From assembly GCA_964475855.1 (NCBI GenBank), contig CAYZAV010000001.1, forward strand, positions 49,060 through 113,059: 64,000 bases of DNA, in the 5' to 3' direction. Under the pieces are notes generated by a model that ran no database searches, was not told the origin of the DNA, and was given only the letters and a program-made list of their open reading frames with translations. A program made the position numbers and the translations under genes. Shown piece by piece: positions 1 to 64,000 of the stretch. This DNA comes from an uncultured Candidatus Saccharibacteria bacterium. Lineage in GTDB: Bacteria; Patescibacteriota; Minisyncoccia; Minisyncoccales; Staskawiczbacteraceae. Numbering within the stretch: the first letter of the stretch is position 1; each line of letters opens with the position of its first letter.

Positions 1-1289
1 CCAAGGCCAAAAATTTCTTGGGCCACATCAACCAAATCATCAAACCTGCCTTCGCCAAATACGGCCCGCGGGATCATTTTCATAATCTTAGGCTTGTTGC
101 GGAGCTCTTCCAATGCTTTTTTGACTGAATCAATCAAGTAATCAAAATCGGTTTCACTCATCCACAAGTGAAACGGAAACGAAACCATGTTATCAAAAAA
201 TTCATCCGTGTTGGGGCAATTGGCAGTGCCAAATCCCGCTTTTTTAAACATAGGATATCTATAGAGGGGATGATATTGCACCACGGTTTTGATGCCGTAT
301 TTTTCTGCCAACAACTCAATTACATCATGGTTAGTTTTACGGTAACGTTTTCCATCATACCTTGCAGACAATAAATGCCAAGCGTGCATTTTTTCTTCGC
401 CCACAAACTGGAAAGAAAGTTCGGGATATTCTTTAAAAGCAGCAATAAACTTTTTAGCCCGCATCCGGCGGCGGTCATTTTGCTGGTCAATAGTTTTTAA
501 AATTTCAACACCCAATGCGCACTGCACTTCGCCAATGCAAAAATTATATGGCCAAAAACCGTCAATATCAAAATCAACATCCGACATGGCCGGCACCCAG
601 TATTTTTCACGGCCCGGCGGAAACGGCCGCACACCATTATGGCGCAGCCCCGGCACCAGCTTTACCCGTTCTTCATCCCTTACTACCACCATTCCACCCT
701 CGCCCATGGTGTTAATAGACTTTTGACCATGAAAACTAAAGCACCCAAAATCCCCCCATGTTCCCGCTTTTTTACCTTTATATTCAGCGCCAATAGCCTG
801 GGCCACATCTTCCACCACTAAAATACCGCGGAATTGGGCTAGTTCCATAATTTCATCCATCTTGGCCATCAAGCCATATAAATGTACCACCACAATAACT
901 TTTGTTTTAGGGGTAATCAGTTTTTCCAGCGTTTGACGGGTAACAAGGCGAGTGTCAGCGTCAATATCAGCCCAGACAATTTTAGCACCCGTCCGGGCAA
1001 ATGGAATGGCCGTGGCGCAAAAAGTGTGTGCAGGAATAATCACTTCATCGTCCTTGGTCAGCCGGCACAAAATGGCGGCCAACTCCAAAGCCGCGGTTGC
1101 GCTGGAAACGGCAAAAGAATGTCGCACTCCAAGATACTCTGAAAATTTAGTTTCAAATTCTTTTAAATATTTTCCCTGCGTCAATGGATCAGCCTTTTTA
1201 AGTGCCTGCACCACTGCCTCAATTTCTTCAGGCGTATATTCCACCGATTTTCCTGACCAAGGGATTTTATAAGGGTTTGGTTCTTGCAT
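1..1289 (-). CDS. DegT/DnrJ/EryC1/StrS-family PLP-dependent sugar aminotransferase (5' part in window; C-terminus runs off the window start)
   Basis: My own reverse-strand translation starts MQEPNPYKIPWSG at the ATG at 1287..1289 and reads through to position 1 without a stop. It has the FSFHGQKSI PLP-lysine motif and DegT-like blocks. It is absent from the ORF track only because it is truncated at the window edge. Confidence 0.75.
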   Translation of the reverse strand, partial: MQEPNPYKIPWSGKSVEYTPEEIEAVVQALKKADPLTQGKYLKEFETKFSEYLGVRHSFAVSSATAALELAAILCRLTKDDEVIIPAHTFCATAIPFARTGAKIVWADIDADTRLVTRQTLEKLITPKTKVIVVVHLYGLMAKMDEIMELAQFRGILVVEDVAQAIGAEYKGKKAGTWGDFGCFSFHGQKSINTMGEGGMVVVRDEERVKLVPGLRHNGVRPFPPGREKYWVPAMSDVDFDIDGFWPYNFCIGEVQCALGVEILKTIDQQNDRRRMRAKKFIAAFKEYPELSFQFVGEEKMHAWHLLSARYDGKRYRKTNHDVIELLAEKYGIKTVVQYHPLYRYPMFKKAGFGTANCPNTDEFFDNMVSFPFHLWMSETDFDYLIDSVKKALEELRNKPKIMKMIPRAVFGEGRFDDLVDVAQEIFGL

Positions 1290-1329
1290 GGCAAAATACT
1301 ACCACCTTTTACTTTTTTGTTCAATACAT

Positions 1330-1375
1330 AAAAAAATCCGCTGCGTGGTGTTCGCGGCGGATATATGTTATTTAC
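1330..1375 (-). terminator. rho-independent terminator (copy A of a 46-bp repeat)
   Basis: Minus-strand stem ATCCGCCGCG / CGCAGCGGAT (one G-U pair) with a 7-nt loop, followed by a T7 run. Lies directly 3' of the minus-strand gene ending at 1372. Identical 46 bp occur at 2485..2530. Confidence 0.55.
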
Positions 1376-1599
1376 TTGTCTTGTGACAAGATTTTTCTGG
1401 CGTCATCCAAGTTACTGTCCCGAGGCGCTTGTTCAATGGTCATACCCAGAGTAGCCCATCCTTCGGGAAGCCGTTTCTTAATTACGAGCAAGAGAGAAAC
1501 CAGACAGGCTTCTGGTTCTGCTTGTGCCTTTTCCCTGGCTTTCTCACCAAGCAGAGAAAACACCTCTTCCAAAAGTTGAACGGTCGGCTTAGTAAGCAT
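1372..1599 (-). CDS. small hypothetical protein (~75 aa); second gene of the repeat-flanked cassette
   Basis: ORF track 1372..1662. An internal ATG at 1599 (MLTKPTVQLLEE) is preceded by AAAGGAGAG (SD) and avoids overlap with the upstream gene. The stop codon lies inside the 46-bp repeat. Confidence 0.45.
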   Translation of the reverse strand: MLTKPTVQLLEEVFSLLGEKAREKAQAEPEACLVSLLLVIKKRLPEGWATLGMTIEQAPRDSNLDDARKILSQDK

Positions 1600-1621
1600 A
1601 CACTCTCCTTTCATTGCTGAG

Positions 1622-2386
1622 TTAGATTGTGTTCGGTTTGACAACATTAAGCACCACATCAAACAATCCTGTCACCCAAATTTCATCTTCGCGCATTTTC
1701 TCAGTAACTACCCGTTGCCAGAATTTTCTGACCAAATAGGCAAAGACAAAGAGTGCGCGGTCATCCACCCATTTTCCAGCCTCAAGTGCGATTGCCTGGA
1801 AATGCTTCTTGGCAAAAGCAAGCTTGTGCTTGGGCCATGGTTGGTGCCTTTTAATGAACTGGGCTTGTTCTTCTTTACTCCACACTGCATGTTCAGACAA
1901 GCGGCCTTGTTGAGGAATGACCCAGAATAAGATGGCCCGAAGCACATCTAAGCAACCTTCATCAACCGCTTGAGAGATGAAAGAACTTTGGAAACGAAAC
2001 ATGATCCGGACAACCTGGGTGGCTTCTTCGATAGGTTTGTGATCCGCATCAAAGAAAACACCATCAACAGAGTAAACTGACCAACCGAAGAATGGCGAAG
2101 AATACATTTCAATTCGGCGAATAGCTTCATCGACTGAAATGATTTTATTAGCAGGTTTTTTCTCACTGTAACGATCAGGGTCAAAGAGTGCTGGGAAGGC
2201 CTTAAATTCTTCGACCAAATTTCCCACATCATACTTCAGATAAGCCTTCACCTCTGTTTCTTCGTAGCCGTAACGCAGGGCATCAAAGATAGAACCATAG
2301 TAAGCGGCCCTTTTGGGAAAGTAAATTTCCACAAAAACGCTACGCTCGCTCCGATTAAAGAAATAACTCAACCCCGGTTCTTGCAT
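1622..2386 (-). CDS. hypothetical protein, 254 aa, no recognisable family
   Basis: Long ORF with coding-like composition. Forms a tight pair with the small ORF at 1372..1599. Flanked by identical 46-bp repeats. Confidence 0.55.
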   Translation of the reverse strand: MQEPGLSYFFNRSERSVFVEIYFPKRAAYYGSIFDALRYGYEETEVKAYLKYDVGNLVEEFKAFPALFDPDRYSEKKPANKIISVDEAIRRIEMYSSPFFGWSVYSVDGVFFDADHKPIEEATQVVRIMFRFQSSFISQAVDEGCLDVLRAILFWVIPQQGRLSEHAVWSKEEQAQFIKRHQPWPKHKLAFAKKHFQAIALEAGKWVDDRALFVFAYLVRKFWQRVVTEKMREDEIWVTGLFDVVLNVVKPNTI

Positions 2387-2484
2387 GCTTGTTTCCTTTT
2401 ATCAAAGGGATATTTTGGTAAAGAACAACTCACCTTTTAAATACCAAATCCACAGAAAATGTCAATGTAGACGGAATCGAATCG

Positions 2485-2530
2485 AAAAAAATCCGCTGCG
2501 TGGTGTTCGCGGCGGATATATGTTATTTAC
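2485..2530 (-). terminator. rho-independent terminator (copy B of the 46-bp repeat)
   Basis: Exact copy of AAAAAAATCCGCTGCGTGGTGTTCGCGGCGGATATATGTTATTTAC seen at 1330..1375. Minus-strand hairpin plus T-run, downstream of the 2814..3929 operon. Confidence 0.55.
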
Positions 2531-2591
2531 CTCGGTTAAGAGGTTTGTTGTTCTTTTTCCCTGGCGATACGAAGGTAATCATTGGCGAAGT

Positions 2592-2804
2592 TCATCGCGT
2601 AGTCAAAGCTTGGGGTGCTATGGTCGCCAAGCAAATACCAGTTCCGCGAATCGGAAAGGTCGCGCCTGAGTTCATACTCGCCATATCTTTGCGGCCAGGC
2701 AAAGCCGGCCTTTTTTTGATGGAGTCGACCACTTGGTCAATTACTGCCGGCAACGTAGACTGGGAAAGGAGTTTCCTTTGCAGATCTTCATGGGACATCA
2801 TCAT
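2592..2804 (-). CDS. small hypothetical protein (70 aa), possibly co-transcribed with the GT-B gene
   Basis: ORF 10 nt downstream of the stop of 2814..3929 on the same strand, upstream of the terminator copy B. No family recognised. Confidence 0.25.
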   Translation of the reverse strand: MMMSHEDLQRKLLSQSTLPAVIDQVVDSIKKRPALPGRKDMASMNSGATFPIRGTGICLATIAPQALTTR

Positions 2805-2813
2805 GACCTTTCT

Positions 2814-3929
2814 CTAGTCAGGAATCATGGAATATATCAACTCAGCCACACGGCTAGTTGCTTTGCCGTCAGTGGTGAATTCAGTGGTTTTTTCGACAAT
2901 CAAATAGCGATATTGAGGGTATTGAGCCAAGTTAAGTATTGCTTTGCAACCTTCTGGCACATATCCTGCGGAAATAACTTTTTTCCTACTGATAATCAAC
3001 TGGTCTTTGCCCTGTAAACCCGGCTGCAAGCTGACGCAGGGACGGCCCATGTACACGGCTTCAATGCCCACTGTGGAGAATCCAACAATGGTCAGGTCGG
3101 CTGCAAGCGCCAAAGTTTGGGAATCAATATTTGTGACCAGTTTGACGCGGTCGGTCACTGGCGCAATCGCCTTGGAAATTTTTTGAATGTCTTGCACTGG
3201 CATCCGCGGATGCAGCTTAATGGCGATATAAACGTTCGGCAACATGGGCAGCGCATGGATAATCAAATTAATGATGTCCAAATCCCAGTAACCGTACTGC
3301 TCTTTTTCTATCTCAAAGACATTGCCGGCGAAAAAAAATACGGTGCCCGGCAAGAATCCGATTTTTTCGCGGATCTTCTGGCGGTCCTGGCAAGAAAAAT
3401 TCTGACCCTTTTGCGCCAAATTGTCATAATGGGGATTTCCCGTCACCACCAGTTTTTCTGGCGGAAAACCAAGGTCCAGCATTTCATGTTTAGCGATGCT
3501 GTCCATGACAGCAATTTTGTCCGGTAGACAATCAAGTTCTTGTCCCGTCCGCTGGTCGGTAAAACGTCGGACATACCCCGCCCAGAAATCAAGCACTGAA
3601 AGCGTGGGGATTTTTGCCTTTCTGCCGGCTTGGACCAGACTATGCTCAATAAGCTCTTCCGTTTCTTGTTGGGCAGCGGTTCCGAGCAAAATCAAGTCCG
3701 GGGCGGCGGCCGCAAGCAGGACTTCCATTGACTGGCAAGATACATCCGGCAAGCCCATTTCTGACAGGGGCATAAAAGGCAGGCCAACGGTTTGTAATGC
3801 AGCAACCGTAAATTGCTGTCCGAAAATCAGAACTTCCAGATTTTCATCTGCCACCAGCTGTTTCAACACCGGCACCAAAGCGTTCATACCGCGCGGATGC
3901 GAAGCCGTGGCCAAAATTTTCTTCTTCAC
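2814..3929 (-). CDS. GT-B-fold surface-polysaccharide biosynthesis protein (UDP-GlcNAc 2-epimerase/PseG-like superfamily)
   Basis: 371-aa ORF with a two-Rossmann-domain-like layout (N-term MKKKILATASHPRGMN..., C-term GIEAVYMGRPCV...). Sits in a glycan-biosynthesis gene neighbourhood. Confidence 0.5.
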   Translation of the reverse strand: MKKKILATASHPRGMNALVPVLKQLVADENLEVLIFGQQFTVAALQTVGLPFMPLSEMGLPDVSCQSMEVLLAAAAPDLILLGTAAQQETEELIEHSLVQAGRKAKIPTLSVLDFWAGYVRRFTDQRTGQELDCLPDKIAVMDSIAKHEMLDLGFPPEKLVVTGNPHYDNLAQKGQNFSCQDRQKIREKIGFLPGTVFFFAGNVFEIEKEQYGYWDLDIINLIIHALPMLPNVYIAIKLHPRMPVQDIQKISKAIAPVTDRVKLVTNIDSQTLALAADLTIVGFSTVGIEAVYMGRPCVSLQPGLQGKDQLIISRKKVISAGYVPEGCKAILNLAQYPQYRYLIVEKTTEFTTDGKATSRVAELIYSMIPD

Positions 3930-3980
3930 ATTTCACCTCTTGAGTAGAAGGATTAAATTGGTAACGAACAGTTATAGCTT

Positions 3981-4012
3981 GATATATTATATGATTAAAT
4001 TAAACTTGTCAA
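3981..4012 (-). promoter_or_regulatory. sigma70-like promoter for the 2814..3929 operon
   Basis: Minus-strand TTGACA, a 17-nt spacer, then TAATAT (TATAAT two nt upstream), about 50 nt upstream of the start at 3929. Confidence 0.35.
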
Positions 4013-4066
4013 TGGCAAACATTTCCCACGGAAAAACCGCGACACGTGTAAGAAAAACGCAACTTT

Positions 4067-4753
4067 TTACGTATTTTTTAATAGTACAATCACCTCGTGA
4101 TTGGTTTGGCGGTTTAGCTCAATAGTTTCAACCAATTCATAATCCAACAAACCAATCATTTGCTCGGGAGTTGATGCCAAGTCGGCGCCGTATTTTTGCT
4201 GGCCGGGTTTGTAAAATGTCTGGCGGATTAACACATACCCGCCTTCGCGAGGCTGAAGCCCGCTTCGGCGTGGCGAAGGCCCGCCCTTTTTCAAGTTCTT
4301 TTTCAAGTGGCCCATGATTTTTTTGAAATCATACAAAATGTACCAGAGCACATTTGAGACAATGATCAGGTCAAATTCCCCCTTGATAGCTTGGTGCTCT
4401 TTTTGGATATCCAGTACTGAAAAATCAATATTGTTATACGAAGCTTTGGCTTTTGTAATAGCTGTTTCTGAAATATCAATGCCTAATATTTCCGCGCCCG
4501 GAAACTCTGTTTTTATACGGCCATCAAACGCCCCTTTGCCGCAGCCAATATCTAAAATCTTCGGATTTTTACCGCAATATTTTCCAAGCAAATACAGGCA
4601 CATGTCATAAGAAGCAATATCTGCCGCCCCGTGATGCCAGGGGTCGTCCACATTCTGATACATGGCCTCAAATTCACCGATGAATTTGCCGTCTTTGATG
4701 ACGTAATCGTGGTAGTCTTTAGAATCCATTATTTTTGCGGACCAAAATGGCAC
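4067..4753 (-). CDS. class I SAM-dependent methyltransferase
   Basis: Motif I ILDIGCGKGAF, motif II DLIIVSNVL, post-III LKKGG...YVLI. Contains a 14-aa in-frame insert encoded by a GC-rich palindrome. Confidence 0.8.
   Translation of the reverse strand: MPFWSAKIMDSKDYHDYVIKDGKFIGEFEAMYQNVDDPWHHGAADIASYDMCLYLLGKYCGKNPKILDIGCGKGAFDGRIKTEFPGAEILGIDISETAITKAKASYNNIDFSVLDIQKEHQAIKGEFDLIIVSNVLWYILYDFKKIMGHLKKNLKKGGPSPRRSGLQPREGGYVLIRQTFYKPGQQKYGADLASTPEQMIGLLDYELVETIELNRQTNHEVIVLLKNT
4238..4286. repeat. GC-rich nested palindromic element inserted in-frame within the methyltransferase gene
   Basis: CCCGCC-GCCTTCGC...GAAGCCCGCTTC...GCGAAGGC-CCCGCC. Outer 8-bp inverted repeat (4241..4248 / 4273..4280), inner 12-bp palindrome GAAGCCCGCTTC (4255..4266), flanking CCCGCC direct repeats. 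Encodes PSPRRSGLQPREGG between LKKGG and YVLI. Confidence 0.5.
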
Positions 4754-5444
4754 TAATGTCGCTTTTTAAAATCTTGGCATTGGGCACCACACAGTGGCCA
4801 CCGATTTTTCCTTTCATATACGTTAAATGGGGCCGTAAAACTTCTGGCCGGCCCAATTTTTTATAGCCTTCGTTATAGGTTTTATTGGCATGGGTATATA
4901 CAGTCTCAAAATCAACATCATTATCATCACACCATTTTTTCATCTCTTTATTTAAAATAATCATCCAACCGTATTGAGTGGTATCCCATAATTTCAGAGC
5001 TTCAGTAGTTTTCGAGGAATTAACCAGCTGGGTTGTAATTCCAAGGCTCCTTAAATGCTTTTGGGCCGCGAGCCCCGTTTTTTTATCATCGGCGCCGATA
5101 TATTTTACAAACGTCTTGATACCTTTGTATAAATTCGGATGCACCCCGCGCACCGGACTATGTACCGCCATCGGGCCAATTTTTTTAATGGTCCCCGGGG
5201 CCACGGTTGAGTGCACAATAACTAATTTCGGATTTGAGGATGCTATTTCTTTTTTGACAATGCTGACAAATTTTGGACTAAACGGAATGCACACATGTAA
5301 AACATCCAAACTTACAAGTCCGTCGTCACGCTTCAAGTCTTTGATTTTTACCCGCCCTGAGCCTGTCGAAGGGTAGAATTTAGCAATGGCCTGGCCAATC
5401 TCGCCAAATCCTAAAATACCTATTTTTTCAGCTGATTTTTTCAT
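4719..5444 (-). CDS. NAD(P)-binding Rossmann-fold dehydrogenase-like protein (nucleotide-sugar dehydrogenase-related)
   Basis: N-terminal GILGFGEIGQAIA dinucleotide-binding motif. KIGGHCVVPNAKIL resembles the catalytic-Cys region of UDP-glucose dehydrogenases. 241 aa. Confidence 0.55.
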   Translation of the reverse strand: MKKSAEKIGILGFGEIGQAIAKFYPSTGSGRVKIKDLKRDDGLVSLDVLHVCIPFSPKFVSIVKKEIASSNPKLVIVHSTVAPGTIKKIGPMAVHSPVRGVHPNLYKGIKTFVKYIGADDKKTGLAAQKHLRSLGITTQLVNSSKTTEALKLWDTTQYGWMIILNKEMKKWCDDNDVDFETVYTHANKTYNEGYKKLGRPEVLRPHLTYMKGKIGGHCVVPNAKILKSDISAILVRKNNGF

Positions 5445-5881
5445 GAAATAGTACGTACGTTGTTGATTAGTTTTGACGAACTCTGTATTTTATCCCCGCC
5501 CACACCATTTACAACCGTAATATTAAAATCCCGGCACACTTTTTTTTCACTTTCGGGAAGATTATCAAAATGCCGATCGCCGCCCTTGGCAAATACCAGT
5601 TCATGGCCAATATATTTGGCCGCCACCGCTTTCAAGCTTTCAGCTATATGCCCGCCTTTATCAACAGAAAGAAATACTGCGTCAACGTGCTTTATATCGC
5701 CCACAATCTGCAGCCGTTCTTGCTCGGCCATAAAAGGCTTGGATCCCTTCACATCTACCTGGGCATCGTTATTTACAATTACCACCAGATGATCCCCCAG
5801 TTTTTTTGCTTCCCGGAACAGATTCATATGTCCCGCATGCACGGGATTAAAGTATCCAGAAGTAATGACTATTTTTTTCAT
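5441..5881 (-). CDS. cytidylyltransferase-family nucleotidyltransferase (TagD/RfaE-domain-II-like)
   Basis: ITSGYFNPVHAGH (HxGH motif), 146 aa, 4-nt overlap with the upstream gene. Confidence 0.75.
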   Translation of the reverse strand: MKKIVITSGYFNPVHAGHMNLFREAKKLGDHLVVIVNNDAQVDVKGSKPFMAEQERLQIVGDIKHVDAVFLSVDKGGHIAESLKAVAAKYIGHELVFAKGGDRHFDNLPESEKKVCRDFNITVVNGVGGDKIQSSSKLINNVRTIS

Positions 5882-5917
5882 TGCTTTTTATATGGTTAAT
5901 TTGTATCATGAAACCAC

Positions 5918-8539
5918 ATGAAAAACAACCACGCTATTTATCCGTCAAGAGTGCGAAATATTATTTTTTGGGGCTTGGCAGCCGCCCTTTGGCTGCCCCA
6001 TTTTGTTTTCCCGCCATCCTTCCGGCCGTCTGATTGGAGCCGCAGTATTTTGTTCCGACTTATCATTACGGGCCTCATTACGTGGCTAGCGTACCTCTTT
6101 TTTTATAAACGGGAAATTTCTTTTTCCATTCCCGGGCGCAAAAACTCGGCAGCGCTGCCATGGTTACTTTTATTAGCGTTTTTTGCCATCTCACTAATTT
6201 CAACCGTCTTTTCCCAAGACACCCTGTTCAGTTTTTTTGGCGGGCCGGCACGATCAGGCGGTATACTAATGCTACTTTTTTTCCTGGCATTTATCGCCGT
6301 GGCTGCGTTTTTTGTCAAAGGCGAAGACTGGGAAAAGCTAATGCATGCCAATTTTATTGTTGGCATAGCAGCCAGCCTGTTTGCCATTATTCAATATTTC
6401 GGACTTTTTGGCGACATCCTTGTCAGCTGGGCGGCGGGAGGCCCTCCTTCGTTTATCGGTAGCTCTACAGCACTTGCCATTTACATGATTTTTCTACTGT
6501 TTTCAGCGGCGGCGTTATTACTGAAAACAACTGAAAAAAGCAAACGAATGTGGTACGCGGGCCTGGCCACGTTATTTTTAATTTGTATTTTGGTTACCGG
6601 GTCGCGCGCCACCTATCTTGCAGTATTGGCAGGCGGGGCTTATCTGCTCTTTTTCCTGCCCATCAGCGCGCATGCCGGAAACACTTCCTTGGTAAAAAAA
6701 ATCCGCTATGCAAAAATTGCCGCCCTGGCACTTGGCGCACTGGCACTATTGGCCCTCATATATATAAACACTAGTCCGACACTACCCTCGTTCATAGAAA
6801 ATAACGCCCGTATTTCTTACATTGTCCATGATCGGCTTTCATTTAAAGTAGTGGCCACTGATTTGTTGGGCACCCGTTTTTCCGCCTGGAAAATAACTTG
6901 GCAAGCCATTATGGAAAAGCCATGGCTTGGCTTTGGCCCGGAAAATTTTCACATTGGATTTGAAACATATTTTGACCCTAAACTGCCGCCAAGCCTGCAA
7001 AAACTCTGGTTTGACCGCCCGCATAATATTTTTCTTGAAATTTGGGCCAATTCGGGTATTTTTGCATTATTGGCTTATCTTGCATTTTGGACGGTGTTAC
7101 TATGGAAGCTGCACCAGCACAAAAAAAGCCAACCAGAAAACAGACTTAAAATATTCCCCCATGCCCTGCAGGCCATGTTTATTGCTTACTTAATTGCCCT
7201 TTTCTTTAACTTTGACAGTTTTGCCACCTGGATTGCCTCATTCTTTTTTGTAGCCTTTGCGCTCTACCTATTGGCAGAGCCCGGGGAAAAAATTACATTC
7301 CTTCCCCCAAAAAAACCGTTGAGAGCGGGAGCCGTAATTGCCCTCGTAGCCGTTCCTTCACTGGCACTATTTATCTGGTTCTGGAACATAAAACCTCTGT
7401 ATCTTTTTGAACGCATGTCGTATGCCAGCCATATGGCCGATGACAAACGCTGCACCGAGGCACTGGCCATAGCCGATACCACTAACCTTAAACATTCCGG
7501 CATATTAAAATCTTCCAACAACCTGCTCTATTCTGAAATTATCAAAAACTGCACCTGGACCGTGCCCGAAAAAGAAGCTACTAATTCAGCCAAGGCACTT
7601 TCTATGCTGCAAATTGCTTCGGCCTACCAACCGGGTTTTAGTCGGACATGGCTTTTCATGGGCGGATTTGCCAATGTTCTTGCCGCGCGCGAGGAAAACC
7701 TGCAAAAACGACAAGAATGGCTGACAAAAGCGCATGAATACTTAAAAAAAGCCCGGCAACTAAGCCCGGGTCGCCAAGAAATGTTACTGGAGCTAGAAAA
7801 AAGCTACCTAGTAGCTGAAGATTTTGCCATGATGGAAAAAACAGGACAAGAATGCACCGCCATTGACCCTGAATTGGGAGAGTGTTATTGGTACCAAGGA
7901 GTTGCACAAGTTTTCCTGGGAAAACAGGAAGAAGGAGCAAAAAACGTAGCCCTGTCAAAAGAAAAGGGGTACAATAATCCCCCACACAAGCAATTGGCCA
8001 TTGCCTACATACAACAAAAAAACTGGAAAGAAGCGGTAATAGAATATGAACGGATAGACATACCAACTAACCCAGAGCAAGCTGCCAGCCATCACGCCAC
8101 CCTTGCCTATCTATACCGCCAAGCCGGTGACTATACTGCGGCCGGACAAGAGGCCTTAAAGGTGTTTAAGGCACAACCCGAGAACCCCGAAACTCTACCA
8201 TTTTTAATTGCCTTGCTTGGCGTAAGCCCCAATGACCCGGTTTTGCATACTTCATTAGCATATGTATACACACAAACGGGCCAGGATGCCAAAGCACTGC
8301 AGGAAATTATTACTGCCAAAAATATTTATTTAAGACTAGTAAAAACTAACCCGAACAACTGGGACTACCACTGGAGCCTGGCGGGAATCAGCCACACCTT
8401 AAAAGAGTATGACCGTGCTTACCAAGAAGCTCTCATTACCTTAAAACTCCGGCCGGATCTGCAGAAACCGATAGAAGATCTGCTTAGTCGCATGCCGGAA
8501 AAGTACTGGACCGAATACACATACGAAAGATCCCGGTAA
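5918..8539 (+). CDS. O-antigen-ligase (Wzy_C)-domain polytopic membrane protein with C-terminal TPR repeats
   Basis: Many TM segments. GSRATYLAVLAGGAYLLF Wzy_C-like block. C-terminal ~400 aa is TPR-like (repeated A..Y...G.Y..A...Y...L). Confidence 0.7.
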   Translation: MKNNHAIYPSRVRNIIFWGLAAALWLPHFVFPPSFRPSDWSRSILFRLIITGLITWLAYLFFYKREISFSIPGRKNSAALPWLLLLAFFAISLISTVFSQDTLFSFFGGPARSGGILMLLFFLAFIAVAAFFVKGEDWEKLMHANFIVGIAASLFAIIQYFGLFGDILVSWAAGGPPSFIGSSTALAIYMIFLLFSAAALLLKTTEKSKRMWYAGLATLFLICILVTGSRATYLAVLAGGAYLLFFLPISAHAGNTSLVKKIRYAKIAALALGALALLALIYINTSPTLPSFIENNARISYIVHDRLSFKVVATDLLGTRFSAWKITWQAIMEKPWLGFGPENFHIGFETYFDPKLPPSLQKLWFDRPHNIFLEIWANSGIFALLAYLAFWTVLLWKLHQHKKSQPENRLKIFPHALQAMFIAYLIALFFNFDSFATWIASFFFVAFALYLLAEPGEKITFLPPKKPLRAGAVIALVAVPSLALFIWFWNIKPLYLFERMSYASHMADDKRCTEALAIADTTNLKHSGILKSSNNLLYSEIIKNCTWTVPEKEATNSAKALSMLQIASAYQPGFSRTWLFMGGFANVLAAREENLQKRQEWLTKAHEYLKKARQLSPGRQEMLLELEKSYLVAEDFAMMEKTGQECTAIDPELGECYWYQGVAQVFLGKQEEGAKNVALSKEKGYNNPPHKQLAIAYIQQKNWKEAVIEYERIDIPTNPEQAASHHATLAYLYRQAGDYTAAGQEALKVFKAQPENPETLPFLIALLGVSPNDPVLHTSLAYVYTQTGQDAKALQEIITAKNIYLRLVKTNPNNWDYHWSLAGISHTLKEYDRAYQEALITLKLRPDLQKPIEDLLSRMPEKYWTEYTYERSR

Positions 8540-8541
8540 TC

Positions 8542-9546
8542 TTATTTATAAGAAATATACCCCTTGTATACGGCCTCTGAAATATTTTTTATCATTGCCT
8601 GCAACGCGCGCTCATCGGTGCCCTTGGTCATAACGCACAAAAAATACGGGTTAGGCGGATAATATACAATACCACAATCGTGTAGTTCCACGGCTTGTAC
8701 GCCACTAGAGTCGGCAGTGACATACTGTCCGAATTTATGGGCCACGGTTATGTTTTCAGGCACACCGGCCACCATCGCATCGCGATACGTGGCCTGGGAA
8801 AGAATTTGCAATGCCTGTTCCGACAGGCTTTTGCGAAGATAGGTGGCGCTATATAATATCCTGAAAAATAATGAATACGAGCGCGGGGAGATGGTGAAAT
8901 TTCCCGGCACGTGGTCGGGGTTTTCAATACCCAGTACGGCGTACAGATCCGCCAAGATAGTCTGGTTGATATTTGCCAGCAGTAAAAACTCAGCGCCATT
9001 ATCGGAAGCGGTAATCATCGTATCAATCAAATATTGGACTTGGTATTTTTTGCCAATTTCAAGCAGCGTGCCCGTATTATACGGGTTTTGTTTGAGCAAC
9101 GCATCCAAATCAGCGATGTACACCAGTTCTTTTTCTAAAATAGCACTTTGAGTTTCCTGTTCTTTAAAATACGTCACCATGATGACTACCTTCAAAATAC
9201 TAGCCGGATTATACTTTTTATTTTCATTTACCCCGATCCAGCGCCCGCGGTTTAAATCCGACAAAAAAACTGAAGCATCGGCAACTTGGCCCTTGTTTTT
9301 AGCGGCAGTAATAATATCTGATATATCACCCTTTAGCGATGCCAGGCCCTGTTCCTCAACACTAGGAATAACATAAGCCAATAGCGGGTCAATGAATTTG
9401 TATCTTGGATCATGCTCGCGCAGCGGGGTTATCATGGCCAGACTTTGCACCAAAACATTATGCTCGTTATAAAAACCGGCGGAATACCCCGCCGCAGCGC
9501 CAGCTAAAAATATGCCAAGGCACATGATAATGCCAAACTTATTCAT
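8542..9546 (-). CDS. serine hydrolase with class A beta-lactamase-like fold
   Basis: Signal/TM N-terminus. S-x-x-K (PASILKV) and S-D-N (ASDNGA) motifs. KTG is replaced by KFG, so the enzymatic assignment is uncertain. Confidence 0.55.
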   Translation of the reverse strand: MNKFGIIMCLGIFLAGAAAGYSAGFYNEHNVLVQSLAMITPLREHDPRYKFIDPLLAYVIPSVEEQGLASLKGDISDIITAAKNKGQVADASVFLSDLNRGRWIGVNENKKYNPASILKVVIMVTYFKEQETQSAILEKELVYIADLDALLKQNPYNTGTLLEIGKKYQVQYLIDTMITASDNGAEFLLLANINQTILADLYAVLGIENPDHVPGNFTISPRSYSLFFRILYSATYLRKSLSEQALQILSQATYRDAMVAGVPENITVAHKFGQYVTADSSGVQAVELHDCGIVYYPPNPYFLCVMTKGTDERALQAMIKNISEAVYKGYISYK

Positions 9547-9584
9547 ATTCCCATCATTTTATCACTAAAAAAACTGACATTGCA

Positions 9585-9612
9585 ACAAAAAACCGCCCAA
9601 AGGCGGTTTTTT
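9585..9612. terminator. bidirectional rho-independent terminator
   Basis: A8-CCGCC-caaa-GGCGG-T6; hairpin flanked by A-run and T-run. Downstream of the 9632..13045 gene. Confidence 0.65.
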
Positions 9613-9631
9613 GTTTTGCTTAGTTCAAATA

Positions 9632-12600
9632 TTATTTGGACCAAGACTGAGCGCCAGGAGCACTTAACAAATAGCTGTTTGACCAGTCATTTGTTCCTGC
9701 AGTTGTAGATGCAGAGTGTGCAACGGCTGACTCATCAGACCAGATCAAGTTTGCATTTTCAGCAGAAGCATTAGCTGTAGCTGAAGAGAACAACTTGAGA
9801 ACTCCAGTCAAGGATGTTCCTACGTTGATGTAGTTGTATCCTGCTGTTTGATGAGCTGAATCCGGTACGAGTTGCAACGAAACGCTGTCAGTGTTTGAAG
9901 CTGTTGAAGCGTCTGTTACGTTGAAGCCCTGTGGTACACCGCGAACCGTGTAAGTAACAGTTGTTCCTGCAGACACTGTGTCTTCAGTAGAACCTGTCCA
10001 CGTTACAATGATCTTGGACGAACCTTCGGTTACTCCAGTCGTATCGGTCACATCGCTAGCACCGTCTTCTTCAAGCATGGTGACAGCTGAAGTGATGTTT
10101 ACACCGTTCTTCCAAAGAGTCAAAGATTCCAACTCAAGGGAATCGCCGGCTCCACCTCCATCAGACCAATTCAAGTCAAGCTTGAACTGTTTGATGTCAA
10201 CTGGTCCCTGTGAAGGGGCAGTAACACTGAATTTGTACAGATCAATAGTAGATCCGTTGATCAGTGTGCTGCTAGTCAAGGCAACTTGTGCCAAGGTAGG
10301 TACTGACCTGAACACGTAGGTTTCGTTTGCAGTCCTAGTGTTTGTATCAGTGCTCTGAGATCCGTTTGGATCTGAGTACTTAACATAGGTCAATGCAGCT
10401 ACTGCATTCAAGTTTGTAGATGAAGCAGTGGCTGATGGTGTTGACAAGTTCCAGTACAGGTCAACCCTCTTAGAAGTTGAAGCCGGTACGGTGATTCCTG
10501 TCAAGCCGGTGAAGTTGAAGTAGCTGTTAGCTGAATCATAGCTTACAGTTCCTAACACAGCTCCGGTTGTAGCATCTTTCAAGGTTGCTGAACCGATTGC
10601 CAAGTCAGCGCTGTTAGCAGTAAACCTCATTTCGGAAACCGTGTAGTCCTGGTAAGAAGAGGTCAACTTGAACCTTCCTGCCAATACTGACTGTGTTCCT
10701 GAAACCACTTGGTTCTGAGGAGTTCCGTCAAAGGCTGTTGCAAACGATCCAGAGCTGAAAGAAATAGTTTGTCCGGTTACAGCTGAAGAATCAGCAGTAA
10801 CTGCGGAGCTTGAAGTTGTTCCGTCAATATCAACGGTAGCAATTCCAGTTCCGGCGTTCATGGAAGATGAAACATCTCCATACACCACAACATCAATCGT
10901 AGTTCCGGCAGGCAACGTGTAGTTAATAGACCATGAGTTGTCTGCTGAAACGGTTGGCTTGACGGTGGTTGTCTGGGTTCCGTATTTCACATACAAGTTT
11001 GTAGTGTTTGAGCTTACCATGTTGAGCGCAACGTTAATTGCAGTCAAGTTAACAGCTTCTGCAGTAGCAGCTGTTAAGGTAAAGTGTCCCAATTTGTATG
11101 CAGTTACTGGAGCCACGGCAGTCTGGTTAGTGTAAGCAGTAAGCTTTGACAAGGTCAAAGTTCCTTGCTTAACGGTCAAACTGTTAGCAGAAACGTCTGC
11201 TGATGGCACGTCAATAGTGGTAGCGGAAGTCAAACCAGTTCCATTGTTGTTGCTTGAAGCTCCTTCAATGGTAACCTGTACGGTGCTTCCAGATACGATA
11301 CTATTAGTGCTGTCAGAAGTTCCAGTGTCATAGATGTCAGCCCTGACTTCCAATGTTACTGGACTTCCAGGCACAACGATCAAAGATGAACCCAAGTTGA
11401 AGGTAGTGTAGTCAAATGAAGAGTCTGCTGGATCATAAAGAGTTGTGGTGCTTCCGATTTGTACGCCGTTTGCATACAGGATACCATTCCTCAATCCGCT
11501 TACTCCTGAAGTGTTTACATTAGCTGAAACATACAATGTTTCAATCTTCACTTTTTCTCCAGCTGCTTTCAGTTGGAATTTGGCCAACAAAGCATTTGAA
11601 GCACCATCAACGATATCTCCTGACACAGAATCGGTCATTTTGGTAATCGTCAAAGTTCCAGAGTTAACTGTTTGTTCTCCAGAAGACCTCTTTGAGAAGG
11701 TCGTGCTTGCGGATTGTGCCAATACGTTTGCGTAATACTGTGTATCAACAAAAGTAGCATCGGCAACGTTCCACAAATGCATCGTGAAGTTCATGTTTGA
11801 ACCTCCAACGATATCAGCCAATACCTTTACAACCCTGGTTCCAGCTTCCATTCTCTTTGGAGCGCTAGAAAGGTCGAAAGTTACGTAGCTTTGGGCCAAG
11901 CTATCTGCAGTTAACTGCATTGTGGACCCAATCTGTACTCCGTCAACATAGAGTTTGAAGTTTTGCAAATCTGTGTTGGAAGCGCTTCCGGTTTTCCTGA
12001 AGCTAATGCGAGTCATATCAACAGCACGGGTAGTTACTGTAACGCTGTTTTGCCATACGGTGTATCCTTCTTGAGGATCAACGCTAGCTGCTGCAGGAGT
12101 GGTGGTAGTGTTAAAGTTAACACCGGCCAATGTTCCAGTAGCGATAGTCATCAAGTTTCCAGTGATAGGATATGTTCCTTTCACAGAGCTTGCATTGGTA
12201 GTTACATCAGCAGCGGAAACAACTTGTAATCCAACTGTTTCTCCTGATGTTCCGTCAACGTCAGCCAATACGGAGATAGTCACTGAACCCATTGCTGGGA
12301 CGGTAAACAATCCTGATGTATTGTTGAAGTTAACCATCGTGCTTGAAACTGCGGATCCGTCGGTCAACCTCCATGCTCCGTTAAACAAATATACATTTGT
12401 CAAAGAAGCGTCGGCTGATACTCCGATCCTTTTCAATTTCAATCCGGTAACCGTTACCTGGGCGTTGTCACCGTTTACAAAAGTAAGTTTTGTCAAAGGT
12501 GCCAAAGCTTGTCCGTCAACAATAGTTCCTCCTGCTGGGTTGCTAGAAGCTAACATTACTGAAAGCCCTGCTCCAGTTGGAACTGGGTTTGGGTTAGGGT

Positions 12601-13045
12601 TTGAAACTGATCCCGCTAACCATGCGTTCAATTTTGCGCGAGTCATAGGACCAACCTGATTTGCAGGTGTTAATCCTTGTTGTGCCTGGTATATTTTAAC
12701 CGCTACCAAGGTTTTTGGACCAAAAGTAGTTGTTTCGTATCCAGGTGAGCCTGCTCCCGATACTGAAACTTGTGTGCTAGCTGAAGTGTTCAAAAGTGCT
12801 TGTAAGCATTTTACATCTGAACCCGTTGAGCCAACGGTCAAGTTCCTAGTAAAGGTGATTCCTACGCATGCCGCAGGAACACTGCTAACAGTTGTTTGTC
12901 CTTGCAATTGAGCTAACTGGGCCATCAAGGCATTAATTTGCACTTGAAGTTCAGCAGTAGTCAAAGCACCAACTGATGCAGGAGCAATTAAGGCAACCGT
13001 GGTCAATGTGACTGCGGCTGTGATAATTGATTTTTTAATATTCAT
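9632..13045 (-). CDS. large (1137 aa) Ser/Thr-rich cell-surface protein with N-terminal signal peptide, coiled-coil and PG_binding_1-like domain
   Basis: MNIKKSIITAAVTLTTVALIAPASVGA signal. LTVGSTGSDVKCLQALLN...FGPKTLVAVKIYQAQQGL matches the peptidoglycan-binding domain pattern. The remainder is a low-complexity T/S/V/N beta-rich repeat region. Confidence 0.75.
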   Translation of the reverse strand: MNIKKSIITAAVTLTTVALIAPASVGALTTAELQVQINALMAQLAQLQGQTTVSSVPAACVGITFTRNLTVGSTGSDVKCLQALLNTSASTQVSVSGAGSPGYETTTFGPKTLVAVKIYQAQQGLTPANQVGPMTRAKLNAWLAGSVSNPNPNPVPTGAGLSVMLASSNPAGGTIVDGQALAPLTKLTFVNGDNAQVTVTGLKLKRIGVSADASLTNVYLFNGAWRLTDGSAVSSTMVNFNNTSGLFTVPAMGSVTISVLADVDGTSGETVGLQVVSAADVTTNASSVKGTYPITGNLMTIATGTLAGVNFNTTTTPAAASVDPQEGYTVWQNSVTVTTRAVDMTRISFRKTGSASNTDLQNFKLYVDGVQIGSTMQLTADSLAQSYVTFDLSSAPKRMEAGTRVVKVLADIVGGSNMNFTMHLWNVADATFVDTQYYANVLAQSASTTFSKRSSGEQTVNSGTLTITKMTDSVSGDIVDGASNALLAKFQLKAAGEKVKIETLYVSANVNTSGVSGLRNGILYANGVQIGSTTTLYDPADSSFDYTTFNLGSSLIVVPGSPVTLEVRADIYDTGTSDSTNSIVSGSTVQVTIEGASSNNNGTGLTSATTIDVPSADVSANSLTVKQGTLTLSKLTAYTNQTAVAPVTAYKLGHFTLTAATAEAVNLTAINVALNMVSSNTTNLYVKYGTQTTTVKPTVSADNSWSINYTLPAGTTIDVVVYGDVSSSMNAGTGIATVDIDGTTSSSAVTADSSAVTGQTISFSSGSFATAFDGTPQNQVVSGTQSVLAGRFKLTSSYQDYTVSEMRFTANSADLAIGSATLKDATTGAVLGTVSYDSANSYFNFTGLTGITVPASTSKRVDLYWNLSTPSATASSTNLNAVAALTYVKYSDPNGSQSTDTNTRTANETYVFRSVPTLAQVALTSSTLINGSTIDLYKFSVTAPSQGPVDIKQFKLDLNWSDGGGAGDSLELESLTLWKNGVNITSAVTMLEEDGASDVTDTTGVTEGSSKIIVTWTGSTEDTVSAGTTVTYTVRGVPQGFNVTDASTASNTDSVSLQLVPDSAHQTAGYNYINVGTSLTGVLKLFSSATANASAENANLIWSDESAVAHSASTTAGTNDWSNSYLLSAPGAQSWSK

Positions 13046-13149
13046 TTTTTATTTAGTGTAGTTAATTATCGTCTTTTACCATCGGTCGACCGTATTTGCG
13101 CGACTTTACGTATTAGCCACGAAAACGACTTGTCAAATGTTAAGGGAAA

Positions 13150-13199
13150 TGATTCCCTGTTTTTAAAGCCATTGCCATAGCTGCAAAAACAGGGAATCA
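13150..13199. promoter_or_regulatory. 15-bp perfect inverted repeat with 20-bp spacer in the intergenic region upstream of the surface-protein gene
   Basis: TGATTCCCTGTTTTT (13150..13164) and AAAAACAGGGAATCA (13185..13199). Between the anti-sigma gene stop (13210) and the 9632..13045 start (13045). Confidence 0.4.
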
Positions 13200-13209
13200 A
13201 GTTACGTAG

Positions 13210-13923
13210 TTAATTACTGATTGTAAATATTTTCTCCAGCGCTTGTGCGTATTTTTCTTCTGCGAACAAATTTTTCACTTCTTGGAATATTTTTTTCTGG
13301 GATTCGGTCAGGGTGGTTTTTTCAATATCAGAGATCATTTGCTCATCAATGGTTTTATATAAAATATCGGAACTTTCTTTCACATCGGCGCCGCCTTCAA
13401 TAACTGCAAACGTACCTTCTTGTTTCAATTCCAAAGCAACATCTTTAGCCAGGGCCGGATCTTTTGCAATGGCTTCTGTCAAACTTTTTGCCGCATCATT
13501 TACTTCTTGAATAGCAAATTGTTTATTTTCTTGTTTGTTATTCTTGACCACAGCCGCCAAATCTTGAGATCGTTTCTTATATGTCTGAACACTGTTTTTT
13601 ATTTCACTTTCCCCGTTTAGCGTCAACTGTGACTGTTCGGTAATTCTTTTTACCGAAAAGAGCATGTCTCCGGGCAGGGTGTATTGGGCAAAACCAAATG
13701 TCCCAACAACCGCAAACAACATTACGGCAAAGGCATAGGCCAATTTGGGCTGGGTCAATGTTGCCAATGCCCGCGAAAGCGATCGTCCAAGATTGAAAGC
13801 GGGAGTTGTCTTTATAGGTGTCGCTTGATCCAGTAATTGCATCTTAAGCGAAAAAGCCCACTGGCGGCTTGGGGTAATTTTTTTTAATGACTGGAGCTTT
13901 GAAATGAGTTCTTGTTCGGTCAT
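13210..13923 (-). CDS. putative anti-sigma factor / single-pass membrane protein downstream of the ECF sigma
   Basis: One TM helix (LAYAFAVMLFAVVGTFGFA), N-terminal cytoplasmic segment, position immediately 3' of the ECF sigma gene. Confidence 0.5.
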   Translation of the reverse strand: MTEQELISKLQSLKKITPSRQWAFSLKMQLLDQATPIKTTPAFNLGRSLSRALATLTQPKLAYAFAVMLFAVVGTFGFAQYTLPGDMLFSVKRITEQSQLTLNGESEIKNSVQTYKKRSQDLAAVVKNNKQENKQFAIQEVNDAAKSLTEAIAKDPALAKDVALELKQEGTFAVIEGGADVKESSDILYKTIDEQMISDIEKTTLTESQKKIFQEVKNLFAEEKYAQALEKIFTISN

Positions 13924-13953
13924 TACAGTGAAGACGCCATTTTACGGTTTATG

Positions 13954-14460
13954 TTACACTTCTTGCGAAAACTGGCCTTTTAAGGCTTCTAACCCCCGAT
14001 GGATCATCACTCGCACCGTTCCCGCGGGACGTCCCACAATTTGGGCGATTTCTTCCGTTTTCATATCTTCCAGGTAGTGCAAAATAAGTACATCTTGATA
14101 CTCTTTTTTTAAGCCTAATATGGCCTTTTTAACACCCTCTAATTCGGCATTAAACATCACTCTTTCATGCACATTTTCCTTGGAATCGACTATTTCAGGC
14201 ACATGGTCGGGCGACACCATAGTGGCTTTACCCTTTTCCCGATAATAGTCAGTCACATTATTACGGGCAATCTGATATAAAAATGCACCCATATTTTTGA
14301 TTTCCGGCCCCTTTTTATAGGCCTCAAACCCCTTCAAAAACACCTTAGAGGTAATATCTTCAGCCGTTTCGGTTGAATTTACTTTCAGATAGACAAAACG
14401 GTATATTTTATCAATATACTGGTCATACAGGGGTCCGAATTGTTCGTTTGGATTGCTCAT
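13954..14460 (-). CDS. ECF-type RNA polymerase sigma factor (sigma-70 family, sigma-24-like)
   Basis: Region 2 (IYRFVYLKV...AEDITSKVF) and region 4 HTH (TEEIAQIVGRPAGTVRVMIHRGLEALK). 168 aa. Confidence 0.85.
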   Translation of the reverse strand: MSNPNEQFGPLYDQYIDKIYRFVYLKVNSTETAEDITSKVFLKGFEAYKKGPEIKNMGAFLYQIARNNVTDYYREKGKATMVSPDHVPEIVDSKENVHERVMFNAELEGVKKAILGLKKEYQDVLILHYLEDMKTEEIAQIVGRPAGTVRVMIHRGLEALKGQFSQEV

Positions 14461-14507
14461 GAAATAGGGCTATATTATATACCAAATAGTGCAAAAAATC
14501 AATGGTT

Positions 14508-14563
14508 GTTAGGACATTTGGGTGCCAGGGGTTAGGACATGTTAGGACATAACAATGTCCTAC
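14508..14563. promoter_or_regulatory. three direct copies of GTTAGGACAT plus one inverted copy (TAGGACAT-aaca-ATGTCCTA) upstream of the ECF sigma gene
   Basis: Copies at 14508..14517, 14531..14540, 14541..14550; inverted copy at 14555..14563. About 50-100 nt upstream of the sigma start, next to an extended -10-like TGGTATATAAT on the minus strand. Confidence 0.45.
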
Positions 14564-15111
14564 CTAATTTGGTAAAAAACCTGGTTAAATTGGCCTACTC
14601 TGGCCACTTTCTTCTTTTTAAGCAGATCATCCAAATCCCGTCTGATGGTCCGCTTAGTAATACGCGGAAGTTGCTTAATCAAATCGGCCACCTGCGCCCT
14701 TTCTTTCTTTTTTAAAATATCAATAATTTTAGTTTGCCGTTCTGAAAAGTTTTCGACCACTGATGGGGTTGGTTTTTCTGTTTCCTGTTCCTTGGGCTTG
14801 CCTTGCCACGCCGGAGCCTTCGGCGAAGGCGGGTTTTTGATTTCGATATTAAAATTTCGGATTTCCTGGTATTGTTTGGCAATAATCAGGTAATTCATGT
14901 CGGAAATCCAACCACAGGACTTTGCCAGCTTCAAATAACTTTCCAGCACTATAATGTCTTTTTGGAGCTTTTCTGCCAGATCCTTACGCAAGACTGCTTC
15001 CAGTATCGCCAATGCCAACTCTTTTGCCTTGTTTTTCAGCGGATCGCCCTCCGGTAAAAAATCCAGCGCCCGATACACCCCGCCCGTTATTTTCACAAAA
15101 TCATGCTCCAT
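14560..15111 (-). CDS. winged-helix (DeoR-like HTH) transcriptional regulator
   Basis: C-terminal SERQTKIIDILKKKERAQVADLIKQLPRITKRTIRRDLDDLLKKKKV HTH. N-terminal helical domain. 183 aa. Confidence 0.55.
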   Translation of the reverse strand: MEHDFVKITGGVYRALDFLPEGDPLKNKAKELALAILEAVLRKDLAEKLQKDIIVLESYLKLAKSCGWISDMNYLIIAKQYQEIRNFNIEIKNPPSPKAPAWQGKPKEQETEKPTPSVVENFSERQTKIIDILKKKERAQVADLIKQLPRITKRTIRRDLDDLLKKKKVARVGQFNQVFYQIR

Positions 15112-15245
15112 AATATTGTTATATACCTTGAATTATGAAATGCCTTATCAAAAGGCAAGTTTCAGGTCTTTTCCCAAAATTTCATAACTCAAAGTATAAA
15201 AATAGAATTTCTTTATTTTATCACAAGCATATAAAATATGCGAAA

Positions 15246-15271
15246 GCAAAAAACCCCGATGTGAACCGGGG
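15246..15271 (-). terminator. rho-independent terminator of the giant gene
   Basis: Minus strand: CCCCGGTTCACATCGGGG hairpin followed by TTTTTTGC. Confidence 0.6.
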
Positions 15272-15289
15272 CTTTTTAGATGAGACTAT

Positions 15290-18200
15290 TTACGGACTAG
15301 TAACCACCGGTTGATGTACATAATGCACATCTTCGCGGATGTTTCCGGAAAATTGGTTATTCTCCATAACGGGCGTGGCGGTAATTACGGTGCCATCATC
15401 TTGTTGTGGGTCATCAATGAATATGCCATACCAATTATCGGTGAACTGTGAATTTTTAATTTCCGGAGCGCCGCCTTGCACATATATCCCTTTTGCCTCC
15501 GCAAAAAGTCCGTAAATACTGGTGATTTGGTGGTTTTCAAACACGGCGCCATCAATAATCGAAGAAGAGTCAACCAGCCACAAGCCTGTATTGGCATTAT
15601 TTTCAAAAACAGCGCTACGTAGCGAAATAGCCGAATGTTCCACTTTTATACCTGAATAAAAATCAAAATTTTGCGGGTTACCCCAGTATGCACCGGCGCC
15701 AGAAACAACCACATTTTCCAATTCTGAATCCACACTGGTACCGGTGAAGCGCAGCCCCAGCCATTTTCCCGGCCCTTCAGTATAAGCGTCAAAGTAATAA
15801 GTTTGAAAGTAAATCTGGTTATCGGGTGTGCCAATGGCTTTGAGTGTCCCATCAATACGCAAGCCCGAAAATGTACCGCTAAAATTAATCTTTGCGCCTG
15901 GCAAAATAGTAAGTGTCACATTTTCAGGAACCGTCACAACGCTTTTAATGTAATAAGGCATATCAGCGCCAAGCTCCATGTTTTTTACTATCCGGGGAAA
16001 AAACGTAATGGCATTGATGTTGTTTTCCGAAAGTTCATTACCTGAAAAAGAGGGATAACTGTGTTCTCCTAGGAACACCGGCTCACTGTTTTTTACAAAT
16101 TGATTATTGGTAACGGTTGGCAAAGCTTCAATCACACTGTCCGTCAGCGCATCATAGTAATAGGTGATATACATCCCCGAAGTACTATTTTCAATGCGGG
16201 AATTTTTAATTTCCGGCGATCCACCCTGAATGTAAATAGCCCGCGCCTGGTTTTGGTCTAAAAAATCGGTTACATTGTGGTTTAAAAACTGTACATTATC
16301 AATAATACTATCAGAAACCATCAGTATCAGCGCCCGGTTTTTATTATTTTCCAGAATGGAATTTTTCAGTGAAACAGAAGAATGGTCAACCCATAGCGCG
16401 TTGCCAAAATCGTTTAACGCCGTGCTGCCGCCATAGCGCAAACGGACATGTTCCAGTACCGAATTTACGCTAGTGTTAGAAAAATAGAGCGAAAGCCAGT
16501 TTCCCGGCGCTGGCGCGGTGGCATCGGCGTCCTGATTGGTGTCGCCCCCGAATTCGTCATCGGTAAACGAGGTAAAAACAATATTTTCAGTTTCGGTGCC
16601 TTCTGCATCAAGCGTTCCATCTACAATCAGGCGCGCCTGGTTATCATAAAATTTAACGACCGTACCTGGCTCAATCAAAACAGTAACATCTTTAGATATG
16701 TGAACATTTTCCCGGAACACAAATGGACTCAGTGAAACGGGAAGCACGGTATTTTCCACAAAACTGGTGGTGTAATAGGTATAGAGTTGGTCATTACTGT
16801 TTTGCGCGCCGGGAGTACCGGTGCCAAGCTTCCAATTTTTATCAAACACGCCAAACGAATACATACTGACGCGCTCGGCCGAATAATGAACGCCATCTTT
16901 AGTGAAAAAGGCTTCGTCCCAGTCGCTATTTACCGGGTGAAATTCATCCAAATAACGGTTATTAGGGGCGCGTAAGTATAAATAATGTTTTCCTATAACC
17001 TGATTCTCCCCGAAATTTCCAACCATAAAATATCCATGGGCGGCGATCGTGCCATTGAGCGTAATATTCATGGTATCGCGCCCGTTTTCGCCGGACACAA
17101 TGTTATAACCCGCCAAATCAATATCCTGGTCGCTTCGGTTGTATAATTCAATCCATTGCTCTTCGCTATCGCCTGTTCCCGTAAACGCCACTTCGCTGAT
17201 AAGCAACGGATTTACCGTATCAACCGAAATTTCTGGCGACCAGTCCCCCATGTTCCCATCCAGGTCTTTTGCCCGTACCCGGAAATAATATACATTATTG
17301 TTTAATAAAGAATATGGTGCCTGGAAAATGCCAGTGGTATTAGTGGTATTTGCCAACCAGTCTGTCCATACGCCTTCGTTGATGCGATACTGCACCTGGT
17401 AAAAATCAATATTCATTGCCGAGCCTTGCCACTTGAGTGTCAAATTGTGCCAGTAGGCTCCCGACATATTATCCGTAAAGTTGGTCGTATTATTGATGAT
17501 GGTTTTAGGAAACGTGCCCTTAGGTGTCGGCTCATCGGAAATTTTAAAGTCTGCGGCGTTATTATCCGTGTCTTGCCCCAGTTTTTTACGTTCAATGCTT
17601 TTACCATCGGCAATGGCCGGCGCAGAAGCTGTTTCAGGAAAACACCCTGTGCCAAAACCCACATGGTCAACAATATTAGCGTCATCGGCTCCAGCAATTT
17701 CATCATGAGAACTAACCAAATAAATCGTATTATTATCTGACAGCGACCAACCGGTAGTCATGTCGGCAATATCGGTAATAGCAGTGGTGGCCCCGGAATT
17801 TGCCACCAGGAAAAACCCATGAGCGCCGATACTATCGCCATCCTCAAAATTTTTCTTAAAATAACTGGTGGTAATGGAACAAGTTTCTGCAGCGCTGTGT
17901 TTTTGGATAGACCAACCGCTCAAATCCACGGCAACATCATTGGGATTATACATCTCAACCCAGTCGTCAGCCGTGCCGCCTGATCCGTTAATGCTGTCAA
18001 TTTGGATTTCGTTGATTATTATCTTTTTTGGGGTACTAATTTTGGTTTGGGCGAGAATTTCCGGTTGCCAATCGCTCTCGTTGTTGGCAAGATCTTTCGT
18101 TTTTACCTGGAAATAATAGGTAGTTTCATCAATTCCAGTAATGCTTTTTTGGATAGTGGCGGTTGTTGGCGCGCCATCAACGCTGACCCAAGCATCTTCC

Positions 18201-20173
18201 TGCCAATTTGCAGCACCTTGGGCCTGCCAACGGAACAGATAACTATCAATGCCCGAAGGCGAAACAGTGCCAAGCGGATCGGTTATGGAAAAGTCCACGG
18301 TGAAAGCCAAGCTTTTTTGTATTGCGTCAACCGTAAAAATCACTTCTGGGGCCAACGTGTCGCTTGGCGGCCTTACCAACACTTCAGAGGGTTTCACATT
18401 TTTAGCGCCGGGGCTGGCAATATTAGCCTCAAAATCATTGATATTCTTATCGCCATCCTGCTCTTTGCCGTCAACCACTTTTCTACCAATGCTCTGGCCT
18501 GCCACAGGGGCTAATGCAGGGGAAAACTCATAATCTTGCGCATCGCCCCACCCCACCTTGTCTGCAATTTGGCCATTAGGATTTTTGAGCACCAGCGAAT
18601 TATCTGCGGTTAATGCACTATCAACCAGCACATTGGCCAGGGGCACATACGGCGAGGTGGCACGGGCAATGACAAAATATCCTCCGCTGCCGATTTTTTT
18701 ACCACTAAACAGCGTATTGGCAGCGTAACTACTGTAACTTGCGCCCGTTTTTGTTTTGCGCTGCACATACCAGCCCGTCAGGTCAACATCAATTTCATTG
18801 GGGTTATACAGTTCTACAAATTCATATTTGGAGTCGGTTATGCCCTCAATTTGCACTTCGGAAATCCACACCGGCAAGTATATTGTGCCCGCACCCGGAG
18901 CCTGCTGTTGTGACGCCAACGCTAGCGTTTGGGGCGCCACTGTTTCAGGAATACTTTCTTGTGTTAATTTGGCCACCGCTGGCGTTACAAAAACTTCGTT
19001 TTGTACCGGAGTATCAGAAAGCACAGTAATCTGTCCCCGCAAAAAATCAATGCGCTCCAGCAAATCATCAATCTGGTCTTGCAAGCTTGGCTCAGTAGCT
19101 AGTTCTTCTTGCGGTTGGTCATTTTCAGGCGTAACAACGGATTCCTGTTGCCCGGCAGTATCAGTTGAAACCGCCAAAGAGGGCTCGGTAGCCAGCGAAG
19201 CTACAAATAAATTAGGGGTAGATACCGCTTTGACCGCCCGATAAATTACTGCCACACTGTCAGCCGTTTTTGATGCCACATACTTAGTAGCAGCCACGGC
19301 TGTCTGGGTCACCGCCGCCAAGGCATTTGAGGTAGCATCCCCCACTATAAACGCCACGCCCTGCAGGCGATAGGCAAGTCCCATTTTTGGTGCAATAAAA
19401 CAGCCGTCGGAAACCAACGGCACTTCTTTACTAAACAACGATCCCAAAGCTTCTTGCACATCCCCAACAATTCTATCGGGGGCCTTGGCTAAATACACCC
19501 TGCTAAACCCATGTCCGCCCAGAGGCTTTGCCTGCTCTTCGTCTGAAAGCTCAAGGTCAATATTTGGCGCCAGGGGCCGGCGGGCGTTTCCAACTTTTGT
19601 CAGATCTGCCACCAGAGAACTAATCATTTTATCGCTACTACTGGTCAGATAATTCCCATTCCCCGCCACTCTGTCGGCCGGAGTGGCCACGTTATACACT
19701 CCGATTGATTCAGTCGGCACCCCATGACTTATTAGATACTCATAGGCCGCATTCGTGTAAAACGTTCCTTGAGAATGTCCTACCAGTAACACTTTGCGCG
19801 TCTGTAGCTGTTCGTGTACCTGGGATAATAACGTTGTTAGGTCATAATCCACCCAAGCGCCGTTATAGCCCTGCAACACAGCTTTTAGCATGTCACCCAC
19901 GCCCCCAAGGTGGGTAGAGTTGTAGCCGAGGAGGAATTTGATGTCATCCCTGTTGCCTTTTTCTAAAAATTGACGTTCTAAATCTATTACACTCGTACGG
20001 GCATCTGTTTCTTTTGTAAAAATACCATTAACAAAAATAACCGTCGTACCAATCGCATCGCAATCACTAGCATTAGAAAATGTGCTTGTAGGTATGAAAA
20101 TTAATCCGAGAAAAATTATAATCGAAAATATCTTCTTCACACTAATTTGGTAATAAAGACGCGGCGATATCAC
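15290..20173 (-). CDS. giant (1627 aa) secreted multidomain protein: N-terminal alpha/beta-hydrolase (lipase-like GHSQG), lamin-tail (LTD) domains, FN3-like domains and parallel beta-helix repeats
   Basis: Signal peptide MISPRLYYQISVKKIFSIIIFLGLIFIPTSTFSNA. VLLVGHSQGTFY nucleophile elbow. Three LTD-like blocks (VELYNPNEIDVDLTGWYV, VEMYNPNDVAVDLSGWSI, IELYNRSDQDIDLAGYNI). Repeated NS..ENN..G beta-helix units. Confidence 0.8.
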   Translation of the reverse strand: MISPRLYYQISVKKIFSIIIFLGLIFIPTSTFSNASDCDAIGTTVIFVNGIFTKETDARTSVIDLERQFLEKGNRDDIKFLLGYNSTHLGGVGDMLKAVLQGYNGAWVDYDLTTLLSQVHEQLQTRKVLLVGHSQGTFYTNAAYEYLISHGVPTESIGVYNVATPADRVAGNGNYLTSSSDKMISSLVADLTKVGNARRPLAPNIDLELSDEEQAKPLGGHGFSRVYLAKAPDRIVGDVQEALGSLFSKEVPLVSDGCFIAPKMGLAYRLQGVAFIVGDATSNALAAVTQTAVAATKYVASKTADSVAVIYRAVKAVSTPNLFVASLATEPSLAVSTDTAGQQESVVTPENDQPQEELATEPSLQDQIDDLLERIDFLRGQITVLSDTPVQNEVFVTPAVAKLTQESIPETVAPQTLALASQQQAPGAGTIYLPVWISEVQIEGITDSKYEFVELYNPNEIDVDLTGWYVQRKTKTGASYSSYAANTLFSGKKIGSGGYFVIARATSPYVPLANVLVDSALTADNSLVLKNPNGQIADKVGWGDAQDYEFSPALAPVAGQSIGRKVVDGKEQDGDKNINDFEANIASPGAKNVKPSEVLVRPPSDTLAPEVIFTVDAIQKSLAFTVDFSITDPLGTVSPSGIDSYLFRWQAQGAANWQEDAWVSVDGAPTTATIQKSITGIDETTYYFQVKTKDLANNESDWQPEILAQTKISTPKKIIINEIQIDSINGSGGTADDWVEMYNPNDVAVDLSGWSIQKHSAAETCSITTSYFKKNFEDGDSIGAHGFFLVANSGATTAITDIADMTTGWSLSDNNTIYLVSSHDEIAGADDANIVDHVGFGTGCFPETASAPAIADGKSIERKKLGQDTDNNAADFKISDEPTPKGTFPKTIINNTTNFTDNMSGAYWHNLTLKWQGSAMNIDFYQVQYRINEGVWTDWLANTTNTTGIFQAPYSLLNNNVYYFRVRAKDLDGNMGDWSPEISVDTVNPLLISEVAFTGTGDSEEQWIELYNRSDQDIDLAGYNIVSGENGRDTMNITLNGTIAAHGYFMVGNFGENQVIGKHYLYLRAPNNRYLDEFHPVNSDWDEAFFTKDGVHYSAERVSMYSFGVFDKNWKLGTGTPGAQNSNDQLYTYYTTSFVENTVLPVSLSPFVFRENVHISKDVTVLIEPGTVVKFYDNQARLIVDGTLDAEGTETENIVFTSFTDDEFGGDTNQDADATAPAPGNWLSLYFSNTSVNSVLEHVRLRYGGSTALNDFGNALWVDHSSVSLKNSILENNKNRALILMVSDSIIDNVQFLNHNVTDFLDQNQARAIYIQGGSPEIKNSRIENSTSGMYITYYYDALTDSVIEALPTVTNNQFVKNSEPVFLGEHSYPSFSGNELSENNINAITFFPRIVKNMELGADMPYYIKSVVTVPENVTLTILPGAKINFSGTFSGLRIDGTLKAIGTPDNQIYFQTYYFDAYTEGPGKWLGLRFTGTSVDSELENVVVSGAGAYWGNPQNFDFYSGIKVEHSAISLRSAVFENNANTGLWLVDSSSIIDGAVFENHQITSIYGLFAEAKGIYVQGGAPEIKNSQFTDNWYGIFIDDPQQDDGTVITATPVMENNQFSGNIREDVHYVHQPVVTSP

Positions 20174-20756
20174 ACCTAGTACCAGTATCCACTAAATAAG
20201 TTTTAAGATATTTTTCTGCGTTTGTTTCCCATTTTTTAATTCTTAAATCAGTATTTAGAAAAATTTTATCTATATTTTTAGGTGCCTCAGCGTTTTTCGT
20301 ATTTTGCACTATACAAAGAGATCCATTATCTTCTTTAATAATCGTCGCAATATATACATCCGAATTAAACACTTGCGTCAACTCAAGCTGTAAAGCCTGT
20401 GCATACTGCAGCATGGCCGCGCGAACTCGTGCCGAATCCGGGTATTGTTCAAAAATGGACAGCTCCACATCGTCGCGCACTAAGTTATTATTGGCATCAA
20501 TACCAGCAATAGTGGAATCGCTCAAAGCTTGGTCCGGCTTTGGGGGCAAATTCTTACCCATCACGTCATCCATCGTAATCTTCGTGGCGTTTATACTCTC
20601 AATTGCTTTTTGCGTGCGCATGTCTTCATATTTACTCCAAGCAAATCCTGCCGCGCCCAGTATCAAAGCCACCGCCACTATCCAAATCCCAATCTTTACC
20701 AAGGTATTCATAGTTATATCTGTTAAAAAATAAACCAATGGCGTATGGTTACGCAT
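20142..20756 (-). CDS. membrane-anchored hypothetical protein
   Basis: ORF with TM helix IGIWIVAVALILGAAGFAW. The internal ATG at 20711 (MNTLVK) is a more likely start, because the 20756 start lies inside a hairpin. Confidence 0.45.
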   Translation of the reverse strand: MRNHTPLVYFLTDITMNTLVKIGIWIVAVALILGAAGFAWSKYEDMRTQKAIESINATKITMDDVMGKNLPPKPDQALSDSTIAGIDANNNLVRDDVELSIFEQYPDSARVRAAMLQYAQALQLELTQVFNSDVYIATIIKEDNGSLCIVQNTKNAEAPKNIDKIFLNTDLRIKKWETNAEKYLKTYLVDTGTRCDIAASLLPN

Positions 20757-20901
20757 TGGTCCAATGACTTATCTTAAGTATAGTGTTATTCCGGCATAAT
20801 TGCACCACCCCCTGTGTATAACTTTACAATTTATTGACAAATCCCTATTTTAATATACTATAGAAAAAGCATTGCACCTTACCATTTATGGAGAATCTGT
20901 T

Positions 20902-21204
20902 ATGGCAACCCAAAAGTTGCTCATCCGGCCTGACGCGTCTATGGACGAATCTTCCTATGATTACAACAAGGCGCTACTGGAAAAACTGATCCAATTGGTT
21001 ACCGAAAACCGGGTACACCAAAAAGGCACTCTCCTGCTCACCCCTCTGGCAGGCGCAATTTGCCAAAAGTTGAGTGTCAAAACCGCCATCAAGTATCCTG
21101 AGAGATACGACCACTACGAAATGTCCCAGTTTGTGGCAAACGTCAAAGAATTCCTGGCCATCTTTGAAAGCAGAAGCAGCACCGCCGAAAGCTGGGACCG
21201 CTAG
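20902..21204 (+). CDS. small hypothetical protein (~100 aa)
   Basis: ATG at 20902 preceded by a GGAGA SD. A TTGACA / TACTAT-like promoter lies at ~20835..20865. Followed by a terminator. Confidence 0.4.
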   Translation: MATQKLLIRPDASMDESSYDYNKALLEKLIQLVTENRVHQKGTLLLTPLAGAICQKLSVKTAIKYPERYDHYEMSQFVANVKEFLAIFESRSSTAESWDR

Positions 21205-21235
21205 TCGCCAAAATCCTGCCTACTGGCAGGCAGCA

Positions 21236-21270
21236 AAAACCCCGCACCACATGGTGTCGGGGTCTTTTTT
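21236..21270. terminator. bidirectional rho-independent terminator
   Basis: A5-CCCCGCACC-acat-GGTGTCGGGG-T7. Serves the + gene at 20902..21204 and clpB on the minus strand. Confidence 0.7.
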
Positions 21271-21282
21271 TGCACAGAATCC

Positions 21283-23988
21283 TTATTTCCTTGCCGAAAC
21301 CTTCTCGCGCATTGGCGTTGGCGCCAGTAATTTTGGCAATTCAAAGGTTATTTTTCCGTCTTTTTCATCAATCAGCACCCGGCTGCCGGCGTCGATTTCG
21401 CTGGTTACAATCTTAATGCTTAACGGGTCTAAAATCAGCCTCTGAATAACACGCTTTAATGGCCGCGCGCCCAAATTAGCATCAAACCCTTCGCGCAGCA
21501 ATAATGCCTTGGCCCGGGCGGAAACGGCAATGCTGATCTCCTTGGCAGCCAACCGCTTTTCCACCTTTGCCATTTCCAGATCAACAATGCCCGTAATTTG
21601 CAGTTCTTTTAAGTGGTTGAAAATCACAATTTCATCAATCCTATTCAAAAATTCCGGCCGGAATTGGTGTTTCAAAGAATCTTCAATTTTATCTTTCATA
21701 CTTTCGCGTTGGGCAGTATCGTGCGCATTAGAGAAACCAATAGATGACATTTTATTAATAAAGTCACTGCCGACGTTCGAAGTCATGATAATAATGGTAT
21801 TTTTAAACGAAACCAGCCTGCCTTTGCTGTCCGTCAAACGGCCGTCTTCAAAAATTTGCAGCAAAATGTTAAACACTTCCGGGTGCGCTTTTTCAATTTC
21901 GTCCAGCAGAATAACCGCATATGGCCTGCGCCGCACTTTTTCAGTCAGTTGGCCGGCTTCTTCGTAGCCCACATAGCCCGGCGGCGAACCGATAATTTTG
22001 GAAACGGTATGGCGTTCCATATATTCGGACATATCCAGGCGAATCATGGCCTTTTCATCGTCAAACAAAAATTCAGCCAACGCCCGGGCCGTCTCTGTTT
22101 TTCCAACTCCCGTCGGCCCCAAAAACAAGAAACTTCCCATTGGTTTGTTCTCCTCAGAAATGCCCGCCCGCGCCCTGCGGATGGCCCGTGAAATAGCACT
22201 AATAGCCTCCTCTTGTCCCACCACCCGACGATTGAGTGTCGCCTCCATGGTTTCCAATTTTTTGGCTTCTTCGGTAATCAAACGCATAACCGGAATGCCT
22301 GTCCACCGGCTGACCACCCGCGCCACATCTTCTTCTGTCACTTCTTCTTTTAAAAAGTGGTGGGTTTTTTGCAATTTTACCAATTTTTGCTCAATTTGTT
22401 TTTGCTCTTTTAATAGCAGTGGGATCTTGCCATATTTTATCTCGGCTACCGCTTCCAAATCGGCCTCACGTTGGGCTATTTCGGTCTGGTAAGACAATTT
22501 ATCAATATCCACGCGAATTTTCTTGATTTTATTAATCAATTCTTTTTCCGCGTTCCATTTGGCTGAAATTTCCTTGCTTTTTTCCTTGATTTCAGACAAT
22601 TCTTTGGCAATGACTTTAAGACGCCGCTCGGAATCCTTTTCTTTTTTCAACGCTTGTTTTTCAATTTCCAGCTTGGTAATTTCTTCTTCATATTTTTCCA
22701 GATCCTGAGGCTCTGACTCAATCTCAAGACGCAGGGCGCTGGCCGCTTCGTCCATCAAGTCCACTGCCTTGTCAGGCAAAAACCGGTCGGCAATATACCG
22801 GCTGGAAAGTTCCACCGCAGCTTTAATGGCCGAATCTTTAATGCGCACCCCGTGATGCACTTCATATTTTTCCTTGATACCACGTAAAATGGCAACCGCA
22901 TCATCCACACTAGGTTCCTGCACAAAAATCGGCTGGAAACGGCGTTCCAGGGCCGGGTCTTTTTCAATATGTTTTTGGTATTCTTTAAGCGTAGTTGCCC
23001 CGACTGCCCGAAGCTCCCCGCGCGCCAAGGCCGGTTTTAACAAATTAGAAGCATCAATAGCCCCTTCGGCAGCTCCCGCGCCCACCAAGGTATGTAATTC
23101 GTCAATGAATAAAATGTATTTATTAGAGGCCCGGCTGATTTCTTTCAGCAACGCTTTTATGCGTGTTTCAAATTCACCCCGGTATTTGGTGCCGGCAATC
23201 AGCGCGCCCAAATCAAGCGAAATCACTTCTTTATTTTTTAAAAATTCAGGCACGTTGCCCCGGGCGACCCGCTGGGCAAATCCTTCCATAATAGCCGTTT
23301 TACCTACGCCAGCATCCCCGATTAAAACCGGGTTATTTTTGGTCCGGCGTGAAATAATTTGCATCAAGCGGCGAATTTCGTTATCGCGCCCGATAATGGG
23401 ATCAATTTTCCCGGCAGCCGCCAAATCGGTCAAGTTCCGGGTATATTTTTCAATCACCTGGTACTTGCTTTCGGGTTCCGGGTCGGTAATGCGTTGCCCA
23501 CCGCGGATCTGTGAAAGCACTTTTAGCACCGTCTCATATTCTAATTTGGTTGATTTATACGTTCCCGCCGTTGCCCCCGCGCCCATAAAGCTCGTTTTTT
23601 CCAACACATCCTTGGCCATGGATTTTTGATCAAGCAGAGCCAACAACAGATGTTCAACAGAAATAAATTCGTCACCCATATGCACACTCTCCTGGCGCGC
23701 ACGGTCAAGTACCTTGGCCATGTCCTGGGTCAGATAAAACTGGCCAAAGGTGGTAGAAGTTGTCCCCGCCGAAATTTTATTGATCTGGGTATCCGTGCGC
23801 TTTTTAATCGTATCCACATCCACCCCCATTTTTTGCAGCACCGTCAACACCACCGAGCCTTCCTGGCTAAGTAGCGCGTACAACAAATGTAGTGCGTCAA
23901 TTTGTTGCTGGCCGCGATCCTGGGCCATGGTTTGGGCCGACAAAATGGCATCCTGGGCTTTATTAGTAAAATTAGCTCCGTTGTTCAT
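21283..23988 (-). CDS. clpB: ATP-dependent chaperone ClpB (AAA+ disaggregase)
   Basis: 901 aa. Clp_N repeats, two Walker A sites (GDAGVGKT, GPTGVGKT), a long coiled-coil M domain between the AAA modules, and a sensor motif. Confidence 0.95.
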   Translation of the reverse strand: MNNGANFTNKAQDAILSAQTMAQDRGQQQIDALHLLYALLSQEGSVVLTVLQKMGVDVDTIKKRTDTQINKISAGTTSTTFGQFYLTQDMAKVLDRARQESVHMGDEFISVEHLLLALLDQKSMAKDVLEKTSFMGAGATAGTYKSTKLEYETVLKVLSQIRGGQRITDPEPESKYQVIEKYTRNLTDLAAAGKIDPIIGRDNEIRRLMQIISRRTKNNPVLIGDAGVGKTAIMEGFAQRVARGNVPEFLKNKEVISLDLGALIAGTKYRGEFETRIKALLKEISRASNKYILFIDELHTLVGAGAAEGAIDASNLLKPALARGELRAVGATTLKEYQKHIEKDPALERRFQPIFVQEPSVDDAVAILRGIKEKYEVHHGVRIKDSAIKAAVELSSRYIADRFLPDKAVDLMDEAASALRLEIESEPQDLEKYEEEITKLEIEKQALKKEKDSERRLKVIAKELSEIKEKSKEISAKWNAEKELINKIKKIRVDIDKLSYQTEIAQREADLEAVAEIKYGKIPLLLKEQKQIEQKLVKLQKTHHFLKEEVTEEDVARVVSRWTGIPVMRLITEEAKKLETMEATLNRRVVGQEEAISAISRAIRRARAGISEENKPMGSFLFLGPTGVGKTETARALAEFLFDDEKAMIRLDMSEYMERHTVSKIIGSPPGYVGYEEAGQLTEKVRRRPYAVILLDEIEKAHPEVFNILLQIFEDGRLTDSKGRLVSFKNTIIIMTSNVGSDFINKMSSIGFSNAHDTAQRESMKDKIEDSLKHQFRPEFLNRIDEIVIFNHLKELQITGIVDLEMAKVEKRLAAKEISIAVSARAKALLLREGFDANLGARPLKRVIQRLILDPLSIKIVTSEIDAGSRVLIDEKDGKITFELPKLLAPTPMREKVSARK

Positions 23989-24028
23989 ATGTATGAGTAA
24001 AAAATTTCTATATATCCATTGTAAATAA

Positions 24029-24055
24029 TTAGCAAACCCATGTCAAGAGTGCTAA
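24029..24055. promoter_or_regulatory. CIRCE-like HrcA operator upstream of clpB, overlapping its promoter
   Basis: TTAGCAAAC-N9-GAGTGCTAA versus consensus TTAGCACTC-N9-GAGTGCTAA. Minus-strand TTGACA (24041..24046) and TACAAT (24018..24023) with a 17-nt spacer overlap it. Confidence 0.65.
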
Positions 24056-24065
24056 CCAGTAAGAC

Positions 24066-24095
24066 TTGACATATTTACTTGTAAGATGGTATAAT
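24066..24095 (+). promoter_or_regulatory. consensus sigma70 promoter for the divergent small gene
   Basis: TTGACA (24066..24071), 18-nt spacer, TATAAT (24090..24095). AAGGAG SD at 24154..24159. Confidence 0.5.
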
Positions 24096-24166
24096 TAACT
24101 ATGGGGGTGTATTGGTTACCTCCCCCCAGTAAGATGGCCTTTTTACAAGGAATAAGGAGATGAAAA

Positions 24167-24457
24167 GTGAGTCAGAATGATTTTGCACAAATTGCAACCC
24201 TGCTGGCAGCATTGACTATCGCGGTGTATGGCTTCCTGCTAGTGGCGGGCGCGCCATTCCAAAAAAGCCCGGATTGGGCAAACCAGTACGCAAACTGGCT
24301 TTTCAAAAAAGTGGTTTGGCTGGCGGGCTGGTTAATCACCCTGCCATTTCGAATTATTTTTGCAAGCCTGGAATGGGGTTTCAAAAAAACGTTCGGGGGC
24401 ACGGCGCCACCAAAAAAGAAAAAGAAGAAATCAAAAAAAGGAAACTGGCTCTGGTAG
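24167..24457 (+). CDS. small membrane protein with C-terminal poly-lysine tail (GTG start)
   Basis: GTG start 7 nt after AAGGAG. Two TM helices. C-terminus PPKKKKKKSKKGNWLW is encoded by an A-rich tract. Confidence 0.45.
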   Translation: MSQNDFAQIATLLAALTIAVYGFLLVAGAPFQKSPDWANQYANWLFKKVVWLAGWLITLPFRIIFASLEWGFKKTFGGTAPPKKKKKKSKKGNWLW

Positions 24458-24470
24458 CCGGCAACCAAAA

Positions 24471-24497
24471 GGCGGATACAGTGTATCCGCCTTTTTT
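24471..24497 (+). terminator. rho-independent terminator
   Basis: GGCGGATAC-agtg-TATCCGCC followed by TTTTTTATTTT. Overlaps the stop of the convergent hydrolase gene. Confidence 0.65.
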
Positions 24498-25236
24498 ATT
24501 TTATAAATTTTTTGATTTCTTTATAAAACAGTGGATCGGAAAAGAACGAAGAGCCGAAATGGCCGCCTCTTTTATATAATAATAATTTTGCCCCGGTTTC
24601 TTTTGAAAATATTTCAGCAGGACGGTAATATACCGATGCATCATCTTTGGCTTGGAAGATAAGTATTTTTTCCCCGTTGATTTTTTTTGCCTCCCGGATG
24701 GGATTGTAAAAATTCCCCGTTTTTAATTTATCCCAGTTTTTTTGTTTCATGCGATATCCATTGCCATACGCCTTTGGGATATATTTTCCTAGCCAATCCA
24801 GTGGCTCATCCTTGCTTGGAGCCTGCCAGTCAATAACCGGCGAGAGTGTAACCGTTTTGGTAACCCGCTTGTCATTGGAATTAAGCAGCGCGGCGGGGCC
24901 GCCAAAACTTGAGCCAAACAAATAAAGCTCCTTAGGCTGTATTTTGTATGATTTGCCACTTTGCAAGTCTTTAAATCCTTTGGGCAATTGGTTAATAATA
25001 TCTAAAGCGTCTTTTGTCGGAGAATATTGCAAAAAAGAACCGCCACTTTCCCAGCTGCCCCGATAGCGAGGATGAAACACCCAAAATCCTTTTTTTGCGT
25101 AAAATTCCAGTGTGGCAGGAATTTTTGGCATAGAGGGCATGCCGCTCAAAAATAAAATCACCTTGGCCGATGGACGGGCCGGGGGTAAAAATTCAGCAAC
25201 AATATCTTTTGCAAAACGGGTACGCAAGGGTTTCAT
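24496..25236 (-). CDS. alpha/beta-fold hydrolase (esterase/dienelactone-hydrolase-like)
   Basis: GxSxG nucleophile elbow FGSSFGG. Start moved to the ATG at 25234..25236 (MKPLRTRF) to avoid overlap with the island gene. Confidence 0.7.
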   Translation of the reverse strand: MKPLRTRFAKDIVAEFLPPARPSAKVILFLSGMPSMPKIPATLEFYAKKGFWVFHPRYRGSWESGGSFLQYSPTKDALDIINQLPKGFKDLQSGKSYKIQPKELYLFGSSFGGPAALLNSNDKRVTKTVTLSPVIDWQAPSKDEPLDWLGKYIPKAYGNGYRMKQKNWDKLKTGNFYNPIREAKKINGEKILIFQAKDDASVYYRPAEIFSKETGAKLLLYKRGGHFGSSFFSDPLFYKEIKKFIK

Positions 25237-25263
25237 GCCATTTATCCTATACCATAAATACTT

Positions 25264-25296
25264 TAAAAAAAAGGGCGCAGACGTTATGTCTGCGCC
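25264..25296 (-). terminator. rho-independent terminator of the high-GC 479-aa gene
   Basis: Minus strand: GGCGCAGAC-ataac-GTCTGCGCC followed by T8. Confidence 0.7.
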
Positions 25297-25313
25297 TTTC
25301 GCATTGATGCATT

Positions 25314-26753
25314 TTAGCAAATACGCGTGGAAAGCCAGTTGTATTTTGCGTGATCGCAAAACTTGAGGTTTTCATCATACTGGCTATTGAGGCCAGAGTT
25401 CCACCGAAGTGGCGGATAGACATGAAGTTTCATGTTTTGCAAGCCGAAAAAATCACGCAGCAAGAGGAAAAGTTCTTCGTTGCGAACGCGATGCATCCGG
25501 GCATCGGTGCCATCGGTCAAATATTGATGCATGTACCGGCCACTGAGTTCATAGGAAACGCTCTGTTTGCGTGCCATGGTTTCAATGACAATGTAAGCAT
25601 GCGAATCAATGACCAATCGGTGCCGGCGGGGCAAGTGGTAGGCAGGATCCGCCTGAACCATTTGCAGCTCTAAGAATGTTTGGATGATGTTATCAACCAC
25701 CTCAGAACGGGGAAAGTAGCCGTGCCCGCCATAGTTAAGAAGCGTATCAGAAACGCCGATATGCCGATGAGTCAGGCCACACTCATCAATGAGGCGATAG
25801 AAACGTCCGGGTTGATTGGCAACCATCACTTCCAAAATTCCACGTAACTTTTCTTTGCCTACGGCCTGCAACAGGTAATCGGAATCAAGTTGGATCGCCG
25901 GGAACAATGTCCGTGTCGCATGGACATGGAAATTGAAAGGCGAAGCACAACGGAGCGCCAAATCTTGCCACATTCCCAGCTGGTCAGAGTGGCGAACGGC
26001 CTCGTTCCAGGGACAGCAAGGTCCCCACATTTCGGGGTTATGGCCAATCTCAAGACCGTTAAACTGACAGATATCGGGTCCGCCATCGTGCTTGAATTCG
26101 TGGATGGTCATAGGCATTCCCACAACTGCCGGGATGATGGTGGAATGGCGCTTGTGCCATTCACCCACATGCGTCGAGCGCCGACAGCCACGTTCAATCA
26201 GTTCCTCCAATTTGGGAGCGGGATCTTCCAAGCTACCATCGATCACCTCGAAACAGAACTTTTCATAGATACCTCGTTTTGTCTTACCCCAGGGTTTGCG
26301 GAAGAATTGGTTTTTGCGGTCATACCAGTCTTCCCCATGGACAATCCATGTTCCCGTGACTTGGGAAGCAAGTGAACCCAATCGCTGTAAGGAAATTTTC
26401 TCTCCCACATGCAAGACCATGTTGCCATTGACCGGCTGCATGGAACACCCATCCCCACTCACATTTTCCAAAAAGAGGGTTTCGGGCATAGAACCGTTCA
26501 AAAGGCCAATCATGGCGATGATGGGAAATTCCTGATCACCAAATTTGATCACCCCACGCTTTGTTTGCATGCCAGCTTCGTTTTCCCACGTATCGGGGAA
26601 AATACGGCTGATGCGAGATCCTTCGGCCTGTTTGGCGATTTCCCGCAGAAGCAGGGTGGCATTTCCCTCGATCGCACGAGTGGCAATGGCGCTGACAATT
26701 TGCTTGCCAGGCGTAATGCTTTTTCCCGAAGTGAGATTACTGAGCGTAGTCAT
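25314..26753 (-). CDS. hypothetical 479-aa enzyme-like protein in a high-GC island (family not recognised)
   Basis: Long ORF. ATG at 26751..26753 (MTTLSNLTSGKS) preceded by an AGGAGA SD. A hand count of a 100-nt stretch gave 58 G+C, against roughly 40-48 in neighbouring genes. His/Trp/Cys-rich blocks (HVGEWHKRH, KHDGGPDICQ, GPCCPWNEAVRHSD). Confidence 0.6.
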   Translation of the reverse strand: MTTLSNLTSGKSITPGKQIVSAIATRAIEGNATLLLREIAKQAEGSRISRIFPDTWENEAGMQTKRGVIKFGDQEFPIIAMIGLLNGSMPETLFLENVSGDGCSMQPVNGNMVLHVGEKISLQRLGSLASQVTGTWIVHGEDWYDRKNQFFRKPWGKTKRGIYEKFCFEVIDGSLEDPAPKLEELIERGCRRSTHVGEWHKRHSTIIPAVVGMPMTIHEFKHDGGPDICQFNGLEIGHNPEMWGPCCPWNEAVRHSDQLGMWQDLALRCASPFNFHVHATRTLFPAIQLDSDYLLQAVGKEKLRGILEVMVANQPGRFYRLIDECGLTHRHIGVSDTLLNYGGHGYFPRSEVVDNIIQTFLELQMVQADPAYHLPRRHRLVIDSHAYIVIETMARKQSVSYELSGRYMHQYLTDGTDARMHRVRNEELFLLLRDFFGLQNMKLHVYPPLRWNSGLNSQYDENLKFCDHAKYNWLSTRIC

Positions 26754-27022
26754 GACATTTCTCCTGATAGAGCGATAAAAAGAACAAAATCCATGCCTTA
26801 GTAGCAGGGATGCTATAGGTTTACACGTCCTACAGCAGACTACCACTAAAATAAAACTGACCCTTATGGGGCCAGCTGATTTCTTTTTATACTCCTAACC
26901 ACATGAAATCAACTAACCCTTGGGGTCAATCAACATCCAAAACAAGAAATAGGTTTTTTTCACTATTGATTTCATTACATCCATCCTAGCAAATAAAAAC
27001 ATTTGCTGTCAAGCACATGCAA

Positions 27023-27055
27023 GAAAAAAGAGCGAACTGTCAACAGTTTCGCTCT
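27023..27055 (-). terminator. rho-independent terminator directly after the 68-aa gene
   Basis: Minus strand: GAGCGAAAC-tgttgaca-GTTCGCTC followed by T6. Confidence 0.6.
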
Positions 27056-27075
27056 CGAGAAGCAGTAAAAATGAC

Positions 27076-27282
27076 TTACAGAAACTTCTGTGGGCCGAAT
27101 TGGCCACAGACAAGCGAGGGGGAACCGGCGCGTTCGAGCATGGATTCCCGGGAAGATTCTGCTTGGGCGGCAAGCTCCCTCATCTTTTGATGGAACTTTT
27201 TGTAGTACACGAACGGAATTCCGTCCGAATTCTGCCTGGCAAATTCTTCTGCTTGTGCGACCACCATGGCAAGATCTGACAT
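27076..27282 (-). CDS. small (68 aa) hypothetical protein, first gene of the high-GC island
   Basis: AAGGGAG SD 7 nt before the ATG. GC-rich like the downstream 479-aa gene. Has its own terminator. Confidence 0.45.
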   Translation of the reverse strand: MSDLAMVVAQAEEFARQNSDGIPFVYYKKFHQKMRELAAQAESSRESMLERAGSPSLVCGQFGPQKFL

Positions 27283-27387
27283 CTTATTACTCCCTTGCTG
27301 TGTAAAACCTTTTTGTTTCTGTCCATCAGAAAAAAATTGATTTTACTTAATATTAAGGTATCAAAAATAGGTGAATACGTCAAATTG

Positions 27388-28665
27388 CTATCGCTCACCC
27401 AAGGTCGCTTCTATATCTATTTCTTTTCCATCCCGCACCACCTTCAGCATTATCGTATCTCCCGGATTATACTGCTGAATTATACCCGCCATGGAACGTT
27501 GCTGACTAATGCGCTGACCGCCAATTTCTAAAATGACATCTTTTTCTTTAATACCTGCTTTTTCGGCGGCGCTGCCCTTAGTGATAGCCACTTCGCCATT
27601 ATCCCCCTTTATTACCAACGCGCCGTAATCAACCGCCAAACCATATTTTTTCTGTATTTTTTCGTCTACCAACACATATCGTACCCCCAAAAACGGATAT
27701 ACGATTTTATTTGTTTTGATAATCTGCGCCAAATCTTTTTTTGCCAAATTAATGGGAATAGCAAAGCCGATACTTTGCGCGCCCTGGGCCATGGCAGTGT
27801 TAACACCAATTACTTCCCCACGTAAATTCAAAAGCGGCCCGCCCGAGTTTCCCGCATTAATAGCCGCATCCGTTTGGATGATATTTTCCAATGTTTCTGA
27901 AAAAGTGCTCCCCTGACTGGAAGCGCTGACCGTCCGGCCAAGGCCGGAAACCACTCCCACCGAAACCGTATTGGAAAATTGCCCCAGAGCATTACCAATG
28001 GCAATGGCGCCTTGGCCGATTTGGATACCATCGGAATCTCCCATGGCAATGGCCGAAAATGTTTGTCCCTCTTTGGCATTTTTTATTTTTATGACGGCGA
28101 TATCAGAAACAGGGTCCAGCGCCACCACCGCCGTTTCATATTTTTTCCCGTCAGAAGTAATGGCCACATAATCAGCCTTGGTATCTGAAACCACATGTTT
28201 ATTAGTCAAAATGAGCCCATCTTGTGAAACAATAAAACCCGATCCCGCGCCTACTTCCTGGTATTTAGTGCCTTTTTGCACCTGCTCTGGAACTAAAAAT
28301 TCAAAGGGCGAATCTTCTCCAAATGGATTGATAAGCTGTTGCTCATACACGGGCAAATTTTTGGAAATAATAATACTGACCACGGAAGGCGAAGCCGTTT
28401 TTACCGAATCAATAATGGCCTGTTCATAAGAAAGGCGTGAAACATATTCGGTAGACGCTGTGGATTGGGGCTCTGTTTGTGTAATTTCTTGCGTCGCGAG
28501 CCTGAATACATCAGCAATGGATCGCAAAGAAATGGTATGAAAATAAAAACTAAATACTATTACCACGATAGTGGCAAAGAGCAGAGCCAACAGAACATGG
28601 TTTTTGAGTAACTGCTCAAACCCCCGACTGATAGTTTTATGATTAATGGGATCCAGCTTATACAT
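27388..28665 (-). CDS. HtrA/DegP-family serine protease with PDZ domain
   Basis: N-terminal TM. Catalytic blocks HVV, D, and GNSGGPLLN. C-terminal PDZ-like region. 425 aa. Confidence 0.9.
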   Translation of the reverse strand: MYKLDPINHKTISRGFEQLLKNHVLLALLFATIVVIVFSFYFHTISLRSIADVFRLATQEITQTEPQSTASTEYVSRLSYEQAIIDSVKTASPSVVSIIISKNLPVYEQQLINPFGEDSPFEFLVPEQVQKGTKYQEVGAGSGFIVSQDGLILTNKHVVSDTKADYVAITSDGKKYETAVVALDPVSDIAVIKIKNAKEGQTFSAIAMGDSDGIQIGQGAIAIGNALGQFSNTVSVGVVSGLGRTVSASSQGSTFSETLENIIQTDAAINAGNSGGPLLNLRGEVIGVNTAMAQGAQSIGFAIPINLAKKDLAQIIKTNKIVYPFLGVRYVLVDEKIQKKYGLAVDYGALVIKGDNGEVAITKGSAAEKAGIKEKDVILEIGGQRISQQRSMAGIIQQYNPGDTIMLKVVRDGKEIDIEATLGER

Positions 28666-28673
28666 ATCTTTTG

Positions 28674-29357
28674 TTATCTTATTTTTTCTTTGCGGTTAAA
28701 CTCAACTAACATATTGAAAATTTTCAACCACATTTTCGGACTTTTCAAAAATTTGCTGCCCTGCAAGCCACCTCCTCGTTTTAAATTTGGGATAGGGACC
28801 TCGGCAATCCTGAATTTATTTTTTATGGCGTTGATATTCATTTCTGTTTCTATTTCAAAATCATTGCTTTTTAAATTAAGCCTGTCCCAATCGCGGCGGC
28901 GGATGGCGCGAAATCCGGCTAGCGGATCAGCCACCTGCAAGTGTAGGACATGGGAAATAGGATAGGCAATCATGGAATAAAGTTGGAAAACCCGGCGCAT
29001 TTTCGGCTCTTCGCCTTCCATTTGCGACAAGTTACGACAACCAAGTACCAAATCAGCCGTTTGCAGTTTTTTGAGTAATTTAGGAATAAACGCTGCCGGG
29101 TCGGTGCCATCACCATCCATAAAAACCAATATATCGCCGCGGCTTTCTGCTACGCCCTGGCGCATTTGAAGCCCTTTGCCTTTTTTCCTGGCCCTGATAA
29201 CCTTGGCTCCCAAAGCCGTCGCAATTTTGGGAGTCATGTCATCAGAAGCGTCAACCAAAATCACCTCGGCATCTTTTTTGATTTCTTCCGGGATAGAGCA
29301 AATGGTCTTAGCAATACCCTCTTCTTCGTTTAAGGTTGGAATAATAATACTGATCAT
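28674..29357 (-). CDS. family 2 glycosyltransferase (DPM1-like)
   Basis: IIIPTLNEEE...VILVDASDD...FMDGDG (DxD) motifs. 227 aa. Confidence 0.85.
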   Translation of the reverse strand: MISIIIPTLNEEEGIAKTICSIPEEIKKDAEVILVDASDDMTPKIATALGAKVIRARKKGKGLQMRQGVAESRGDILVFMDGDGTDPAAFIPKLLKKLQTADLVLGCRNLSQMEGEEPKMRRVFQLYSMIAYPISHVLHLQVADPLAGFRAIRRRDWDRLNLKSNDFEIETEMNINAIKNKFRIAEVPIPNLKRGGGLQGSKFLKSPKMWLKIFNMLVEFNRKEKIR

Positions 29358-30055
29358 TTTTTATAATGGTTAAATTTATACTTAAATATGTTCGATCGTA
29401 CAGGACCGATAAAAATCATGTGCATTTCGCATAAAAAATATTTCACCCCGGTTGTCCACCAACCATCTTTTTTAAATCGCCGGTCCGACATTAAAATGTT
29501 GGTACTGCGAATAATTCCAAATTTCCCATATTTTACCGCCCGGCGCGCCAGATCATGATCTTCTGCCAGGGTAATCGTTTCATCATACCCCACTAATTTT
29601 TCAAACAGTTTTTTTTTCACTAAAATGCCCACTGCCGAATGTGGCAGAATTTTTTCCCAGAATATAATCATGCCATTGTAAAAAGCATCCAACACAAGGT
29701 TTCCCATCGTGTTATGTGGAACCAGATAGAGGCAAAAACTGGCAATATCCAACCGGCGTCGGCCGAATTCTTCCATTGATTTTTTCAAAAACCCTTCAGA
29801 TAAAATGGTGTCGGCATCCAGAAAAAATAATATCTCGCCCCTGGCCGCCATTGCACCATTATTTCTCCCTTTGGCCGGCAGACCTCCTGACACTACCTGG
29901 CATCCATAGGTTTTTGCAATTTGGACCGTGGAATCTTTAGAACCCGCATCAGCCACAATAATTTCTTGGTCCAAAAAACCCTGCTTTTTTATCGACTTAA
30001 GCAGCCTTGGTAAATATTCTTCTTCGTTAAGCGTAGGTATGATAATACTTAGCAT
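29354..30055 (-). CDS. family 2 glycosyltransferase
   Basis: IIIPTLNEEEYL...IIVADAGSKD...FLDADT (DxD). 4-nt overlap with the downstream GT2. Confidence 0.85.
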   Translation of the reverse strand: MLSIIIPTLNEEEYLPRLLKSIKKQGFLDQEIIVADAGSKDSTVQIAKTYGCQVVSGGLPAKGRNNGAMAARGEILFFLDADTILSEGFLKKSMEEFGRRRLDIASFCLYLVPHNTMGNLVLDAFYNGMIIFWEKILPHSAVGILVKKKLFEKLVGYDETITLAEDHDLARRAVKYGKFGIIRSTNILMSDRRFKKDGWWTTGVKYFLCEMHMIFIGPVRSNIFKYKFNHYKK

Positions 30056-30065
30056 GCTGTTACTA

Positions 30066-31070
30066 TCAATCAGTAAATATTTTTTTTGCTTCGTTCCAGA
30101 TTTCAGGCTTGCCCTGCCCTTCTTTCAACCAATACATCCACTCTACGCCCCAAAGATAAAACTCGTCAAATCCTGACTGCTTTGCGTAAGCGATGTTCTT
30201 TTGAAATTGACGTATATCCATAGTCTTTTCCTGCTCACCAATTGAAGTGGCATAACCGACATCACGCAACCAGGGTTCGACCTGGAGTTCCACATTAATC
30301 ACTTTTTTACCGAACAGATGCTTAACCAGCTCCGACTTTATCCAGTAACTTGCCGGCGGCAACGGAAAATCCATATAAAACCCAATACTATCTGTAATAT
30401 GCACCCAGGATTTCCGATACATGGTCGTTCCGACTATATCCCCGATCTTTGCCGCCTGCCACCAGAGCGACTGTTCGCCCGAATCGGAAATAATAACCGG
30501 GCGTGTGGCATCCAGCGATTTAATGAGCGCAACTTCCACTTTTAAAAATTCCTTGTCGTACCAGGGACATTCGCCAAAGTTAAATAATGGCTCATTTTCC
30601 GCCTGCCAGGCAACAATAGCTGTACTTTTTTTATAACGCTTTACCACTTCAGCGATATAGTACAAAATTTCCTCTTGCTGATCTTCTTTTGAAAGCGTAG
30701 TTGCCCACCCTGGCACGTGACATTCGGGCCACCTGCCTGTTTTCATACCGAGCGTATAGATCAATTCCACCCCATGGCTTTTTGCTTGCTCGATTTGCCA
30801 ATCATTATCTTTGAAATAAAATTCATCGCGAGCGCCTTCAACCCAATCCCATTGCGCCAATAATTTAATGTGTTTTACCCCTAAATCCTCCATCAGCGCC
30901 AAATACATTTTTTTCCAATCAAGTCCTAAATTCTCGGCATACATTTGGGAAAAATTAGCGCCCCAAACAATGTCTTGGCGCACCGGCGCTTTGACGGTAA
31001 AAGAAAAAATAATCATTCCCAAAAAAATACTGGCAAGGGCGCAAAGGAATATGCTAAATACCTTTTTCAT
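30066..31070 (-). CDS. membrane-anchored TIM-barrel glycoside hydrolase (GH5-like; NEP acid/base motif)
   Basis: N-terminal TM. WQAENEP catalytic-acid-like motif. Paralogous (~60 percent identical) to the interrupted gene at 45540..46601. Confidence 0.6.
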   Translation of the reverse strand: MKKVFSIFLCALASIFLGMIIFSFTVKAPVRQDIVWGANFSQMYAENLGLDWKKMYLALMEDLGVKHIKLLAQWDWVEGARDEFYFKDNDWQIEQAKSHGVELIYTLGMKTGRWPECHVPGWATTLSKEDQQEEILYYIAEVVKRYKKSTAIVAWQAENEPLFNFGECPWYDKEFLKVEVALIKSLDATRPVIISDSGEQSLWWQAAKIGDIVGTTMYRKSWVHITDSIGFYMDFPLPPASYWIKSELVKHLFGKKVINVELQVEPWLRDVGYATSIGEQEKTMDIRQFQKNIAYAKQSGFDEFYLWGVEWMYWLKEGQGKPEIWNEAKKIFTD

Positions 31071-32400
31071 ACTGCTGATTGTTAATGAGTGCCGGTCGGT
31101 TTTTTGACCCGCTCTTGCTACGGATAATATTTTCTATATTATACGCCCCCATTTTTTCAATTTCTACAAAACCCTGCATAGCCATTTCGGCAAATTCTCC
31201 GCTTTCCAGCAAATCAAAAATCCATTCATGGGTATATTTTGGATTTTCCTGCAATGTAGCTGCGCCAATATGCATTAACCACCGGCGGTTAAAATCCTCT
31301 TGTGAACCGATGGAAGGTTCAATAATAATGGGAATACCAAGTCCCGCATAAAAAGAAAGTTCAGAAGGCTTGGTCATCAAAATATCCGTGGTGCGAAGCG
31401 CCTTATTAAACGCCGCGAAATATTCGTTCATATCGCTTCCTGACAACACTTGCATCCATTCGCCCAATGCCCATGATTTGGTTTTTTCTACAAAATAAGC
31501 CCGCAATTCTTCGCGCATGCCAACCGAAATAATAACCCGGATTTTTTTGGCTTTAATGACATCTTTCAGGCTGGTCACCACTGCCAAAGCAATTTCCTTC
31601 TGGGCTCCCGCCCCGCCAATGGAAAACATGATGGTTAGCGGATGGTCGGGAAGTTTTGGCAATTCACCCAGATAGCTTTTTACCAACGGACTATATAGCC
31701 GTCGGTACTTTCCTTGAGGATCCAAGTTCAGTAAACGGTAGCGTAAATCCCGCTTTACCGTTTCCATGTCGGGCCCACCGATATTTTCTTTTGGTAACGG
31801 AAAGCCGGTCAAAATAATATTTTCGGGCTTGATGCCATAAAGCTTGAGCCGGTCGCGCGACCAACTACATGAAGCCAAGTAGATTATCCTGCTGTTTTTT
31901 GAATCAAGGGGTACCCAAGAACGGGAAATATCAGCATCGCAAATGACACAATAAATATCGCCGGGATAATTAAACTCCTCGGCCATGAATGCCGGCGTAA
32001 AAAAAGTGGTAACCAGTGGCAGTGGATTTTTGGCAAGCCTTTCAACCAAATCACTCCCCCAGCCCTTACGGATGAGATAAAAAATATTTTTACCGCTGAA
32101 GTTTGATTTTGAAAGGTCGCGTTTTGGATAGTAGCCCAAAATTTTCTGAAAACGGTCCAAGAACAAAAATAACGCCACGCCCACGATGGGGATGCTCCGG
32201 AACCGAGAAATAAATTCGTACAAAGATTTGGTAGTATGCCAAAAACGCCGGTCTTTTTCAGAAATGCCTTCGTAATTGTTGGCATTGATGACCCGGCGGT
32301 CAACTGAAAGATCGCGCAAAGGATAGGCTGTCCGCTGGTGGCCGTAACCCATGTCAGCGGCAATAATCCAAGCTTTTTTTTTAGATGCGTGATTGTCCAT
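31054..32400 (-). CDS. GT-B glycosyltransferase, MGDG-synthase/GT28-like
   Basis: N-terminal AWIIAADMGYGHQRTAYPL resembles the UgtP/MurG G-loop. C-terminal domain with a GIPIIIEP nucleotide-sugar site. Start set at the ATG at 32400 (MDNH). Confidence 0.5.
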   Translation of the reverse strand: MDNHASKKKAWIIAADMGYGHQRTAYPLRDLSVDRRVINANNYEGISEKDRRFWHTTKSLYEFISRFRSIPIVGVALFLFLDRFQKILGYYPKRDLSKSNFSGKNIFYLIRKGWGSDLVERLAKNPLPLVTTFFTPAFMAEEFNYPGDIYCVICDADISRSWVPLDSKNSRIIYLASCSWSRDRLKLYGIKPENIILTGFPLPKENIGGPDMETVKRDLRYRLLNLDPQGKYRRLYSPLVKSYLGELPKLPDHPLTIMFSIGGAGAQKEIALAVVTSLKDVIKAKKIRVIISVGMREELRAYFVEKTKSWALGEWMQVLSGSDMNEYFAAFNKALRTTDILMTKPSELSFYAGLGIPIIIEPSIGSQEDFNRRWLMHIGAATLQENPKYTHEWIFDLLESGEFAEMAMQGFVEIEKMGAYNIENIIRSKSGSKNRPALINNQQYEKGI

Positions 32401-32423
32401 AATTAACTTATTATACATTATTT

Positions 32424-33917
32424 TCAATATCCAAGAAACCCGGGTTTTAACCATCTTGAGGCATACTTGATCAGGCAAGCGGCAGCTATATAATAGACAG
32501 CCAGCCAAATCAAAGGTACGTGTTCAAAAGGTACCGCCGCCCACGGACCATAAAAAATATCCATAACAACCATAAAATACCGTAACAATATCCAAGCAGG
32601 CATGGAAAAGACTAATCCCAAAAACGAAGAACCCATGCCCACCACGGCCGCCAAAAATCCGAATATCATAATAAAATCAATAATGGGTATTACGAGTAAA
32701 TTAGTAATGGGTGCTACGAGCGACATATTTTTAAAGTAATAAGCAACGACTGGCAGGGTGAAAATTTGAGCTGACAATGTAACCGAAACAATGCCCAGAA
32801 AATAACTAGCCTGATTTTTTTCAAAAAAACTAAAGAGGCGGTCAAAAAACGGTTTCAGGTAAATAATACCCATGGAAGCCAGGAAAGAAAGCTGAAAACC
32901 CACATCATAGCGCAATAAAAACGGGTTACAAAAAAGCATTACCGTTGCCGTCAATACAATCAAGCGCGACGTGGTATTTTGCCTACCCAGTTTTTGTGCC
33001 AACAAAAAAACGGTTGCCATAATCCCAGCTCGTATTCCCGAAGCCGGAAACGCAGCAATGGCAATATAGAGCCAAATAAAAAATACCGACCCATAAAATG
33101 CCTGCGAACGCCAAAGGCCCATGCCCAGTAAAACCACCATTAAAATATTGCTCAAAATGAGCACATTGGATCCCGAAACCGCCGTCAGATGGTTTAGCCC
33201 CGTAGCGCTGAATTTATCTTTCAACTCTTTTGGCATATTAGTGGTCCCGCCCAACATAATGCCTTCGACAATGGCGCTTTCCGGCGGCGGAAATTGCAGG
33301 TAAATGGATTGGCGGAGCGCACGCTTAATAGAAAGTATTTTTGCGTATAACCACTGCCCTGGTGTTGATGGGCTTTCATGCGAAAGCAGTTTGATAGTTG
33401 GAAAATCCATGATCGAATAAATTCCATCTTTCATCAGATAATTTTTGTAATTAAACTCTTCGGTCACTTCTGGCGTTTTCAGTTTTCCGATAAGTTCTAT
33501 GCGGTCAAGGTATTCATATTCCGGATAACGGCCGGCCGTAACCAAGACGACGCTCTTTGTACCATCAACCCGCACACTTAACTTTTGTGATGTTTCCCGG
33601 ATATCGGAAGCATCAATCAATTGTCCGATAAGGGTTAATTTTTCGGGGCTATCGTTGAAACGGCTTACCGTATCCCCCATAACAGCATATTGGGAAATTT
33701 GAAGGCGAGAAATTCCAATCACCAACAACAGTAAACAGAAACCGGTTGTGCGAAGCAACCATGGTTTTGTAAAAAAAGAAGCGGCAATACCTGCCGCCGC
33801 CAAAACTATTATTCCCCAAATAATAACCTCTGGAATAACTACAAACGATTGAAGCGCAACCCCCATCACAAAAGAAATGCAAAAGAAAAAAAGTGATTTT
33901 GAGGGGGTTATCAACAT
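32424..33917 (-). CDS. comEC: ComEC/Rec2-family DNA internalisation channel protein
   Basis: N-terminal DUF4131-like region plus a competence domain (GLNHLTAVSGSNVLIL, polytopic). Confidence 0.8.
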   Translation of the reverse strand: MLITPSKSLFFFCISFVMGVALQSFVVIPEVIIWGIIVLAAAGIAASFFTKPWLLRTTGFCLLLLVIGISRLQISQYAVMGDTVSRFNDSPEKLTLIGQLIDASDIRETSQKLSVRVDGTKSVVLVTAGRYPEYEYLDRIELIGKLKTPEVTEEFNYKNYLMKDGIYSIMDFPTIKLLSHESPSTPGQWLYAKILSIKRALRQSIYLQFPPPESAIVEGIMLGGTTNMPKELKDKFSATGLNHLTAVSGSNVLILSNILMVVLLGMGLWRSQAFYGSVFFIWLYIAIAAFPASGIRAGIMATVFLLAQKLGRQNTTSRLIVLTATVMLFCNPFLLRYDVGFQLSFLASMGIIYLKPFFDRLFSFFEKNQASYFLGIVSVTLSAQIFTLPVVAYYFKNMSLVAPITNLLVIPIIDFIMIFGFLAAVVGMGSSFLGLVFSMPAWILLRYFMVVMDIFYGPWAAVPFEHVPLIWLAVYYIAAACLIKYASRWLKPGFLGY

Positions 33918-34300
33918 TACGAGGCAATTATGGCAGCCCTTTTCTCGCGAATTTCTTGCCGCATAATGTTCAGTTGTTCCGTTATTGCCTGTCGGGCTTC
34001 AGGCGTCAATAATGGGTCAAGTGCAATTTTGTCTTCCAGAATCTGGAATTTAGCAATCATAACATTGACCCGTTTCATATTTTCTTGCTTGCTACTGCTA
34101 TAGGGAACCTGTAAATCCGCCTGTATGTCGTGTATTGTTTCATCAAACACCTTAAGGTCACGCTGAGTTGGTGCATCCGGATCAAAAACTTTCTTAACTC
34201 CACCATCTCCAAAATCCACATCAATATCAGCTTTTATAAGATCATCAGCGCCATCATCCATTATTGGCTCAAAATTATCGTGGCTACTTTTTTCCCCCAT
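33917..34300 (-). CDS. acidic hypothetical protein (127 aa) downstream of ftsZ
   Basis: ORF with 1-nt overlap to comEC. Coiled-coil C-terminus. A possible division-associated protein, but no family recognised. Confidence 0.45.
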   Translation of the reverse strand: MGEKSSHDNFEPIMDDGADDLIKADIDVDFGDGGVKKVFDPDAPTQRDLKVFDETIHDIQADLQVPYSSSKQENMKRVNVMIAKFQILEDKIALDPLLTPEARQAITEQLNIMRQEIREKRAAIIAS

Positions 34301-34316
34301 ATTTTTAAAGAATAAA

Positions 34317-35237
34317 TTATAAATGCGTCGCTATTACCGTTATTTTTATTTCCCCTTTTTTTAACGTATTGTCTTTTACGGCCCCAAAAATAATCTGGGC
34401 TTTCGGGTCAACGTTAGCCGTAATCACCTTGGCTGCTTCCTGGATTTCGTTAAGCGTAATATCGACCCCGGAAGCATTAAATAAAATACCTTTTGACCCT
34501 TTGATGGAAAAATCTAGCAAAGGCGAGTTGATGGCCTGGGTTGCTGCCGCCACAGCGCGCTGCTCGCCAACCGCCTTTCCCGTACCAAACAATGCCCGAC
34601 CGGAATTTTTCATGATAGAAACAACAGAAGCAAAATCAATACTAATGATACCCGGCGATAAAATCAAATCGGTCACGCCCTGCACCGCCTGTTTCAAAGT
34701 GTCATCGCAAATTTCAAAGGCATTGGAAACCGTAGTTTTTTCATCAATCACTTTCAACAGTTTATCGTTGGAAATAACCAGCAGCGAATCCACCCGACTT
34801 TTCAATTCATCAATGGCCTTTTTGGCAATCGTGCTACGCTGTTCACCCTCGAAAGAGAATGGCATAGTCACCGCCGCCACCGTCAAAATGCCTAAATTTT
34901 TAGCAACCTCTGCAATCATGGGAGCCGCGCCACTGCCCGTTCCCCCGCCTAATCCACAGGTAATAAAAACCATATCAGTACCCTTAAGCACCTCTTCCAA
35001 TTCTTTTTTATTTTCTTCGGCCGCCAATTTCCCTTGACTGGCTTCCATACCGGCACCAAGACCTTTTGTCACATTCTTCCCGATCAATATTTTGTGCGGA
35101 ACTTTACAAAAATGTAACGCCTGGGCATCAGTATTTACTGCTATCAAATCCACTCCCTGGACCTCGAATTTGGCAATTCTGGCAACCGTATTGGAGCCTG
35201 ACCCACCCACCCCGATCACTTTTATCTTGGGTAACAT
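34317..35237 (-). CDS. ftsZ: cell division GTPase FtsZ (short, lacks C-terminal tail)
   Basis: GGGTGSG tubulin signature. IKVIGVGGSGSN. T7 loop region. 306 aa. Confidence 0.9.
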   Translation of the reverse strand: MLPKIKVIGVGGSGSNTVARIAKFEVQGVDLIAVNTDAQALHFCKVPHKILIGKNVTKGLGAGMEASQGKLAAEENKKELEEVLKGTDMVFITCGLGGGTGSGAAPMIAEVAKNLGILTVAAVTMPFSFEGEQRSTIAKKAIDELKSRVDSLLVISNDKLLKVIDEKTTVSNAFEICDDTLKQAVQGVTDLILSPGIISIDFASVVSIMKNSGRALFGTGKAVGEQRAVAAATQAINSPLLDFSIKGSKGILFNASGVDITLNEIQEAAKVITANVDPKAQIIFGAVKDNTLKKGEIKITVIATHL

Positions 35238-35247
35238 GGCTTATTAA

Positions 35248-35279
35248 CGAATTTACGAATATATTTCGAATTTACGAAT
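35248..35279. repeat. left terminal inverted repeat: CGAATTTACGAAT-atattt-CGAATTTACGAAT
   Basis: Perfect reverse complement of the 13-bp units at 36313..36344. Overlaps the last codons and stop of the GxxExxY gene. Lies 10 nt from the ftsZ start codon. Confidence 0.6.
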
Positions 35280-35667
35280 CAAAGTTTACTATCCTTTTAT
35301 ATTTAAGTTCATGCTGGCCAAAGTTCGCCAAAATTCCCAATTTAAGATTGTATGTTTTCAAATAAGTCATAACCTGCTCAATATTGCTTCTTGAAAACCT
35401 ATCTCCCTTTTTAATTTCCAGCACTACCTTTCCATCTACCAAGAAATCTAAAAAATAACTTCCTACGTTTTTATTTTCAAACATCAGTGGAGTATAAACC
35501 TGCTCCTTAAACACCAAACCATGTTTTTGAAATCCGACAGACAATGCTCTTTGGTATACCTTTTCATGGTGTCCTGACCCAATTTGATTATGCACTTCAA
35601 AAAGAATTCCCACAATCCGATAACTTAATTCAGGATATACTAAATCGCTACGCTTTGGTAGTTGCAT
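35272..35667 (-). CDS. GxxExxY-family protein (PD-(D/E)xK nuclease superfamily, TIGR04256-like)
   Basis: YPELSYRIVGILFEVHNQIGSGHHEKVYQRAL contains the G-x-x-E-x-x-Y signature (GHHEKVY). Start taken at MQLPKRS. Confidence 0.7.
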   Translation of the reverse strand: MQLPKRSDLVYPELSYRIVGILFEVHNQIGSGHHEKVYQRALSVGFQKHGLVFKEQVYTPLMFENKNVGSYFLDFLVDGKVVLEIKKGDRFSRSNIEQVMTYLKTYNLKLGILANFGQHELKYKRIVNFDS

Positions 35668-35669
35668 AA

Positions 35670-36275
35670 CTAAATTACATCTATTTTTTCGCCTAAAAAC
35701 TCTACTGCGCACCCATCATTCAATCTAATAACTCCATGACTATGTTTCTCTTCCCATGCATCTATAATTACTCTTTCTTTCCTTTGGTAGTGTGGCGTTA
35801 TTACCTTATCAATAAAATTTAATCCGGTGGTATCTTTTAAGTTGACATCATTCGAGTCAAATGATTCTGCAATAGAAATATCAGGACACGCAATAATGCT
35901 GCCGGCACTGACACCAACATACACCTTCCCGTTATTTACAAAATCAATAATTTTTTTGTCAAAACCAGTTTTCCTGACCTCACTCATCAAGTAAAATGTA
36001 TTGCCTCCGCAAACATATATGGCATCGTAATCAGCAATATCGGCATCTTCCAACTTACCAACCCATACAATATTTTCTCTTGGTATTCCTAAATCAATTA
36101 ATTCTTTCTCTGATACATAAACATACGACATTTCATGTTCTGTTTGCGATGCGGTAGGCACAAAGAGAACTCTGATCATCTCTGGATTTTTGCCAACTAA
36201 TTCTAAAAACCGCTTTCCAATATTGGGGCTAGCGAATCCATTTGATGTTAAAAGCAGTTTTTTCATGATTTCCAT
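35670..36275 (-). CDS. peptidase S51 (peptidase E / cyanophycinase-like) family protein
   Basis: VGVSAGSIIA serine-nucleophile motif and class I glutamine amidotransferase-like fold. 201 aa. Confidence 0.65.
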   Translation of the reverse strand: MEIMKKLLLTSNGFASPNIGKRFLELVGKNPEMIRVLFVPTASQTEHEMSYVYVSEKELIDLGIPRENIVWVGKLEDADIADYDAIYVCGGNTFYLMSEVRKTGFDKKIIDFVNNGKVYVGVSAGSIIACPDISIAESFDSNDVNLKDTTGLNFIDKVITPHYQRKERVIIDAWEEKHSHGVIRLNDGCAVEFLGEKIDVI

Positions 36276-36312
36276 TTTACCAAAAAACCGTCATTCAAAC
36301 GATTCTTTACAT

Positions 36313-36344
36313 ATTCGTAAATTCGCACCATATTCGTAAATTCG
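36313..36344. repeat. right terminal inverted repeat: ATTCGTAAATTCG-caccat-ATTCGTAAATTCG
   Basis: See the left repeat. Lies 5 nt after the ftsA stop codon. Confidence 0.6.
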
Positions 36345-36348
36345 TTGA

Positions 36349-37590
36349 TTACGGGATAAACACCCTGAACATTTTTCTCATTTTAAGCCCCCAACCTTTT
36401 AAAAAACCAAATAGATTTGCCATTGCGTTTTCCTGGCCTTCATCTATCGTGCTGGTTGCCCCAATAATAAGTCCGGCAACTGTGGCCAGCGAAGGATCCG
36501 CCTCAATGCCCCCAATGCCTTTTGGTACGCCGATTTCGCAGGGCAGGCCCAGTACTTGTTTGGCCAATTCTTTTATCCGTGGCATTTTGGCGCCGCCACC
36601 AGTCAGCATTACGCCGCCGGGCAATAATTCTTGCCTGCCGATTTTTTTGAGCTCTTTTTGCATCAAGTCCAAAATCTCCACCACTCGCGGTTCAATAATA
36701 TCCACCAATTGTTTTTTGGTAAATACCAGCGAATGTGACGTGTCAAACATTTCTATTTTTTTGCGCGCCTGATCTTTTTTTTCTTTATCTGTTTTGGCAA
36801 ACAGGCACGTGCCATGCTGTTTTTTAATATCTTCGGCCGTGACCACATCGGTTTTTAAACCAATGGCAATGTCGTTGGTAATATTGGCCGAACCAATAGG
36901 AAAAATGGCTAAGTGTATCAAATCCCCCTCTTCAAAAACTGAAAGACTAGTGGTAGCGTAGCCAATATCAATCACTGCCGCGCCGATTTCTTTTTGTTGA
37001 CGGGTCAGCACCGCCTCAGCTGCAGCCAAAGGTGAGGGCACAATATCATCAATCTGCACTTTTGCGTTCAAAACCGCCTGACTTAAATTGGTAAAATATT
37101 GCTGGAAATAACAGAGTAACACTACTTTAGCTTCTAGGCGTACTCCGGTCAGCCCGAGCGGCTGTTTGATGCCCCGCTGCTCATCAATAATGAATTCTCG
37201 GGGGAATACATCTAAAATTTCTTCGTTGGAAGAGTGACTGATGGCACGCGTGGCTGATAACACCCGGTCAATATCTTCTTCTGAAATAATATGATCAGCG
37301 CGAGAAACAGAAATCAACCCATCGGAAGGCGTGGTATATAAATGACTGCCACCAATGTTCACAAAGACGGAGTGAATGCTCTTACCACTTTCCCGCTCTA
37401 CACCGGAAAGAAGCATCTGGATGTTTTTTGCCGTTTCGTCAATATTGGCAACCACACCTCGCCTTAAACCAAATGACGGGATTTGGGCGTACGACAAAAC
37501 GTCCCATTGTTCGCCATTTTTTTGGGCCACCAACACCTTGATAGTGCTGGTCCCGATATCCAACCCCGTAACGATTTGATTTCTGGACAT
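36349..37590 (-). CDS. ftsA: cell division protein FtsA (actin-like ATPase)
   Basis: GLDIGTSTIKVLV phosphate-1. DIGYATTSLSVF, LTGGGAKMPRIKELA. 413 aa. Confidence 0.9.
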   Translation of the reverse strand: MSRNQIVTGLDIGTSTIKVLVAQKNGEQWDVLSYAQIPSFGLRRGVVANIDETAKNIQMLLSGVERESGKSIHSVFVNIGGSHLYTTPSDGLISVSRADHIISEEDIDRVLSATRAISHSSNEEILDVFPREFIIDEQRGIKQPLGLTGVRLEAKVVLLCYFQQYFTNLSQAVLNAKVQIDDIVPSPLAAAEAVLTRQQKEIGAAVIDIGYATTSLSVFEEGDLIHLAIFPIGSANITNDIAIGLKTDVVTAEDIKKQHGTCLFAKTDKEKKDQARKKIEMFDTSHSLVFTKKQLVDIIEPRVVEILDLMQKELKKIGRQELLPGGVMLTGGGAKMPRIKELAKQVLGLPCEIGVPKGIGGIEADPSLATVAGLIIGATSTIDEGQENAMANLFGFLKGWGLKMRKMFRVFIP

Positions 37591-37615
37591 TATGACTAAT
37601 TTAAAATTTACAATT

Positions 37616-38026
37616 TCAAATTTTCAAAAAGTAATACTCCTGCTTTCCAAACATCCGATCCTCTTCTTCTTTTGAAACTTCGTGGTCATACCCCAAATTA
37701 TGCAACAGGCCGTGGATCAATGACCTTGCCAATTCTTTCTTTAGCGACAGCGGACTTGAGGCCGTTTTTTCTTTTATGTACGCGGGACAAATAATCACTT
37801 CACAGCACTCATCTTTAAACTCGGAAACTTTGGCAAAGCTTAATACATCTGTCGACTTGTCCTTGTTTCGATATTTTCTATTGAGCTTTTGGATTTCTTC
37901 GGGCGTAACAAAAGCGATAGAGACGTTTTCCCTTTCTTTATTTTCGCCTTTTAACACTTTTTTTGCAACCCCGGTAAAAAAGGCTTTATCCACAACGAAT
38001 TTGGTAAGATTATTTATTTCAATCAT
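37616..38026 (-). CDS. ybeY: rRNA maturation endoribonuclease YbeY
   Basis: HGLLHNLGYDH metal-binding motif. 136 aa. Confidence 0.85.
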   Translation of the reverse strand: MIEINNLTKFVVDKAFFTGVAKKVLKGENKERENVSIAFVTPEEIQKLNRKYRNKDKSTDVLSFAKVSEFKDECCEVIICPAYIKEKTASSPLSLKKELARSLIHGLLHNLGYDHEVSKEEEDRMFGKQEYYFLKI

Positions 38027-38071
38027 TGGTTTTAATCAGTCATTTTACCTCATATTTATTTTTTCTCAAAA

Positions 38072-38104
38072 TAAAAAACCGCCTCCTGTAATGCGGAAGC
38101 GGTT
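38072..38104 (-). terminator. rho-independent terminator
   Basis: Minus strand: CCGCTTCC-gcattaca-GGAGGCGG followed by TTTTTTATTTT. Downstream of the 38114..38794 gene. Confidence 0.6.
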
Positions 38105-38113
38105 TTTTACCAT

Positions 38114-38794
38114 TTAAGCTACTATGGGAGCTACTTTTACCATTTTTACGTTTTCGTAGAGGACATAGATATAAATAGCTGAAAATGGCGCCACGATAAA
38201 TAAATTAATAAACATGCCTACGGATGGGATAGAAGAAACAAGAGCCCCGACAACACCCACCAAGCAAAGCCTGCCGAAAATAGGCCACCAATAGCCTTTT
38301 ACCAATTCACGGCTGCGCTGCAAGGCTTGCATTCCCTTTTTCTCTTCCCAAATGAAAATATATTTAGAAAATAGTAACCAAACCATGACAATAATTCCCG
38401 GAATAATAAGCAGTGCGAATCCAATAGTAATCATAATACCCGCCAAAAAGCATACCCAGGCATAGGGCCAGGCAACGTCCCAAGCCTGCCTCAAATATTC
38501 TTTCATGCTTTTTTGAAAATTCCGTTCTTTGATACTGTAAAGTAACGCCACATGAAAACACAATCCAATCAGGGTTCCCATGGAAAAAAATACCAAAAGA
38601 ACGGTAAAAATGGCAAGGTTTGATAACATGGTATTATTATTGACTGTGGTAAGCAACAATAAAAACCAGATAGCTACCAACACCATAAAAATGGCCATAT
38701 TGACGGCCATTAGTTTAATGAAAAACCAAAATCCTTCCCGGTAAATTTCGTAACTTTTCTTGAATAGGTTTTCTATGGAAATAAGTTTCTGCAT
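38114..38794 (-). CDS. polytopic membrane protein of unknown function
   Basis: Five or more hydrophobic helices. 226 aa. Confidence 0.5.
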   Translation of the reverse strand: MQKLISIENLFKKSYEIYREGFWFFIKLMAVNMAIFMVLVAIWFLLLLTTVNNNTMLSNLAIFTVLLVFFSMGTLIGLCFHVALLYSIKERNFQKSMKEYLRQAWDVAWPYAWVCFLAGIMITIGFALLIIPGIIVMVWLLFSKYIFIWEEKKGMQALQRSRELVKGYWWPIFGRLCLVGVVGALVSSIPSVGMFINLFIVAPFSAIYIYVLYENVKMVKVAPIVA

Positions 38795-38795
38795 A

Positions 38796-39293
38796 TTACT
38801 TGAGCAACTCTTTTACGGCAGCACTCACCTGTGAACCCTCTGCTTTCCCTTTTACTTTCGGAGCCAAATCAGCCATCACTTTCCCCATATCTTTTATGGT
38901 GGTGGCACCTGTGGCCGCAACGGCTTCCTTGACCAGTACTCTTAATTCTTCAACCGAAAGTTGCTCGGGCAAATACGTTTGCAAAATAGCAATTTCTTTT
39001 TTCTCAACATCTGCCAATTCCGGTCGGCCGCCTTGCTCATATAAAGCAATGGCATCACGCCGCTTTTTTATTTCAGAAGAAATAGTTGTCAGTGTTTCCT
39101 CATCGGTCAATTCCGACATGGCTTTCAATTCCTCTTCTTTCATTTCGGGCTTTTCCTTGGCTATACTATAATGCTTTTCCTTTTCTTTGGAATTTACCGC
39201 CGCCAGCACCAAACGCAAAACTGCGGACAGTTCCACATTTTTAGCCTTCATGGCCACGATCACATCATCTTTAATCCGTTGTTTCAACAACAT
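38796..39293 (-). CDS. GatB/YqeY domain protein
   Basis: N-terminal KDDVIVAMKAKNVELSAVLRLVLAAV and C-terminal KDMGKVMADL blocks typical of the YqeY family. 165 aa. Confidence 0.8.
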   Translation of the reverse strand: MLLKQRIKDDVIVAMKAKNVELSAVLRLVLAAVNSKEKEKHYSIAKEKPEMKEEELKAMSELTDEETLTTISSEIKKRRDAIALYEQGGRPELADVEKKEIAILQTYLPEQLSVEELRVLVKEAVAATGATTIKDMGKVMADLAPKVKGKAEGSQVSAAVKELLK

Positions 39294-39314
39294 GATATAT
39301 GGAAAAAATTAATA

Positions 39315-39569
39315 CTAGTAACTCCTGCTCATCGGCCTTCCAAACAGTTTGGCTTTTGGCTTGTCCAGCTTTTCCTGCTTGATTTTTTCGGCTTTCAAAA
39401 TAACCCTCCTGATGGCCGATCGCTTTTTTGCCAAATCGGATTTCTGCCGTTTTTTAAACTGCTTGCTGCGTACCTGCAAAAGCACTCCTGATTGCCTGAC
39501 CGTTTTAGTAAAACGATGCACCAGGTTTTGCGAAGTTTCCCGATCTTTTTTATTTACTTGTAATGCCAT
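39315..39569 (-). CDS. rpsU: 30S ribosomal protein S21 (bS21)
   Basis: 84-aa basic protein. VRQSGVLLQVRSKQFKKRQKSDLAKKRSAIRR resembles the S21 core. Confidence 0.75.
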   Translation of the reverse strand: MALQVNKKDRETSQNLVHRFTKTVRQSGVLLQVRSKQFKKRQKSDLAKKRSAIRRVILKAEKIKQEKLDKPKAKLFGRPMSRSY

Positions 39570-39598
39570 AAATTTTATCTGATAAAATTTCGCTGAAT

Positions 39599-39674
39599 AA
39601 CACGGAACTTCACACGAAATTACGCTGAAAACTTCCGCGTAGTTCCGTGTTAGCTTCCGCGTAGTTCCGCGGAA
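39599..39674. promoter_or_regulatory. structured repeat region in the rpsU leader / hisS 3' flank: 10-bp inverted repeat, two 16-bp direct repeats, and a 7-bp stem hairpin
   Basis: AACACGGAAC (39599..39608) pairs with GTTCCGTGTT (39642..39651). CTTCCGCGTAGTTCCG occurs at 39632..39647 and 39654..39669. TTCCGCG-tagttc-CGCGGAA lies at 39655..39674. Confidence 0.45.
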
Positions 39675-39678
39675 AAAA

Positions 39679-40962
39679 TTATCCCTTAATTTTTTGTCCC
39701 ATCTCTGCCACGACCTTGTCCAGTTTTATTTCACTCTGTTGGCCACTTTCCATATCTCGCAGGGTGATAAAATCTTCCAATGCTTCTTTCTGCCCGAAAA
39801 TCAACACCCATTTTATTCCCATCTTATCGGCCGTTTTCAGTTGCGCTCGCAGTGAATCCTTAGAAAACGATTCGGCTACCGGGATTTTGGCTTCACGGAA
39901 TTCCTCAAATAACTTTAAGCTTTTTCGTTTTGCCATCTGGCCAAGCTGGGCTAGGAATATTTTCGGAGCTTCATTTTTTTTATCCGGTTTTAATTCCCGC
40001 GTTTTCATGATATTTAAAATCCGGTCAATACCACCCGCCGCACCGAACGCCGGTGTGTCGCGCCCGCCCAACAATTTTACCAGGGCATCATACCTGCCCC
40101 CGCCTACCAATGAACCCTGACCTTCGCCCGCTTCACTTTTTTCTACAATTTCAAAAACGGTTTTAGTATAATAATCAAACCCGCGCACTAAATACGGGTT
40201 AAGTGTATATGGAAGTTCCAATTCGTCCAAGAATTCCAACACCTGTTTAAAGTGTGCGTGGCACTGTTCACACAAGTGGTCGATGATTTGCGGCGCACCG
40301 GATTTTACCTGTTTGCACTTTTCGTCTTTGCAATCCAAAATCCTTAATGGATTTTCTTTCAGTCTGCGTTGGCAATCACTACATAGCGAAGATTTACGCG
40401 ATTTAAAATACCCCGCCAATATTTTTTTAAAATACGGCCGGCATTCACTGTCTCCGATGGAATTTACATCAATGCTGATATTTTTAAATCCCAAATCTTT
40501 CAGGATGTCGTAACACATCTGGATAATCTGACCATCAATGGATGCATTTTTATCTCCCAACGCTTCGAAATTAAATTGGTGGAGTTGCCGATACCTGCCT
40601 GCCTGCGGGCGTTCGTGCCTGAATAACGGGCCAGAAGTCCACAACTTTACCGGCTGGGGCAAATTATGCATGCCGTGTTCAATATAGCTTCTCACAATGC
40701 CGGCGGTAAATTCGGGCCTTAAGCAAACCAGATCCCCTCCTTTAGTGCGAAAGGTATACATTTCTTTTTCAACGATATCCGTGGCCTGGCCGGTTCCTTT
40801 TATAAAAACTTCGGCCTGCTCCATGATCGGTACATCAATACGGCTGAAACCGTAGTAATTGGAAATACCCTCAACAGATTTGTTGATTTTTTTCAGATAA
40901 GGCTGGTCGGCAGGCAAAATATCATTCATCCCGGACAAGCTTTGAATTTTTACTTTACTCAT
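39679..40962 (-). CDS. hisS: histidine--tRNA ligase
   Basis: Class II motifs (LRPEFTAGIVR, GGGRYD), His-specific blocks, C-terminal anticodon-binding domain. 427 aa. Confidence 0.95.
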   Translation of the reverse strand: MSKVKIQSLSGMNDILPADQPYLKKINKSVEGISNYYGFSRIDVPIMEQAEVFIKGTGQATDIVEKEMYTFRTKGGDLVCLRPEFTAGIVRSYIEHGMHNLPQPVKLWTSGPLFRHERPQAGRYRQLHQFNFEALGDKNASIDGQIIQMCYDILKDLGFKNISIDVNSIGDSECRPYFKKILAGYFKSRKSSLCSDCQRRLKENPLRILDCKDEKCKQVKSGAPQIIDHLCEQCHAHFKQVLEFLDELELPYTLNPYLVRGFDYYTKTVFEIVEKSEAGEGQGSLVGGGRYDALVKLLGGRDTPAFGAAGGIDRILNIMKTRELKPDKKNEAPKIFLAQLGQMAKRKSLKLFEEFREAKIPVAESFSKDSLRAQLKTADKMGIKWVLIFGQKEALEDFITLRDMESGQQSEIKLDKVVAEMGQKIKG

Positions 40963-40978
40963 GTATATCGTTAAAAAA

Positions 40979-41620
40979 TTAATAACCAGGTACTGGCACC
41001 AAGCTCATTGCCTGCAAAGGAAAGATTCGAAACACCGCCCTGCCCACAATGTCTTCGCGCGGTAACATTCCCCAGCGCCGTGAATCATAGGAAAATTCAC
41101 GATTGTCACCCATCACAAAATATTTATCTTCTCCTAAAACCATATGCACGTTTCCATCGGTGGTCAAATGTACCGGTAAATAAGCTTCTAACAGGTCCAT
41201 ACTTTTACCATCTTTAGTTATAATCACGTTCCCGTCTTTTACATCAACTGTTTCTCCTGGCAAACCGATAATTCTTTTGATAAAACGCTGCGAAGCGTCA
41301 AGGGGATATTTGAGCACTACCACGTCCCCACGATGCGGCTGGCCTAACCGATACGAAATTTCATCCACGATCAGATAGTCGCCAGAATGGAAATTTGGCA
41401 CCATACTATCGCCTTTTACAATGAATGGTTGGAATAAAAAATATCTGATCGGCAGGACAATAATGGCCGCGATAATGATAATTTTAATAAAATCCCAGGC
41501 AATAAAAAGGTACTTTCTGACAAGCCTTTTTGTTTCGCCCTTTTCCGGATTTGGATCGGAAGTTGGCGGTGGGTTTTGCTCTTGAGGATTAACCGGTTGC
41601 AGTGGATCCATATAATGCAA
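40979..41620 (-). CDS. lepB: signal peptidase I (S26)
   Basis: N-terminal TM. GDSMVPNF (Ser box), GDNREFSYDSR (box D/E). 213 aa. Confidence 0.85.
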   Translation of the reverse strand: MHYMDPLQPVNPQEQNPPPTSDPNPEKGETKRLVRKYLFIAWDFIKIIIIAAIIVLPIRYFLFQPFIVKGDSMVPNFHSGDYLIVDEISYRLGQPHRGDVVVLKYPLDASQRFIKRIIGLPGETVDVKDGNVIITKDGKSMDLLEAYLPVHLTTDGNVHMVLGEDKYFVMGDNREFSYDSRRWGMLPREDIVGRAVFRIFPLQAMSLVPVPGY

Positions 41621-41666
41621 TTAATACGCGAATTTTATCATGCTTTTGCTTTTATTGCAAGTAGGT

Positions 41667-41702
41667 AAAAAAAAGCGGCTGCGACATGAATATGCCGCAG
41701 CC
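41667..41702 (-). terminator. rho-independent terminator
   Basis: Minus strand: GGCTGCG-gcatattcatgt-CGCAGCC followed by T8. Confidence 0.6.
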
Positions 41703-41727
41703 ATCGAGTGAGAAAAAACGAAGGACG

Positions 41728-41976
41728 CTAACGGGACCGCGTCATACGACGCTGAACAAAGCGGGGTTTCAAGGAAGATTTGTCTCCCAGCACTTTCTTG
41801 ATGTCACGAGGGTAAACCGGGAAATGGAACCTGATCTGGCACTTGTCGGCCACCTCCTCCAAGTTCTTGATGTCCAGAGAACCTCCGGACAGGGCCATCA
41901 AGTGACGGATCGTCTTGTGATGATGTGACTTGAAGCGGTTATAGTTACCGCCATCCCGACGAACTGACCTCGTCAT
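41728..41976 (-). CDS. small basic hypothetical protein (82 aa), GC-rich
   Basis: MTRSVRRDGGNYNRFKSHHHKTIRHL... Followed by a minus-strand terminator. An overlapping +-strand ORF was judged less likely. Family unknown. Confidence 0.4.
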   Translation of the reverse strand: MTRSVRRDGGNYNRFKSHHHKTIRHLMALSGGSLDIKNLEEVADKCQIRFHFPVYPRDIKKVLGDKSSLKPRFVQRRMTRSR

Positions 41977-42126
41977 ACTCTTTCCTTTCTTAGTCCTAAG
42001 ACAGTATGCGGAAAAAACACTACGCTGGCCGATACTCGTCCATCGTCCTTCCAAAAATGAACTAATTATCAGTTTAATCTAAAATTACTCATTGTCAATA
42101 TACATAAAACCAGATATCATAGAAAC

Positions 42127-42666
42127 ATGTTTATTATTGTTGGTCTGGGAAACCCTGGAGTAAAATTCAATACCACGCGCCATAATGCCGGTTTTATGGC
42201 ATTGGATTTTTTTGCCACGCAAAATAATTTTCCCGAATTTGAATTGTCTAAAAAATATGATTCTTTAATTTCAGAAAAAGATGGTATTTTGTTAGCCAAA
42301 CCGCAGACATTCATGAATGAGTCGGGCAAGGCCGTGCAAAAACTGATGAAAAATAGCCAAGCCGAATTAATTGTCGTACATGATGACATTGACATGGATC
42401 TTGGGAAAATAAAATTCTCAAAAGATTCAGGGGCGGGCGGACATAAGGGCGTAGAATCCATCATTGCTCTACTTGGCACGAAAGATTTTACCCGCCTGAA
42501 AATTGGCATTGCCACGGGAGAACAAAAAGCAGAAGAAGTGGTCCTGCAAAAATTTTCACCCGCCGAACAAGAAATCTTAACTGGTGTCATTAAAAAATCT
42601 GCACTGGCGCTACAATATTTTATTGATAACGGACTAGAAAAAACTATGAATGAATATAACCGATAA
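42127..42666 (+). CDS. pth: peptidyl-tRNA hydrolase
   Basis: MFIIVGLGNPGVKFNTTRHNAGF. Promoter TTGTCA-17-TATCAT just upstream. 179 aa. Confidence 0.9.
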   Translation: MFIIVGLGNPGVKFNTTRHNAGFMALDFFATQNNFPEFELSKKYDSLISEKDGILLAKPQTFMNESGKAVQKLMKNSQAELIVVHDDIDMDLGKIKFSKDSGAGGHKGVESIIALLGTKDFTRLKIGIATGEQKAEEVVLQKFSPAEQEILTGVIKKSALALQYFIDNGLEKTMNEYNR

Positions 42667-44602
42667 ACAGTTACACCAATTATTAATTGTCTCCATTACC
42701 CCCTACTTTTTAGAAAAGCAGGGTTTTTGGTTTAAAGAAAACTTGCAGACAATTTTAGACTCAACTAAAACGCAATCTTTTTTCCAGGATAATGTTATTT
42801 TTTTAAAAAAAGGACAAACAGAACAAGTTTCACAACTTCTACGAAAGTTGGATGAAATGGGGTACGAACGGGTTTTTGAGGTGGAAAGCCCGGGAGAATT
42901 TTCACAAAAGGGCGGCGTTATTGATATGTTCCCGATTAATATACCGCACGCTGTGCGGCTGGATTTTCTAGGAAACACTCTTGAGCACATCAGCACACTG
43001 GATATAACAACCCAAGACGAAGAAAAATCTCGGCAGCTGTTACAGAAAAAACTAAAGTCACAGAAATTATTTTCTGACCTGAAAAATCTGAAAATCGGGG
43101 ACTATTTAGTCCATTTGGACCACGGCGTGGCAAAATATATCGGCACAGAAAAAATGGGCGAAGAAAATTACTATGTTCTAGAATATGCAAAACAGGATAA
43201 ATTATTTGTACCGGTTGGGCTTGAGCGCAAACTTTCTCGCTATATGGGCTTTGCCGACCCCGCCGTCAGCCGCCTGGGCAGTGAATTGTGGCAGCGCACC
43301 AAGCGGCATATAAAAGAAGGGGTTGAAAAGCTAGCCAAGGAACTATTGGCATTGTACGCAAAAAAAGAAGTGGTGATACGGAAACCTTATGAATCCGATG
43401 CAGAAATTGAAGCCCAAATAAAAGCCGGGTTTGCCTATGAAGAAACACCCGACCAATTACAGGCGCTGGAAGACATTCGGCAGGATTTGGCCGGTGAAAA
43501 ACCCATGGATCGCATCGTGTGCGGCGATGTTGGTTTTGGTAAAACGGAAATTGCCTTGCGCGCGGCGGCTTTGGCAGCGGGCAACGCCTACCAGTGTGCC
43601 ATTATTTGCCCCACCACTATTTTAGCCAAACAACATTTTGATCATTTTAAAACGCGCCTCTCATCATTACCTTTGCGTGTGACCATGCTTAGCCGTTTAC
43701 AAAGCGCCACCGAGCAGAAAAAAATTATCAAAGAAATTGGCGAAGGGAAAATTGATATTGTCATTGGCACCCACCGGTTATTATCAAAAGATATTATATT
43801 TAAAAATCTGCAACTATTGATCATTGATGACGAGCAGCGCTTCGGGGTAAAGCAAAAAGAAGTGCTGCGCCAAAAGCATCCTGCGCTAGACTTGTTAAGC
43901 CTTTCGGCCACACCCATTCCCCGCACCATGTATTTGGCGCTTTCCAGTTTTAAAAATATTTCGCTGATGCAAACGGCGCCAGTGGGAAGAAGTGCCATAG
44001 AAACAAACATCCTTGCGTATAATAAAAAAGAAATCTGCCGCGCCATTGAGTTTGAACTAGCCCGTGGCGGCCAGGTATATTTTTTGCATAACCGTGTTGA
44101 AACGATAGAAACAACCAAAGCGGATTTAAAAAAACTGATGCCACGATTGCAGATAAGCACTATTCATGGACGCATGTCCGAAACCCAGCTTATCAACGTG
44201 ATGGAAGAGTTTAAAAAGGGTACTTCAGATGTGCTAGTTGCCACCACTATTATTGAAAACGGCATTGATTTACCAAATGTGAATACTATTATAATAGAAG
44301 ATGCCAGTCGTCTGGGACTTTCGCAAGCATACCAAATACGTGGTCGCGTTGGCCGGTCATTTAAAAAAGGTCATGCCTATTTATTTTATCCAAAGCATAT
44401 GACTGACGTGGCGCGAGAACGATTAGAAGCGCTTGGCCAAGCTAACGAATTGGGCGCGGGCTACCAAATTGCCCTGCGCGACATGGAAATCCGCGGCGCC
44501 GGAAACATTTTGGGCCGCGAACAATCCGGCAGCATTAATAAAATCGGTTTGAATTTGTATTGCCAGATGTTGGCGGAAGCAGTAGAAAAAATACGGGAAT
44601 AA
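42650..44602 (+). CDS. mfd: transcription-repair coupling factor Mfd, short form lacking N-terminal UvrB-homology domains
   Basis: RNAP-interaction and translocase modules (GDVGFGKTEIALRAA, LIIDDEQRFGV, helicase C). Only 650 aa. Conserved pth-mfd synteny. Confidence 0.85.
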   Translation: MNITDKQLHQLLIVSITPYFLEKQGFWFKENLQTILDSTKTQSFFQDNVIFLKKGQTEQVSQLLRKLDEMGYERVFEVESPGEFSQKGGVIDMFPINIPHAVRLDFLGNTLEHISTLDITTQDEEKSRQLLQKKLKSQKLFSDLKNLKIGDYLVHLDHGVAKYIGTEKMGEENYYVLEYAKQDKLFVPVGLERKLSRYMGFADPAVSRLGSELWQRTKRHIKEGVEKLAKELLALYAKKEVVIRKPYESDAEIEAQIKAGFAYEETPDQLQALEDIRQDLAGEKPMDRIVCGDVGFGKTEIALRAAALAAGNAYQCAIICPTTILAKQHFDHFKTRLSSLPLRVTMLSRLQSATEQKKIIKEIGEGKIDIVIGTHRLLSKDIIFKNLQLLIIDDEQRFGVKQKEVLRQKHPALDLLSLSATPIPRTMYLALSSFKNISLMQTAPVGRSAIETNILAYNKKEICRAIEFELARGGQVYFLHNRVETIETTKADLKKLMPRLQISTIHGRMSETQLINVMEEFKKGTSDVLVATTIIENGIDLPNVNTIIIEDASRLGLSQAYQIRGRVGRSFKKGHAYLFYPKHMTDVARERLEALGQANELGAGYQIALRDMEIRGAGNILGREQSGSINKIGLNLYCQMLAEAVEKIRE

Positions 44603-44622
44603 AAATATGCTATCATGTATGC

Positions 44623-45522
44623 ATGAAGGAGATAAAAACAGTAACAATTACTGATAAAAATTATCCTGCCGCCCTTAAAACCCTTTCTGATGCCCCGAAG
44701 ATACTATATTACCGCGGCTCATTACCCACACCAAAAGAAACCTGCGTTGCCGTTGTTGGAACTCGCCGGCCGTCTGAATATGGGCAACGGGTTGCTTTGG
44801 AAATTTCGGGAGAATTAGCGGATACAGGTATAACGATTGTTTCCGGCCTCGCACCGGGAATTGATACGTTCGCTCATACTGCCTGTGTTGAAAGGGGCAA
44901 ACGGACCATTGCAGTGACTGGCACGGGGTTGGATGAAAAAACCCTCTACCCGCAGCAGAACCTGAAATTATCACGGCAAATCATAGAAAACGGTGGCTGT
45001 CTTTTATCGGAATACGCGCCCAATACTCCGGGTTATGCGGGAAATTTTCCACAACGAAACCGTCTTGTCGTGGCTTTAAGTGAAGGTGTGGTAGTTATTG
45101 AAGCAAAAGAGAGATCCGGGTCACTCATTACCGCCAACCTTGCAAAACTGCAAAAGAAAAAACTATTCGCCGTACCGGGACAAATTTACATGGCAAATGC
45201 CAGCGGGCCAAATAAACTTATCAAAGAAGGCGCCCAGTTAGTTGAAAGCGCACAAGATGTTTTAGCCGTTTTAGGTAAAGATAATACTCGACTGTTTGTG
45301 GGAATAGGTAATTCCCCGTTAATCCCCCTGGGGGAATTACCTATTCCCACAAACAAGGCAGAAGCTGCTATCTTCACCGCCCTAAAAGAAGAATCGCTCT
45401 ACATTGACGCCATCATTGAAAAAACAAAATTAAGCGCACCAGTGGTCGGATCCACACTTGCGCTTATGGAAATTTCAGGTAAGGTAAGGAATCTTGGGGG
45501 GAACACCTACGCTATCGCATAA
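44623..45522 (+). CDS. dprA: DNA processing protein DprA (Smf)
   Basis: Rossmann-like DprA domain (VVGTRRPS, GLAPGIDTFAH, GGCLLSEY). Start at MKEIKTV. Confidence 0.85.
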   Translation: MKEIKTVTITDKNYPAALKTLSDAPKILYYRGSLPTPKETCVAVVGTRRPSEYGQRVALEISGELADTGITIVSGLAPGIDTFAHTACVERGKRTIAVTGTGLDEKTLYPQQNLKLSRQIIENGGCLLSEYAPNTPGYAGNFPQRNRLVVALSEGVVVIEAKERSGSLITANLAKLQKKKLFAVPGQIYMANASGPNKLIKEGAQLVESAQDVLAVLGKDNTRLFVGIGNSPLIPLGELPIPTNKAEAAIFTALKEESLYIDAIIEKTKLSAPVVGSTLALMEISGKVRNLGGNTYAIA

Positions 45523-45539
45523 TCCCCCATTTACCTGAA

Positions 45540-46601
45540 ATGGATAAAAAACTTAAGGACGTAACCAAGGTGCTTTTATTAACCGGCGCTATTTTCTTGG
45601 CAGGCTGCCTGCTGGGATTTTTAGCTGTATGCGTCTGGCTTTTTTTCATAGGAGGGCCTTCTGAGGCAAAAAATATTACCTTTGGCGTTAATTTTTCTCA
45701 AAGCCACGCCCAAAACTTAAAGCTCGACTGGCAGAGCACCTACCTTAGCATCTTAGGGGATTTAGGGGTAAAGAATATAAAACTGCTTACTGACTGGGAC
45801 AAGGTAGAAACTGCTCCGAATACCTATTTCTTTGATGATATCGACTGGCAAGTCAACCAGGCCCAAAACCATGGTGCAACCATCATCTATGTAGTGGGGT
45901 TAAAAACCGGCCGATGGCCCGAATGCCACGCCCCCGCCTGGGCCGACAGCATGAGTTTAGACAAACAGCAGCAACAAAACGAACTATTAAATTATATCGC
46001 CACGGTTATTAGCAGGTATAAATCAAACAGTGCCATTGTTGCCTGGCAGGCCGAAAATGAACCATTGGTAGATTTTGGCGAATGTTTGTGGCAGGACAAA
46101 GAATTTTTAAAAAAAGAAGTGGCATTGATAAAATCCCTTGACCCGTCACGGCCCGTAATCATTTCCGATTCAGGCGAACAGTCATAGTGGATAGATGCCG
46201 CGAAAATCGGGGACAAAGTAGGCATTACGCTGTACCGGAAAATATGGTCTGGGGATACCCTAGAAACAGGTTCTTACAGCACATATGATCTCGCGCCCGC
46301 TTCGTATTGGCGCAAAGCCAGCATTATCCAATTGTTATACGGTAAAAAAACATTTTGCGCAGAACTACAAGCCGAGCCATGGTTTCCCAAAAATGACTAC
46401 AAAGCCCCGCTCAACGAACAGGAGAAATCCATGAACCTGCAGCAGCTGAAAGAAAACATCGCCTACGCCAAAAGCACCGGCTTAGATACATTTTATTTCT
46501 GGGGCGCTGAATGGTGGTATTGGCTAAAAACTGTCCAGGAGAAACCGGCAATATGGGAATATGCCAGAGAATTATTTTTATATGGTAATATAGATAGATA
46601 A
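45540..46601 (+). pseudogene. paralog of the GH5-like glycoside hydrolase, interrupted by a single in-frame TAG (46185..46187)
   Basis: ORFs 45540..46187 and 46332..46601 are in the same frame (both starts are multiples of 3). The frame is open across the gap. TAG aligns to the Leu in paralog SGEQSLWWQ (here SGEQS*WIDA). Confidence 0.7.
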
Positions 46602-46619
46602 ATAAGATTAAAAAATTCT

Positions 46620-48671
46620 ATGAAATTAGTTGTCGTGGAATCACCAACGAAGGCACGCACAATCCAGAAATTTTTAGGAAGCAAGTATAAAATCTTGTCG
46701 TCTTTTGGCCATGTGCGAGACTTGCCCAAGCGTGAGCTTGGCGTGGACGTGGAAAAAGATTTTGAGCCAAAATATATCATCCCGGTTAAGGCAAAAAAAG
46801 TAATTGCCGAACTGAAAAAGGCGGCCAAAAATGCCGATGAAGTGATTTTAGCAACTGACCAGGACCGAGAAGGGGAATCCATTTCCTGGCATTTGATGCA
46901 AGCGCTAAAATTAGAAAATCCAAAACGCATCGTGTTCCATGAAATTATCAAAAGCGCCATTGATGAAGCTTTGGCAAAACCGGGAAAAATAGACATGAGC
47001 CTGGTCAATGCCCAACAGGCGCGCAGGATTTTAGACCGGCTTGTGGGATATAAACTTTCCCCGTTTTTATGGAAGAAAGTGAACAAGGGGCTTTCAGCCG
47101 GACGCGTGCAGTCCGTGGCTGTGCGACTAGTAGTTGAAAAAGAGGAAGAGGTAAAAAAATTTGTGGCGGTGGAATATTGGGACATTGAAGCCGTGTTCAA
47201 AAAAAATAGCAAAGATTTTTCCGCCTTTTTAAATAAAAAAGACGGCAAGCCCGTTGAAAAACTGGAGATAAAAAATAAAACGGAAGCTGATAAAATTGTA
47301 ACTGAATTAGAAAACGCCACCTATACCATAGAAAAAATCACCAAAAAAGAAACGCACAAAAATCCCCTACCACCCTTTACCACCAGCACCTTACAGCAAA
47401 CGGCTGCCAATAAATTCGGCTACTCTTCAAAATTCACCATGTCGCTAGCCCAAAAATTATATGAACAGGGGCATATCACCTACCACCGCACGGATTCGTT
47501 GAATTTATCCCAATCTTCCCTTGTAGCAGCTGAAACATTCATCATCAATTCATTTGGGAAAGAGTACTCTTTGGTAAAAGGCTACAAAGCCGGCAAGGGG
47601 GCGCAAGAAGCCCACGAAGCCATCCGGCCAACCTATGCCGACAAAACACCTGAATCACTAAAAGGAGAATTAGAGGGAGGGCAACTGAAATTATATACCT
47701 TAATCTGGCAGCGATTCATTGCCTGTCAAATGGTATCGGCTGTTTTTGATGCCACAGCCATTGAAATTTCAGCAGGAAATTATGGCTTTGGATCCAACGG
47801 GCAAATGTTAAAATTCCCTGGATTTTTGAAGGTTTACCCGATGAAGTTTTCAGAAAATGAGCTACCAGCGCTGCAAGAAAAAGAAACTTTACCATTAACC
47901 GAAATAAAATCCGCCCAGCATTTTACGGAACCACCGGCACGCTACAATGAAGCTTCTCTTATCAAGGCACTGGAAAAACATGGCATTGGCCGGCCATCCA
48001 CCTACGCGCCGACGCTTTCAACCGTCCAAGCCCGGAATTATATTATAAAAAACGAACAAAAACGGTTTGAGCCAACAGAGATGGGTACGATTGTAAACGG
48101 GGTGCTAGTAGAAAATTTCCCCCAAATTGTTGATATCGATTTTACCGCCAAAATGGAAAAGGAGCTGGACGAAATTGCCGAAGGAAAAGATACCTGGCGC
48201 AAGACTATCAAAGATTTTTATGGACCGTTTGCGGCAAACTTGAAAGAAAAATACGAAGACGTACAAAAGAAAAATCTGGATATTGCCACGGATAAAATCT
48301 GTCCTAAATGCCAAAAACCGATGGTGGAAAAAATGGGGCGTTTTGGCAGATTTTACGCCTGCACCGGGTTTCCCGACTGCAAACATACCGAGTCCATCCA
48401 AAAAGATACTTCTGGCCACAGTATCACACTAGACATCACCTGCCCTAAATGCGCCAAAGGAAAAATGGGGAGTAAGCGTTCCAAGCGCGGCAAAATCTTT
48501 TACGGCTGCGACACATACCCGGCCTGCGACTTCGCCACTTGGGAAAAACCTATCAACGAATTTTGCCCGGCCTGCAAATCTATCCTGATGGAAAACGCAA
48601 AAGGCAAAGTAAAATGCTCAAACAAAGATTGCGACTATAAGCGTGAAGAAACCACTGAAAAAAGTTCTTAA
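46620..48671 (+). CDS. topA: DNA topoisomerase I (type IA) with C-terminal zinc ribbons
   Basis: TOPRIM (MKLVVVESPTKA), active-site region, three C4 zinc-ribbon motifs at the C-terminus. 683 aa. Confidence 0.9.
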   Translation: MKLVVVESPTKARTIQKFLGSKYKILSSFGHVRDLPKRELGVDVEKDFEPKYIIPVKAKKVIAELKKAAKNADEVILATDQDREGESISWHLMQALKLENPKRIVFHEIIKSAIDEALAKPGKIDMSLVNAQQARRILDRLVGYKLSPFLWKKVNKGLSAGRVQSVAVRLVVEKEEEVKKFVAVEYWDIEAVFKKNSKDFSAFLNKKDGKPVEKLEIKNKTEADKIVTELENATYTIEKITKKETHKNPLPPFTTSTLQQTAANKFGYSSKFTMSLAQKLYEQGHITYHRTDSLNLSQSSLVAAETFIINSFGKEYSLVKGYKAGKGAQEAHEAIRPTYADKTPESLKGELEGGQLKLYTLIWQRFIACQMVSAVFDATAIEISAGNYGFGSNGQMLKFPGFLKVYPMKFSENELPALQEKETLPLTEIKSAQHFTEPPARYNEASLIKALEKHGIGRPSTYAPTLSTVQARNYIIKNEQKRFEPTEMGTIVNGVLVENFPQIVDIDFTAKMEKELDEIAEGKDTWRKTIKDFYGPFAANLKEKYEDVQKKNLDIATDKICPKCQKPMVEKMGRFGRFYACTGFPDCKHTESIQKDTSGHSITLDITCPKCAKGKMGSKRSKRGKIFYGCDTYPACDFATWEKPINEFCPACKSILMENAKGKVKCSNKDCDYKREETTEKSS

Positions 48672-50073
48672 TACTGGCGAAAACTCCAAATCTGTTGGAG
48701 AAATTTTGGCATTTTTCAGGGAAACTTCCAAAGGCACTCCCGGTTTTTTACATCCGGAAAAAGCGCAAAAGTTGCGGGACATGGTTTTGGCGGCGACCGG
48801 CAATGCCAATTCTATTTTGGCCGAGTTATCGGGGCGCCTGGACGGTGTACAAAAAATTGCCCAACTCAAAAAAGAAGAACAAGCATTGTACGCCATTGAA
48901 ACACTGGATATTTTTGTCCCGATTGCCAACCGGTTGGGACTTGGGGAAATAAAGCGCAATTTGGAAGACCCTGCCTTTGCCATATTATTGCCTGAAAAGT
49001 TTGTCTGGCTACAGGGTCAACTTAAAGAAAAACACGAAGAGCGCCAGAGGTACTTAAAAAAAGTCATTCCCCGCTTAAAAAGAATACTGCAGCGTGAACA
49101 TGTGGTGGTTTTAGACATGCATGCCCGATCAAAATCGTATTGGAGCACCTGGCAAAAACTGGAGCGACACCAGATGAATTTTGAAAAATTGCATGATTTG
49201 GTTGCTATTCGCGTTATCGTCAAAGATGTGGCGGCCTGCTACAAAACGCTGGGCATAATGCATAAATATTTCCAACCCATTTCTGGGCATATCCAGGATT
49301 ACATTGCCAAGCCCAAGGAAAATGGTTACCAATCACTGCACACTACGGTATATTTAGAGCCGGAAAAATATTCCGAAATCCAGATTAAAACCGAAGCCAT
49401 GCACAGCGAAGCCGAACACGGTATTTATGCCCACTGGGCGTATAAGGAAAAAATCAACCTGAGCCACAAACAGGAAATTGATTTTTTTGAGGATTATGTT
49501 TTTGCCTTCACACCAAAGGGGGATATTATAAAACTGCCAAAAGGATCAACTCCCATTGATTTTGCTTATGCCATCCATTCGGATATCGGCAACCACTGCG
49601 AAGGGGCAAAAATTTCGGGAAAAATCGTACCCCTTTCCCATGCCCTGCAAACAGGAGATATGATTGAAATCACCACCAAAAAAGATAAGCTGCCTTCTGC
49701 CAGCTGGCTTTCGTTTGTAAAAACGGGGTTTGCCAAAAGCCATATCCGCAAAATCATCACCAGCACATCTTCTTCTATTTTTTCCATCCCCTCCTATTTG
49801 AAGAAGAAAATTTTTGGCCGAAAAAAAGAGTTGTCAGGCCCCTCATCGCTACCCAAAAAAACAATACCAAAAAAAGAATTACATATCGCCGGGCAAAAAG
49901 GCATCTTGGTAACCATTGCCAAATGCTGCCTGCCCGAGCATAGCGACCCATCTAAAGCGTACCTGACGCGCCAGCGCACTGCTATGCTGCACAAAATTTC
50001 CTGCGAAAATTTTATAAAACTTTCAGCCAAATTTCCCGAAAAAGTAGTGGAAGCAGCTTGGATCGAGGGTTGA
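48643..50073 (+). CDS. RelA/SpoT-family (p)ppGpp synthetase with TGS and ACT-like domains; HD hydrolase domain reduced
   Basis: Synthetase core (HDLVAIRVIV...YQSLHTTV). TGS (FTPKGDIIKLPKGSTPIDFAYAIH). 476 aa. Overlaps the topA stop by 29 nt. Confidence 0.8.
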   Translation: MKKPLKKVLNTGENSKSVGEILAFFRETSKGTPGFLHPEKAQKLRDMVLAATGNANSILAELSGRLDGVQKIAQLKKEEQALYAIETLDIFVPIANRLGLGEIKRNLEDPAFAILLPEKFVWLQGQLKEKHEERQRYLKKVIPRLKRILQREHVVVLDMHARSKSYWSTWQKLERHQMNFEKLHDLVAIRVIVKDVAACYKTLGIMHKYFQPISGHIQDYIAKPKENGYQSLHTTVYLEPEKYSEIQIKTEAMHSEAEHGIYAHWAYKEKINLSHKQEIDFFEDYVFAFTPKGDIIKLPKGSTPIDFAYAIHSDIGNHCEGAKISGKIVPLSHALQTGDMIEITTKKDKLPSASWLSFVKTGFAKSHIRKIITSTSSSIFSIPSYLKKKIFGRKKELSGPSSLPKKTIPKKELHIAGQKGILVTIAKCCLPEHSDPSKAYLTRQRTAMLHKISCENFIKLSAKFPEKVVEAAWIEG

Positions 50074-50104
50074 AAAATATGAAAAAGTCTGATAACGTAT
50101 AGCC

Positions 50105-50168
50105 ATGCCCAGGTGGCGGAATTGGCAGACCTGCCTGCCGGCAGGCAGGTGCACTGGACTCAAAATCC
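50105..50168 (+). pseudogene. partial 5'-half duplicate of tRNA-Leu(CAA) carrying an inserted 18-bp perfect palindrome; no T-arm
   Basis: ATGCCCAGGTGGCGGAATTGGCAGAC is identical to the 5' end of the intact tRNA. It is followed by CTGCCTGCCGGCAGGCAG and an anticodon-loop-like TGGACTCAAAATCCA. No GTTCAAGTCC T-loop. Confidence 0.5.
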
Positions 50169-50250
50169 ATGTATTACGTATACGCTAGACTGCGGGAAAA
50201 ATATTTAAAGTCTGGAGTTGGTAAAGAGTGGCTTAGGCAAAAATAACCAT

Positions 50251-50334
50251 GCCCAGGTGGCGGAATTGGCAGACGCACGGGACTCAAAATCCCGCGAGCG
50301 CAAGCTCATGTGGGTTCAAGTCCCACCCCGGGCA
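50251..50334 (+). tRNA. tRNA-Leu (anticodon CAA), type II with long variable arm
   Basis: Acceptor GCCCAGG / CCCGGGC, D-arm GCGGAATTGGCAGAC, anticodon loop CUCAAAA, variable arm ~15 nt, T-loop GTGGGTTCAAGTCCCAC, discriminator A. Confidence 0.8.
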
Positions 50335-50341
50335 CACAAAT

Positions 50342-50380
50342 AAAAAAGGCCTCAGAATATCCGAGGCCTTTTGATTTTTT
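50342..50380. terminator. bidirectional rho-independent terminator
   Basis: A6-GGCCTC-agaatatcc-GAGGCC-TTTTGATTTTTT. Serves the tRNA (+) and the PAP2 gene (-). Confidence 0.7.
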
Positions 50381-50385
50381 ATAAA

Positions 50386-50934
50386 TTACCTATAGTACCC
50401 TCTCCTGGTTGTATGGATGTATGTCAATTTCCTGAAAATCCTATTAAGTAAAATCCCCATCACGATTCCCAACACCGCCCCCGCTAAAATATCGCTTGGC
50501 CAGTGTACACCCACAAAAACGCGGGAGACAACCATCAAAATACTGCAGACATAAAAAACGGTACCGGTTTTTTTATGATAGGCAAATACAATAGTTGAAA
50601 GAGCGAAGTAAAACGAGGCGTGCCCAGAGGGAAATGATGTTGCCGCGGCATTATAATCAACCAATAAATGCGCTGTGCTATTCACAAACGGCCGGGCACG
50701 AAACAGTAACCAGTAAAAAATTTGCACCAGCACAAATCTGACAATAATCGCCGCAATAAAAGCCTCGGTCACCATTCGCCAGTTTTTTTTAAAATTTTTG
50801 ACTAGAAAAATACATAATATACCAAGCAACACATACCCAGAGTACACTGCAAAAAAAATGGCAGCCCAATCCAAAAACTGCCACTTTCCCGCAAATCCGT
50901 TAATAACATTAAAAATTACTAAATCTAGATACAT
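50386..50934 (-). CDS. PAP2-family phosphatase (undecaprenyl-diphosphatase-like)
   Basis: KxxxxxxRP-like, PSGH, and SRVFVGVHWPSD motifs. Polytopic. 182 aa. Confidence 0.8.
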   Translation of the reverse strand: MYLDLVIFNVINGFAGKWQFLDWAAIFFAVYSGYVLLGILCIFLVKNFKKNWRMVTEAFIAAIIVRFVLVQIFYWLLFRARPFVNSTAHLLVDYNAAATSFPSGHASFYFALSTIVFAYHKKTGTVFYVCSILMVVSRVFVGVHWPSDILAGAVLGIVMGILLNRIFRKLTYIHTTRRGYYR

Positions 50935-52179
50935 TTATTTGGGCAACGGAAATTTTTTACACAATGTTTTAACTTCTTGCGTCACTTTTTTAGCGGACTT
51001 TGGATTTGAAATAATTTCATTAATCCAACCGGCAATCAGTTTCATTTCTTTCTCTTTCATGCCACGACTGGTAATGGCCGGAGTTCCCAAGCGCAACCCC
51101 GAAGGCTTAAACGGCGGCGCCGGGTCAAACGGGATGGCATTTTTATTGGTACTCATGCCCACACTTTCCAGTAAATCCTGGGCTTCTGCCCCACTGATAT
51201 GTTTATTACGTAAATCAATCAGCATCAAGTGATTTTCTGTGCCGCCGCTGATCAAATTAAAATCGTAATTTTTCAGTTCCCCTGCCAATGCCTTAGCATT
51301 TTTTACAATCTCTGCGGCATATTTTTTAAAAGCTGGGGTACTGGCTTCTTTCAAACACACTGCAATGGCGGCAATAGCGTTTTCGTGCGGCCCGCCTTGA
51401 AGCCCTGGGAAAATAGCCTTATCAATTTTTTTTGCCAGATCAGCATCTTTTGCCAGTCCCTTTTTAGTTACCATAATAATTCCGCCCCGCGGGCCGCGTA
51501 ATGTTTTATGTGTGGTAGTGGTAACAATATGCACGTATGGCACGGGGCTTGGGTGCGAACCACCGGCCACCAACCCGGCAATATGGGCAATATCGGCTGC
51601 CAAATAAGCTCCAACACTGTCAGCAATTTCACCCAATTTTTTCCAGTCAAAAATACGCGGACAAGCGCTTCCCCCAATCCACATCAATTTTGGCTTGTGT
51701 TCCTTGGCCATTTTTTCCAACGCCACATAATCTAATAACTGAGTTTTTTCATCTAAGCCATATTGTACCGGTTTAAAAAACCGGCCGGAAAAACTTAATT
51801 TAAATCCATGCGTCAAATGCCCGCCCATGGGCAAGGCCATACCCATAATAGTATCGCCTGGTTCACACGTTGCCATGTACACCGCGGCGTTAGCCGGGCT
51901 TCCCGAATGTGGCTGCACATTGGCATGCTCCACTCCGAACAATTTTTTGGCACGTTCAATGGCAAGTGTTTCCACCTTATCAATAAACTGATTGCCACCA
52001 TAATAGCGTTTTCCTGGGTAGCCTTCGGCGTATTTGTCCGTCAACAACGACCCAAGCGCCTCCCGCACCGCCGGCGAACAATGGTTTTCAGAGGGAATCA
52101 GCTGCAACGAAGTTTTCTGGCGGTCGCCTTCCAAGTCAATTAATTTGGCGATTTGCGCATCTTGCTTACTCAATTTCAT
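50935..52179 (-). CDS. glyA: serine hydroxymethyltransferase
   Basis: PLP-lysine block VTTTTHKTLRGPRGG and other conserved SHMT blocks. Start at MKLSKQDAQ. Confidence 0.95.
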   Translation of the reverse strand: MKLSKQDAQIAKLIDLEGDRQKTSLQLIPSENHCSPAVREALGSLLTDKYAEGYPGKRYYGGNQFIDKVETLAIERAKKLFGVEHANVQPHSGSPANAAVYMATCEPGDTIMGMALPMGGHLTHGFKLSFSGRFFKPVQYGLDEKTQLLDYVALEKMAKEHKPKLMWIGGSACPRIFDWKKLGEIADSVGAYLAADIAHIAGLVAGGSHPSPVPYVHIVTTTTHKTLRGPRGGIIMVTKKGLAKDADLAKKIDKAIFPGLQGGPHENAIAAIAVCLKEASTPAFKKYAAEIVKNAKALAGELKNYDFNLISGGTENHLMLIDLRNKHISGAEAQDLLESVGMSTNKNAIPFDPAPPFKPSGLRLGTPAITSRGMKEKEMKLIAGWINEIISNPKSAKKVTQEVKTLCKKFPLPK

Positions 52180-53164
52180 AGAATTTGGATAATATTTTTT
52201 TCTTAATTCTATAACTATTACCATGCTTTATCAATCCCAAATATGATGCCATATTTTTCCTGTTTGATAATGTAAATGCTCTCTGCTTGGTTTTTGTACG
52301 CAATATTTTGTGGTCCTTAAAATTAACCCACCCCAAAAAATCCACGCCGGATGAAACCGTTTTGATAAAAACTTTTTTTGGATGAAGTTGCAGTTTCAAC
52401 TTTTATTCCAAAAAGTCAGCTAATTTTGATATTAATTCTTGAAGATAATCTTTGTTTTCTGAAAAAATTACGAAATCATCAGCATATCTGATGTAATATT
52501 TCGCTTTTAATTTGTGTTTTACAAACTGATCAAATTCGTTCATGTATATGTTGCAGAATAATTGTGAAGTCAAGTTTCCCAGTGGTAGGCCAACGCCGGG
52601 TTTCCCTGCGTTAAAACTGGAAATGATATTTTCTAGCAAAGATATTAACCGCTTATCGGCAATATATTGACGTAAAATTCTAATCAAAGCAACCTGGTCA
52701 ATAGAATGGAAAAACTTTTTAATATCACATTTTAATATCCAACAGGTACGAGTGCCATTTTTGCTCACCTTGTAGTAAAAATCCCTAAATCTTCTATTAG
52801 CACGATGTGTACTCTTTTCCAGCCTACACGAAAAAGAGTCCGAAATGAAGGTATCATCGAAAAACGGATACAAAACACGATATAGCGCATGGTGCAAAAG
52901 CCGGTCGCGTACCGAAGCTTTATGAATAATCCGCGGCTTAGGATCATTAATCTTAAATTCTTGGTATCCGCCATGCAGGTATGTGTCATTGGCTAAATCG
53001 TGGTGAAGTGTTAGGATATTATCCATCAAGTAAAATTCAAATTCCCGTACATCTTTTTTGTCCTTTTTGCCTCTGACAAACTCTTCAAAGGCCCAAAGCA
53101 AATTCTGTACGTGAATAATATCATCAAACCTATGCCGCAGTTGAATCTTCATAGCGATAATCAA
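52166..53164 (-). CDS. diversity-generating-retroelement reverse transcriptase, interrupted by an in-frame TAA at 52403..52405 (possible pseudogene, sequencing error or readthrough)
   Basis: RT motifs incl. GLPLGNLTSQLFCNIY (DGR-type [I/L]GxxxSQ in motif 4) and YIRYADDFVIF (YxDD). Thumb-like KLQLHPKK...GVDFLGW continues in the same frame after the stop. Confidence 0.75.
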
Positions 53165-53196
53165 AGCCCTTTAAGCCCCCCCCCACGCAATTTAGC

Positions 53197-53529
53197 TTGA
53201 CACTCATCCAAAAGCTGGTTTCAGTTTACAAATTGTGGCACGAAATTTTGCCCCATTTTTCTAATAATTCAAAGTATACCCTGGGGCATAAAATTGATTC
53301 CTTCTTTTTGGAAACCATTGAACGGGTGATAAAAGCCGGCTACGCTAGCAAAGCCGAAAAAGAACTATTCCTATTGGGCGCTTCCGCCAAGCTGGATATG
53401 CTTAAGTTTTTCCTGCAAATCGCCTGGAACATAAAATCGGTAGATAATAAAAAATACATTTTGCTTTCCGAAAAATTAAACGAAGTTGGCAGGATGTTGG
53501 GCGGATGGATAAAATCCCTCAGACAGTAA
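53197..53529 (+). CDS. four-helix-bundle protein of the Avd (accessory variability determinant) family, divergent from the RT
   Basis: 110 aa. SKYTLGHKIDSFFLETIERVIKAGYA...LDMLKFFLQIAWNIK pattern of the TIGR02436 / 23S-rRNA-IVS four-helix-bundle family. Located between RT and TR but on the opposite strand. Confidence 0.55.
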   Translation: MTLIQKLVSVYKLWHEILPHFSNNSKYTLGHKIDSFFLETIERVIKAGYASKAEKELFLLGASAKLDMLKFFLQIAWNIKSVDNKKYILLSEKLNEVGRMLGGWIKSLRQ

Positions 53530-53565
53530 AAACCACCTCAAAAAAGGTGGTAAAAACAAAGAGAG

Positions 53566-53693
53566 TTGCGGACGGCGGCGAAACGACAATTCGCATTCCA
53601 GCTATTGTCATACCAATTCAGGTTCAACTTACGCTTGGAGTCGTACTCGTTCTGATAGACCACGCTGTGGTTGTCACCCGGGTTACGCCACAC
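53566..53693 (-). repeat. DGR template repeat (TR)
   Basis: Matches 54037..54164 except at 23 positions, where this copy always has T on the plus strand (A on the coding minus strand) and the other copy has C, G or A. Intergenic. Confidence 0.85.
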
Positions 53694-53953
53694 AAAATAT
53701 GCAAGATATCTTCCCTGCCACCACCCCTCAAATACTTTCAGAGTTGTATCTTATTCGGTATCTACAATATACCCTGATATCTTGCACCAAGTATCTTTAT
53801 TTTTTAAAAAATCAGGGGCGACTCTCAAAGAAGCCTTGGCCGCTTTGAATCTGCATAATCCTGAAATATAGAATTCGGCTGCCCGAAGCCGTAACCTCAA
53901 GCATAATAACCTACTATCCAAATTCATCTTACCTATTTTATAAAAAAAGAAAA

Positions 53954-53977
53954 GCCATATTCGTAAACGAATATGGC
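53954..53977 (-). terminator. 10-bp-stem hairpin plus T-run ~55 nt downstream of VR (terminator and possible DGR hairpin)
   Basis: GCCATATTCG-taaa-CGAATATGGC. On the minus strand it is followed by TTTTCTTTTTTTAT. Confidence 0.5.
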
Positions 53978-54032
53978 TCTGCTCCAAGGCTCCACAAATC
54001 CATTTGGGAACCAGAGAACCAAGTGACCAATT

Positions 54033-54656
54033 TTACTTGCGGACGGCGGCGAAACGACAACGCGCAAACCAGCTACGGCCATACCAATACAGGAGCAACC
54101 AACGCATGGAGTCGCACTCGCGCAGACAGACCACGCTGCGGCGGCCACCCGGGTCACGCCACACTTTCCCCAATGCAATGATTGGGTACTTGCGTTGCAA
54201 CTGTGAGTGTTGCTCGCCAACGGCCAACACGTCTTCGGGGTCAGCAGGCCGGAAACCTTCTTTTTCCATAGCCGCAATGACGTCGTCAGATTCCATATTA
54301 CGGTCAAAATGGAAGAAAGTTATTTCCTTTTCCTGCTTGCCCATGCCGGTCAGTAGGAAACGCTCCTGGGTTATATCCTTATCATCCCAGTCATACTTCC
54401 CCGCCGTGATCATCTGGGCTAAGGTTCGGGAATAGTCCACCGTCACCTTGACGGTTTCGCGAACCACTACCTTGCCGCCGTTAATGATCAGTTCGGCGAT
54501 CTGGTTGATGAGGGATTCTCCCTCGGGCTTAACCAGCTTGCGGAAGATAGCGTCAGCATCGCCTCCGCGTTGCTGGAGCGCCTTGACCAACGCCTGGATG
54601 AAACTCATCACGACGCCAACGTAAGAAACCGATTCGCAACTCTTCATGGTACGCAC
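54033..54656 (-). CDS. DGR target protein (207 aa) with variable C-terminal ~43 residues
   Basis: VR covers the last ~43 codons up to the stop (…KVWRDPGGRRSVVCLRECDSMRWLLLYWYGRSWFARCRFAAVRK). GC-rich relative to the RT. Confidence 0.75.
   Translation of the reverse strand: MRTMKSCESVSYVGVVMSFIQALVKALQQRGGDADAIFRKLVKPEGESLINQIAELIINGGKVVVRETVKVTVDYSRTLAQMITAGKYDWDDKDITQERFLLTGMGKQEKEITFFHFDRNMESDDVIAAMEKEGFRPADPEDVLAVGEQHSQLQRKYPIIALGKVWRDPGGRRSVVCLRECDSMRWLLLYWYGRSWFARCRFAAVRK
54037..54164 (-). repeat. DGR variable repeat (VR) at 3' end of target gene
   Basis: See TR. The GC-rich 3' end (CGTTTCGCCGCCGTCCGCAA on the coding strand), identical in both copies, is consistent with an IMH-like region. 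Confidence 0.85.
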
Positions 54657-54777
54657 TCCGATGGTTCGGTTTACCCCTCGCTCCAGGCAACATACCCAAA
54701 GCCCTAGATAAACCTGAAATGTACTTAGAAATAGGGCTTTTTTTGCTCTATTTAGCCCATAAGTCTATTATACTACT

Positions 54778-55329
54778 TTACCTAATTCTTGTCAAGTGCT
54801 TAGTAGTTAAATCCAGAATTTTAGATGATTTGGCGTTTTTAGCCCTTCCCCCGTCAATTATGAGGCCCACCAGGCGAGTTTTACCGAAAGTAGTAGTAAT
54901 ATCAGCTATGGAATTCAGTGGCTCTTGCCCTGCCAAATTGACCGAAGTTTGCACCAGCGGCCTGTCTATTTTTTTAAGTAATTTTTGTAAAAATGGGTGC
55001 CCGGGAATACGGATGGCAATGTTGTCTTTTTTAACGCCGTATAATTTTGTACCGGTTTTTCTTTTTAAAACGGCTGTAACTTTTCCCGGCCAATATTTTT
55101 TAAGCAGCTTTGATTGTCGCATATCAATTTCTGCAATTTGACGGGCCATGGAAATACTTTTTACAAATAGTGAAAGTGGTTTGGTTTTTGGCCGGCGCTT
55201 TATTTTGTAAATTTTATCTACTGCTTTTTTATTAGTGGCGTCTGCCAAAAAACCATATACGGTATCGGTTGGACAAATAATGACGCTGCCTTTTTTTAAA
55301 GCAGCAACTGCGTTATTTAGTTGTTCCAT
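54778..55329 (-). CDS. tsaC: L-threonylcarbamoyladenylate synthase (YrdC/TsaC domain)
   Basis: VIICPTDTVYGFLADA and other YrdC blocks. 183 aa. Confidence 0.85.
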   Translation of the reverse strand: MEQLNNAVAALKKGSVIICPTDTVYGFLADATNKKAVDKIYKIKRRPKTKPLSLFVKSISMARQIAEIDMRQSKLLKKYWPGKVTAVLKRKTGTKLYGVKKDNIAIRIPGHPFLQKLLKKIDRPLVQTSVNLAGQEPLNSIADITTTFGKTRLVGLIIDGGRAKNAKSSKILDLTTKHLTRIR

Positions 55330-56056
55330 CTTTTAAAAATTCTTCCTGGAACTTTTTAATATCCTCCTGTTTTCCAAAATCCATCCAGTTATCTTGCAAC
55401 TTTTTAATTTTAACTTTTTTGTCTTTTGCCAAAAGTGTTAAAACATCAGTTATTTCATATTCGCCGCGAGGTGATTTTTTTATCAAGGGTAGCTTTTCAA
55501 AAACATCCGGCGTAAATTTATACAAACTGGTATTTATTAAATCTCCCACAAACTCTTTTGGCTTTTCTATGATTTCTTGTAACAATTCGCCATCTTCTAT
55601 TAAAACGCCAAATCGCTCCGGATGCTCTGCCTTCAGCCCGCCAACATAGCAAAAGCTATCATCAATATTCATGGAAGCCAAGTCGTCAACCGAATAAAAA
55701 TTATCCCCCACCAAAGAAATAAATTGGTCGCGGCCTACAAAATCTTTGACGCATTTTAACGGGCAGGCAGTGCCATATTCTTTTTCTTTTGGTCCCAAAA
55801 TTTCAAATTGGTTCACTGTGCTAATGGTCGCGCCAACAGGAGCGGGGTAAGTTTGGAGAAATTCGGTAATCAAATCTTGGCGAAACCCCACCACTAGCAT
55901 AATATCCATGTACCCGGCCTCAAAAATATTATCCAGTAAATACACCAAAAACGGCCTATTATTGACTGTTATCAAGTGCTTTGACTTGTCACGGGAAAGT
56001 TCTTGCATGCGAGTACCCTGTCCCGCTGCAGAAACCACAACTTTTTTAATCGGCAT
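55313..56056 (-). CDS. sugar-phosphate nucleotidyltransferase (NTP_transferase domain)
   Basis: VVVSAAGQGTRM G-loop motif. 247 aa. Confidence 0.75.
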   Translation of the reverse strand: MPIKKVVVSAAGQGTRMQELSRDKSKHLITVNNRPFLVYLLDNIFEAGYMDIMLVVGFRQDLITEFLQTYPAPVGATISTVNQFEILGPKEKEYGTACPLKCVKDFVGRDQFISLVGDNFYSVDDLASMNIDDSFCYVGGLKAEHPERFGVLIEDGELLQEIIEKPKEFVGDLINTSLYKFTPDVFEKLPLIKKSPRGEYEITDVLTLLAKDKKVKIKKLQDNWMDFGKQEDIKKFQEEFLKDGTTK

Positions 56057-56057
56057 A

Positions 56058-58880
56058 TTAGATTACAAAATTAATCAATTTATTTGGAATAAAGATAACT
56101 TTTCTGATTTCCTTGCCTTCCAACCATGGTTGTAATTTAGGTGCAAGCAAGGCAAGATCTTGCATCTCCGCCTGGCTTAATCCAATTTTCACTTCCATTT
56201 TGTCGCGCACTTTTCCGTTTACGGAAACTATCATCATAATAGCGGTTTCTTTGACTTCTTCATGCTTTGGCCACGTTTTCAGATTCAAGCCCAGCTCAGC
56301 CGCCAAATGCGGCGCAAACGGTGAAAGAATGGCCAAGAATTTCTGCATATCTTTCTTGTCTAAACCAGTTTCTGAGGCACTCCACTCATTCACAAACGAC
56401 ATCATGGCCGAAACCGCCGTATTAAATTTCATTTCCTCAATATCTTCAGAAACCTTTTTAATGGTTTTATTGAGAGAAATTGTTAATTGTTTATTGTTTA
56501 TTGTTAATTGCGAGCCGAGGGCGAGCTTATATACTTTCTCCAAAAACCTTCTTGCCCCCACAATACCCTTGTCATCCCAAGGAATCATTTGCTCAAACGG
56601 CCCCATGAACATTTCATACACGCGCAGAGTATCGGCGCCATACTGCTTAGCCACGTCATCGGGGTTGATCACATTTCCGCGGGATTTAGACATTTTAACT
56701 GCTCCCGGCCCCAAAATAATCCCATGCGAAGTGCGCTTTTTATATGGCTCATTTCCTATTTCTTTTGGCACGGCGCCAATGTCCCACAAAAATTTAAAGA
56801 TAAACCGGGAATACAACAAATGCAACGTAGTGTGCTCCATGCCGCCATTGTACCAGTCCACAGGCATCCAGTAGTTAGTTAATTTCGGATTTCGGATTTC
56901 GAATTTCGAATTTCCTTGCTGATTTGCGGTCAAATAAGCAAGGTAGTACCAATTTGACCCAGCCCAATTCGGCATAGTATCCGTTTCACGCCGGGCAGGC
57001 TTTTTGCAAGTTGGACATTTTACATTCACCCATTTTTCTATAGCTGACAAAGGCGATTCTCCCGTATCCGTCGGCTGGTATTTTTTTACCTTGGGTAATT
57101 CAACGGGCAGTTGTTTTTCCGGAACTACAACCCAACCACAATCTTTACAGTTAATCATGGGAATCGGCTCTCCCCAATAATGTTGGCGCGAAAAAATCCA
57201 ATCGCGCAACTTATAATTGACCGTCATTTTCCCGCCGACAAAGAATGTCATTTCCACTTTGGATTTTTGTGAATCCATGCCCGAAAATGTTCCGGAATTT
57301 ACCAAAAACCCATCACCAGTATACACATAATTTTCTGTTGCTAATTGGTTTGTCCAATGGCCAACTTCTGCATGGGTCATGTGTTCGTAATCCAGCGTAT
57401 CGGCTGGCAGCCAGACAATGGCATGGGCATCCTGTTCTTTTTGTGAAACTTCTACCCGCTCTTTTCCAGCCAACTCAAACACAACAGCCGTGGTATATGA
57501 TATCCGGTTTTCATCTTTGTGTGCTGCAAAATATTCCGCCCGAGCTCTTCCCGGTAAAATCCTTTTCAGCACCACATTGGTAAAACCCGTTTCTTCCCTG
57601 ATTTCCCGCCTGGCGGCCTCCACTACATCTTCGCCATCTTCCACGCCACCCATCGGGAATGTGGTCCAGTCAAATTTTTTCCATTTCAAGCCCAAATAGT
57701 TTCCCGTGGCCGGGTCACGCACAATGGCATGCACATTTTGGCGCTCAACAAATTTCTTGCCTGCAACCGGGGGATTGCGTTTATCAACAATATTAGGAAC
57801 CACTACTTCTTTAATAGACAAGGCATACTTTTTAGCAAATATAAAATCGCGCTCGTCGTGTGCCGGGACGGCCATAATGGCTCCGGTGCCATAGCCCATC
57901 ATAACGTAATCAGCAATAAAAATAGGAACTTCCTGTCCTGTGGCCGGGTTAATGGCTTTTACTCCTTTTAATTCAACACCCGTTTTTTCCTTGTTTTCCT
58001 GTCGCTCTATATCTGATTTATTTTTCGCCTCTGCGATATATTGTTCAACTTCTTTTTTATTTTCTAACTGTAAAACATTGACCAGCGCGTGCTCCGGCGC
58101 CAGCACCAAAAACGTACAACCAAACAGCGTATCCGGCCTGGTTGTAAAAATAGGTATTGTAAATTGTGTATTGTTTATTGTAAATTCCAGCTCTGTTCCT
58201 TCGCTACGCCCAATCCAGTTTTTCTGCTGATCTTTGACGCGGCTTGGGTAATCCACCAAATCTAAATCTTTGATCAGCCGGTCTGCATACTTGGTAATTT
58301 TAATCAGCCACTGTTCCTTTTCCCGTTTTTGGACCGGCGTGCCGCAGCGTTCGCATTTCCCATTAATAACCTCTTCATTTGCCAAACCGGTTTTACAGCT
58401 AGGACACCAGTTAATGGCCATTTTTTCTTTGTAAGCCAAGCCCGCCTCAAATAATTTAACAAAAATCCACTGGGTCCATTTGTAGTATTTCAGGTCGGTG
58501 GTGTTTACTTCCCGGCTCCAATCAAATGAAAGCCCCAAGTTTTTCATCTGCTTGCGGAAATTGTCGGTATTTTTTTTGGTTACCACGGCCGGATGCACAC
58601 CTTTTTTAATAGCGTAGTTTTCCGTAGGCAGGCCAAAAGCATCCCAGCCCATAGGATACAGTACGTTAAAACCCTGTAGTCGCCGTTTGCGGGAAATGAC
58701 ATCCAAGCCAATATACGGCCGACAGTGACCCACATGCAAACCATCACCAGAAGGAAATGGGAATTCGGTCAACAGGTAAGCTTTAGGTTTTTTAGATGTA
58801 TTGCTAGCCGAAAAAATAGTGGAACTGTACCACATCTTTTGCCACTTTTTCTCTATTTTTTGAGGGTTGTATTTTTGCAT
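56058..58880 (-). CDS. leuS: leucine--tRNA ligase lacking the CP1 editing domain and carrying a Nudix-domain insertion
   Basis: HVGH (HIGH), KMSKS, TRPDT, AHDERDF, YKLRDWIFSRQHYWGEPIP. Only ~55 aa lie between TRPDT and the KTG region. ~140 extra aa sit between FAKKYALSIKEVV and TGDGFLVNSG, with the Nudix box GGVEDGEDVVEAARREIREETGF. Confidence 0.95.
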   Translation of the reverse strand: MQKYNPQKIEKKWQKMWYSSTIFSASNTSKKPKAYLLTEFPFPSGDGLHVGHCRPYIGLDVISRKRRLQGFNVLYPMGWDAFGLPTENYAIKKGVHPAVVTKKNTDNFRKQMKNLGLSFDWSREVNTTDLKYYKWTQWIFVKLFEAGLAYKEKMAINWCPSCKTGLANEEVINGKCERCGTPVQKREKEQWLIKITKYADRLIKDLDLVDYPSRVKDQQKNWIGRSEGTELEFTINNTQFTIPIFTTRPDTLFGCTFLVLAPEHALVNVLQLENKKEVEQYIAEAKNKSDIERQENKEKTGVELKGVKAINPATGQEVPIFIADYVMMGYGTGAIMAVPAHDERDFIFAKKYALSIKEVVVPNIVDKRNPPVAGKKFVERQNVHAIVRDPATGNYLGLKWKKFDWTTFPMGGVEDGEDVVEAARREIREETGFTNVVLKRILPGRARAEYFAAHKDENRISYTTAVVFELAGKERVEVSQKEQDAHAIVWLPADTLDYEHMTHAEVGHWTNQLATENYVYTGDGFLVNSGTFSGMDSQKSKVEMTFFVGGKMTVNYKLRDWIFSRQHYWGEPIPMINCKDCGWVVVPEKQLPVELPKVKKYQPTDTGESPLSAIEKWVNVKCPTCKKPARRETDTMPNWAGSNWYYLAYLTANQQGNSKFEIRNPKLTNYWMPVDWYNGGMEHTTLHLLYSRFIFKFLWDIGAVPKEIGNEPYKKRTSHGIILGPGAVKMSKSRGNVINPDDVAKQYGADTLRVYEMFMGPFEQMIPWDDKGIVGARRFLEKVYKLALGSQLTINNKQLTISLNKTIKKVSEDIEEMKFNTAVSAMMSFVNEWSASETGLDKKDMQKFLAILSPFAPHLAAELGLNLKTWPKHEEVKETAIMMIVSVNGKVRDKMEVKIGLSQAEMQDLALLAPKLQPWLEGKEIRKVIFIPNKLINFVI

Positions 58881-58922
58881 CTAATTGCTGGAATATATCA
58901 CAATTTCAGGGATTTTGGAAGA

Positions 58923-59742
58923 TTATAAGTTAAACAATATGCGTGCATTTTCCGTGGTTTTTTGGACAATCTCTTGGATACTGATATTTTTTAATCCGGC
59001 AATTTTTTGGATGGTATATTCCATGAAGATTGGTTCGTTTCTTTTTTGGGGCGCGGACGGTGGCGTCAAATACGGGCAATCCGTTTCAAGTAGCAAATAT
59101 TCCAGCGGAATGGTTTTGATAACCTGGTCAATATCAAATTTAAAAATAATGCCGTTAATACCAAGGTAAAAACCCAGTTCTACATATTTTTTAGCTTGCT
59201 GTAACGTTCCGGTAAAACAATGAACAACCCCTTTTTGACCACGCGTTTTTATTATCTCAATCACATCATCATGCGCCACACGACAATGTAAAATTACAGG
59301 CAGATTTAATTCTTTGGCCAAATCAAGCTGCTGCACAAAAACCGCTTTTTGCTTTTGCTTGAATTGATCCAGCTTAGTTGCGCTTTTGGGTTTATAATAA
59401 TAATCCAGGCCAATTTCCCCAATGGCCACCACTTTTTCTGACTGTGCCAACTCCCGGTATTTTTGCACATCAAAAACATCTTCGGTCTGGAATGTTTCCG
59501 TTTCATTAGGATCATTTTTTATCTTCAAAAATTCCGCCCCGGCATACATGGGATGCAGTCCAATAGTAGCAAAAAATCCTTCACCGTATTTTTCGGCAAA
59601 TTCCACTGCTGCTTTACTAGTGGCGTAGCCCGTTCCGACATTAATGGCCCGAATGTCTGCCTTTCGTGTCCTTGCCACCACTTCATCAATGTCATCATTG
59701 AAAGCGTAAAATTGCAAATGTGAATGAGTATCAATCATCATA
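58923..59742 (-). CDS. tatD: TatD-family metal-dependent hydrolase (DNase)
   Basis: MIDTHSHL, GLHP, GEIGLDY, ILHCR, HCF, ETDCPYL motifs. Start at the ATG at 59742. Confidence 0.85.
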
Positions 59743-59823
59743 GGCTCATTGTAATGCATCTTAATGCAAAGAAAAAGGCAGGTGATCAATAAAGATCTAC
59801 CTGCCATTGGTTTGTAGGGCCCA

Positions 59824-60030
59824 TTAAGCGGGCTTGGCGACGAAATTGCCGGAGTCAGTCCCGGCGGGCTTGCCATGGATGGCCTCATACACTTCCTGTC
59901 GGTGGACAGGAACTTCCTTGGGCGCGACAATGCCCAGACGGACTTTATCGCCGCGGATTTCCACGACGGTGATGGTAATGTCATCGTTAATGACAATACA
60001 CTCATTCTTCTTCCTCGACAAGACGAGCAT
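59824..60030 (-). CDS. csrA: carbon storage regulator CsrA (RNA-binding translational regulator), high-GC orphan
   Basis: MLVLSRKKNECIVINDDITITVVEIRGDKVRLGIVAPKEVPVHRQEVY matches the CsrA fold closely. Strong AGGAGGTG SD. GC clearly above neighbours. No fliW nearby. Confidence 0.8.
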   Translation of the reverse strand: MLVLSRKKNECIVINDDITITVVEIRGDKVRLGIVAPKEVPVHRQEVYEAIHGKPAGTDSGNFVAKPA

Positions 60031-60111
60031 TCAACACCTCCTACTAGATGTTAGATCCCCCCTCAAGTCCTCCATGGACTTGCCTATATTCATAATAGCA
60101 AGGCACTAATA

Positions 60112-61563
60112 TTAAGTCAATAGCCTAGGAAAAAGCGCCTGTTTTTGGTCGGATTTGATCGCATCGGCAATTTTTTGGGCAGATTCAGGCATAAAAGGCA
60201 AGAGCATCCCCGAGATTTCTTGCAGCGCGACAAGAATATCTCCAATCACTCGCGAAGCATTTTCTTTTCCCTCCCACGGCTTTTCTTCGTTGATATATTT
60301 ATCGCACGCCGAAATCAATTCCCAAATAGATTTTAACGCTTCATTAAATTTGAATTCTTCTAAATATTTCTTGGAATCTTTTTGTGTTTCAGTGATTTTT
60401 AATGTTAAATTTTCGCTTTGAATTTGTTTTTGATTTCGTGCTTCTGATTTCGGATTTCCCAATTTAGCCGCCATCGCCACTGTCCTTGCCACCAAGTTCC
60501 CGATGCCGCCCGCCAAATCCGAATTATACCGCTGCTCGAATTTTTCATAGGTAAAGTCCCCATCTTCCGTTGGCGTGATTTCACGCAATAAATAATAACG
60601 CACCGCATCAACGCCGTATTTTTTTACCAATTCAAACGGATCCACCACATTGCCCAAACTTTTTGACATCTTTTGGCCACCCGACAAAATAAATCCGTGG
60701 ATGAATATTTGCCTTGAATTTGGCAAACCGGCCGATAATAACATTGCCTGCCACATACTGGACTGCTGACGTAAATTATCTTTTCCCGCAACCTGGGTGC
60801 CCGGCCAAAAATCATTGAATTTTTGGGAGTTTTCCGGCCAACCGAGGGCAGAAATATAGCTTACCAAGGCGTCAGACCATACATACATGACATGTTTTTC
60901 ATCGCCTAGCACATCAACCCCCCAGGGCATTTTTTCTTTCAGTCGCGAAACACTGAAATCCTGCAACCCCTTTTTAGTAAATTCGGTTATTTCATGCAGG
61001 CGCGAAGCAGGAACCACAAAACCTGGGTTCTTCGCATAAAAATCCAGCAGTGGTTGTTGGTATTTGGAATATTTGAAAAAATAATTTTCTTCCTCAATTA
61101 ATTCAATGTCCAAGTTAGGATGGATGGGGCATTTACCATGCTCAAGTTCTGAATCCATTTTTTCCAACTCACAGCCAACACAATATTTTACTTTGTAATT
61201 TTTTTTATAAATATCGCCATTGGCCGAGCACCGTTTCCAAAATTCCTGGGCGGCTTTTATATGGTGCTCATCGGTCGTACGGATAAAATTGTCGCACGTC
61301 ACATTAAGTGCCGCTTTTAAATCATTAAATTTGGGCGCATAGATATCGCAATACGTTTTTGGATCAACATTGGCCTCCTGTGCTTTACGGTAAATTTTCA
61401 CCCCATGTTCATCGGTCCCAAAATTAAAAAACACTTCAAAACCCTGTTGTCTCTTAAACCGGGCAATTACATCAGCCTGGATTATTTCCAGCGCAAAACC
61501 GATGTGTGGTTCGGCATTCACATACGGCAGGGTGGTAGTAATATAAAATTTCTTGTTTTCCAT
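60112..61563 (-). CDS. metG: methionine--tRNA ligase (compact form)
   Basis: PYVNAEPHIGF (HIGH-like), KMSKS, zinc knuckle CVGC...CPIH, anticodon-binding domain. Start at the ATG at 61563. Confidence 0.9.
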   Translation of the reverse strand: MENKKFYITTTLPYVNAEPHIGFALEIIQADVIARFKRQQGFEVFFNFGTDEHGVKIYRKAQEANVDPKTYCDIYAPKFNDLKAALNVTCDNFIRTTDEHHIKAAQEFWKRCSANGDIYKKNYKVKYCVGCELEKMDSELEHGKCPIHPNLDIELIEEENYFFKYSKYQQPLLDFYAKNPGFVVPASRLHEITEFTKKGLQDFSVSRLKEKMPWGVDVLGDEKHVMYVWSDALVSYISALGWPENSQKFNDFWPGTQVAGKDNLRQQSSMWQAMLLSAGLPNSRQIFIHGFILSGGQKMSKSLGNVVDPFELVKKYGVDAVRYYLLREITPTEDGDFTYEKFEQRYNSDLAGGIGNLVARTVAMAAKLGNPKSEARNQKQIQSENLTLKITETQKDSKKYLEEFKFNEALKSIWELISACDKYINEEKPWEGKENASRVIGDILVALQEISGMLLPFMPESAQKIADAIKSDQKQALFPRLLT

Positions 61564-61594
61564 GGTACAATAAGCAAATTCTAACAAAAAATCT

Positions 61595-62065
61595 ATGATT
61601 TTACTAGCTCACATGCTCTTTGGCGCGGCTGTCGGTTCACTAACGGGAAATATCTATATGGGGATGGCATCAGCCATATTAAGCCACTATTTTTTAGACC
61701 TATTCCCACATATTGAATATTTGAAATCAACCGAGGCATCTGTCAATAAAATAAAAAGTGGTAACAAAAAGGAGTATATTGCCGACGGCATAAAAGTACT
61801 GATTGATTTTTTACTGGCCATTGCAGTTATTTTTTCCATTTCCAGCAACCAACCGGCACTATATTTGTTTGCCATCATCGCCATTATTCCCGATGGCCTG
61901 ACGGTCACGACCCATCTTTTCCCAAACCGTATCTTGCAAAAGCACCACCAAATCCACGGTGGGCCCATACATTACCTGACTAAACAAAAAAACTTCCCGT
62001 TGTTTTGGAAAGTATTCAGTCAGGCGTTGGCCGCTGCCTTTAGTATCGCCGTATTGGCGGTTTAA
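61595..62065 (+). CDS. hypothetical membrane protein (YdjM-like metal-dependent hydrolase fold possible)
   Basis: Four hydrophobic helices with His/Asp-containing loops. 156 aa. Confidence 0.45.
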   Translation: MILLAHMLFGAAVGSLTGNIYMGMASAILSHYFLDLFPHIEYLKSTEASVNKIKSGNKKEYIADGIKVLIDFLLAIAVIFSISSNQPALYLFAIIAIIPDGLTVTTHLFPNRILQKHHQIHGGPIHYLTKQKNFPLFWKVFSQALAAAFSIAVLAV

Positions 62066-63090
62066 TATTCTATTTCTTCCAGTCGACGCCGCTCCAAAAA
62101 TTCTTTTAAAAATTCGTAAGCAATCCCAAATACCGGGACAATAAAGACCATTCCTAAAAATCCAAATACCGTGTGCCCAACCAGGAGCGCCATCAATACC
62201 AGTGCCGGAGGCAAATCCATGAATTTTTTCATCAACACGGGGGTTAAAAATTTGTTCTCAATTTCTTGGATAACCAAGAGCGCCACAAAAATATAAATGG
62301 CCAGTAACCAGGAATTAGAAACGCCCACAAACAATATCGACAATACCAGAGTGATAGTCGGGCCGACATAGGGGATGAAATTCAACACTCCCGAAAGCAA
62401 GGCCAGAATAAAGGCGTACTTTACGCCAAACAGGAAAAAAACAACAAACGAAGCAATTCCCACCAACAAACAGGCGACCAAGCGCGCCCCAAACCATCCT
62501 GACACTTTGGTTTGCGCCCTCTCGAAAATGGTTACAATATAGCCTTCGTATTTTTTTGGTGCCAGCAGTGCTATCATCCGTTCCGGACCTTTTTCCTCAA
62601 GCGAAATAAAAAAAGCAAACGTGAAAATAAAAGCCGTGGAAGCTATGCCACCAAAAAATACCGATACCGCTTTGATAATACTTTCAGAGCTTTGTTGCAG
62701 ATTGGCAATCAGTGTTGCCGTAAAATCATCAAAATTCTGGCCAAGCGCAATGCCAAGCTCTTTTAAGAACGGGCTTAATTTTTCAAAATATTCCGGGATG
62801 TGCAAAGAAAGTTGCTTCATTTCATAAATGAAAATGGGGGCGGTAAGGTAGAGCAACAGTCCCAGCACTCCGAAAATAGATGAATACACCAGGATAACGG
62901 CAAAAATTTTAGGCACCTTTAGCCATCGGAGCGTATTGATGGCTGGTTGTAATAGCAGTGAAATAACCAATGCAAAGAAAAACCAGACCAAAATCCCCCT
63001 GGCTAAAAACAGGATATAAAACACAAAGATGGCAATGAAAATCTTTATGATCGCGCTCCAAGAAATGGTAAGTGTCTGCTGGTTTTCCAT
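62062..63090 (-). CDS. AI-2E family transporter (PerM/UPF0118)
   Basis: Eight TM helices with the characteristic long cytoplasmic loop and C-terminal LKEFLERRR. 342 aa. Confidence 0.8.
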   Translation of the reverse strand: MENQQTLTISWSAIIKIFIAIFVFYILFLARGILVWFFFALVISLLLQPAINTLRWLKVPKIFAVILVYSSIFGVLGLLLYLTAPIFIYEMKQLSLHIPEYFEKLSPFLKELGIALGQNFDDFTATLIANLQQSSESIIKAVSVFFGGIASTAFIFTFAFFISLEEKGPERMIALLAPKKYEGYIVTIFERAQTKVSGWFGARLVACLLVGIASFVVFFLFGVKYAFILALLSGVLNFIPYVGPTITLVLSILFVGVSNSWLLAIYIFVALLVIQEIENKFLTPVLMKKFMDLPPALVLMALLVGHTVFGFLGMVFIVPVFGIAYEFLKEFLERRRLEEIEY

Positions 63091-63103
63091 AATTATTATC
63101 GCG

Positions 63104-64000
63104 CTAAATCTTTAACAACGCCTCATACTTTTCTTTTTCTTCTACTCCAAACGGCCCGATGACCGAAAGATTCAGCTTAGCATTGTCAAAAATATCTTCG
63201 GCTACCTTCTTTATATCACTAATCGTAACCTTATCAATCATGGCCAGTTTTTGTTCGGGCGTCAGCAATGGTTCACCCATCACTTCCTGGCCGGCATAAA
63301 AAGAAGCTTGGGCGTCGGTTGCATCCATTGACAGCGCCATAGTGCCCCGCAAATAATCTTTGGCTTTTTTCAATTCTTTCGGGGTGATTTTTTTGTTTTT
63401 AAAATCACGGTATTCATCAAGTACGAGGCCAATGGCTTTTTCCAAACTATCATTTTTAATGCCCGCCTGGGTTACTAGGTATCCCGTATCCGTAGTTACA
63501 TCAACAGAAGTGTGCACGTAATAACCCAAACCATTACGTTCACGCACGGAAATAAATAATCGCGAGCTCATATTTCCGCCGAGCATCACCGCCATTAAGC
63601 TTAGGGCATACCTTCGTGGGTCGCGCATATCATAAGCCCGGACACCTAAGCAAAAATGTGTCTGGTCTGTTTTTTTGTAATGGATAAGTGCTTGTGGTTT
63701 TGACTGGATTTCTTTGACAGCCAATTTTGGCAAAACTTCCGCCGATTTCACCTTGCCAAAATACGTTCCCATTTTTTTGGTTATTTCATTGGCGTTAACA
63801 TCCCCCGCCACACAAATGACGGTATTTTTGGGTGAATAATGGGTTTTATAATACTGGACCACTTTTTCCCGGTTAAAAGCCATGATATTTTCTTTTTCCC
63901 CCACAATCCTCCATCCGGCCGGTTGGTCGCCGTACAGCAAATCTTCAAATAATTCTGAAACGTGGGACGTAGGCGTATCCAGATACATGTTGAGCTCCTC
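63104..64000 (-). CDS. M16-family (insulinase-like) peptidase, C-terminal part; gene continues beyond window end
   Basis: Peptidase_M16_C-like blocks (LGGNMSSRLFISVRERNGLGYYVHTS). The reading frame stays open to position 64000. Confidence 0.8.
   Translation of the reverse strand, partial: EELNMYLDTPTSHVSELFEDLLYGDQPAGWRIVGEKENIMAFNREKVVQYYKTHYSPKNTVICVAGDVNANEITKKMGTYFGKVKSAEVLPKLAVKEIQSKPQALIHYKKTDQTHFCLGVRAYDMRDPRRYALSLMAVMLGGNMSSRLFISVRERNGLGYYVHTSVDVTTDTGYLVTQAGIKNDSLEKAIGLVLDEYRDFKNKKITPKELKKAKDYLRGTMALSMDATDAQASFYAGQEVMGEPLLTPEQKLAMIDKVTISDIKKVAEDIFDNAKLNLSVIGPFGVEEKEKYEALLKI

Follow-up and report, generated by a model that had tools for sequence, protein, structure and literature searches.

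The window analysed here comprises 64,000 nt of contig CAYZAV010000001.1 (assembly GCA_964475855.1; forward-strand positions 49,060–113,059). The 46-mer AAAAAAATCCGCTGCGTGGTGTTCGCGGCGGATATATGTTATTTAC is found in it in exactly two copies, at 1330–1375 and 2485–2530, which have 0 mismatches to each other and a spacing of 1155 bp. These copies, R(down) and R(up), respectively, flank two genes, designated A and B. The features of the locus, with the basis of each assignment, are as follows:

1290..1329, minus strand: predicted promoter of a DegT/Fe-ADH fusion gene (TTGAAC, 17 nt, TAGTAT), from sequence
1330..1375, minus strand: R(down), terminator, from the exact match and fold
1372..1599, minus strand: gene B, 75 aa (75 or 80 aa depending on the gene caller), from the ORF and gene calls
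1622..2386, minus strand: gene A, 254 aa, from the ORF
2387..2484, minus strand: predicted cassette promoter and 5' leader, read from the sequence
2485..2530, minus strand: R(up), intrinsic terminator, from the exact match, the fold of the identical copy, and context
2420–2440 and 2536–2556, no strand assigned: arms of a 21-nt inverted repeat (18/21) that brackets R(up) and the cassette promoter
2536..2804, minus strand: host small gene, frameshifted, from two reading frames

The initial annotation had placed the 46-mer at these two sites and nowhere else in the window, and this was confirmed: no third copy was detected at ≤3 mismatches, nor at ≤8 mismatches. By chance, 0 matches are expected (100 shuffles), and at ≤8 mismatches none was found in ~0.95 Mb of fetched loci, including a second contig of the same genome. 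Further R copies are absent from the ~97 kb of this genome that was searched (the 64 kb window and ~33 kb more). Read on the minus strand, R is a hairpin followed by U7 (dG −14.4 kcal/mol, z = −3.8; fold of the 1330–1375 copy), which agrees with its earlier description as a minus-strand hairpin plus T7 terminator. Both R copies and the same structure are present in four independent ENA assemblies; thus, the R-flanked structure is not an assembly artefact. A terminator scan also lists the same R stem-loop on the plus strand.

The 1,155-bp unit is composed of one R, the promoter/leader, gene A and gene B. The predicted promoter has a −35 TTGACA at 2460–2465 and an extended −10 TGgTATTTA, with TATTTA at 2438–2443. 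It is followed by a leader with the family-typical motifs GTTCTTTACC (2417–2426) and CCCTTTGATA (2400–2409), and by the gene A RBS AAAGGAAAC at 2391–2399. Gene B starts 22 nt past gene A and has an RBS in front. ORFs and gene calls corroborated the presence of two genes of 254 aa and ~75 aa between the repeats, as well as the position of the smaller gene's stop codon (TAA, 1372–1374) inside the repeat at 1330–1375. R(down) is the sole terminator of the A–B unit and abuts the promoter of the DegT fusion gene. With a predicted promoter of its own, a conserved leader, the two-gene operon and a terminator, A–B would be transcribed as a complete and insulated unit.

According to Pfam and the gene calls, the R copies enclose no gene other than A and B, and there is no transposase or integrase between or beside them; no integrase was found in the 20-kb locus around the cassette either. 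The 21-nt inverted repeat beats 60 out of 60 shuffles and is not present at 12 other repeat-flanked loci. No terminal inverted repeats were found at the cassette ends. The GC content of the cassette is no different from that of its surroundings, and no Rfam family was matched within it.

R(up) lies 5 nt beyond the point where translation of the host small gene stops; this gene is translationally coupled to a GT-B-like gene and is frameshifted at an A7 run, identically in three ENA and two Logan assemblies. The product of this gene has no family match in Pfam, NCBIfam, PHROGs or PADLOC, and its interpretation as a decayed B gene, or as an older cassette, was rejected; it is not a B homologue. 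Since the terminator of the small gene is R(up), the gene together with its terminator is the presumed target. The DegT/Fe-ADH fusion gene starts at 1289 (gene call and Pfam), and its promoter is intact directly past R(down). The genes flanking the cassette encode sugar-modification enzymes, and the cassette splits an otherwise co-directional cluster of such genes. For the glycosyltransferase next to the cassette, the best orthologue has just 49% identity and lies in a non-syntenic locus, the R core was not found in JGI metagenomes, and no empty site was seen for this locus, every assembly of this population having both repeats.

No match to A or B was obtained in Pfam, NCBIfam, PHROGs or PADLOC, PADLOC assigning neither these two proteins nor the product of the small gene next to them to a defence family (0 families). 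The previous statement that the two proteins lack recognisable families thus holds for named families in these four collections, but both belong to conserved unnamed ones. For A, 120 homologues with 40–69% identity were collected, and searching 1.84 billion representatives with a profile brought the family to 317 clusters. Residues Y8, Y22, Y95, S103, E120, E121 and E233 of A are invariant. The AF2 model of A has a pLDDT of 87 and a pTM of 0.85; Foldseek found no match to this fold in PDB or BFVD (TM <0.25), and a profile search against PDB sequences gave only gasdermin-like noise at E = 0.06. As judged from this predicted structure, A is a confidently modelled protein without a known fold match. 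The Pfam family Spherulin4 weakly matched 10 out of 42 A homologues over ~35 residues (best E-value, 0.009), and the assignment was rejected, as the A model, judged from its secondary structure, is not a barrel. A showed no similarity in sequence or fold to tyrosine, serine, DDE, HUH or Cas1 recombinases, and neither A nor B matched Phage_integrase or Resolvase domains or contained a detectable methyltransferase or nuclease domain. Searches of IMG/VR, INPHARED and PLSDB did not find A, and its phage or plasmid origin was rejected on this ground.

The small protein B carries the conserved motif DPExxLvsLL. It is predicted to be all-helical, and its single-sequence AF2 model is of low confidence (pLDDT 63), a quality too low for structure search. 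The apparent orphan status of B was a sensitivity artefact that was overturned by HMM searches of the loci, the B-family HMM built from these loci matching the window ORF with an E-value of 1.6e-29. No DNA-binding domain was recognised in B.

B follows A in 26 out of 35 loci and, in the enlarged set, in 75 out of 86. The remaining 11 of the 86 loci (13%) have A without a detectable B; in one of them (L102), A is directly followed by a terminator. Sequence comparisons thereby identify A–B as a conserved operon of sporadic occurrence, found mainly in CPR/Patescibacteria. A second copy, 68% identical, is located elsewhere in the same genome, and two copies were also observed in several other MAGs. 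A CPR genome often has several divergent copies, and no near-identical ones were found at different sites of one genome. Some copies are decayed, with A being frameshifted in L087 and split in L036.

Homologous loci share a promoter layout (TTGAC[A/T], 16–17 nt, TATAA-like box) and, after the TATAA-like box and 18–62 nt before the start codon, a YTTTGAYA-type leader motif, which was detected in 27 out of 80 loci and in 1.35% of control segments. Every other cassette carries its own terminator. The cassettes of L008, L027, L059 and L089 are 81–86% identical over 1.14–1.33 kb in four unrelated contexts. Their homology starts just before the promoter/leader and ends just past the terminator of B; in L008, the end of homology falls inside the repeats of that locus, where one and the same repeat stands between the A–B cassette and a cupin cassette. 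The neighbours of A–B across the loci are housekeeping and polysaccharide genes, and no defence islands were seen. A linked integrase was rejected as the mover, as integrase domains were detected in just 2 out of 148 neighbouring ORFs. No recombinase is encoded inside any repeat-bounded unit; a serine recombinase adjoins the cassette only in L114 (probably also in L135), and remnants occur in L008, L082 and L102.

Direct repeats of 20–128 bp flank 13 out of 57 testable loci, compared with 2 out of 174 shifted control windows, which corresponds to 25-fold higher odds than in the controls (Fisher p = 2.8e-7). One of these cases (L018) was rejected as a duplication, the repeat being two paralogous tRNA-Ala genes; the conclusion is unchanged with the remaining 12 of the 57. 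About three quarters of the family loci have no detectable repeats. At most of the repeat-flanked loci, the unit between the repeats is A–B alone, with a spacing of 1155–1466 bp. The repeats correspond to the last 41 codons of EF-G (L012), the 3' ends of dnaE (L054), a glycosyltransferase gene (L067) and a serine-recombinase gene (L114), a 23-bp tRNA 3' end (L102), the first 30 codons of a gpm-like gene (L087), and a terminator region (L092), and a promoter/leader is also among the sequences duplicated in other genomes. As read from these sequences, the repeats are host gene ends, and it is gene ends rather than terminators that are their common theme. Insertion of a cassette with duplication of a terminator, as proposed in the initial annotation, is therefore supported by the enrichment of repeats and by the occurrence of discrete units in unrelated contexts, whereas the idea of a terminator-associated element is not general, as 3' ends of protein and tRNA genes, a gene 5' end, or a promoter/leader are duplicated in other genomes.

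In two loci, the repeat copies have diverged almost exclusively at synonymous codon positions, the ratio of synonymous to non-synonymous codon differences being 14:1 in L012 and 10:1 in L087. This indicates that both copies evolved as coding sequence in different genomes and, consequently, that the cassette came with its own copy. In the window the repeats are 100% identical, so that the locus on its own fits a carried-in copy and an in-situ duplication alike.

Taken as a whole, these data make it reasonably probable that the unit in the window is an inserted mobile cassette, acquired by single-crossover recombination on a short sequence shared with the target. A Campbell-type single crossover between a short cassette-borne sequence and its identical or similar counterpart at a host gene end would bring the cassette into the chromosome and leave the shared sequence as a direct repeat on either side. 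In the window, the recombining sequence would be the 46-bp intrinsic terminator. After such an insertion, the upstream host operon would still end at R(up) and the cassette at R(down), and the DegT promoter would be untouched. A circular or otherwise repeat-bearing intermediate, as well as uptake of the cassette between cells, would presumably be involved. Several points count against this reading: repeats of 20–46 bp are short for RecA-type recombination, most family loci have no detectable repeats, the cassette does not stand out in GC content, and near-identical copies at different sites of one genome, which would suggest recent activity, were not seen. Nor was a circular excision product seen here. 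The 1,185-bp Logan contig L005 consists of one unit plus 30 nt and starts at the first base of R; it was rejected as a circle and gives no evidence of one, since such a start is expected from branching of the de Bruijn graph at R. Logan contig L133 closes from terminator to promoter with no host DNA, which may equally reflect a tandem copy or a promoter-type repeat. Terminal overlaps were found neither in 13 short JGI contigs nor in 6 out of 7 further Logan contigs.

A rather unlikely alternative is that the terminator was duplicated in situ, once DNA had been taken up, through illegitimate recombination, whether homology-facilitated or not; the terminator lying between the two joints would then be copied to both sides, and GTAA, with which B ends and R starts, would have served as microhomology for the joining. 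Complete identity of the repeats is what a recent duplication would leave, the same phenomenon has been described for restriction-modification genes (PMC2853133), foreign DNA has a well-established path of entry in homology-facilitated illegitimate recombination (PMC3240628), and the wide variation of repeat length in the family (20–128 bp) fits no fixed-stagger transposase. The nearly exclusively synonymous differences in L012 and L087 are, however, not what a neutrally decaying orphan copy can give, and these two loci would require later interspecies transfer through flanking homology. In addition, the natural stop codon of B and the only terminator of the unit lie inside the repeat in the window, while other cassettes have their own terminator, which makes it easier to explain R as a part of the incoming cassette. 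The reading of R as a terminator merely used twice (paralogous or converted), with A–B as a vertically inherited pair, is very improbable: it would fit the lack of a compositional anomaly and the missing empty site, but 46/46 identity is not expected by chance, no other R exists in the ~97 kb of this genome, repeat flanking is a statistically supported property of the whole family, and the cassettes occur in unrelated contexts with sharp boundaries.

The role of the two genes in the preferred reading, that of a cassette inserted by recombination on a shared sequence, was also considered. A–B most likely persists through a selfish/addictive or conflict-related role. That it would specifically be a toxin–antitoxin-like addiction module or an anti-phage defence pair, the rare insertions of which are kept through a penalty on loss, as has been proposed for restriction-modification systems, and the repeats of which are secondary, is possible by analogy, if tentative. 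Such a module would be in line with an operon of two genes, the second of them small, a sporadic multi-copy distribution, occasional decayed copies such as A in L087 and L036, and the example of restriction-modification genes flanked by long repeats. On the other hand, neither protein matches PADLOC, Pfam or NCBIfam, the neighbours are housekeeping and polysaccharide genes instead of defence islands, no member of the family was found in phage, plasmid or viral collections, and the 11 of 86 loci with A alone argue weakly against A being a toxin neutralised by B. It is improbable that the cassette is autonomous, with A as a new-fold recombinase catalysing excision and integration at a short cassette-borne "address" sequence and B as its regulatory or directionality partner. 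No gene but A is present in all of the repeat-bounded units, known integrases are missing inside them and rare nearby, and the att-like architecture, with duplication of a tRNA 3' end and replacement ends that keep the target gene intact, would suit such a role, as would the terminator-to-promoter junction without host DNA in L133 and the large-plus-small gene pair, which parallels an integrase and an excisionase. Nevertheless, A is unlike any tyrosine, serine, DDE, HUH or Cas1 recombinase, repeats are lacking at most loci, and near-identical copies at several sites were not seen. Moreover, A proteins each 65–67% identical to that of the window are located at terminator, dnaE, gpm and serine-recombinase ends; targets so entirely different make A unlike sequence-specific integrases. 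A homology-addressed integrase would account for close relatives at terminators and at tRNA, EF-G, dnaE and gpm ends, and the corresponding view of A–B as a minimal self-mobilising element of ~1.2 kb, again with A as a new-fold recombinase and B as its partner, is similarly doubtful.

Among the known systems, restriction-modification genes provide the nearest precedent, in the form of "insertion with long target duplication". Such insertions include 46-bp repeats, lack a mobility gene and come mostly from naturally competent species (PMC2853133); their repeats often span the starts or stops of host genes (Furuta, Abe and Kobayashi 2010, PMC2853133), and the host genes consequently stay intact. 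In common with this Kobayashi type, A–B is a small unit without transposase or integrase, with direct repeats of tens of bp and of variable length; in both, a single class of selfish genes shows a statistical enrichment of flanking repeats, and the exact 46-bp repeats of the window, at a spacing of 1155 bp, are longer than the ~30 bp that direct repeats of this type exceed. The cargo here is the unnamed A–B pair instead of restriction-modification genes, the hosts are CPR bacteria, and at least two loci have copies that evolved separately as coding sequence, pointing to a carried-in copy.

Integrase-mediated elements, such as the islands of dusA-specific integrases (PMC4482086), also have repeats that are the end of the target gene, supply a replacement 3' or 5' end, and count tRNA 3' ends among their targets. 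Att-like repeats positioned where a gene or tRNA ends, and leaving the target restored, were likewise found here, at the terminator in the window and at EF-G, dnaE, gpm and tRNA in the family, but the 1.15–1.5-kb A–B unit has no tyrosine or serine recombinase, and its related cassettes occupy unrelated targets. Integron gene cassettes resemble A–B in their size of ~1 kb and in their repeated, hairpin-capable bounding sites, and the repeat-separated A–B and cupin cassettes of L008 add to the resemblance, while A–B has its own predicted promoter, its repeats derive from host gene ends and lack an attC-type conserved core, and no IntI/attI platform adjoins it. Unlike an IS element or transposon, A–B has neither a transposase nor terminal inverted repeats, and the length of its repeats (20–128 bp) is not fixed. 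With type II toxin–antitoxin systems it shares a compact large-plus-small operon, a patchy multi-copy spread and occasional decay, but it has no homology to known toxins or antitoxins (Pfam, NCBIfam, PADLOC), and 13% of loci have A without B.

The mobile DNA of CPR/Patescibacteria is poorly charted, and most of the known units that move without a recognisable mobility gene are restriction-modification systems, whose mechanism of movement is still unexplained. The family defined here is a two-gene cassette with sharp promoter-to-terminator boundaries, host-gene-end repeats and evidence of carried-in target copies. With two genes in 1.2 kb, it offers a small, tractable system for probing "insertion with long target duplication", and A–B could reveal whether a new kind of recombination or an addiction protein drives such insertion. 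For genome annotation, A–B stands out as an accessory cassette that recurs within surface-polysaccharide and housekeeping loci, interrupting these but leaving them undisrupted.

Exact searching of the window revealed that the 46-bp repeat R is present in exactly two copies, at 1330–1375 and 2485–2530, with no third copy at up to 3 mismatches (0 expected by chance). At up to 8 mismatches, no site beyond these two was detected, either in the window or in about 0.95 Mb of other DNA, a second contig of the genome being part of the latter. The observation of the initial annotation that R occurs twice in the window and nowhere else was thereby borne out, and the check for further genomic copies found none in the ~97 kb of the source genome that was covered. 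On the minus strand, R forms a hairpin followed by U7 (dG −14.4 kcal/mol; z −3.8). This is the strand of all local genes, and R thus resembles an intrinsic terminator, as had been proposed. Both copies, with identical structure, are found in four independent ENA assemblies. The two copies enclose genes for a 254-aa protein (A) and a 75-aa protein (B), and every gene of the region lies on the minus strand:

2814–3929, minus strand, GT-B/epimerase_2-like gene, first in transcription order
2536–2804, minus strand, small host gene coupled to the GT-B gene, frameshifted at an A7 run (~2712–2718)
2485–2530, minus strand, R(up), beginning 5 nt past the stop of the small host gene
98 nt after R(up), minus strand, cassette promoter and leader (TTGACA at 2460–2465; TGgTATTTA, −10 at 2438–2443)
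2400–2426, minus strand, leader motif upstream of A
1622–2386, minus strand, gene A (254 aa)
1372–1599, minus strand, gene B (75 aa), 22 nt with an RBS after A; TAA stop inside R(down)
1330–1375, minus strand, R(down), directly adjoining the DegT/Fe-ADH promoter
start at 1289, minus strand, DegT/Fe-ADH fusion gene; promoter (TTGAAC, 17 nt, TAGTAT) right after R(down)

The repeat-bounded unit thus appears to be a complete transcription unit, with terminators predicted to insulate it on both sides. It is placed within a co-directional cluster of sugar-modification genes, from which its GC content does not depart. The small host gene, which has no family match, carries the same A7 frameshift in five assemblies (three ENA and two Logan), so that either the gene is genuinely a pseudogene or the shift is programmed. 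R(up) and the promoter of the cassette lie between the arms of a 21-nt inverted repeat (18/21), of which one (2536–2556) is formed by the last seven codons of the small host gene and the other (2420–2440) by the −10/leader region. It scores above 60 of 60 shuffles and was not seen at 12 other repeat-flanked loci, being specific to the window.

Elsewhere, the window harbors a diversity-generating retroelement at 52166–54656:

52403–53164, minus strand, reverse transcriptase ORF with a YADD motif
53197–53529, Avd-like ORF
53566–53693, template repeat
54037–54164, variable repeat, in the 3′ end of the target ORF (54033–54656)

All 23 of the 23 mismatches between template and variable repeats fall at T of the plus-strand template copy (A on the coding strand), the pattern that marks adenine mutagenesis. 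The 5′ part of a tRNA-Leu(CAA) gene (50251–50335) is present as a 32-nt duplicate (97%; 50099–50130 and 50243–50274), 144 bp upstream of the gene, perhaps left behind by a further integration or a rearrangement. At 45293–45355, two perfectly matching 25-nt arms form an inverted repeat around a 13-nt spacer.

Neither A nor B has a match in Pfam, NCBIfam, PHROGs or PADLOC. The earlier description of both as lacking recognisable families therefore holds for named families, but profile and HMM searches place each in a conserved, unnamed one. A has 120 unnamed homologues (40–69% identity, nearly all about 255 aa), nearly all from MAGs of CPR/Patescibacteria, with a few from Gemmataceae and one from a gammaproteobacterial MAG. 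When 1.84 billion representatives were searched with a profile, only 317 clusters were returned, and no informative domains are present in those members that are longer or distant. The AlphaFold2 model of A (42-sequence alignment; pLDDT 87, pTM 0.85) predicts three beta-hairpins against helices and has no meaningful fold match in PDB or BFVD; comparison of the A sequence with PDB sequences gave nothing useful. The invariant polar residues are Y8, Y22, Y95, S103, E120, E121 and E233. B appeared to be an orphan by word-indexed search, which was overturned by an HMM built from ORFs adjoining A homologues. The B family has the motif DPExxLvsLL, and one of its genes comes after A at 26 of 35 genome loci and at 75 of the 86 testable unique loci overall (A stands without B at 11), and A-B is therefore a conserved operon. 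Its distribution is patchy and often multi-copy, several other MAGs having two copies. The source genome itself has a second one on its other contig (L045, 6001–7042; A 68% identical, B 78 aa), which has a pheS-like gene on one side, a ZIP transporter gene on the other and no flanking repeat detected. No A homologues were found in IMG/VR viral contigs, GenBank phages or PLSDB plasmids. A putative toxin-antitoxin-like or defence role would be compatible with this distribution.

For the relatives, the comparison covered 35 loci of species-representative genomes and 80 metagenomic ones; at each, the DNA upstream of the A gene was set against that downstream (blastn-short, E < 1e-3), with windows shifted elsewhere within the same loci as control (n = 174). 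Direct repeats surround A at 13 of 57 testable unique loci, compared to 2/174 control windows (Fisher p = 2.8e-7); the repeat at one locus, L018, proved to be two paralogous tRNA-Ala genes, giving a true count of 12/57. Three further loci with short flanks (L012, L064, L092) also have repeats, and at about three quarters of the family loci detectable repeats are missing. The repeats differ in sequence at each locus and range in length from 20 to 128 bp. Their spacing is 1155–1466 bp in 12 of about 15 cases, so that the bounded unit contains A-B only.

The cassette also behaves as a discrete unit in pairwise comparisons. In L008, L027, L059 and L089, cassettes 81–86% identical over 1.14–1.33 kb have unrelated flanks on both sides; in 6/6 pairs the homology starts at the promoter/leader, 40–90 bp before A, and stops just past the B terminator, within the repeats of L008. 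The same pattern was observed for L067/L070, L081/L082 and L116/L125. Promoter-like boxes are present in every cassette examined, as is a conserved leader motif (approximately GGTCTTTGACA), located 18–62 nt before the start codon. This motif was counted at 27/80 loci, versus 1.35% of control segments, and in nearly all cassettes (~80 loci) a motif of the type GGTCTTTGACA / GTTCTTTAC lies 10–15 nt past the −10 box. In L064, the same promoter and leader also precede the next, unrelated gene. Every examined cassette has its own terminator after B except that of the window, where R is the terminator and holds the B stop codon; this would fit R having been part of both the incoming cassette and the target.

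By sequence, the repeats of the family are host gene ends:

L012, final 41 codons of EF-G, whose gene is intact; past the cassette they recur as an orphan fragment followed by a terminator of its own
L102, 23 bp from the 3′ end of a tRNA
L071, region adjoining a tRNA 3′ end
L054, dnaE 3′ end
L067, glycosyltransferase gene 3′ end
L087, 5′ end of a gpm-like gene (start codon and first 30 codons)
L114 (635–709 and 1971–3506), 3′ end of the gene for a 511-aa serine recombinase
L092 and the window, terminator regions
L064, promoter/leader

The displaced dnaE end of L054 seems to retain its own stop codon and a terminator common to the neighbouring gene. The cassette of L054 (3836–5118) is 98.9% identical to that of L056 (2562–3797), and the dnaE side is common to both. 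Their left flanks are unrelated and L056, in which the cassette adjoins galU, misses the upstream repeat; either two copies of the cassette have recombined or the assembly is chimeric. Remnants of the serine recombinase gene (last ~25 codons), which is intact in L114 only, flank cassettes in L008 and L082 and adjoin the cassette in L102 (5719–5784). In L008 (5843–7776), three recombinase-end copies form an array-like arrangement, separating the A-B cassette from a cupin-gene cassette and following the cupin gene. Contig L135 terminates in what looks like a similar recombinase-like 3′ end.

The repeat copies of L012 differ by 16 nt (14 synonymous versus 1 non-synonymous codon changes), and those of L087 by 12 nt (10 versus 1). 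Since an orphan duplicate that arose in situ would decay neutrally, these ratios indicate that each copy was under coding constraint as it evolved, the two in different genomes, and thus that the cassette brought along a version of its own of the end of the target gene. Such a carried-in end is the classical footprint of Campbell-type integration.

As for the agent, no known recombinase was found inside any repeat-bounded unit. Among the domains of 148 neighbouring ORFs, polysaccharide-synthesis enzymes are commonest and Phage_integrase occurs in two; a serine recombinase adjoins the cassette in L114 only, and probably in L135. A proteins each 65–67% identical to that of the window occupy entirely dissimilar targets, which speaks against an integrase with sequence specificity. 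Two routes are possible: host homologous recombination acting on short homology once a circular or repeat-bearing cassette has been taken up, or a cassette-encoded activity of a new kind. That A itself is a genuinely new type of recombinase seems improbable. Evidence for circles is weak. In Logan contig L133 (1–1215; 1,215 bp), the cassette terminator runs straight into the cassette promoter with a 29-nt terminal overlap, giving a unit of 1186 bp without host DNA; a circle, a tandem copy and a promoter-type repeat would each explain it. Contig L005 (1,185 bp, one unit plus 30 nt) is no evidence of a circle, since its start exactly at the first base of R is what de Bruijn branching predicts. 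No circle-type closure was seen in six other Logan contigs (L131, L132, L134–L137) or thirteen short JGI contigs. The search for an empty site found none: all contigs of the source population are occupied or broken at R, the R core is not in JGI metagenomes, and the closest orthologue of the flanking GT-B gene (49% identical) is not syntenic. The proposal that the cassette was inserted with duplication of the terminator is backed by comparative evidence across the family; for this locus itself it is probable.

According to the literature, restriction-modification genes inserted with long target duplication have no mobility gene and are flanked by repeats some tens of bp in length, 46 bp among them, which are enriched around them and often span gene starts or stops; the cases are mostly from naturally competent species, and the mechanism is unknown (PMC2853133). 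The A-B family has the same footprint, but its cargo differs, its hosts belong to another phylum and there is evidence that its repeat copies were carried in and evolved separately. In the last respect it comes closer to elements of the integrase type that supply a replacement gene end, but their defining integrase was looked for and is absent. In defining features it also departs from IS elements, from integron cassettes and from the known families of toxin-antitoxin or defence systems. The A-B cassette is one member of a CPR-centred, previously undescribed family of small, mobile units of two genes, and the comparisons support the view that their insertion takes place at the ends of genes, is accompanied by long direct repeats and involves no recognisable recombinase.

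Follow-up and report, generated by a model that had tools for sequence, protein, structure and literature searches.

A GxxExxY nuclease gene framed by inverted repeat arms, inserted with a peptidase S51 passenger between ftsA and ftsZ of a Patescibacteria genome

Intervening sequences (IVSs) of 23S rRNA, as found in Leptospira and Coxiella (S23p), are selfish elements located in helix 25 or 45, and their ORF encodes a four-helix bundle. The Coxiella IVS is 428 nt long, possesses a 28-bp terminal stem, is excised by RNase III, and displays tandem heptamers right before its ORF start (PMC4990558). By analogy of architecture, such ORF-bearing IVSs are the closest known analogue of an insert located between ftsA and ftsZ in a 64-kb stretch of DNA ("the window") from an uncultured Candidatus Saccharibacteria bacterium. 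Both harbor a ~120-130-aa ORF in the loop of a ~28-31-bp terminal inverted-repeat stem, with tandem 7-8-nt direct repeats at the ORF start; both appear selfish, are of similar size (~430 nt versus 460 nt for the one-gene cassette of locus L106, see below), have no transposase, and form part of a host transcript. For the cassette, the ORF-enclosing stem is seen in the predicted folds, and the boxes abut the ATG in L106 and at most loci of the family. The cassette, however, is found between cistrons of a protein-coding operon and not in a 23S rRNA helix, its ORF encodes a PD-(D/E)XK nuclease, and it may take added cargo genes. Furthermore, excision by RNase III has been shown for the rRNA sequences, whereas it is presumed for the cassette.

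Three other known systems share part of this layout. Free-standing homing endonuclease genes, which include PD-(D/E)XK ones such as I-Ssp6803I, resemble the cassette as small nuclease genes with presence/absence alleles at a precise site, tolerated within essential operons, and in both the ORF splits a palindrome left intact in gene-less copies. As regards the target site, the likeness is one of geometry, and the cassette differs in carrying its own repeat arms and in occupying many unrelated junctions instead of one conserved gene sequence. As in MITEs and REP/BIME, the arms form short palindromes in operon spacers, several per genome, with stable hairpins. In contrast, the partner of the full-length cassette is a PD-(D/E)XK protein and not a DDE or RAYT (HUH) transposase, each arm is made of four repeated boxes, a target-site duplication is not clear, and the heptamer is common to several phyla. 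Integron cassettes, finally, are promoter-less, mobile units of a single ORF that depend on an upstream host promoter and can encode accessory enzymes, features that the GxxExxY cassette seems to share. They possess a single attC at their 3' end and are arrayed, whereas GxxExxY cassettes have inverted arms on both sides and are scattered in housekeeping operons, with neither attI nor integrase (no integrase figures in the lists of families, covering the top 25, for window and flanks).

Table 1. Features of the ftsA-ftsZ locus, in window coordinates
Feature	Position	Strand	Description
ftsA	36349-37590	-	upstream host gene; TIGR01174 4.5e-95
Upstream (5') arm	36313-36348	-	gene strand TCAA-CGAATTTACGAAT-atggtg-CGAATTTACGAAT
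Post-arm spacer	36276-36312	-	starts ATG TAA, then 31 nt to S51 start (compared with L106)
Peptidase S51 gene (passenger)	35670-36275	-	Pfam PF03575 3.8e-38
GxxExxY PD-(D/E)XK nuclease gene	35272-35667	-	TIGR04256 2.1e-33; PF13366 (PDDEXK_3) 5.6e-32; 131 aa
Downstream (3') arm	35244-35279	-	gene strand ATTCGTAAATTCG-aaatat-ATTCGTAAATTCG-TTAA
ftsZ	34317-35237	-	downstream host gene, 306 aa; TIGR00065 3.2e-107

The initial annotation, made from the sequence alone, described ftsA and ftsZ as split by a peptidase S51 gene and a GxxExxY gene, within a cassette delimited by 13-bp repeats and devoid of a transposase or integrase gene. Profile searches of both products agree with this gene content (Table 1), and neither a transposase nor an integrase gene is present in the cassette. 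Four exact copies of ATTCGTAAATTCG, paired and inverted, do bracket both genes: on the forward strand, CGAATTTACGAAT-atattt-CGAATTTACGAAT is located at 35248-35279 and ATTCGTAAATTCG-caccat-ATTCGTAAATTCG at 36313-36344. The inserted unit terminates in these repeats and extends from 35244 to 36348, and the 13-mer is divisible into two TACGAAT-type boxes with 8-nt spacing. The inverted repeat reaches 37 nt with 89% complementarity (35243-35279 with 36313-36349). The upstream arm displays four (T)ACGAAT-type boxes spaced by 8/11/8 nt, a layout in agreement with that of the upstream arms at 80 GxxExxY loci.

The element fills the space between the host genes closely. Its end immediately adjoins the TAA stop of ftsA (36349-36351), and 6 nt separate the downstream arm from the ATG of ftsZ. 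In one-gene cassettes, the ATG abutting the arm is the GxxExxY start; in the window, a stop codon directly follows that ATG, and the GxxExxY ATG lies 2 nt past the S51 stop. The final GxxExxY codons, GAT TCG TAA, are inside the ftsZ-side arm, with the stop codon at 35272-35274. The GC content of the cassette is 0.35, versus 0.43-0.46 in the flanking genes.

Within the 64-kb window, the 13-mer has no exact copies beyond the four at the element ends, no further ATTCGnnnATTCG is found with one mismatch allowed, and no second copy of the element is present. In the 21-kb locus L001, four exact matches of the repeat are counted versus 0.04 expected. When generic arms were sought with a strict regular expression, the window gave zero matches, and even its own arms were missed, because one of their boxes is GCGAAT. 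Rfam returned no match in evalue mode on positions 34000-38000, and no family for the arms in gathering mode on 12 repeat loci.

The window segment is a derived insertion into an ancestrally contiguous ftsA-ftsZ pair, in agreement with the initial annotation, which described that pair as interrupted. In relatives whose FtsA is 75-82% identical, ftsZ comes directly after ftsA, and the gap measures 5-31 nt in L107, L108, L202, and the contigs carrying FtsA P0008, the junction of the latter being judged from gene coordinates. These empty junctions and the occupied ones of the window and L106 form two alleles of one precise site. L106 carries the GxxExxY gene alone, without S51; its arms and junction are those of the window, and the site reads TGA/TCAACGAAT..CGAAT ATG-GxxExxY-GAT TCG TAA ATTCG..CTGA/TAACTAT ATG. 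Its GxxExxY protein is 70% identical to that of the window, and its FtsA is 87.7% identical to that of the empty L107 and 82.1% to that of the window. It is very unlikely that both genes were instead inherited vertically in the division operon and lost in relatives. GxxExxY at the junction of L106 would suit such an ancestral arrangement, but the grouping of L106 with the empty L107 would call for two exact losses or more; furthermore, all four empty junctions are clean, L106 is devoid of S51, the cassette shows the GC dip reported above, and the same type of cassette occurs at ~90 other kinds of junction. An invertible segment was also considered and rejected: there is no recombinase, and the orientation is identical in every contig extending past ftsA. 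The identical FtsA protein is found on eight public contigs.

The GxxExxY protein of the window scores 115.1 bits with TIGR04256 (cut-off 35) and 111 bits with PF13366 (cut-off 22), and possesses both the GxxExxY motif and the PD-(D/E)XK catalytic residues D...ExK; E35, D74, E84, and K86 are invariant. Its AlphaFold model (pLDDT 92) displays a restriction-endonuclease-like fold, with Cas4, restriction enzymes, and Hjc among the matches of a fold search. No homing enzyme stands out in this search, I-Bth0305I being reached at E 0.065 only, and a PDB sequence search gave no match. To our knowledge, no GxxExxY protein has a known activity. Many members of the family are ~265 residues long and contain two domains, a hint that the enzyme may act as a dimer. 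The family is large (17,537 cluster representatives at 50% identity), and PF13366 has been entered as "unknown" (PMC3424549).

The S51 protein is 201 residues long from the first ATG (198 in public gene calls), harbors a GVSAGS motif, and covers positions 1-205 of the 206 of the PF03575 profile, which makes it peptidase S51/class-I glutamine-amidotransferase-like. Of its original label, peptidase E or cyanophycinase-like, the S51 family assignment holds, but the protein falls below the equivalog cut-offs of both PepE (64.4 bits, cut-off 156) and cyanophycinase (33.2 bits, cut-off 126.6). S51 is a passenger. Its nearest homologues (72-66% identical) are found in unrelated contexts devoid of arms, and S51 as a recurring cassette partner was discarded, the closest of them belonging to other small-gene arrays. 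The slot that it occupies holds other cargo elsewhere, namely a GDSL hydrolase in L136 and a 163-aa protein in L139 and L156. The real unit is therefore not the two-gene cassette first described but the GxxExxY gene plus its arms, as in L106.

The insert belongs to a kind of small selfish cassette that is widespread and seemingly undescribed. On 80 other Patescibacteria contigs, the GxxExxY gene is usually enclosed by the same kind of arms, and the typical cassette comprises a GxxExxY gene of ~130 codons between two inverted arms of ~36-40 nt, each with four TACGAAT-like boxes. At least two CGAAT are present upstream in 49 of these 80 metagenome loci and at least two ATTCG downstream in 53, versus a mean of ~0.25 per locus in the opposite orientation; most remaining loci display matching variant boxes (CTAAT/ATTAG, CGAAA/TTTCG, or CAAAT/ATTTG). 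Inverted-repeat scores have a median of 47.5 for a locus's own arms, of 37 against the arms of another locus, and of 21 for a direct-repeat control. The arm ends at most 2 nt from the ATG in most elements, and inner segments of 385-450 nt between arms nearly all encode GxxExxY (43 HMM matches).

The host sites are diverse. Neighbour genes are co-directional with the cassette in 50 of 56 cases upstream and 52 of 57 downstream, the gaps between them and the cassette amount to about one arm length, and 93 Pfam families are represented among 100 neighbours. The rpsG-fusA junction has been hit five times, and other cassettes lie at pilB-pilC, pheS-pheT, and ribosomal-protein spacers. First regarded as unusual, insertion into a core operon is the norm among these elements. 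Outside Patescibacteria, seven plasmid-borne GxxExxY genes were found, three to four with inverted arms, one with direct repeats, and two unclear. Literature searches on the 13-mer, the GxxExxY family, and Patescibacteria palindromes returned no description of the element. The only literature match was a chance primer.

Gene-less palindromes made of the same arms occupy many operon spacers, several per genome. At their centre stands the perfect palindrome TACGAAT/ATTCGTA, and in filled cassettes the ORF is located exactly at this centre; the presumed recognition site is therefore split. Of six solo palindromes, five gave folding z-scores between -4.6 and -7.9. Nor is the 13-mer restricted to the genome of the window: GTDB species genomes belonging to many phyla yielded 101 stretches with the tandem pair. 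Most of these 101 matches are gene-less palindromes or 8-bp arrays, and the tandem pair was rejected as a sign of a nearby GxxExxY gene, the HMM being passed only by L069 and L023. A truncated GxxExxY gene was seen by eye in L097.

The abundance of gene-less arms bears on a MITE-like reading, in which the insert would be a non-autonomous element with terminal inverted repeats (TIRs), its arms bound by an unlinked transposase as are the ends of Tn7, Mu, or IS21, and GxxExxY and S51 mere cargo. The several direct sub-repeats per end do look like transposase-binding arrays, the 37-nt arms are terminal inverted repeats, some copies possess TAA/TAA or TTA/TTA flanks, the window being TAA/TAA, and the mean 3-nt flank match is 1.43 versus 1.27±0.05 in shuffles. 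However, a perfect 3-nt flank duplication is found in only 7 of 47 elements, and GxxExxY is nearly always the ORF in residence, fused to arms that contain or adjoin its start and stop codons. The box sequences vary among elements yet remain complementary, and the outermost paired bases vary and co-vary (AU, UA, CG, and GC are used by the four outermost arm pairs), leaving no conserved transposase tip. No transposase is present in the cassette, nor among the top 25 families listed for the window or the families listed for the element flanks, and a cognate transposase was not found in full-length copies, which carry GxxExxY with or without small cargo only. The MITE-like description of the initial annotation holds in part, for an inserted unit with inverted-repeat ends, and an unlinked transposase is considered improbable.

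The alternative offered with it, that the tandem 13-mers are operator or promoter sites binding a regulator of ftsZ and of the cassette genes, is extremely unlikely. The repeats do lie 6-10 nt before the ftsZ ATG and 37 nt before the S51 ATG, and in other Patescibacteria the same arms stand just upstream of dnaJ, groEL, fusA, rpsB, and rplK. Those sites, however, are the ends of spacer-filling palindromes that leave no promoter room before the ATG. With respect to the genes that follow them, the two repeat sets have inverted orientations, no such sites exist before ftsZ at the empty junctions of four relatives, and the same arms accompany GxxExxY at dozens of unrelated loci. A promoter scan gave three signals versus 5.3 expected, none of which exceeds chance.

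The arms of each element match one another. Both the MFE and the centroid fold predicted for the window transcript pair them across 1 kb, through helices of 18 and 13 bp. Among 30 elements, 94.8% of cells are paired versus 84.2% in shuffles, a percentage biased by the pre-selection of these elements on inverted-repeat score; compensatory cells number 73 versus 21, and none of 500 shuffles reaches as high. Pairing at the RNA level cannot be told from DNA-level pairing or symmetry with these data. A plain stem does not need four boxes per arm, and a box-reading protein is therefore likely.

The arms could act as DNA only, as recognition or homology sites of the nuclease or as a cruciform or ssDNA hairpin, the RNA stem being an irrelevant by-product. 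The fold of the protein, that of DNA nucleases such as Cas4, restriction enzymes, and Hjc, agrees with such a role, as does the splitting of the palindrome centre by the ORF; sense-type G-U pairs are also not in significant excess over antisense-type A-C pairs (16 versus 10). In contrast, the cassette is strongly co-directional with its flanks and exactly fills the stop-to-start gap, as expected if its function needs the host transcript. The stem also extends into the nucleotides beside the host stop and start codons, and the rRNA IVS, its analogue, is processed as RNA. An exclusively DNA-level role is hence regarded as unlikely.

The preferred account, which is held to be moderately probable, is that of a selfish, promoter-less GxxExxY cassette whose arms pair in RNA and whose resident nuclease drives its movement. 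Lacking its own promoter, the cassette would be transcribed together with the host operon. The arms of the transcript would form a stem of ~31 bp that loops out the insert, leaving only a few nucleotides between the ftsA stop and the ftsZ start. By analogy with ORF-bearing 23S rRNA IVSs, this stem is a likely RNase III substrate, and either looping-out or cutting would reduce polar damage to the operon. Movement may be catalysed by the resident nuclease, with the arms or the centre of the palindrome as its substrate. The most economical version would be homing-like, with the arms providing homology for repair. The empty ftsA-ftsZ sites, however, contain no palindrome, so that homing into a pre-existing palindrome fails for the first arrival at this junction; arms plus gene, or arms alone, must therefore also transpose.

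A broader proposal, tentative and rather doubtful at present, is that of a new autonomous class of mobile element, in which the gene of a dimeric PD-(D/E)XK nuclease homes into the centre of heptamer-repeat palindromes. These palindromes would spread through operon spacers, and their stems would be self-insulating in mRNA and processed by RNase III, amounting to an IVS of mRNA. If true, it would also explain the ORF-bearing 23S rRNA IVSs and the (ATTCGTAA)n palindromes observed from Acidobacteriota to Patescibacteria.

In practice, arms and solo palindromes lead to misannotation, for instance when the tail of an ORF is extended through the repeats, and probably to assembly breaks in metagenome-assembled genomes. 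With these arms, the GxxExxY family (PF13366) gains a genomic identity, as the resident gene of a repeat-armed cassette placed between the cistrons of essential operons. If the preferred mechanism is true, it would point to a directly testable pair of a sequence-specific nuclease and a palindrome, and would link these cassettes with the 23S rRNA IVSs, whose origin has been puzzling for ~30 years. It would furthermore show how a selfish element survives inside ftsA-ftsZ, rpsG-fusA, and ribosomal-protein operons, the minimal genomes of Patescibacteria being the hosts for which such non-lethal insertion would be explained.

Two genes framed by inverted repeats lie between ftsA and ftsZ, an arrangement described in the initial annotation and borne out by the sequence, the gene calls and the HMM matches (see table). 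Within the 64-kb window, all exact copies of the 13-mer fall in the two repeat pairs, and no additional ATTCGnnnATTCG was found with one mismatch allowed. The overlapping public contig L001 contains four exact matches vs 0.04 expected. The inverted repeat is 37 nt long with 89% complementarity. On the gene strand, the upstream end reads ftsA-TAA / TCAA-CGAATTTACGAAT-atggtg-CGAATTTACGAAT-ATG TAA, followed by the S51 gene and then the GxxExxY gene. The downstream end reads GxxExxY GAT TCG TAA-ATTCG-aaatat-ATTCGTAAATTCG-TTAA / TAAGCC-ATG-ftsZ, with the GxxExxY stop codon inside the arm, a detail absent from the initial annotation. The cassette has a GC content of 0.35, vs 0.43-0.46 for ftsA and ftsZ. 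The alternative that the repeats are operator sites framing the ftsZ promoter region is rejected; a signal scan found no promoter-like or terminator-like signals above chance in the cassette. The window FtsZ (33917-35237 region) has only 306 aa and stops at the globular core, without C-terminal linker or tail. An acidic ORF of 127 aa, for which the public gene calls record no Pfam hit, follows 16 nt downstream; in relatives this position is occupied by unrelated small ORFs (83-202 aa).

Layout of the ftsA-ftsZ junction in the window and in relatives
Feature	Position or layout	Strand	Remark
ftsZ	34317-35237	minus	
Downstream repeat pair, CGAATTTACGAAT-atattt-CGAATTTACGAAT	35248-35279		read from window sequence
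GxxExxY/PDDEXK_3 gene	35272-35667	minus	
Peptidase-S51 gene	35670-36275	minus	
Inverse repeat pair, ATTCGTAAATTCG-caccat-ATTCGTAAATTCG	36313-36344		read from window sequence
ftsA	36349-37590	minus	
L107 junction	ftsA-TAA, 15 nt, ftsZ ATG		empty
L108 junction	TAA-ATACT-ATG		empty
L202 junction	TGA, 11 nt, ATG		empty
Contigs with FtsA P0008	31-nt gap		empty; from gene coordinates
L106 junction	TGA/TCAACGAATcaaCGAATttgttgCGAATTTACGAAT-ATG...GAT TCG TAA ATTCGtaaaaaATCCGTAAATTCGCTGA/TAACTAT-ATG		filled, GxxExxY gene only

Judged by the names of its FtsA homologues, the organism is a Staskawiczbacteria-like member of the Patescibacteria. Empty junctions, which the initial annotation had suggested looking for, were found among relatives whose FtsA is 75-82% identical (L107, L108, L202 and the contigs carrying FtsA P0008). 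The relative L106 is filled at the exact window junction; its arms are of the same type but degenerate. Its FtsA is 87.7% identical to that of the empty L107 vs 82.1% to that of the window, and the GxxExxY proteins of L106 and the window are only 70% identical; the junction has therefore been hit twice, or the element precisely lost at least two times. The segment is very probably a derived insertion, a member of a family of arm-bracketed GxxExxY cassettes. A second presence/absence polymorphism of this neighbourhood is a reverse transcriptase (RVT_1) between the UPF0259 gene and ybeY in L106 (1965-3516) and L107 (2014-3559, accompanied by a bAvd gene). It resembles a diversity-generating retroelement and is missing from L108 and from the window (equivalent site ~38030-38110).

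It is the GxxExxY gene to which the arms belong. A metagenome contig scan with the GxxExxY protein alignment yielded 80 loci. Two or more CGAAT occur in the 130 nt upstream at 49 of these, and two or more ATTCG downstream at 53, box motifs in reverse orientation averaging ~0.25 per locus. Most remaining loci show variant boxes matched across both sides (CTAAT/ATTAG, CGAAA/TTTCG, CAAAT/ATTTG). Inverted-repeat scores have a median of 47.5 for a locus's own arms, 37 with another locus's arm and 21 for the direct-repeat control. Each arm comprises four TACGAAT-type boxes spaced by 8/11/8 nt, and the outer ends fall into two classes, ATCAACGAAT...ATTCGTTGAT, to which the window belongs, and nnnTACGAAT...ATTCGTAnnn. 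No more than 2 nt separate the upstream arm from the ATG in most elements (...TACGAAT/ATG), and the first downstream box provides the GxxExxY stop codon (GAT TCG TAA), hence the frequent C-terminus ...NFDS. Tails such as ...NSYIRKY in the annotated proteins P0170, P0177, P0188, P0204 and P0237 (alignment A1) are annotation artefacts, since the downstream arm (AAT TCG TAT ATT CGT AAA) is read through. Nearly all inner segments of 385-450 nt between arms encode GxxExxY (43 HMM hits). Nested or tandem palindromes, made of additional whole or partial arms, adjoin full cassettes in L113 (~2370-2500), L140, L175, L178 and L023 (4280-4400), which suggests repeated insertion into or next to existing arms.

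The cassette reading of the initial annotation holds in part, but its unit and cargo had been misassigned: the unit is GxxExxY plus arms, and S51 is a passenger. Indeed, the closest homologues of the window S51 (72-66% identical) sit in unrelated small-gene arrays, without arms or GxxExxY. The S51 assignment itself holds, the Pfam domain being covered end to end, but the protein falls below the equivalog cut-offs for PepE and cyanophycinase. Other cargo occupies the same position, with the upstream arm on one side and GxxExxY on the other: L136 has a GDSL hydrolase there, L139 and L156 a 163-aa protein. L160 carries a 75-aa ORF downstream of GxxExxY. Over 63 distinct cassettes, neighbours are co-directional upstream (50/56) and downstream (52/57); the gaps to them have medians of 42 and 38 nt, one arm length. 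The neighbours are diverse (93 Pfam families among 100 proteins), with rpsG/fusA (five times) and pilB/pilC (four times) as recurrent junctions; the L023 cassette lies at pheS/pheT.

Arms also occur without the gene. The ATTCGTAAATTCG-N3-9-ATTCGTAAATTCG pattern was found in 101 stretches of GTDB species genomes. Gene-less copies in Patescibacteria are usually palindromes of 60-100 nt, with a 0-30-nt loop between the upstream and the downstream arm; five of the six tested form hairpins (z-scores -4.6 to -7.9). These palindromes occupy spacers of co-directional genes (identified by eye), including dnaK/dnaJ, groES/groEL, nusG/rplK and the region upstream of rpsB. In one MAG (L018, reverse strand, 1-2150), solo arms or palindromes lie upstream of rplP and in three of the four inner spacers of the operon rplP, rpmC, rpsQ, rplN, rplX; none was found in rpmC/rpsQ. 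Zero-loop copies are centred on the perfect palindrome TACGAAT/ATTCGTA, the exact ORF position of full cassettes. Acidobacteriota, Chloroflexota and Bacteroidota carry this heptamer as 8-bp tandem arrays, (ATTCGTAA)n with 3-9 units (e.g. L013, L014, L054, L081, L087, L089), often near an inverted CGAAT/CGGAT array and again in operon spacers (rpsG/fusA in L081); no GxxExxY gene turned up within ~4 kb of them.

Outside Patescibacteria, seven plasmid-borne GxxExxY genes were sampled, and all five with annotated neighbours lie in a co-directional sandwich, as at fabD/fabG, radA/FAD protein and ade/manC. The two Bacteroidota copies at the latter two junctions (L193 1-2330, L192 1-2336) sit between inverted arrays built from another box, CACAGAGGA / TCCTCTGTG: the cassette architecture is unchanged and the box sequence lineage-specific. 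The Treponema copy has one inverted box only, the Gemmatirosa copy adjoins a ACGCGGAT palindrome, and a Fusobacteria plasmid copy (L195 ~900-1460) displays a 22-bp direct repeat (CAGATTTAATCCGTGTACCTAT) in place of inverted arms; the other two copies give an ambiguous picture. At E ≤ 1e-3 the family counts 17,537 representatives of 50%-identity clusters. In the alignment, D74, E84, K86 and E35, the glutamate of the GxxExxY motif, are invariant. Many members are ~265 aa long with two full domains (e.g. P0374, P0375, P0383); these could represent single-chain dimers, or gene calls that span two adjacent cassettes, and hint at a dimer as the functional unit. A PD-(D/E)XK survey files PF13366 under 'unknown' (PMC3424549), and the literature searched, with incomplete coverage, yielded no description of the arms, the cassette or any GxxExxY function.

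Pairing between arms was analysed on 30 aligned mini-elements (upstream arm, GAAA linker, downstream arm). RNAalifold predicts 27 pairs, 12 with compensatory changes; paired cells reach 94.8% vs 84.2% shuffled and compensatory cells 73 vs 21, figures to be read with the prior selection of the elements by inverted-repeat score. None of 500 shuffles attained these values, and slid controls were all below 44% paired. The four outermost pairs, outside the boxes, use AU, UA, CG and GC, so the flanks are inverted, not direct, which favours a stem over target duplication. Sense-type G-U pairs number 16 and antisense-type A-C pairs 10, an excess short of significance, and RNA pairing is therefore not separable from DNA-level symmetry. 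For the 1141-nt window transcript segment, MFE and centroid folds are both predicted to pair the arms across 1 kb, in two helices of 18 and 13 bp.

The cassette would have no promoter of its own and would depend on transcription of the operon. Its arms would pair in the RNA into a ~31-bp stem that loops out the insert and brings the upstream stop and the downstream start close again, a duplex that RNase III could plausibly cleave. Among analogues studied by experiment, the closest is the Coxiella 23S rRNA intervening sequence: 428 nt long, it has a terminal stem of 28 bp, a loop that contains an ORF, and tandem heptamers right before the ATG, and RNase III excises it (PMC4990558). As to movement, a homing-like logic would fit the geometry, with the ORF at the exact centre of a palindrome intact in solo copies, a possibly dimeric nuclease, and arms that may give ~40 nt of homology on either side of the ORF. 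Arms alone, or arms plus gene, must also be capable of reaching new sites, because the empty ftsA/ftsZ sites lack the palindrome. The 3-nt flank match is weak (TAA/TAA in the window, perfect in 7/47 elements), so that transposition is a possible route.

This RNA-stem and nuclease-driven mechanism is tentative, graded moderate to low, while the explanation as a whole is somewhat likely to be right. The cassette partly resembles rRNA intervening sequences, free-standing homing endonuclease genes, MITE/REP palindromes and integron cassettes, whereas it misses at least one defining feature of each; that it represents a distinct class of mobile element is unlikely. It is rated as a selfish, stem-bounded ORF cassette.

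Follow-up and report, generated by a model that had tools for sequence, protein, structure and literature searches.

Within the 64-kb window (the whole stretch of DNA that was analysed), a short region contains the components of a diversity-generating retroelement (DGR). They are laid out as a target gene ending in a variable repeat (VR), a template repeat (TR), an avd gene on the opposite strand, and a gene for a reverse transcriptase (RT) (Table 1). The features by which DGRs are recognized occur here together: an adenine bias between TR and VR, a VR lying in a coding gene, the characteristic RT motifs, and an accessory Avd protein.

Table 1. Features of the retroelement locus, with positions numbered from the first base of the window
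Feature	Position	Strand	Description and basis
Promoter-like site, TTGACA-17-TATAAT	54767..54795	-	Upstream of target; consensus scan, 12/12; consensus match only
Target gene	54033..54647	-	204 aa from ATG 54647
Variable repeat (VR)	54037..54164	-	About 43 final codons of target; 128-nt repeat
Terminator-like 13-bp hairpin with T run	53951..53980	-	52 nt past target stop; terminator scan
Conserved TR leader, beginning GAAAGTATTTGAGGGGTGGTGGCAGGGAAGATA	53694..53745	-	Upstream of TR; includes GGGGTGGTGG at 53718-53727
Template repeat (TR)	53566..53693	-	Repeat search and TR/VR alignment
Stem-loop ACCACCTT/GAGGTGGT with U tail	53532..53551	-	Starts 13 nt past TR; terminator scan
avd, 110-aa core from TTG 53197	53197..53529	+	Opposite strand to TR, RT and target; profile searches
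C9 homopolymer (G9 on RT strand)	53176..53184	+	Between avd core and RT start
Short ORF, MPQLNLHSDNQSPLSPPPRNLA then stop	53132..53200	+	ATG 53132 through C run to TGA 53198
RT N-terminal part, 249 aa from ATG 53152	52403..53152	-	N-terminal extension, fingers, palm; Pfam, PHROG
In-frame TAA interrupting RT	52400..52402	-	Read from sequence; homolog comparison
RT C-terminal remnant	52166..52399	-	Motifs 6/7 LHPKK...GVDFLGW and thumb; ORF list, conservation

The preliminary description of this DNA had reported a pair of 128-nt repeats that differ at 23 sites, always with A in the first copy. A repeat search recovered the pair in direct orientation, at 82% identity and at exactly the same coordinates, and a recount on the minus-strand alignment placed A in TR at 23 of 23 mismatches, where VR carries G (11 sites), T (7) or C (5). 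The TR holds 33 adenines, so that 23 of 33 have been changed in VR; the probability that 23 random mismatches would all hit 33 adenines among 128 positions is 6.7e-18. By codon position the adenines fall at the first (13) and second (20) and never at the third, with eight AAY codons in TR; a 51-aa ORF overlapping TR is simply TR translated in the VR frame. At the 3' ends of both repeats the final 24 nt are GC-rich, unchanged and the same in both copies, with homology stopping about one base past CGCAA, and a search that tolerated up to three mismatches located the 3' 23-mer at just two places in the window; an IMH identical to IMH* is known from other DGRs. The bias extends to related loci (n = 33), in which TR/VR mismatches comprise 614 A-to-N changes and 50 others. 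The 23 A-to-N differences show that adenine-directed rewriting of VR took place in this lineage. An assembly artefact, which had been raised beforehand as an outcome that would undo this reading of the repeats, is an unlikely explanation of them, since the window and six further assemblies agree on the sequence.

The target gene had been described as a 207-aa frame (54033..54656) with VR at its 3' end. The placement of VR stands, while the GTG start at 54656 gives way to an ATG that is likelier because GGAG precedes it; database gene calls are of 204 or 191 aa. In the protein, N-terminal helices spanning about 57 aa precede a C-type-lectin-like domain, and the variable residues are borne by a C-terminal CLec/FGE-like fold, as in variable proteins of the C-type-lectin-fold type; the family is marked by the motifs GKYDW ... 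FPIVALGSVW ... CRFAAVRK. Sequence searches against Pfam, NCBIfam, PHROGs, PADLOC and PDB gave no match, and Foldseek against PDB returned nothing at E <= 0.001. The target has no lipoprotein or signal sequence, and its maximum 19-residue hydropathy (1.57) is borderline. A long-stem hairpin comparable to the one that follows the target gene is found in 21 of 33 related loci, 24-71 nt (mostly ~50-60) past the stop, and by analogy it could be the counterpart of the hairpin that other DGRs carry downstream of IMH.

Between TR and RT sits an avd gene, which the preliminary description had missed. Its product matches Pfam bAvd (PF22296; 61.9 bits, cut-off 40) and PHROG 3206, "Avd protein of DGR" (61.1 bits), and scores 70.7 bits against NCBIfam DivGenRetAVD, under the cut-off of 80. 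Of 80 loci encoding the target family, 36 have avd inverted in this way within the same architecture. The conserved leader upstream of TR is alignable over 21 loci and holds a small covarying hairpin. Its element GGGGTGGTGG is complementary to 53499-53508, and the corresponding duplex between leader and spacer (GGGYGGUGG:CCAxCCRCC) is 81.5% paired with one covarying pair; 59 of 500 shuffles match its score, and, as the conserved LGGW codons of Avd are antisense to one of the strands, the signal is confounded. When cognate and non-cognate pairs of TR leader and spacer were compared with RNAduplex, the difference was not significant (p = 0.16).

In the DGR RNA, the stem-loop that follows TR probably serves for Avd binding, by analogy with an equivalent that is known from BPP-1 and has been predicted for CPR DGRs (bioRxiv 10.1101/2023.10.23.563531); it resembles a terminator too. 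A hairpin with a T tail is present past TR in 28 of 33 related loci, mostly starting at 10-16 nt and built from 26 distinct stems; just 2.5% of random windows carry a comparable one. These figures come from a direct scan for hairpins, controlled against random windows and adopted in place of MAFFT and RNAalifold, which misaligned the hairpins of the post-TR region and predicted no structure. A search of Rfam over 52000-55000 gave no match to an RNA family.

The RT, encoded on the same strand as TR and VR, had been assigned to the DGR type from its LGNLTSQ motif and YADD box, and both are found on translation. It scores 77.1 bits against Pfam RVT_1 and 271.8 bits against PHROG 1423. Its identity is 55-74% with hundreds of RTs of Patescibacteria and 62-71% with thousands, the latter including full-length enzymes (~330 aa) and those of TR/VR/Avd cassettes. 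The element had also been called complete, which it is not: the RT frame is cut by a TAA ahead of motifs 6/7 and the thumb, and is split into ORFs of 253 aa and 77 aa, a break overlooked in the preliminary description. RT homologs carry E, Q, D, N, S or T at the TAA column, and a stop is absent there from all 37 of 37 related RTs. The C-terminal remnant keeps all family-invariant residues located past the stop, and therefore either the mutation arose recently or expression of the C-terminal part continues. Four nucleotides past the stop there is a TTG, and the stop-codon region of the remnant overlaps the start of glyA by 14 nt.

The C9 tract is the sole G/C run of at least 7 nt in the window. 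The homopolymer is kept in the RT subclade as G7-G22 (usually 8-14 nt, modal length 10), is found in each of the five further subclade loci picked by RT similarity alone, and is missing from more distant DGRs (RT <53% identical); in 719 kb of related loci, 27 of the 30 G/C runs of at least 8 nt lie at this avd/RT spot, with G always on the RT strand. An intergenic position was rejected in favour of an intragenic one after comparison with run-less relatives, whose avd begins at a homologous in-frame ATG 16-17 codons upstream. With one more C in the run, the short ORF that reads through it would be fused in frame to avd, and on this comparison of reading frames the homopolymer probably lies inside an N-terminally extended avd that is usually out of frame: avd is in frame in 5 of 37 loci with a run of at least 7 nt, against 8 of 12 without a run (Fisher p = 0.0009). 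Run length varies even inside one species (G9 and G10). Among six species, the three with avd in frame have between-sample VR changes at TR adenines, and the three with avd out of frame, including that of the window, have none.

We tentatively suggest, as a possibility that we still judge doubtful, that the tract, which would encode Pro-Pro-Pro in the 5' part of avd, may serve as a length-dependent switch or throttle on the production of Avd and hence on hypermutation. Slipped-strand phase variation, transcriptional slippage, or ribosomal frameshifting on CCC-C could each be the mechanism. A -10-like motif, GGTAAAAy, is found 5 nt upstream of the G run and could suggest a promoter spacer or an RT transcription start; its conservation is uninformative because the motif falls in avd coding sequence. 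In the literature searched we found no description of a conserved G/C homopolymer in avd. The nearest likeness is to the phase-variable poly-G/C contingency loci of Neisseria, Campylobacter and Haemophilus and to poly-C/poly-Pro frameshift sites: the G/C run, of 8-14 nt, stands near the 5' end of the avd coding sequence, its length differs among samples of one species, and the reading frames are mostly broken in consensus assemblies. Unlike in contingency loci, the tract belongs to an accessory gene of a mutator element rather than to a surface antigen gene, and switching is putative. The tract offers a testable handle on how cells control the timing of mutation of a DGR target.

Six further assemblies (runs ERR3094294-6 and three ENA assemblies, probably all from one study) are 100% identical to the window, RT stop and VR included, and their contigs are unbroken at VR. 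No VR differences occur among these and the window, all of them consensus sequences in which minor VR variants are invisible. In JGI metagenomes no VR variants were matched by TR with all adenines wildcarded or, subsequently, by the TR 3' 35-mer. Relatives with intact genes, treated by the same method, show between-sample VR differences confined to TR adenines.

In its overall plan the locus is an ordinary member of an already known DGR lineage. Its reverse-strand avd between TR and RT and its Patescibacteria host correspond to architecture B3, TR-(avd)-RT, the "CPR set" of Wu et al. 2018 (PMC5758913), and 36 related Patescibacteria loci are built alike. The preliminary description had remarked on a hypervariable system in a small-genome organism; this is not unusual, and DGRs with the B3 architecture are the norm among CPR bacteria (PMC5758913, PMC8144416), whose DGRs correspond to DGR clade 2 of Roux et al. 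2021 (PMC8144416). Like other CPR DGRs it is chromosomal, has the order target-VR, TR, inverted avd and RT, and carries a small target without a recognisable Pfam or transmembrane domain; unlike them, it has an RT broken by a nonsense codon. As a DGR the locus adds little, since thousands of CPR DGRs of this architecture have been catalogued and broken RTs are common. DGRs of CPR/Patescibacteria were reportedly first surveyed by Paul et al. 2017 (Nat Microbiol).

If the element worked as its counterpart in Bordetella phage does, TR-containing RNA with its downstream stem-loop would be bound by an Avd pentamer and RT and then copied by reverse transcription, with bases misincorporated at random opposite adenines; the resulting cDNA would replace VR, rewriting at most 33 nucleotide positions (~22 codons) on the ligand-binding face of the C-type-lectin-fold target. 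In the present genome RT carries a nonsense codon, and the avd core would be one C short of frame with its probable upstream start. From the broken RT and the out-of-frame avd core it follows that the element has most likely been silenced recently and its VR frozen, and we consider it highly probable that the locus is such a DGR, chromosomal and of the Patescibacteria (CPR) lineage. An active element needs an intact full-length RT frame, and the frame here is interrupted. Comparable losses have been met before: Wu et al. dropped more than half of their candidate DGRs on account of defects such as premature stops and truncations (PMC5758913). The locus is a caution that a textbook TR/VR signature does not imply an active element.

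That the DGR is still active, through readthrough of the TAA, a two-piece RT (249 aa plus 77 aa reinitiated at the TTG), or an RT supplied in trans, seems to us improbable. Continued activity would agree with the RT remnant retaining every family-invariant residue and with the TTG directly past the stop, with the intact state of TR, the Avd core, the stem-loop and the promoter-like elements, and with the diversification of 23 of 33 adenine positions, a proportion like that of active elements. Against it, TAA is an ordinary stop within the window, ending for example the target gene itself, and programmed recoding at the RT stop was rejected on the ground that no related RT (n = 37) has a stop there. 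In the Bordetella enzyme, RNA contacts made by the thumb, which here lies beyond the break, are essential; no other copy of RT, Avd or target exists elsewhere in the 64-kb window, which is part of a contig of at least 344 kb; and VR is invariant over seven consensus assemblies, while relatives with intact genes vary.

Far more remote, and already effectively refuted, is the explanation that the repeats are not TR and VR at all but a chance or recombinational duplication of a gene 3' end or an assembly artefact, accompanied by an RT belonging to a retron, a group II intron or a defence system. The best NCBIfam RT match is indeed to a group II intron RT/maturase, at 115 bits, and DRT models match weakly; yet the former is far under its cut-off of 300, and all NCBIfam and PADLOC family matches fall far under their cut-offs, so that membership of the group II intron, retron, DRT or Abi families was rejected. 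The searches turned up no maturase domain, no endonuclease domain, no intron RNA and no retron ncRNA, and Rfam likewise matched nothing. A duplication of this kind is further contradicted by mismatches restricted to adenines (P~7e-18), by the avoidance of codon position 3 by TR adenines, by the adjoining Avd, by the agreement of seven assemblies, and by the recurrence of the same cassette and mismatch bias in more than 30 other genomes.

The silenced CPR-type DGR that we favour shares with that of the Bordetella phage BPP-1 (mtd-avd-TR-brt) an adenine-specific transfer from TR to VR, an Avd partner, a VR at the C-terminus of a C-type-lectin-fold protein, a GC-rich 3' end common to TR and VR, and a stem-loop just past TR (compare the Avd-binding Sp 3-33 stem-loop of BPP-1). 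It differs in that an inverted avd fills most of the ~410-nt spacer between TR and RT, whereas the BPP-1 spacer is of 140 nt and non-coding; in that the putative IMH/IMH* equivalents are identical over the final 24 nt; in that the hairpin past VR is ~50 nt off and terminator-like; and in being cellular rather than of phage, with a target that is not a tail fibre. Compared with the C-type-lectin or FGE-like variable proteins TvpA of Treponema denticola and LdtA/Lcl-type of Legionella, the target lacks detectable sequence similarity, a Pfam FGE-sulfatase/DUF1566 match, a PDB sequence match and a lipoprotein or signal sequence, and is far smaller (204 aa). It defines a widespread family of small C-type-lectin-like proteins without a Pfam model, encoded at 187 places in species-representative genomes, every named host being a member of the Patescibacteria; about half of the family members adjoin a DGR, and about half stand alone.

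The core of the locus is a direct repeat of 128 nt, read on the minus strand, whose copies at 53566-53693 (the template repeat, TR) and 54037-54164 (the variable repeat, VR) are 82% identical. A repeat search of the window recovered both copies where the preliminary description had placed them, and tabulation of the TR-VR alignment confirmed its claim that all 23 mismatches fall at adenines of the first copy: on the minus strand the TR has A at every one of these positions, and the VR has G at 11, T at 7 and C at 5. In total 23 of the 33 TR adenines are altered and none of its non-adenines is (P = 6.7e-18 for all 23 mismatches hitting adenines under random placement). In the reading frame of the VR, each of the 33 adenines occupies the first or second position of a codon; eight codons are AAY. 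The final 24 nt are identical in the two repeats, and similarity stops one base past CGCAA; the VR bears the sequence tag TGTCGTTTCGCCGCCGTCCGCAA. We regard it as virtually certain that the locus is a true diversity-generating retroelement (DGR). No third copy of the TR was found in the window, also with adenines wildcarded, and no second reverse transcriptase (RT), accessory variability determinant (Avd) or target gene is present within its 64 kb.

Elements of the DGR cassette, in the order of the minus strand, and occurrence of the G/C run
Feature	Position	Strand	Remarks
Promoter-like site	54795-54767	-	perfect consensus match (consensus scan)
Target gene	54647-54033	-	starts at ATG with GGAG in front; VR is the last ~43 codons
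Hairpin with T run	53980-53951	-	13 bp; 52 nt past target stop
Conserved leader	upstream of TR (53693-53566)	-	
Stem-loop with U tail	53551-53532	-	8-bp stem; begins 13 nt past TR
avd	53197-53529	+	110 aa; profile matches
RT start	53152 (ATG)	-	
G/C run at avd-RT site			G7-G22 in related loci L006-L082, L093, L172, L178, L186, L189, L192, L193, L203-L213 and the window

The preliminary description had called the DGR complete. The repeat pair, the target gene and the RT are indeed present; the avd gene had been missed, and so had a TAA at 52400-52402 that breaks the RT frame. The Avd protein matches the Pfam bAvd profile (61.9 bits, cut-off 40) and the PHROG family "Avd protein of DGR" (61.1 bits), and scores slightly below the cut-off of 80 against NCBIfam DivGenRetAVD (70.7 bits). 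Base composition is uneven within the cassette (52200-54600), with a G+C content of ~53% in the target gene, ~32% in the RT and ~43% in the flanks. The element abuts the housekeeping gene glyA (serine hydroxymethyltransferase) with zero intergenic space, the C-terminal ORF of the RT and the start of glyA overlapping by 14 nt (52166-52179).

The target protein has no match in Pfam, NCBIfam, PHROG, PADLOC or PDB sequences. Its 48 database homologs, of ~200 aa, have in common the motifs GKYDW, FPIVALGSVW and, at the terminus, CRFAAVRK, and also contain a hypervariable stretch. When one genome was scanned for each species, 187 loci encoding the family were found, and the 80 that were retrieved come essentially all from Patescibacteria (CPR), from many candidate phyla. 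In 36 of these 80, target, TR, inverted avd and RT follow one another at near-fixed spacing (TR end to avd stop mostly 5-38 nt, avd core to RT start ~30-75 nt), and TR/VR mismatches pooled over 33 such loci number 614 A-to-N versus 50 other. The window cassette has architecture B3, TR-(avd)-RT, as in the CPR set of Wu et al., of which B3 makes up 90% (PMC5758913), and its lineage is the CPR-restricted DGR clade 2 of Roux et al., in which targets are without recognisable domains (PMC8144416). The DGR described here is an ordinary member of this well-known CPR lineage.

Several members of the target family are arranged differently. In 44 of the 80 loci (L008, L010, L013, L015, L018 and others) no RT or Avd is encoded within 5 kb of the target gene, and these genes may be orphan or remote targets. 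Tandem two-copy target genes occur in L003, L009, L036, L037, L059, L065, L070 and L076; L065 has two identical VRs and a frameshifted RT. A single IMG/VR contig encodes the family (IMGVR_UViG_3300024331_000091, loci L090/L091, 36.9 kb), with a copy near each end and an Avd/RT pair; it may represent a phage or plasmid of Patescibacteria, or else cellular DNA that was misclassified.

The TAA in the RT (…ADFLE*KLKLQLHPKK…) divides it into ORFs of 249/253 aa and 77 aa. Joined over the stop, the protein has thousands of counterparts in Patescibacteria MAGs, RTs of 320-350 aa with which it shares 62-71% identity across 98% of its length. Since the stop column in 14 aligned RTs holds E, Q, D, N, S or T, one G-to-T change in GAA would explain the TAA; the lesion appears recent, because every family-invariant residue 3' of the stop (LHPxK, GxDFLGW etc.) has been kept. 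An assembly error is ruled out, as the TAA is reproduced in six further ENA/Logan contigs (two with a 191-aa and four with a 204-aa target call; runs ERR3094294-6, assemblies ERZ27247828, ERZ27247830 and ERZ27247837), each 100% identical to the window over the entire cassette. None of 37 related cassettes has a stop at this position, which counts against programmed recoding and favours ordinary decay; most of their RTs are open, while a stop at codon 22 interrupts one, frameshifts affect two, and four are fragments. Wu et al. report that such defects led them to discard over half of their candidate DGRs (PMC5758913).

Activity was judged from consensus assemblies of different samples rather than from reads. 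In three relatives with intact genes, differences between assemblies are confined to the VR and fall nearly all at TR adenines. All 19 differences between Ca. Giovannonibacteria CP066687.1 and a Logan assembly are at TR adenines, and several contigs end at the VR; TR adenines also account for 16 of 16 differences in the species P0068, and the species P0146 has multiple VR alleles among samples. In the window's own species this comparison gave zero differences across seven sequences. Because of this invariance and the nonsense codon in the RT, the best reading, and a fairly probable one, is that the window DGR was silenced recently and that its VR is frozen. That the element still works, by reading through the stop, with an RT made in two pieces or with one acting in trans, is the less likely reading and has no positive support. 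As to allele composition, the reference VR of P0146 (L193) is unusually G-biased, with almost only G at diversified positions where L195, L197 and L198 have A, T or C (VR 1570-1686).

The main point of interest of this DGR is a conserved, length-variable homopolymer at avd, of which the literature searched gave no description. In the window it occupies 53176-53184, in the interval separating the avd core from the RT start, as C9 (G9 when read on the RT strand), and is the sole G/C run of at least 7 in the entire 64 kb. Among 719 kb of related loci, 27 of 30 G/C runs of at least 8 are at exactly this site; in all of these the RT strand carries the G, and the modal length is 10. The run also occurs in five further loci that were picked solely by the similarity of their RTs and of which four have unrelated targets; it was not found in B3 DGRs whose RTs are 44-52% identical, nor in phage DGRs. 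In relatives lacking the run, avd has its ATG 16-17 codons ahead of where the Avd profile starts; this ATG overlaps the RT start on the opposite strand and is in frame in all five close run-less relatives. Such a start suggests that the run, where present, is probably inside an N-terminally extended avd, in which it would code PPP.

The reading frame across the run varies. The upstream ATG is in frame in 5 of 37 loci with a run of at least 7 versus 8 of 12 without such a run (Fisher p = 0.0009), and a canonical start is missing from avd core codons 1-20 in 16 of the 36 loci that bear the run. Run length differs within species: in one, two assemblies carry G9 and three carry G10; in another, G22 contrasts with at least G26, and contigs stop at the run. 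In the window an ORF from ATG 53132 stops at TGA 53198, and one additional C would fuse it to avd. Three species with varying VRs are in frame, and three invariant ones (the window, P0089 and P0052) are out of frame; with three species against three, all consensus sequences, control of avd by the homopolymer is a tentative and rather doubtful proposal.

A hairpin with a U tail follows the TR in 28 of 33 loci (background, 2.5% of random windows), most starting 10-16 nt past the TR and with 26 distinct stem sequences; it resembles an intrinsic terminator. In position it corresponds to the stem-loop that Avd binds in the Bordetella DGR RNA, an element visible in the structure of the Bordetella RNP and also predicted for the DGRs of CPR bacteria (bioRxiv 10.1101/2023.10.23.563531). 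In the TR leader, GGGGTGGTGG (53718-53727) is fully complementary to CCATCCGCCC (53499-53508), the antisense of the Avd LGGW codons; covariation of this candidate duplex is weak (81.5% of cells paired, one covarying pair). It could correspond to the cPRT-Stop duplex, lying antisense to the codons of a conserved protein motif. A perfect long hairpin of 10-16 bp, its loop often GNRA or UNCG, is present 3' of the VR in 21 of 33 loci at a nearly constant ~50-60 nt past the target stop; it may terminate transcription or, like the hairpin in Bordetella, serve in target recognition.

Elsewhere in the window, the leucyl-tRNA synthetase (56058-58880, minus strand) contains a NUDIX hydrolase domain (Pfam, 49.6 bits) at residues 383-505, an unusual fusion in which the inserted domain follows an editing domain that is partial, covering positions 1-146 of the 185 in its profile.
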